Source of the DNA: Chlamydiota bacterium
GTDB lineage: Bacteria; Auribacterota; JACPWU01
Assembly: GCA_016196885.1 (NCBI GenBank)
Contig: JACPWU010000051.1
Location: 1 to 10,400, forward strand
Direction of reading: 5' to 3'
DNA length: 10,400 nucleotides
The position numbers and the translations under genes are program-made. This document shows positions 1 to 10,400 of this stretch, piece by piece (position 1 is the stretch's first letter; each line of letters begins with the position of its first letter). The notes below the pieces were generated by a model. That model was not told where the DNA came from. It made no database searches and was given only the letters and a program-made list of their open reading frames with translations.

Positions 1-847
1 TCATGGCTTTTTCAGCAACCAAGGCAATAATCTCTGCAGAAGCTCCAAAAGATTTCCAGCTCGTATCTGCAACAATTAATCGTCCTGTTTTCCGCACTGA
101 ATGAAGAATAAGGGTCTCATCCAAAGGATAAAGCGTCCGTACGTCTACCACCTCAAGCTGAATCCCCTCCTCAGCCAAAACCTCCGCAGCCCTTAACGCC
201 TCCAAAACCATGTAAGAAATCGCTACAACGGTCACATCTTTTCCCTCGCGAGCCACTTTGGCTTTTCCAAGGGGAACACGATACATCTCTTCAGGAACAG
301 GGCCGCTGATATTGTGTAGCCACCGATGCTCAATAAAAATGACAGGATTATTGTCCTCAATGCTTGAAATCAAAAGGCCCTTTGCATCATAAGGAGTGAC
401 CGGCATGACCACTTTAAGGCCCGGAATATGAGCAAACCAGGATTGTAAACTCTGTGAATGCTGAGGCCCTTGCCCCCAACCTCGCCCAACGATGAGACGC
501 ACAACAAGAGGAACAGAAGCCCGTCCCCCAAACATGTAATGCCATTTAGCAGCTTGATTCACCATTTGCTCCATGGCAAGGATTGCAAAATCAATCCGCT
601 GATGCGTCAAAATGGGCCTCATGCCCACAAGCGCTGAACCAAGGGCAACTCCCGTTATGCCATTTTCAGCCGTGGGCATGTCCATGATACGATCACTTCC
701 GTATTTCTCTTGTAAGCCTAAAGTCGTTCCAAAAATCCCTTTAGGATCTGGAACTCCTAAGCCCATGATATAAACATGAGGATCTTTGGCTAAGCAAAGA
801 TCAAAAGCTTCATGAATTGCCTCAAAAAATTTTAATTCTCGTGGCAT
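1..847 (-). CDS. TPP-dependent 2-oxoacid dehydrogenase E1 beta-subunit-like protein (transketolase-like pyrimidine-binding and C-terminal domains); 3' end lies beyond the window
   Basis: I translated the minus strand from the ATG at 845-847. It is absent from the ORF track because it runs off the edge. Product: MPRELKFFEAIHEAFDLCLAKDPHVYIMGLGVPDPKGIFGTTLGLQEKYGSDRIMDMPTAENGITGVALGSALVGMRPILTHQRIDFAILAMEQMVNQAAKW...VVDVRTLYPLDETLILHSVRKTGRLIV... The frame stays open to position 1. An AAGGA Shine-Dalgarno lies 8 nt upstream, and the start is 12 nt after the alpha-subunit stop. Confidence 0.85.
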   Translation of the reverse strand, partial: MPRELKFFEAIHEAFDLCLAKDPHVYIMGLGVPDPKGIFGTTLGLQEKYGSDRIMDMPTAENGITGVALGSALVGMRPILTHQRIDFAILAMEQMVNQAAKWHYMFGGRASVPLVVRLIVGRGWGQGPQHSQSLQSWFAHIPGLKVVMPVTPYDAKGLLISSIEDNNPVIFIEHRWLHNISGPVPEEMYRVPLGKAKVAREGKDVTVVAISYMVLEALRAAEVLAEEGIQLEVVDVRTLYPLDETLILHSVRKTGRLIVADTSWKSFGASAEIIALVAEKAM

Positions 848-859
848 TTCTAAAATCCT

Positions 860-1828
860 TTACTGCGCATACACATGCTCCATCAATTCTGACGCTTCAG
901 GAAATGGACTTTTTTTTGCAAAAGCCACTGTCTCCTCGATTTCCTCATCCAACTCTCGAGCAATTTTTTGAAGTTCGACTTCATCCACCCATTTTTGAAG
1001 AAGCAATTCGCTTTGAAGACGAGAAAGTGGACAAATTTTTTTCCATTGCTCAAATTCTTCTTCCGACCGGTATCCCAAATCATTGTCGTAGTTAGGCCCA
1101 CAGTGTTCCCGCCAACGATAGGTTTTAAATTCTAAAAAAGTGGGACCCTCTCCTCTTCTCGCACGTTCAGCAGCCTCTCCCCCTAATCGATAAACTTCTT
1201 TCACATCATTTCCGTCCCCTTGAAAGCTCTCTAATCCATAACCTCTTGCCTGTTCTACTACCTCTCGTCCTACGGGCTGACGAACTGAAAGAGGAGAATA
1301 AACAGAATAGAAATTGTTCTCACAAACAAAAATCACAGGTAATTTTTTTAGAACAGCAAAGTTTACACTTTCTTGAAAAGCACCCTCTTCAGTCGCTCCC
1401 TCTCCAAAGAAAACAACTGAAATTCTCTTTTCACCCTTCATCACCGCCCCCAACGCAGCCCCTACACCCATCGGAATGGTACTGGCCACAATTGGAGTTG
1501 CCCCTAAAAATCCTACTGACAAATCCACCAAATGCATGGATCCGCCTTTCCCCCGAGAACAACCCGTCACCTTACCATAGAGCTCAGCCATCATGGCGCT
1601 TAAATCCCCACCTTTCCCTAAATAATGTCCATGCGAACGATGGCCACTCATTACGTAGTCTTCAGATTTTAAATGCGCACAAATGCCCACTGACACCGCC
1701 TCTTGACCAATACACAAATGAACGGGACACCTGATTTGCTGCTCCGGATAAAGCTCTGCAATTCGTTCCTCGACTTTGCGAATGCGAAGCATTTGGTAGT
1801 ATAGCTTTTTTAGAATTTGGACTTCCAT
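860..1828 (-). CDS. TPP-dependent dehydrogenase E1 alpha-subunit-like protein
   Basis: 322-aa ORF with an ATG start. It carries a thiamine-diphosphate binding motif of the GDG-x26-NN type, here as FFGEGATEEGAFQESVNFAVLKKLPVIFVCENN. Overall it resembles PDH, BCKDH and acetoin dehydrogenase E1 alpha (CPVHLCIGQEAV, SGHRSHGHYLGKGG, GKGGSMH). The cognate beta subunit follows immediately. Confidence 0.9.
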   Translation of the reverse strand: MEVQILKKLYYQMLRIRKVEERIAELYPEQQIRCPVHLCIGQEAVSVGICAHLKSEDYVMSGHRSHGHYLGKGGDLSAMMAELYGKVTGCSRGKGGSMHLVDLSVGFLGATPIVASTIPMGVGAALGAVMKGEKRISVVFFGEGATEEGAFQESVNFAVLKKLPVIFVCENNFYSVYSPLSVRQPVGREVVEQARGYGLESFQGDGNDVKEVYRLGGEAAERARRGEGPTFLEFKTYRWREHCGPNYDNDLGYRSEEEFEQWKKICPLSRLQSELLLQKWVDEVELQKIARELDEEIEETVAFAKKSPFPEASELMEHVYAQ

Positions 1829-1837
1829 AGAGTAATA

Positions 1838-1884
1838 AGAGTGAGTGGTTATTGGTGGGAGGTACTTTTACCACTCACCACTCT
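1838..1884 (-). promoter_or_regulatory. Intergenic stem-loop between the SDR stop and the E1 alpha start
   Basis: AGAGTGAGTGGT (1838-1849) is complementary to ACCACTCAC-C-ACTCT (1870-1884). That gives 9 contiguous bp (1841-1849 with 1870-1878) plus further pairs across a bulge, with a 20-nt loop. On the sense RNA the loop contains CCUCCCACC. No U-tract follows, so it is not a canonical intrinsic terminator. E1 alpha has no obvious SD. Confidence 0.3.
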
Positions 1885-1889
1885 ACCCT

Positions 1890-2879
1890 TCACCTCAACT
1901 GCATTTTTTGCATGGTCTTAATATTATAGTAGCGTGGGTCCGTCATAGAATGAGGAATTTTGTTTGCTTGAAAGGCCTCAACCAAATCTCTCACCGCATC
2001 TTCAATCGTATGCTTTGGAACAAATGCCAATTCTCTTTTGATTTTCTCTGATGAAACATGGTAAGAGCGATTATCATCTGTAGGCGTTGTAACCACTTTC
2101 ACATCTTGGCCTACAATTTTCTTTACCATTTGAGCAATGTCCATCACCTTGCGGTTGTCATAACCTGCATTAAAAATCTTCCCATCTATTTTTTCATCCG
2201 GCCATTCTAAAGACTTCACATAAAGATCCGTCATATCTTCAATATGAATATTGGGGCGAAGTTGATCCCCCCCAAAAACTTTAATCACCCGATTCGTAAA
2301 GGCATGATTGGTTAAAATATTCACCGTTAAATCCAGTCGTAAACGAGGAGAATAGCCACAAACCGTCGCAGGTCTTAAAATCAAGGTGACAAAACCCTTT
2401 GTCCTCTCTTTGAGCAACACCTCTTCGCATAAAGCTTTATACTTTGAATAATCCGTAAGAGGCATGAGAGGCAAATCCTCCGTTACATCCCCTTCTTTAA
2501 TTCCATAAACGCTGGAAGAAGAAGCATAAACAAATCGCTTCACGCCACTTTCTTTAGCAATTTTGACAAGATGAACAAAGGCGTCATAATTGATGGATTT
2601 TCCCAAAGCGGGATCCAATTCAAAACTGGGGTCGTTGGAGATACAAGCCAAATGAATCAGGGCATCACTTCCTGGAACCGTACGCTTCAAAAGAGTTTGA
2701 TCTCTGATATCTCCTTTAATGATTTCAAGATTGGGATGTTCTACAACAGAATCAAAAACATGATCTCCATAAATAAAAAGATCTATCACTTTGACACGAT
2801 ACCCCCTGCCTAAAAGCTTAGGGACAAGAACGGAGCCCACATATCCGGCACCGCCTGTGATATAAATAGTTTGGATCAT
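1890..2879 (-). CDS. NAD-dependent nucleotide-sugar epimerase/dehydratase (extended SDR family)
   Basis: 329-aa ORF with an N-terminal Rossmann motif ITGGAGYVGS, a catalytic YxxxK (YSKYK) preceded by ASSSSVYG, and typical extended-SDR length. Confidence 0.9.
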   Translation of the reverse strand: MIQTIYITGGAGYVGSVLVPKLLGRGYRVKVIDLFIYGDHVFDSVVEHPNLEIIKGDIRDQTLLKRTVPGSDALIHLACISNDPSFELDPALGKSINYDAFVHLVKIAKESGVKRFVYASSSSVYGIKEGDVTEDLPLMPLTDYSKYKALCEEVLLKERTKGFVTLILRPATVCGYSPRLRLDLTVNILTNHAFTNRVIKVFGGDQLRPNIHIEDMTDLYVKSLEWPDEKIDGKIFNAGYDNRKVMDIAQMVKKIVGQDVKVVTTPTDDNRSYHVSSEKIKRELAFVPKHTIEDAVRDLVEAFQANKIPHSMTDPRYYNIKTMQKMQLR

Positions 2880-2880
2880 G

Positions 2881-3261
2881 CTATTTGACTAACGCGTGAG
2901 GGAAGTTCGGACTTTCCGGGTTAACCACAAGCTTGCGATGAGCGGGGGATATAATTAAATCCATATCATCCATGGGCACGGCTCCTAGCAATACTTCATC
3001 TCCCAGGACAAGTGCTCCAACGAAACAATGACGGTTCTCAAATATCATCTCTACAGGTCCAACATACGAAACCAGATGCCGTTTTCCATCAGCAGCCGTC
3101 ACTTCCCTTTTGTTATTTTCCTCGAGCCTTAACTGCAACGCAACATGTTCCGGAATACAAAGTGTCAAAGCGCCTGTATTCACCATGGCTTTTGCCAACA
3201 CCATTTTTAACTTTGGCAAGCGAGGGTTTTTAAGCTGAATTTCTGCATGGATATAACCCAT
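2881..3261 (-). CDS. Small retropepsin-like (clan AA aspartic protease family) protein with Asn at the catalytic Asp position
   Basis: 126-aa ORF with a GGGAG Shine-Dalgarno 6 nt before the ATG. The family-typical layout is present: MGYIHAEIQL..., an active-site loop MVNTGALTLCIP where D(T/S)GA is expected, and C-terminal LLGAVPMDDMDLIISPAHRKLVVNPE. Its stop lies 1 nt from the start of the downstream SDR. Confidence 0.75.
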   Translation of the reverse strand: MGYIHAEIQLKNPRLPKLKMVLAKAMVNTGALTLCIPEHVALQLRLEENNKREVTAADGKRHLVSYVGPVEMIFENRHCFVGALVLGDEVLLGAVPMDDMDLIISPAHRKLVVNPESPNFPHALVK

Positions 3262-3314
3262 ATTGCTCCCTTCTCAGACAGACTGATTTTACCATTTTCC
3301 CTCTAAAAATTCTG

Positions 3315-3911
3315 CTAGACATTCGAATTTTCCAATTCCGGATTTGCAGAATACTCCGCCTTACCAATGATTAAATCGACCAAAGCCAACAACCATAATT
3401 GATGAAGGGTCTCCACCCTATTATAAGCGCGGCTGTCTACCCATAAATTAATATCTCCCAATTTCCGGAGGGGATTATCCGGAGCAAACCCTGAAAATGT
3501 GACAACACTTGAGAATTTTTTCACTCGAGCTGCCTGACAAGCCAACAAAATATTTTTTGAACAACCGCTGGAAGAGATGGCGATCAATAAATCCCCTTCA
3601 TTCCCGTAAAATTCAACAGCCTTCTCCATCCATCTTTCATATCCGTAGTCATTTGCAAAGCAGGTAATGAGACTCGACTCATTGAAATTGATAGAGCGCA
3701 CCCCTGCATTTTTTGTAAGATCTACACTGAAATGACTCGCAATCGCGGCACTGCCTCCATTTCCCACCACAATGGTTTTCCCATGGCGAGCCCCTGTTTG
3801 GACAATACGATCTTTCACGAGAGAGAGACGCGAGATGAGTTCATCTGTCGGAGTTGCCAAACGATTAAACGTTTCTAAATAATCTTTTAAAAATTTCGAG
3901 TCGTTTTGCAT
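3315..3911 (-). CDS. gmhA: SIS-domain sedoheptulose-7-phosphate isomerase (GmhA-like phosphoheptose isomerase)
   Basis: 198-aa ORF of typical GmhA length. Motifs VVGNGGSAAIASHFSVDL and AISSSGCSKN are present. It lies 8 nt downstream of the heptose kinase/nucleotidyltransferase-like fusion. Confidence 0.8.
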   Translation of the reverse strand: MQNDSKFLKDYLETFNRLATPTDELISRLSLVKDRIVQTGARHGKTIVVGNGGSAAIASHFSVDLTKNAGVRSINFNESSLITCFANDYGYERWMEKAVEFYGNEGDLLIAISSSGCSKNILLACQAARVKKFSSVVTFSGFAPDNPLRKLGDINLWVDSRAYNRVETLHQLWLLALVDLIIGKAEYSANPELENSNV

Positions 3912-3919
3912 TTGAGCTT

Positions 3920-5503
3920 CTATTTTAAAAGCGTATCTATACTTTTTAATAATCCAATTTTAGAAATGGCTTGTCCCGTTCCCATCACACCCACTTTTTC
4001 AGCCGCCGCAAGATTACCCAGAAGCAAGGAAAGATCCGTTGGAAGGCCTGCTCCAAACGCGGCAGATGTAATCGCAAGTAGCGTATCTCCAGCCCCAATT
4101 CGGTCCACCACTTTATTTGCGAAGGGGGGACAACTTAAAAAGCCCTCTTCCTCCCGATAGGCCAAGGCCCCCTTTACCCCTCTGGTCATGACAACCGTTT
4201 CACATCCCATGCGACGGTAGAGTTCTTGAATCAATATTTTTTCATCCTTCGTCCGCGTTCGGTATTCATGACGCAATTCCCCCTCGTGAATACAAACATA
4301 ATCTGCTCGGGGATATTTTGAAATGGTGTGATAACCAATGTTAGAAGCATTCACTTGCGTATTGACCGCCAAAAATTTTTTCTGTCTCATCAAAAGTTCT
4401 ACGATTTTATCTGAAATCAAGCCATGTCCATAATCTGCTATCAGAACAATATCATGGTCTGGCAATTGCTTTTCTAATTTTGAGATAAACAAGTCCTCTT
4501 CAGCCTTTGTGATGATTTCATCATTGATTTCATAAACTCCGAAAAGTTTAGACTTAGTATAAGCATCCACATAACGTCTTTTCACAAGAGTTGGGGAATT
4601 GGATTTTGTGATGCAATCGAGATGAACATTCGGCTTCAAATGATTGAGAACAAAATCGTTTCGATCCTGACCATGCCCCACGAAACTCGCAATAGTGATT
4701 TTCTGGCAGAAATCCGATAAGTGATTTGCAATCGCCAACACCCCTCCTGCATAAGTCTCTGTTTGAAGCTTTTGCATCACAAGCATCGGCTCTTTCGCAG
4801 ATTTTCCAATGGCATTACAAAAAACATATTCATCGATAATGGCCTCACCAATTAAAAGAACTCTAAGACTGGATAATCGATCCAAATATTCTCTAATGGC
4901 ATGTGCAGAATATTTTCCTTTGATCCGGTCGAGATACTCCATTTGCTCTTTTGTATAAATTGGAAAATTCTGATTTAGGAGAGCCGAAGAACTGAACGTA
5001 ATGTCATTCGTATATCGAATTTCTCCATCCACAGAGCGTACCGATTCTTCTTCTTCTTTAATCTTTCCCGTTAAATCATTGCGATGATCACGATAGTCGG
5101 GTCCCTTCACATAAATATGAGGCTTTAAACACCGAATCGTTTCCTCTGCTGTCGGCCATTCATTAATGACCACATAATCCACAATATCCAAACTGGCAAT
5201 CATTTCCGCTCGATGACTTTCAGTAAAAACGGGGCGCATCGGCCCCTTATTCACAAATCGATCAGGGGTCAGTGTGACAATCAAAACATCTCCCATCATT
5301 TTGGCTTCTTGAAAATATCGCAAATGCCCAACATGCAATAAATCGAAAACTCCATGGCAGTGAACGATTTTTTTATTTCGGGAACGTAAAATTTCTAACT
5401 CTTGAGCTAAGGCTTCAAGGGATCTTATTTTTCCATGAACTTTCATTGCGATCGGTTCTTCGAATTGATCCGTCTTCATTTTACTAAGGAGGCTATATTC
5501 CAC
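3920..5503 (-). CDS. Bifunctional cytidylyltransferase-family nucleotidyltransferase (N-terminal) / PfkB-family sugar kinase (C-terminal); HldE/RfaE-like with inverted domain order
   Basis: 527-aa ORF. The N-terminal ~190 aa carry the HxGH nucleotidyltransferase motif (IVHCHGVFDLLHVGHLRYF). The C-terminal ~320 aa are PfkB-like (LLIGEAIIDEY, GGVLAIANHL, DRIGAGDT). The start is uncertain: GTG at 5503, with in-frame ATGs at 5479 and 5446. Confidence 0.85.
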   Translation of the reverse strand: MEYSLLSKMKTDQFEEPIAMKVHGKIRSLEALAQELEILRSRNKKIVHCHGVFDLLHVGHLRYFQEAKMMGDVLIVTLTPDRFVNKGPMRPVFTESHRAEMIASLDIVDYVVINEWPTAEETIRCLKPHIYVKGPDYRDHRNDLTGKIKEEEESVRSVDGEIRYTNDITFSSSALLNQNFPIYTKEQMEYLDRIKGKYSAHAIREYLDRLSSLRVLLIGEAIIDEYVFCNAIGKSAKEPMLVMQKLQTETYAGGVLAIANHLSDFCQKITIASFVGHGQDRNDFVLNHLKPNVHLDCITKSNSPTLVKRRYVDAYTKSKLFGVYEINDEIITKAEEDLFISKLEKQLPDHDIVLIADYGHGLISDKIVELLMRQKKFLAVNTQVNASNIGYHTISKYPRADYVCIHEGELRHEYRTRTKDEKILIQELYRRMGCETVVMTRGVKGALAYREEEGFLSCPPFANKVVDRIGAGDTLLAITSAAFGAGLPTDLSLLLGNLAAAEKVGVMGTGQAISKIGLLKSIDTLLK

Positions 5504-5545
5504 CCTACATGGATGATCTTTCTGGTTATAGTTTTCAGCCTCCTT
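5486..5545 (-). promoter_or_regulatory. Perfect 9-bp inverted repeat in the 5' leader of the kinase/nucleotidyltransferase gene, pairing an SD-like AAGGAGG with CCTCCTT
   Basis: AAGGAGGCT (5486-5494) and AGCCTCCTT (5537-5545) are exact reverse complements separated by 42 nt. On the sense RNA the 3' arm ends 6 nt before the ATG at 5479. The repeat lies partly within the largest non-coding gap of the window (5504-5633). Confidence 0.3.
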
Positions 5546-5633
5546 ATCCTTAGTACTGTCATAATTTACACTAAAGTGCTATAAAAACATGTGAATAAAA
5601 TTGAATGAACTGACTTGTAAATTTTTCCCATAT

Positions 5634-6635
5634 TTATCGGCCCAAATATTGAAACCAATCTTTGGTCGCAACCTCAATAGAATCTCTATCCCAAAGTGGG
5701 GCGTCCCGCCATGCGTCAATGTGATCCAGCATGATGCGAACCCCTTTTTGAAAGGAAACTTTAGGTTGCCAGTGTAGAACCCGCTTTATTTTAGCAATAT
5801 CCGCAAAAGTGCAATCAGGTTCTCCAGGCCGTTTGGGAATATGAACCACATCCCCTTGCAATAACTCTACCAACTCGTTCACACGATAAGTGTTTCCAGA
5901 ACCCACATTAAAAACTTCACCCGACACATTTGATTCTGCCGTCCGAAGAAGCGCATCCGCCACATCCGTCACAAAAGTAAAATCTCGGGTTTGATTGCCA
6001 TCCCCTACCACCGTGAAAGGCTTCCCCGCTAACTTCTGGGCCAGAAAAACACCAAAAACGGCTCCATAAGTTCCTGTTGTTCGAGAGCGAGGACCATACA
6101 CATTGAAAAATCGAAGAGAAACGGCAGGCATCTTGTAAGTCTTTTCCCAATGAAGCACATATTGCTCACCCAAATATTTAGTCAATGCATACGGATACAT
6201 GGGGCGAATAGGCGCTGTTTCGGGAGTCGGATATTGATCTGGAATTCCATAGCACGAGGATGAGGCTGCATAAATGAAACGTTTGACCCCTGCAAGACGT
6301 GACGCTTCTAAAACACAAGCCGTCCCATCCACATTCGAACGATGATAGACCAAAGGTTGCTGAATAGAAGGAACAATATCGGCCAATGCCGCCAAATGAA
6401 AAACCCAGTCTATTTTTTCAAAAAATGGTTTGATCTCTTCAATATGGGACACATCTATTTCATGACAAGAAAATCTTGGGTTCTCACTGGCTTTTTCTAA
6501 ATTTGATATTCTACCCGAGGATAAATTATCTAATACCGTGACCCTGTGTCCTTCTGTCAGCAGTCGGTCCACTAAATGACTGCCGATAAAACCTGTCCCG
6601 CCGGTCACAAGACAACGCATCGAATTATTTTGCAT
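5634..6635 (-). CDS. NAD-dependent nucleotide-sugar epimerase/dehydratase (extended SDR family)
   Basis: 333-aa ORF with LVTGGTGFIGSHLV, catalytic YALTK (YxxxK), RFFNVYGPR and GDGNQTRDFTFVTDVA motifs. Its start overlaps the wzt stop by 11 nt. An alternative ATG at 6620 would leave a 4-nt gap instead. Confidence 0.9.
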   Translation of the reverse strand: MQNNSMRCLVTGGTGFIGSHLVDRLLTEGHRVTVLDNLSSGRISNLEKASENPRFSCHEIDVSHIEEIKPFFEKIDWVFHLAALADIVPSIQQPLVYHRSNVDGTACVLEASRLAGVKRFIYAASSSCYGIPDQYPTPETAPIRPMYPYALTKYLGEQYVLHWEKTYKMPAVSLRFFNVYGPRSRTTGTYGAVFGVFLAQKLAGKPFTVVGDGNQTRDFTFVTDVADALLRTAESNVSGEVFNVGSGNTYRVNELVELLQGDVVHIPKRPGEPDCTFADIAKIKRVLHWQPKVSFQKGVRIMLDHIDAWRDAPLWDRDSIEVATKDWFQYLGR

Positions 6636-8040
6636 GGGAAGTAACTGGATCCATTGAAGGTAAATATTCCGTGCTCCAGGCCAATTTTGGACGGACCGTC
6701 CCTATCCATGTCCCATAAAATTCTTTTCTCATCTCTCCTGTATCATGGACATGAAAGGATAATACATAATCTTGAAGAATTTGCGTTTCACTGGAACCTG
6801 TACCTACAATGGCTGTCACACTGTATAAGCCCTCATTGAGAAAATTGGCTGGTATTTTGCAAAGGGCCCTAAAAGAACCCACGGGACGGGGTTTTCCGTA
6901 CCATAAATCTTCGGTTAGAGATATAGACTTATGACTCCCCGAGGCTAGAACAACAGTTCCGACTTGATCCCGCAACCAAATTGATGTGTAAAGCTTGGCA
7001 TTTTCTTGCAAATTCCAATAACTTATTTCAATGCGTACTTCTTTCGAAATATCCACATCTGCTGTCGACGCATCTATCCCCTCTTGAAAAATACGCACTG
7101 CTTGAAGACGCACCAAATCGTTCCCTGGTGCATTTTCAACATCCGACCACGTTACTTCCCCTCCCGCAGAACGAGCCACGGCCAGATATGCCTGGACAAC
7201 CTCAGCAGCTCGACCATCCTTTATTACCTCTCCCTCCCTTAAGAGAATGGCCCTCTCGCACAAATTCATAATGCTTGGCATGTTATGAGATACAATAACA
7301 ACCGTGCGTCCCTCTTTCGCAACATCCCCCATTTTTCCTAAACACTTCTTCTGAAATTCTGCGTCACCCACAGCAAGCACTTCATCCACCAACAACACCT
7401 CTGGTTCCAAATGCGCCGCAACAGCAAAAGCCAATCGCACATACATTCCGCTGGAATAGCGTTTGACAGGCGTGTCGATAAATTTTCCCACCTCAGCAAA
7501 GGCAACGATTTCATCAAATTTTCTTCGAATTTCGACTCGTTTCATTCCCATAATCGCACCGTTTAAGAGAATATTTTCTCGCCCTGTGAGTTCTGGATGA
7601 AAGCCCGTCCCAACCTCTAAGAGGCTTCGAACACGACCGTGAATTTCCGCCCCGCCCTCTGTGGGTTCTGTAATGCGGGAAAGAATTTTGAGAAGCGTGC
7701 TTTTCCCGGCGCCATTTCGTCCAATCACGCCAACGACTTCGCCTCGCTTAATCTCGAAAGAGACATCCTTCAACGCCCAGATGTGCGACTCGTTATGGGT
7801 GAGGGGTGCCGCCCCTGGCGAGCCTCGCCCGCCTCGACTCGTCTTCGACTTGTCGAGGACGAGGCTGGGCCTTCGGCGGGAGGGGTAAGAGCCATTGCGA
7901 CTCATGACAGAACGTGCATATCGGAAGGGTGCAGTAAAAAGAGTGGTTAAGCGATCGCGAAAACTATAGTAGCGCTCCCGCTCCCCAATTTTGTAGAGTT
8001 TCCCTAAATTTTCAACACGAATGGCGATGTTGTCAGACAT
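6625..8040 (-). CDS. wzt: Polysaccharide/O-antigen ABC exporter ATP-binding protein (Wzt/TagH type) with an extra C-terminal domain resembling the Wzt glycan-binding domain
   Basis: 471-aa ORF. It has Walker A GRNGAGKST, signature YSSGMYVRL, Walker B LLVDEVLAVGD and H-loop SHN. About 180 aa of beta-rich sequence follow the NBD (EVRIEISYWN..., SVTAIVGT..., LSFHVHD). Confidence 0.85.
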   Translation of the reverse strand: MSDNIAIRVENLGKLYKIGERERYYSFRDRLTTLFTAPFRYARSVMSRNGSYPSRRRPSLVLDKSKTSRGGRGSPGAAPLTHNESHIWALKDVSFEIKRGEVVGVIGRNGAGKSTLLKILSRITEPTEGGAEIHGRVRSLLEVGTGFHPELTGRENILLNGAIMGMKRVEIRRKFDEIVAFAEVGKFIDTPVKRYSSGMYVRLAFAVAAHLEPEVLLVDEVLAVGDAEFQKKCLGKMGDVAKEGRTVVIVSHNMPSIMNLCERAILLREGEVIKDGRAAEVVQAYLAVARSAGGEVTWSDVENAPGNDLVRLQAVRIFQEGIDASTADVDISKEVRIEISYWNLQENAKLYTSIWLRDQVGTVVLASGSHKSISLTEDLWYGKPRPVGSFRALCKIPANFLNEGLYSVTAIVGTGSSETQILQDYVLSFHVHDTGEMRKEFYGTWIGTVRPKLAWSTEYLPSMDPVTSHAK

Positions 8041-8070
8041 AAATTATTGTTAAAAGTCTAGGAATACCTT

Positions 8071-9090
8071 TCATCTAATATCGATCAGAAGTCTTTGCAC
8101 ATCTTCAGGAGTAGGCAGTTCACCCTGCAATTTACGTGGAAGTTTTTCTGTCATGGTATATTGCGCAATCCCAATCGGTTTTCTACTCTGACGTAAAGCG
8201 TATTCAACAATGGTACGCTTTTTTTCCTTACACATAATAATACCAATCGATGGATTCTCTCCCTTAACCTTTACTTTGCTATCCAGAGCTGAGAGATAAA
8301 ATTGTATTTTACCAACATGTTCCGGCTTGAATTCACCTACCTTTAGCTCCACTGCTACTAAGCATTTAAGTCTGCGATGATAAAGTAAAATATCAATAAA
8401 GAATTCCGTTCCGTCTACCTCTAGGCGATACTGATTACCCATAAATGCAAATGCCCCACCCATTTCAATGAGAAACTTGTTTATTTTCGCAATCAGCGCC
8501 CGTTCGAGTTCCATCTCCCCATGCTCTTCAGTCAACTCTAAAAAATCAAAAGTATATTCATCCTTGACCGCAAGCTTTGCTTGTTTTTTTATTTTTTCAG
8601 GTAGAGTTTTTTCGAAATTGGTCTGGTTGAGCAATGTCTTTTCATAGGTCTGATTTTCGATCTGATGTATTAAAACATTTTTCGTCCAACCAAATTTGCG
8701 GGTCATGCGAATATAAAATTCACGCTCCAAGTCATCGTTGCAGCTTTCTACGATCACTATAATTTTTGTCCAACTTATTTCTTGCACCATTGGTGCAAGT
8801 TTTTCGTTATTCCTAAAATGCAGGTAAAATTTACGCATGCGCCATAGATTATCCGTCGAATATCCTTGCATTCCAGGGAACTCTTTTTGCAAGTCATTCG
8901 CCAATGTTTCAACAACAGCCTTGCCCCATCCTTCTTTCTCCTGCTTTTCAACAATCATGCGTCCAACATCCCAATACAAAACGATTAATTCTCTATTAAC
9001 CGATTTGAGCGCCATGTACTGTGCCGAGCGTATTCGTTCTTTAATTTCACTGAGAAAACTCCTATAACTATTTGTGACTTCTTTTTTCAT
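8071..9090 (-). CDS. DUF1016 / YhcG-family PDDEXK nuclease-fold protein
   Basis: 339-aa ORF. The N-terminal helical region is characteristic (LSEIKERIRSAQYMALKSVNRELIVLYWDVGRMIVEKQEKEGWG...NLWRMRKFY). The C-terminal restriction-endonuclease-like core is FFIDILLYHRRLKCLVAVELK (D...ELK). The start ATG overlaps the ERCC4 stop (ATGA at 9087-9090). Confidence 0.9.
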   Translation of the reverse strand: MKKEVTNSYRSFLSEIKERIRSAQYMALKSVNRELIVLYWDVGRMIVEKQEKEGWGKAVVETLANDLQKEFPGMQGYSTDNLWRMRKFYLHFRNNEKLAPMVQEISWTKIIVIVESCNDDLEREFYIRMTRKFGWTKNVLIHQIENQTYEKTLLNQTNFEKTLPEKIKKQAKLAVKDEYTFDFLELTEEHGEMELERALIAKINKFLIEMGGAFAFMGNQYRLEVDGTEFFIDILLYHRRLKCLVAVELKVGEFKPEHVGKIQFYLSALDSKVKVKGENPSIGIIMCKEKKRTIVEYALRQSRKPIGIAQYTMTEKLPRKLQGELPTPEDVQRLLIDIR

Positions 9091-9716
9091 TTCGAAACTA
9101 ATTCTCGAATCGTTTTAGCCTTGACCTTACCTAATCTTGGAACTTGCATCAGTTCTTCCTCCGAGGCTGTTATGACCTTCTCTACAGTTCCAAAATGAGT
9201 CAACAGTTGATTAGACAATACCGGTCCCACTTGAGGCAGCCCCTGCAAAATATAAAGCTGCTTCTTTAGAATCCGCTTGGGACGTCCGCCGGGTCGGTAA
9301 GATAATTCATGACTCATCATTTCGTTTTGAGACCCTAACAGCCACAAGAGTAAAGCCGTATCCTCCTTGTCATCCGAAAAAAGAACGGGTACCTGCCATG
9401 CCAAAGCAACGCTGATCACTCCTCCTTTTACCGCATGAGGATGAATGTTAACAGAAGTACTATAAAGGTCTTTCCCCTCAATAATGACTGCGGCACAATC
9501 AAAAAATTGCTTCATCCGTGCCATTTGCTTAAAAAGCCTTCCGTCAATAATGGATTGAACAAAATCCAACGTGGTTTTACGCTCAACTACAATCTCCCCA
9601 TTAACAATATAATCCCCCGTTTTTAGTGGCTCTGTTGTGAGAGTAACATCGTATTTCTTCGTTAGAATATCCCCTATGCCAGCATCGTTCTCTCGAAAAT
9701 CCATTTTAATATTCAA
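9087..9716 (-). CDS. ERCC4-domain (XPF/Mus81/Hef-type) structure-specific nuclease with C-terminal tandem helix-hairpin-helix
   Basis: 209 aa from the TTG at 9716. The ERCC4 signature GDx(n)ERKx3D is intact (TGDYIVNGEIVVERKTTLD) and is followed by DGRLFKQ. The C-terminus LQGLPQVGPVLSNQLLTHFGTVEKVITASEEELMQVPRLGKVKAKTI matches the (HhH)2 pattern. The TTG start overlaps the stop of the upstream small ORF (TTGA). The first in-frame ATG is at 9704. Confidence 0.85.
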   Translation of the reverse strand: MNIKMDFRENDAGIGDILTKKYDVTLTTEPLKTGDYIVNGEIVVERKTTLDFVQSIIDGRLFKQMARMKQFFDCAAVIIEGKDLYSTSVNIHPHAVKGGVISVALAWQVPVLFSDDKEDTALLLWLLGSQNEMMSHELSYRPGGRPKRILKKQLYILQGLPQVGPVLSNQLLTHFGTVEKVITASEEELMQVPRLGKVKAKTIRELVSK

Positions 9717-9877
9717 ACGGCAAATACCCCATGAGAGTATGAATTCTTATCGTATTCATTTGTTAATTGTGCTTGCTCAAGCCACATGTCCCAATAGGCA
9801 AAGAGCTCTTCTTGCGATAAATTACGCAAATCAAGATCTTCTTCACTTAAGAATTCATCTCTCATCATGATTGACAT
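9713..9877 (-). CDS. Hypothetical small acidic protein (54 aa), translationally coupled to the ERCC4 nuclease gene
   Basis: I translated this ORF myself; it is below the ORF-track length cutoff. Product: MSIMMRDEFLSEEDLDLRNLSQEELFAYWDMWLEQAQLTNEYDKNSYSHGVFAV. Its composition is protein-like, unlike the opposite-strand ORF at 9637-9870. A purine-rich GTAGGGTG precedes the ATG. I recognise no family. Confidence 0.4.
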   Translation of the reverse strand: MSIMMRDEFLSEEDLDLRNLSQEELFAYWDMWLEQAQLTNEYDKNSYSHGVFAV

Positions 9878-9887
9878 CACACCCTAC

Positions 9888-10052
9888 TTAAACCAAGAAT
9901 GGTAATATCCCTTGGGCTCGAGCGGCCATCATAGCATGCGCTTCAAGAAGAGGATGCCCCTCTACTTCTTTCTCGACTTGAGGCCACACCTTTGCCCATT
10001 CCTCAGCCGCCTCCATGTAAGCTTGCAACCGTGCCTCATTCGCATGAATCAT
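9888..10052 (-). CDS. Hypothetical 54-aa ORF; possibly the displaced C-terminal part of a frameshifted minimal nucleotidyltransferase
   Basis: I translated this ORF myself: MIHANEARLQAYMEAAEEWAKVWPQVEKEVEGHPLLEAHAMMAARAQGILPFLV. It overlaps the upstream ORF by 17 nt in a different frame. A stop codon lies 2 codons upstream of its ATG. Confidence 0.35.
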   Translation of the reverse strand: MIHANEARLQAYMEAAEEWAKVWPQVEKEVEGHPLLEAHAMMAARAQGILPFLV

Positions 10053-10203
10053 GTTTCATCGTCCCCGTCTCTTCCCTCAACATCCAGTCACCGTCCTTAC
10101 TCATGATGGCCAGATGATGTAGAACCACGGCCTGTCCTGAGGAGAGGACCGCTCTCAATCTCCCTTCATTAAAACGATGTGTTAACTCAACATAAATATT
10201 CAT
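10036..10203 (-). CDS. Hypothetical 55-aa ORF resembling the N-terminal half of a pol-beta-superfamily minimal nucleotidyltransferase (possible gene fragment)
   Basis: The ORF-track entry 10036-10305 is trimmed to the ATG at 10201-10203 because its first 34 codons overlap the retropepsin-like C-terminus. Product: MNIYVELTHRFNEGRLRAVLSSGQAVVLHHLAIMSKDGDWMLREETGTMKHDSCE. It contains a G[GS]-x(n)-DxD-like pattern (SSGQAVVLHHLAIMSKDGDW). Confidence 0.4.
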   Translation of the reverse strand: MNIYVELTHRFNEGRLRAVLSSGQAVVLHHLAIMSKDGDWMLREETGTMKHDSCE

Positions 10204-10264
10204 TGACACCACTGCGATTGACAAAAGAACGCACCTATCTATTTCTAAATGTTGTATCTCTCCC

Positions 10265-10400
10265 CTACACCGCGAGTGTCGTCGTTGCAACAAATCGATG
10301 CGCAATATTATCTACCATGACCCCAAAACCTTCTAACGTACGCACTCCAAGAAGATGCATATCCCCCTTTTCAGCAAAGACAACTTCGTCAATGGTTTCA
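10265..10400 (-). CDS. C-terminal end of a second, divergent retropepsin-like (clan AA) protein; 5' end beyond the window
   Basis: I translated this myself: ...ETIDEVVFAEKGDMHLLGVRTLEGFGVMVDNIAHRFVATTTLAV*, with TAG at 10265-10267. The xLLGxxxLExxGxxVDxxxxRxV tail is typical of small bacterial retropepsin-like proteins. Only 44 residues are visible and the active site is outside the window. Confidence 0.45.
   Translation of the reverse strand, partial: ETIDEVVFAEKGDMHLLGVRTLEGFGVMVDNIAHRFVATTTLAV

Follow-up and report, generated by a model that had tools for sequence, protein, structure and literature searches.

LPS, capsules, S-layer glycans and antibiotics all draw on nucleotide-heptoses for their assembly, and the innate immune sensor ALPK1 recognises these sugars as ligands. 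In canonical HldE a PfkB kinase is followed by an HxGH nucleotidyltransferase within one polypeptide, as seen in E. coli K-12 HldE, where the kinase spans residues 16-313 and the nucleotidyltransferase residues 334-444, whereas in the split system of Burkholderia the two activities reside on the separate proteins HldA and HldC. In the GDP-heptose route, the kinase is of the GHMP type, the nucleotidyltransferase has another fold, and no thiamine enzyme takes part. For the HENases (Tang et al. 2024, Science 385:678), commentaries give mono-domain, kinase/nucleotidyltransferase and isomerase/kinase/nucleotidyltransferase types (PMC11461863, PMC11573728). In the biosynthesis of paulomycin and avilamycin, PDH-E1-like pairs attach a two-carbon branch derived from pyruvate to NDP-4-keto sugars (PMC4802897).

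Here we describe a nucleotidyltransferase-kinase fusion protein that, by sequence, resembles HldE in its predicted function yet departs from it in domain order and tree position, and falls below the score cut-offs of HldE, HldA and HldC alike.

Domain architecture of the fusion protein

The window analysed is an entire contig of 10,400 nt (C59) from a host genome of 2.23 Mb that is 94% complete. The fusion gene and its two domains are located as follows.

3920..5503, minus strand: nucleotidyltransferase-kinase fusion gene, 527 codons counted from GTG, or about 508 amino acids if counted from ATG 5446
5027..5356, minus strand: N-terminal cytidylyltransferase-like (HldC-type) domain, residues 50-159, with HxGH (H57-G59-H60), KGxxRP (K86-P91), KG (K133-G134) and FSSS (170-173)
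3965..4864, minus strand: C-terminal PfkB (HldA-type) kinase domain, residues 214-513, with GG (253-254), DYGHG (357-361), E409 and DRIGAGD (467-473)

An earlier note on this DNA had placed the transferase at the N-terminus and the kinase at the C-terminus of the open reading frame 3920-5503. Pfam analysis bore this out, with CTP_transf_like (PF01467) at residues 50-159 (60.5 bits against a cut-off of 21) preceding PfkB (PF00294) at residues 214-513 (72.1 bits against 25.8). The motifs quoted in that note, IVHCHGVFDLLHVGHLRYF, GGVLAIANHL and DRIGAGDT, were all found in the protein, the E. coli enzyme indeed has the opposite order, and 8 nt separate the fusion stop codon from the ATG of a GmhA-like SIS gene (3315-3911), as had been read from the letters. 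The HxGH signature of Rossmann-like nucleotidyltransferases is present as H57-V-G59-H60 and is invariant in the family, and the structural model is confident. The true start is probably the ATG at residue 20 (nt 5446), giving a protein of about 508 amino acids, because 14 aligned homologues start near this residue and residues 1-20 are of low confidence or disordered in the AlphaFold model.

Relationship to HldE, HldA and HldC

The best NCBIfam match of the whole fusion protein is HldE (NF008454), with 170.8 bits against a curated cut-off of 521. The kinase half gave 125.7 bits with rfaE_dom_I (TIGR02198, cut-off 345), compared with at most 37 for other kinase models, and the transferase half gave 105.9 bits with rfaE_dom_II (TIGR02199, cut-off 181.5), compared with about 42 (42.3) for the glycerol-3-phosphate cytidylyltransferase model; both halves thus lie far below the respective equivalog cut-offs. 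Among solved structures, the best relative of the kinase half is HldA from B. cenocepacia (PDB 4e84), and HldC-type proteins (PDB 5x9q) are among the best relatives of the transferase half, which also gave weak matches to TagD and ethanolamine-phosphate cytidylyltransferase structures. The fusion differs from this split pair in carrying both activities on one polypeptide. A Foldseek search with the model of the fusion (pLDDT 94, pTM 0.89) returned HldA as the best match (E 9e-24, TM 0.87), followed by ribokinases (about 1e-15). Judged by profile scores and predicted fold, no characterised proteins are closer to either half than the heptose enzymes, and the predicted chemistry of the fusion is of an expected kind. 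The possibility, raised in the earlier note, that the halves group with non-heptose enzymes is opposed by the margins of 125.7 over at most 37 bits and 105.9 over 42 bits, and by HldA as the best fold match.

Each half was placed in its own maximum-likelihood tree. To 44 inverted-order members were added 29-39 stand-alone HldA or HldC sequences, drawn from five other carriers and from 61 genomes of the phylum of the host, together with the three canonical-order HldE proteins of E. coli, Dickeya and Schlesneria. Both trees are unrooted, because a search of the phylum for a glycerol-3-phosphate cytidylyltransferase outgroup yielded HldC cross-matches only. A branch of length 1.04 (SH-aLRT 99) divides the transferase tree, with the inverted members on one side and every HldC and canonical HldE sequence on the other, canonical HldE being nested among the HldC sequences. 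In the kinase tree, the inverted members form one side of a branch with an SH-aLRT support of 100, and HldA and HldE domain I lie on the opposite side. The separate group formed by each half therefore supports a separate fusion in a separate lineage, as proposed beforehand from the domain order; the unrooted groupings fit a fusion that, at the level of sequence, arose apart from that of canonical HldE.

Size and distribution of the family

The inverted fusion is a large and widespread family and no one-off. A word-indexed search with the protein gave more than 5,000 matches, the best 120 of which are about 505 amino acids long each and 51-86% identical, and 15 of these 120 align collinearly with the fusion over their full length. 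When 1.84 billion cluster representatives (50% identity) were searched exhaustively with HMMER, 1,425 proteins matched at E <= 1e-30. Among the best 150 of these, nearly all matches are single and collinear (residues of about 25-527 against about 3-510), and the inverted domain order therefore extends to those relatives too. Shorter homologues were also searched for; they are mostly fragments from short contigs, and a few on long contigs could be true split forms.

In a scan with one genome per species, collinear relatives of the fusion were found in at least 555 species. The earlier note had proposed to count this domain order and its gene contexts; the contexts disclosed a conserved cassette among 80 loci. 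Phyla among the carriers listed include Elusimicrobiota, Nitrospirota, Chloroflexota, Marinimicrobia, Planctomycetota, Verrucomicrobiota, Omnitrophota, Acidobacteriota and others. Three carriers are in culture: Schlesneria sp. T3-172 and two strains in which the fusion lies on a plasmid, Azospirillum oryzae KACC 14407 (NZ_CP054615.1) and Solidesulfovibrio carbinolicus DSM 3852. RefSeq labels the fusion on the Azospirillum and Solidesulfovibrio plasmids just as 'PfkB family carbohydrate kinase', and other public names for the family are 'adenylyltransferase/cytidyltransferase family protein' and, at JGI, 'rfaE bifunctional protein'. The pathway is invisible from annotation, because public labels of the fusion proteins name the kinase or transferase family only. 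A literature search found no characterised member of the reverse-order family and no paper on a nucleotidyltransferase-first heptose enzyme, the study of Tang et al. being represented in it by its commentaries.

Conserved cassette around the fusion

The remaining genes of the window are as follows.

2..847, minus strand: E1 beta / transketolase-C-like subunit, gene cut by the contig end
860..1828, minus strand: E1 alpha-like subunit of a thiamine-diphosphate enzyme, 59-69% identical to its cassette counterparts from other phyla
1890..2879, minus strand: second extended SDR, counterpart within 5 kb of the fusion in 67/80 loci, best solved relative 6vo6
3315..3911, minus strand: GmhA-like SIS sugar-phosphate isomerase, 198 amino acids, separated by 8 nt from the fusion upstream of it, a divergent GmhA (85 bits in the gmhA model, cut-off 209)
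5634..6635, minus strand: GalE-like extended SDR, directly upstream of the fusion, counterpart within 5 kb in 69/80 related loci
6625..8040, minus strand: Wzt/TagH-like ABC-transporter ATPase for glycan export, counterpart near the fusion in 7/80 loci

Unlike canonical HldE, the fusion sits in a tailoring cassette and not with LPS-core genes, although a GmhA-like neighbour is shared with the HldE setting. Clustering of every ORF of the 80 related loci gave the cassette order of GalE-like SDR, fusion, SIS, second SDR, E1 alpha-like subunit or split transketolase N-half, and E1 beta/transketolase C-half. Of the 80 loci, 40 have the SIS gene no more than 5 kb from the fusion, 25 have the E1 alpha-like subunit, 31 the split transketolase N-half and 39-47 the E1 beta/transketolase C-half. 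Frequent later genes encode a Zn-dependent dehydrogenase, a weak HAD-like protein, an APH-fold kinase, methyltransferases, DegT aminotransferases and an RmlD-like reductase. The same block as in the window was found in the RefSeq annotation of the Azospirillum plasmid. The closest related locus (71% identity) goes on with a dehydrogenase and a reductase, at a point where the window contig stops inside E1 beta; no phosphatase or glycosyltransferase gene was found within the 10,400-nt window, the contig of which ends inside the cassette.

All of the best NCBIfam and PDB matches of the SIS protein are GmhA phosphoheptose isomerases. The second SDR matched PDB 6vo6 with 157 bits, the next best giving 109; we take 6vo6 to be Cj1427, the GDP-heptose C4-dehydrogenase of C. 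jejuni. The best NCBIfam model for the ABC ATPase is a teichoic-acid exporter.

The E1 subunits were also considered as a housekeeping pyruvate dehydrogenase. Against this, the pair is conserved beside the fusion across phyla, the subunits of the window sharing 59-78% identity with their cassette counterparts, and a search of the host genome assembly found neither an E2 component or core nor a second E1 alpha, so that the pair does not belong to a pyruvate dehydrogenase complex in this assembly. Plm8/Plm9 of paulomycin and AviB1/AviB2 of avilamycin likewise are E1 alpha/beta pairs among NDP-sugar tailoring genes with no E2 partner. This likeness concerns the neighbouring genes only and is drawn by description, and the known pairs act on dTDP-deoxyhexoses in actinomycete antibiotics.

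Links to a phosphatase and an isomerase are also seen in relatives of the fusion. In the tri-domain protein P0286, a GmhB-like HAD phosphatase (143 bits, full model) lies ahead of the nucleotidyltransferase and kinase, and in P0311 a GmhA-like SIS domain follows them. Such proteins recall the HENases, in which, according to the commentaries, heptose-type nucleotidyltransferases are combined with other pathway domains, although a nucleotidyltransferase-first order goes unmentioned in those texts. In four loci, Chloroflexi genomes included, a GmhB-type gene directly adjoins either the fusion or the SIS gene, and two of these GmhB-type genes score above the equivalog cut-off for heptose 1,7-bisphosphate phosphatase. 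All predicted activities of a four-step pathway (isomerase, kinase, phosphatase and nucleotidyltransferase) are encoded in the host genome, with the SIS gene beside the fusion and GmhB on contig C1. The fusions in P0286 and P0311, the neighbouring GmhB genes and the kinship of the two halves therefore make this four-step heptose logic the best reading.

Proposed pathway

In a nucleotide-heptose pathway for a tailored, possibly C2-branched surface sugar, the fusion most likely carries out both the kinase step and the nucleotidyl transfer. We hold with moderate confidence that it is a reverse-order HldE-type enzyme which, through a nucleotide-heptose, feeds a tailoring line that ends in an exported glycan. 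Building on the domain content and order, the family kinship, the size of the family, the conserved cassette and the coexistence with a canonical pathway, all of which were observed, we infer the substrate, the anomer, the nucleotide and all of the tailoring chemistry of the following route. The GmhA-like SIS protein would isomerise sedoheptulose 7-phosphate to D-glycero-D-manno-heptose 7-phosphate, which the C-terminal kinase of the fusion would phosphorylate at O-1. The 7-phosphate would then be stripped by a GmhB-type phosphatase, probably the single GmhB encoded on contig C1 and, in relatives, the one adjacent to or fused with the fusion, and the N-terminal domain would join the heptose 1-phosphate to an NTP. 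The resulting nucleotide-heptose would bypass the LPS core, which would be served by the HldA, GmhB, GmhA and HldC of the genome together with its GT9 transferases. Instead, it would enter tailoring by the GalE-like SDR and then by the second SDR as a C4 oxidoreductase, after which the E1 alpha/beta thiamine enzyme would attach a pyruvate-derived two-carbon unit, and the finished glycan would be exported by a Wzt-type ABC transporter. The Wzt-like ATPase suggests export as a polysaccharide, though it is found near the fusion in no more than 7 of the 80 loci.

By analogy, the product may reasonably be guessed to be a nucleotide-heptose oxidised at C4 and lengthened by a C2 unit, because the second SDR is nearest to 6vo6 and E1-like pairs add C2 branches. 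Such a line would resemble the GDP-heptose route in being a dedicated second heptose line whose product SDR-type enzymes oxidise at C4, epimerise and reduce on the way to a surface polysaccharide; the kinase, the nucleotidyltransferase fold and the thiamine enzyme would set it apart. A bolder version, which we put forward as tentative and rather doubtful, is that the nucleotide-heptose is unlike ADP-beta-heptose in its nucleotide and/or anomer and is committed to an undescribed pathway of SDR C4 oxidation and C2 addition by an E1- or transketolase-like thiamine enzyme, leading to a branched nine-carbon surface sugar in hundreds of mostly uncultured species.

If the proposed role is true, heptose-activating enzymes would include a second family of separate fusion origin, which would point to an unrecognised sugar pathway and possibly to an unrecognised nucleotide-heptose. 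The reverse-order family occurs in hundreds of species of many phyla and is tied to SDR and thiamine-dependent tailoring genes. The pathway is testable, because cultured carriers exist.

Conserved and switched residues

The inverted family was compared column by column with HldA, HldC and HldE. The catalytic set of the transferase (HxGH, KGxxRP, R98 and KG) is common to the family and the canonical enzymes, as is that of the kinase (GG, K308/R310, D357, the E of NxxE, T440 and DxxGAGD). GG 253-254 and D467...G470-A-G472-D473 are family-invariant and E409 is kept, while the N of NxxE is H406 in the fusion, at a position that varies within the family. Several positions invariant in HldA or HldC carry other residues that are themselves invariant in the inverted family. 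The substrate lid RISPEAP of HldA is replaced by GKSxKEP (R/I/E to G/K/K), DYxKG by DYGHG, VDPK by VNTQ with an insert, and TNG by CHG. The nucleotide motif GxSTT/STTR5 is changed to (T)FSSS, in which S171 is invariant and S172 is 91% conserved. A commentary describes STTR5 as the hallmark of promiscuous heptose nucleotidyltransferases, with (F/L)XXGRSTT and an Arg at position 5 (PMC11573728). This hallmark is absent from the inverted family, in which neither (F/L)XXGRSTT nor GRSTT was found, because (T)FSSS takes the place of GxSTT. The caution urged beforehand, that neither specificity nor nucleotide can be assumed from HldE, is justified by these family-invariant switches, (T)FSSS included.

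Replacement of the RISPEAP lid and of several further invariant positions leaves room for another sugar phosphate as the substrate. The fusion might then activate a sugar phosphate other than D-glycero-D-manno-heptose by the same isomerase-kinase-phosphatase-nucleotidyltransferase logic, for example a longer or branched ketose-derived sugar that the neighbouring thiamine enzyme builds ahead of the isomerase step, much as in the octose line of lincomycin. The switches in the lid, DYGHG and VNTQ, the loss of the N of NxxE, the divergence of the SIS protein from GmhA (85 bits against 209) and the thiamine enzyme genes that constantly accompany the fusion would all suit such a substrate. However, the GmhB-type phosphatases encoded beside the fusion in relatives reach or exceed the equivalog cut-off for heptose-bisphosphate phosphatase, no other fold matches nearly as well as HldA, and the thiamine genes come after the SDR genes in most loci, as expected for NDP-sugar tailoring, and we consider this reading unlikely.

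Coexistence with the canonical heptose pathway

The preferred reading of the fusion as part of a dedicated nucleotide-heptose line also has to be set against the possibility that its domain order is functionally meaningless. The host genome encodes a canonical split pathway elsewhere. On contig C1, HldA (370.8 bits, cut-off 345) adjoins KdsB, PyrG, KdsA, KdsD and GmhB, the last being the only one of the genome (179.4 bits, above its cut-off), and on contig C7 GmhA adjoins HldC (197.7 bits, cut-off 181.5). Three GT9 heptosyltransferase genes are also present. The fusion shares 25-26% identity with the HldA and about 40% with the HldC of this genome. With a complete canonical pathway in the same genome, the fusion is therefore a second, specialised copy, and its system is paralogous to, and coexists with, the housekeeping heptose set.

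Among 61 sampled genomes of the phylum, HldC was found in 57, HldA in 58 and the fusion in 14, all 14 of these fusion carriers having kept HldC. Scores across the phylum are bimodal, with 144-215 bits for HldC against 97-111 for the fusion in the HldC model, and 230-385 bits for HldA against 83-137 for the fusion in the HldA model. Outside the phylum, Schlesneria has both a canonical-order HldE and the inverted fusion, and carriers in Nitrospirales, Verrucomicrobiae and Acidobacteriota have HldA and HldC besides the fusion. In the one Chloroflexia carrier searched as a whole genome, canonical HldA and HldC were not found, and a GmhB-type gene lies 5.5 kb from its fusion.

A meaningless domain order would agree with the intact catalytic motifs, the JGI label and HldE as the top NCBIfam match. 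We nevertheless give it a small chance, given the full canonical set beside the kds genes, the bimodal scores, a fusion accompanied across phyla by an isomerase and tailoring genes of its own, and its presence in the Chloroflexia genome without the canonical pair. Still less credible, to the point of being very improbable, is a glycerol-3-phosphate/alditol-phosphate cytidylyltransferase-like N-terminal domain that supplies a teichoic-acid-like polymer with a CDP-linked polyol or sugar phosphate, the kinase giving the phosphate ester and no phosphatase being involved, for, although this domain belongs to the cytidylyltransferase-like superfamily, weakly matches TagD and ethanolamine-phosphate cytidylyltransferase structures and lies near an ATPase with a teichoic-acid exporter as its best model, its HldC-type score is 105.9 bits against 42.3, the HldC-type KGxxRP motif is kept, and GmhB-like phosphatases are fused to or adjoin the fusion in relatives.

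Related domain arrangements and genomic contexts

The two halves of the fusion are joined to a third heptose-pathway-like domain in two relatives from the HMMER search: P0286 (699 aa) consists of a GmhB-like HAD phosphatase followed by the nucleotidyltransferase and the kinase, and P0311 (764 aa) of the nucleotidyltransferase, the kinase and a GmhA-like SIS domain. A distant collinear match (29% identity) to fusion residues 27-485 was found at positions 2150-3520 of the human faecal bacteriophage contig MT838225.1, which is 5.5 kb long, suggesting that a nucleotidyltransferase-first relative may occur in phages too. The transferase and kinase genes of cyanophages S-CAM1 and P-TIM68 are separate.

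Two further regions concern bacterial carriers of the fusion:

NZ_CP026539.1, 1-29518: Solidesulfovibrio carbinolicus plasmid pDCAR1 (locus L193)
G065 contig C10, 14105-16680: GmhB-kinase-transferase block (loci L126, L130, L140 and L148)

On pDCAR1, the fusion and its SIS gene are surrounded by the pseudaminic-acid genes pseB, pseC and pseF and a gene for a NeuB-like synthase, with a split transketolase, several radical SAM enzymes and an APH-fold kinase as further neighbours; this resembles a glycosylation island rather than an O-antigen locus. The Acidobacteriota genome G065 carries, in addition to the fusion, the C10 block in canonical order. Because its kinase match is spread over two reading frames, this block may contain a frameshift or be a pseudogene.

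Other genes in the window

2881-3261, minus strand: clan AA (retropepsin-like) aspartic protease, 126 aa, TIGR03698
6625-8040, minus strand: Wzt-like ABC ATPase, 471 aa
8071-9090, minus strand: YhcG/DUF1016 PDDEXK nuclease
9087-9716, minus strand: short ERCC4-HhH nuclease, 209 aa

The SIS gene and the second SDR gene flank the protease gene, which scores 64.5 bits against TIGR03698 (cut-off 57.35). Since no counterpart was detected in the 80 related loci, the protease gene appears to have been inserted into the cassette in this lineage specifically. The ABC domain of the Wzt-like ATPase, of which contig C42 of the same genome encodes a paralogue (37% identity), is flanked by approximately 85 residues on its N-terminal side and 185 on its C-terminal side. 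The C-terminal tail could be a glycan-end-binding domain, resembling those of O-antigen Wzt proteins.

Among the 80 related loci, none has either nuclease gene next to the fusion. The two overlap by 4 nt, a pairing unusual in a bacterial genome, and the ERCC4-HhH protein corresponds to the nuclease portion at the C-terminal end of archaeal Hef/XPF (196.8 bits, positions 572-776 of 781).
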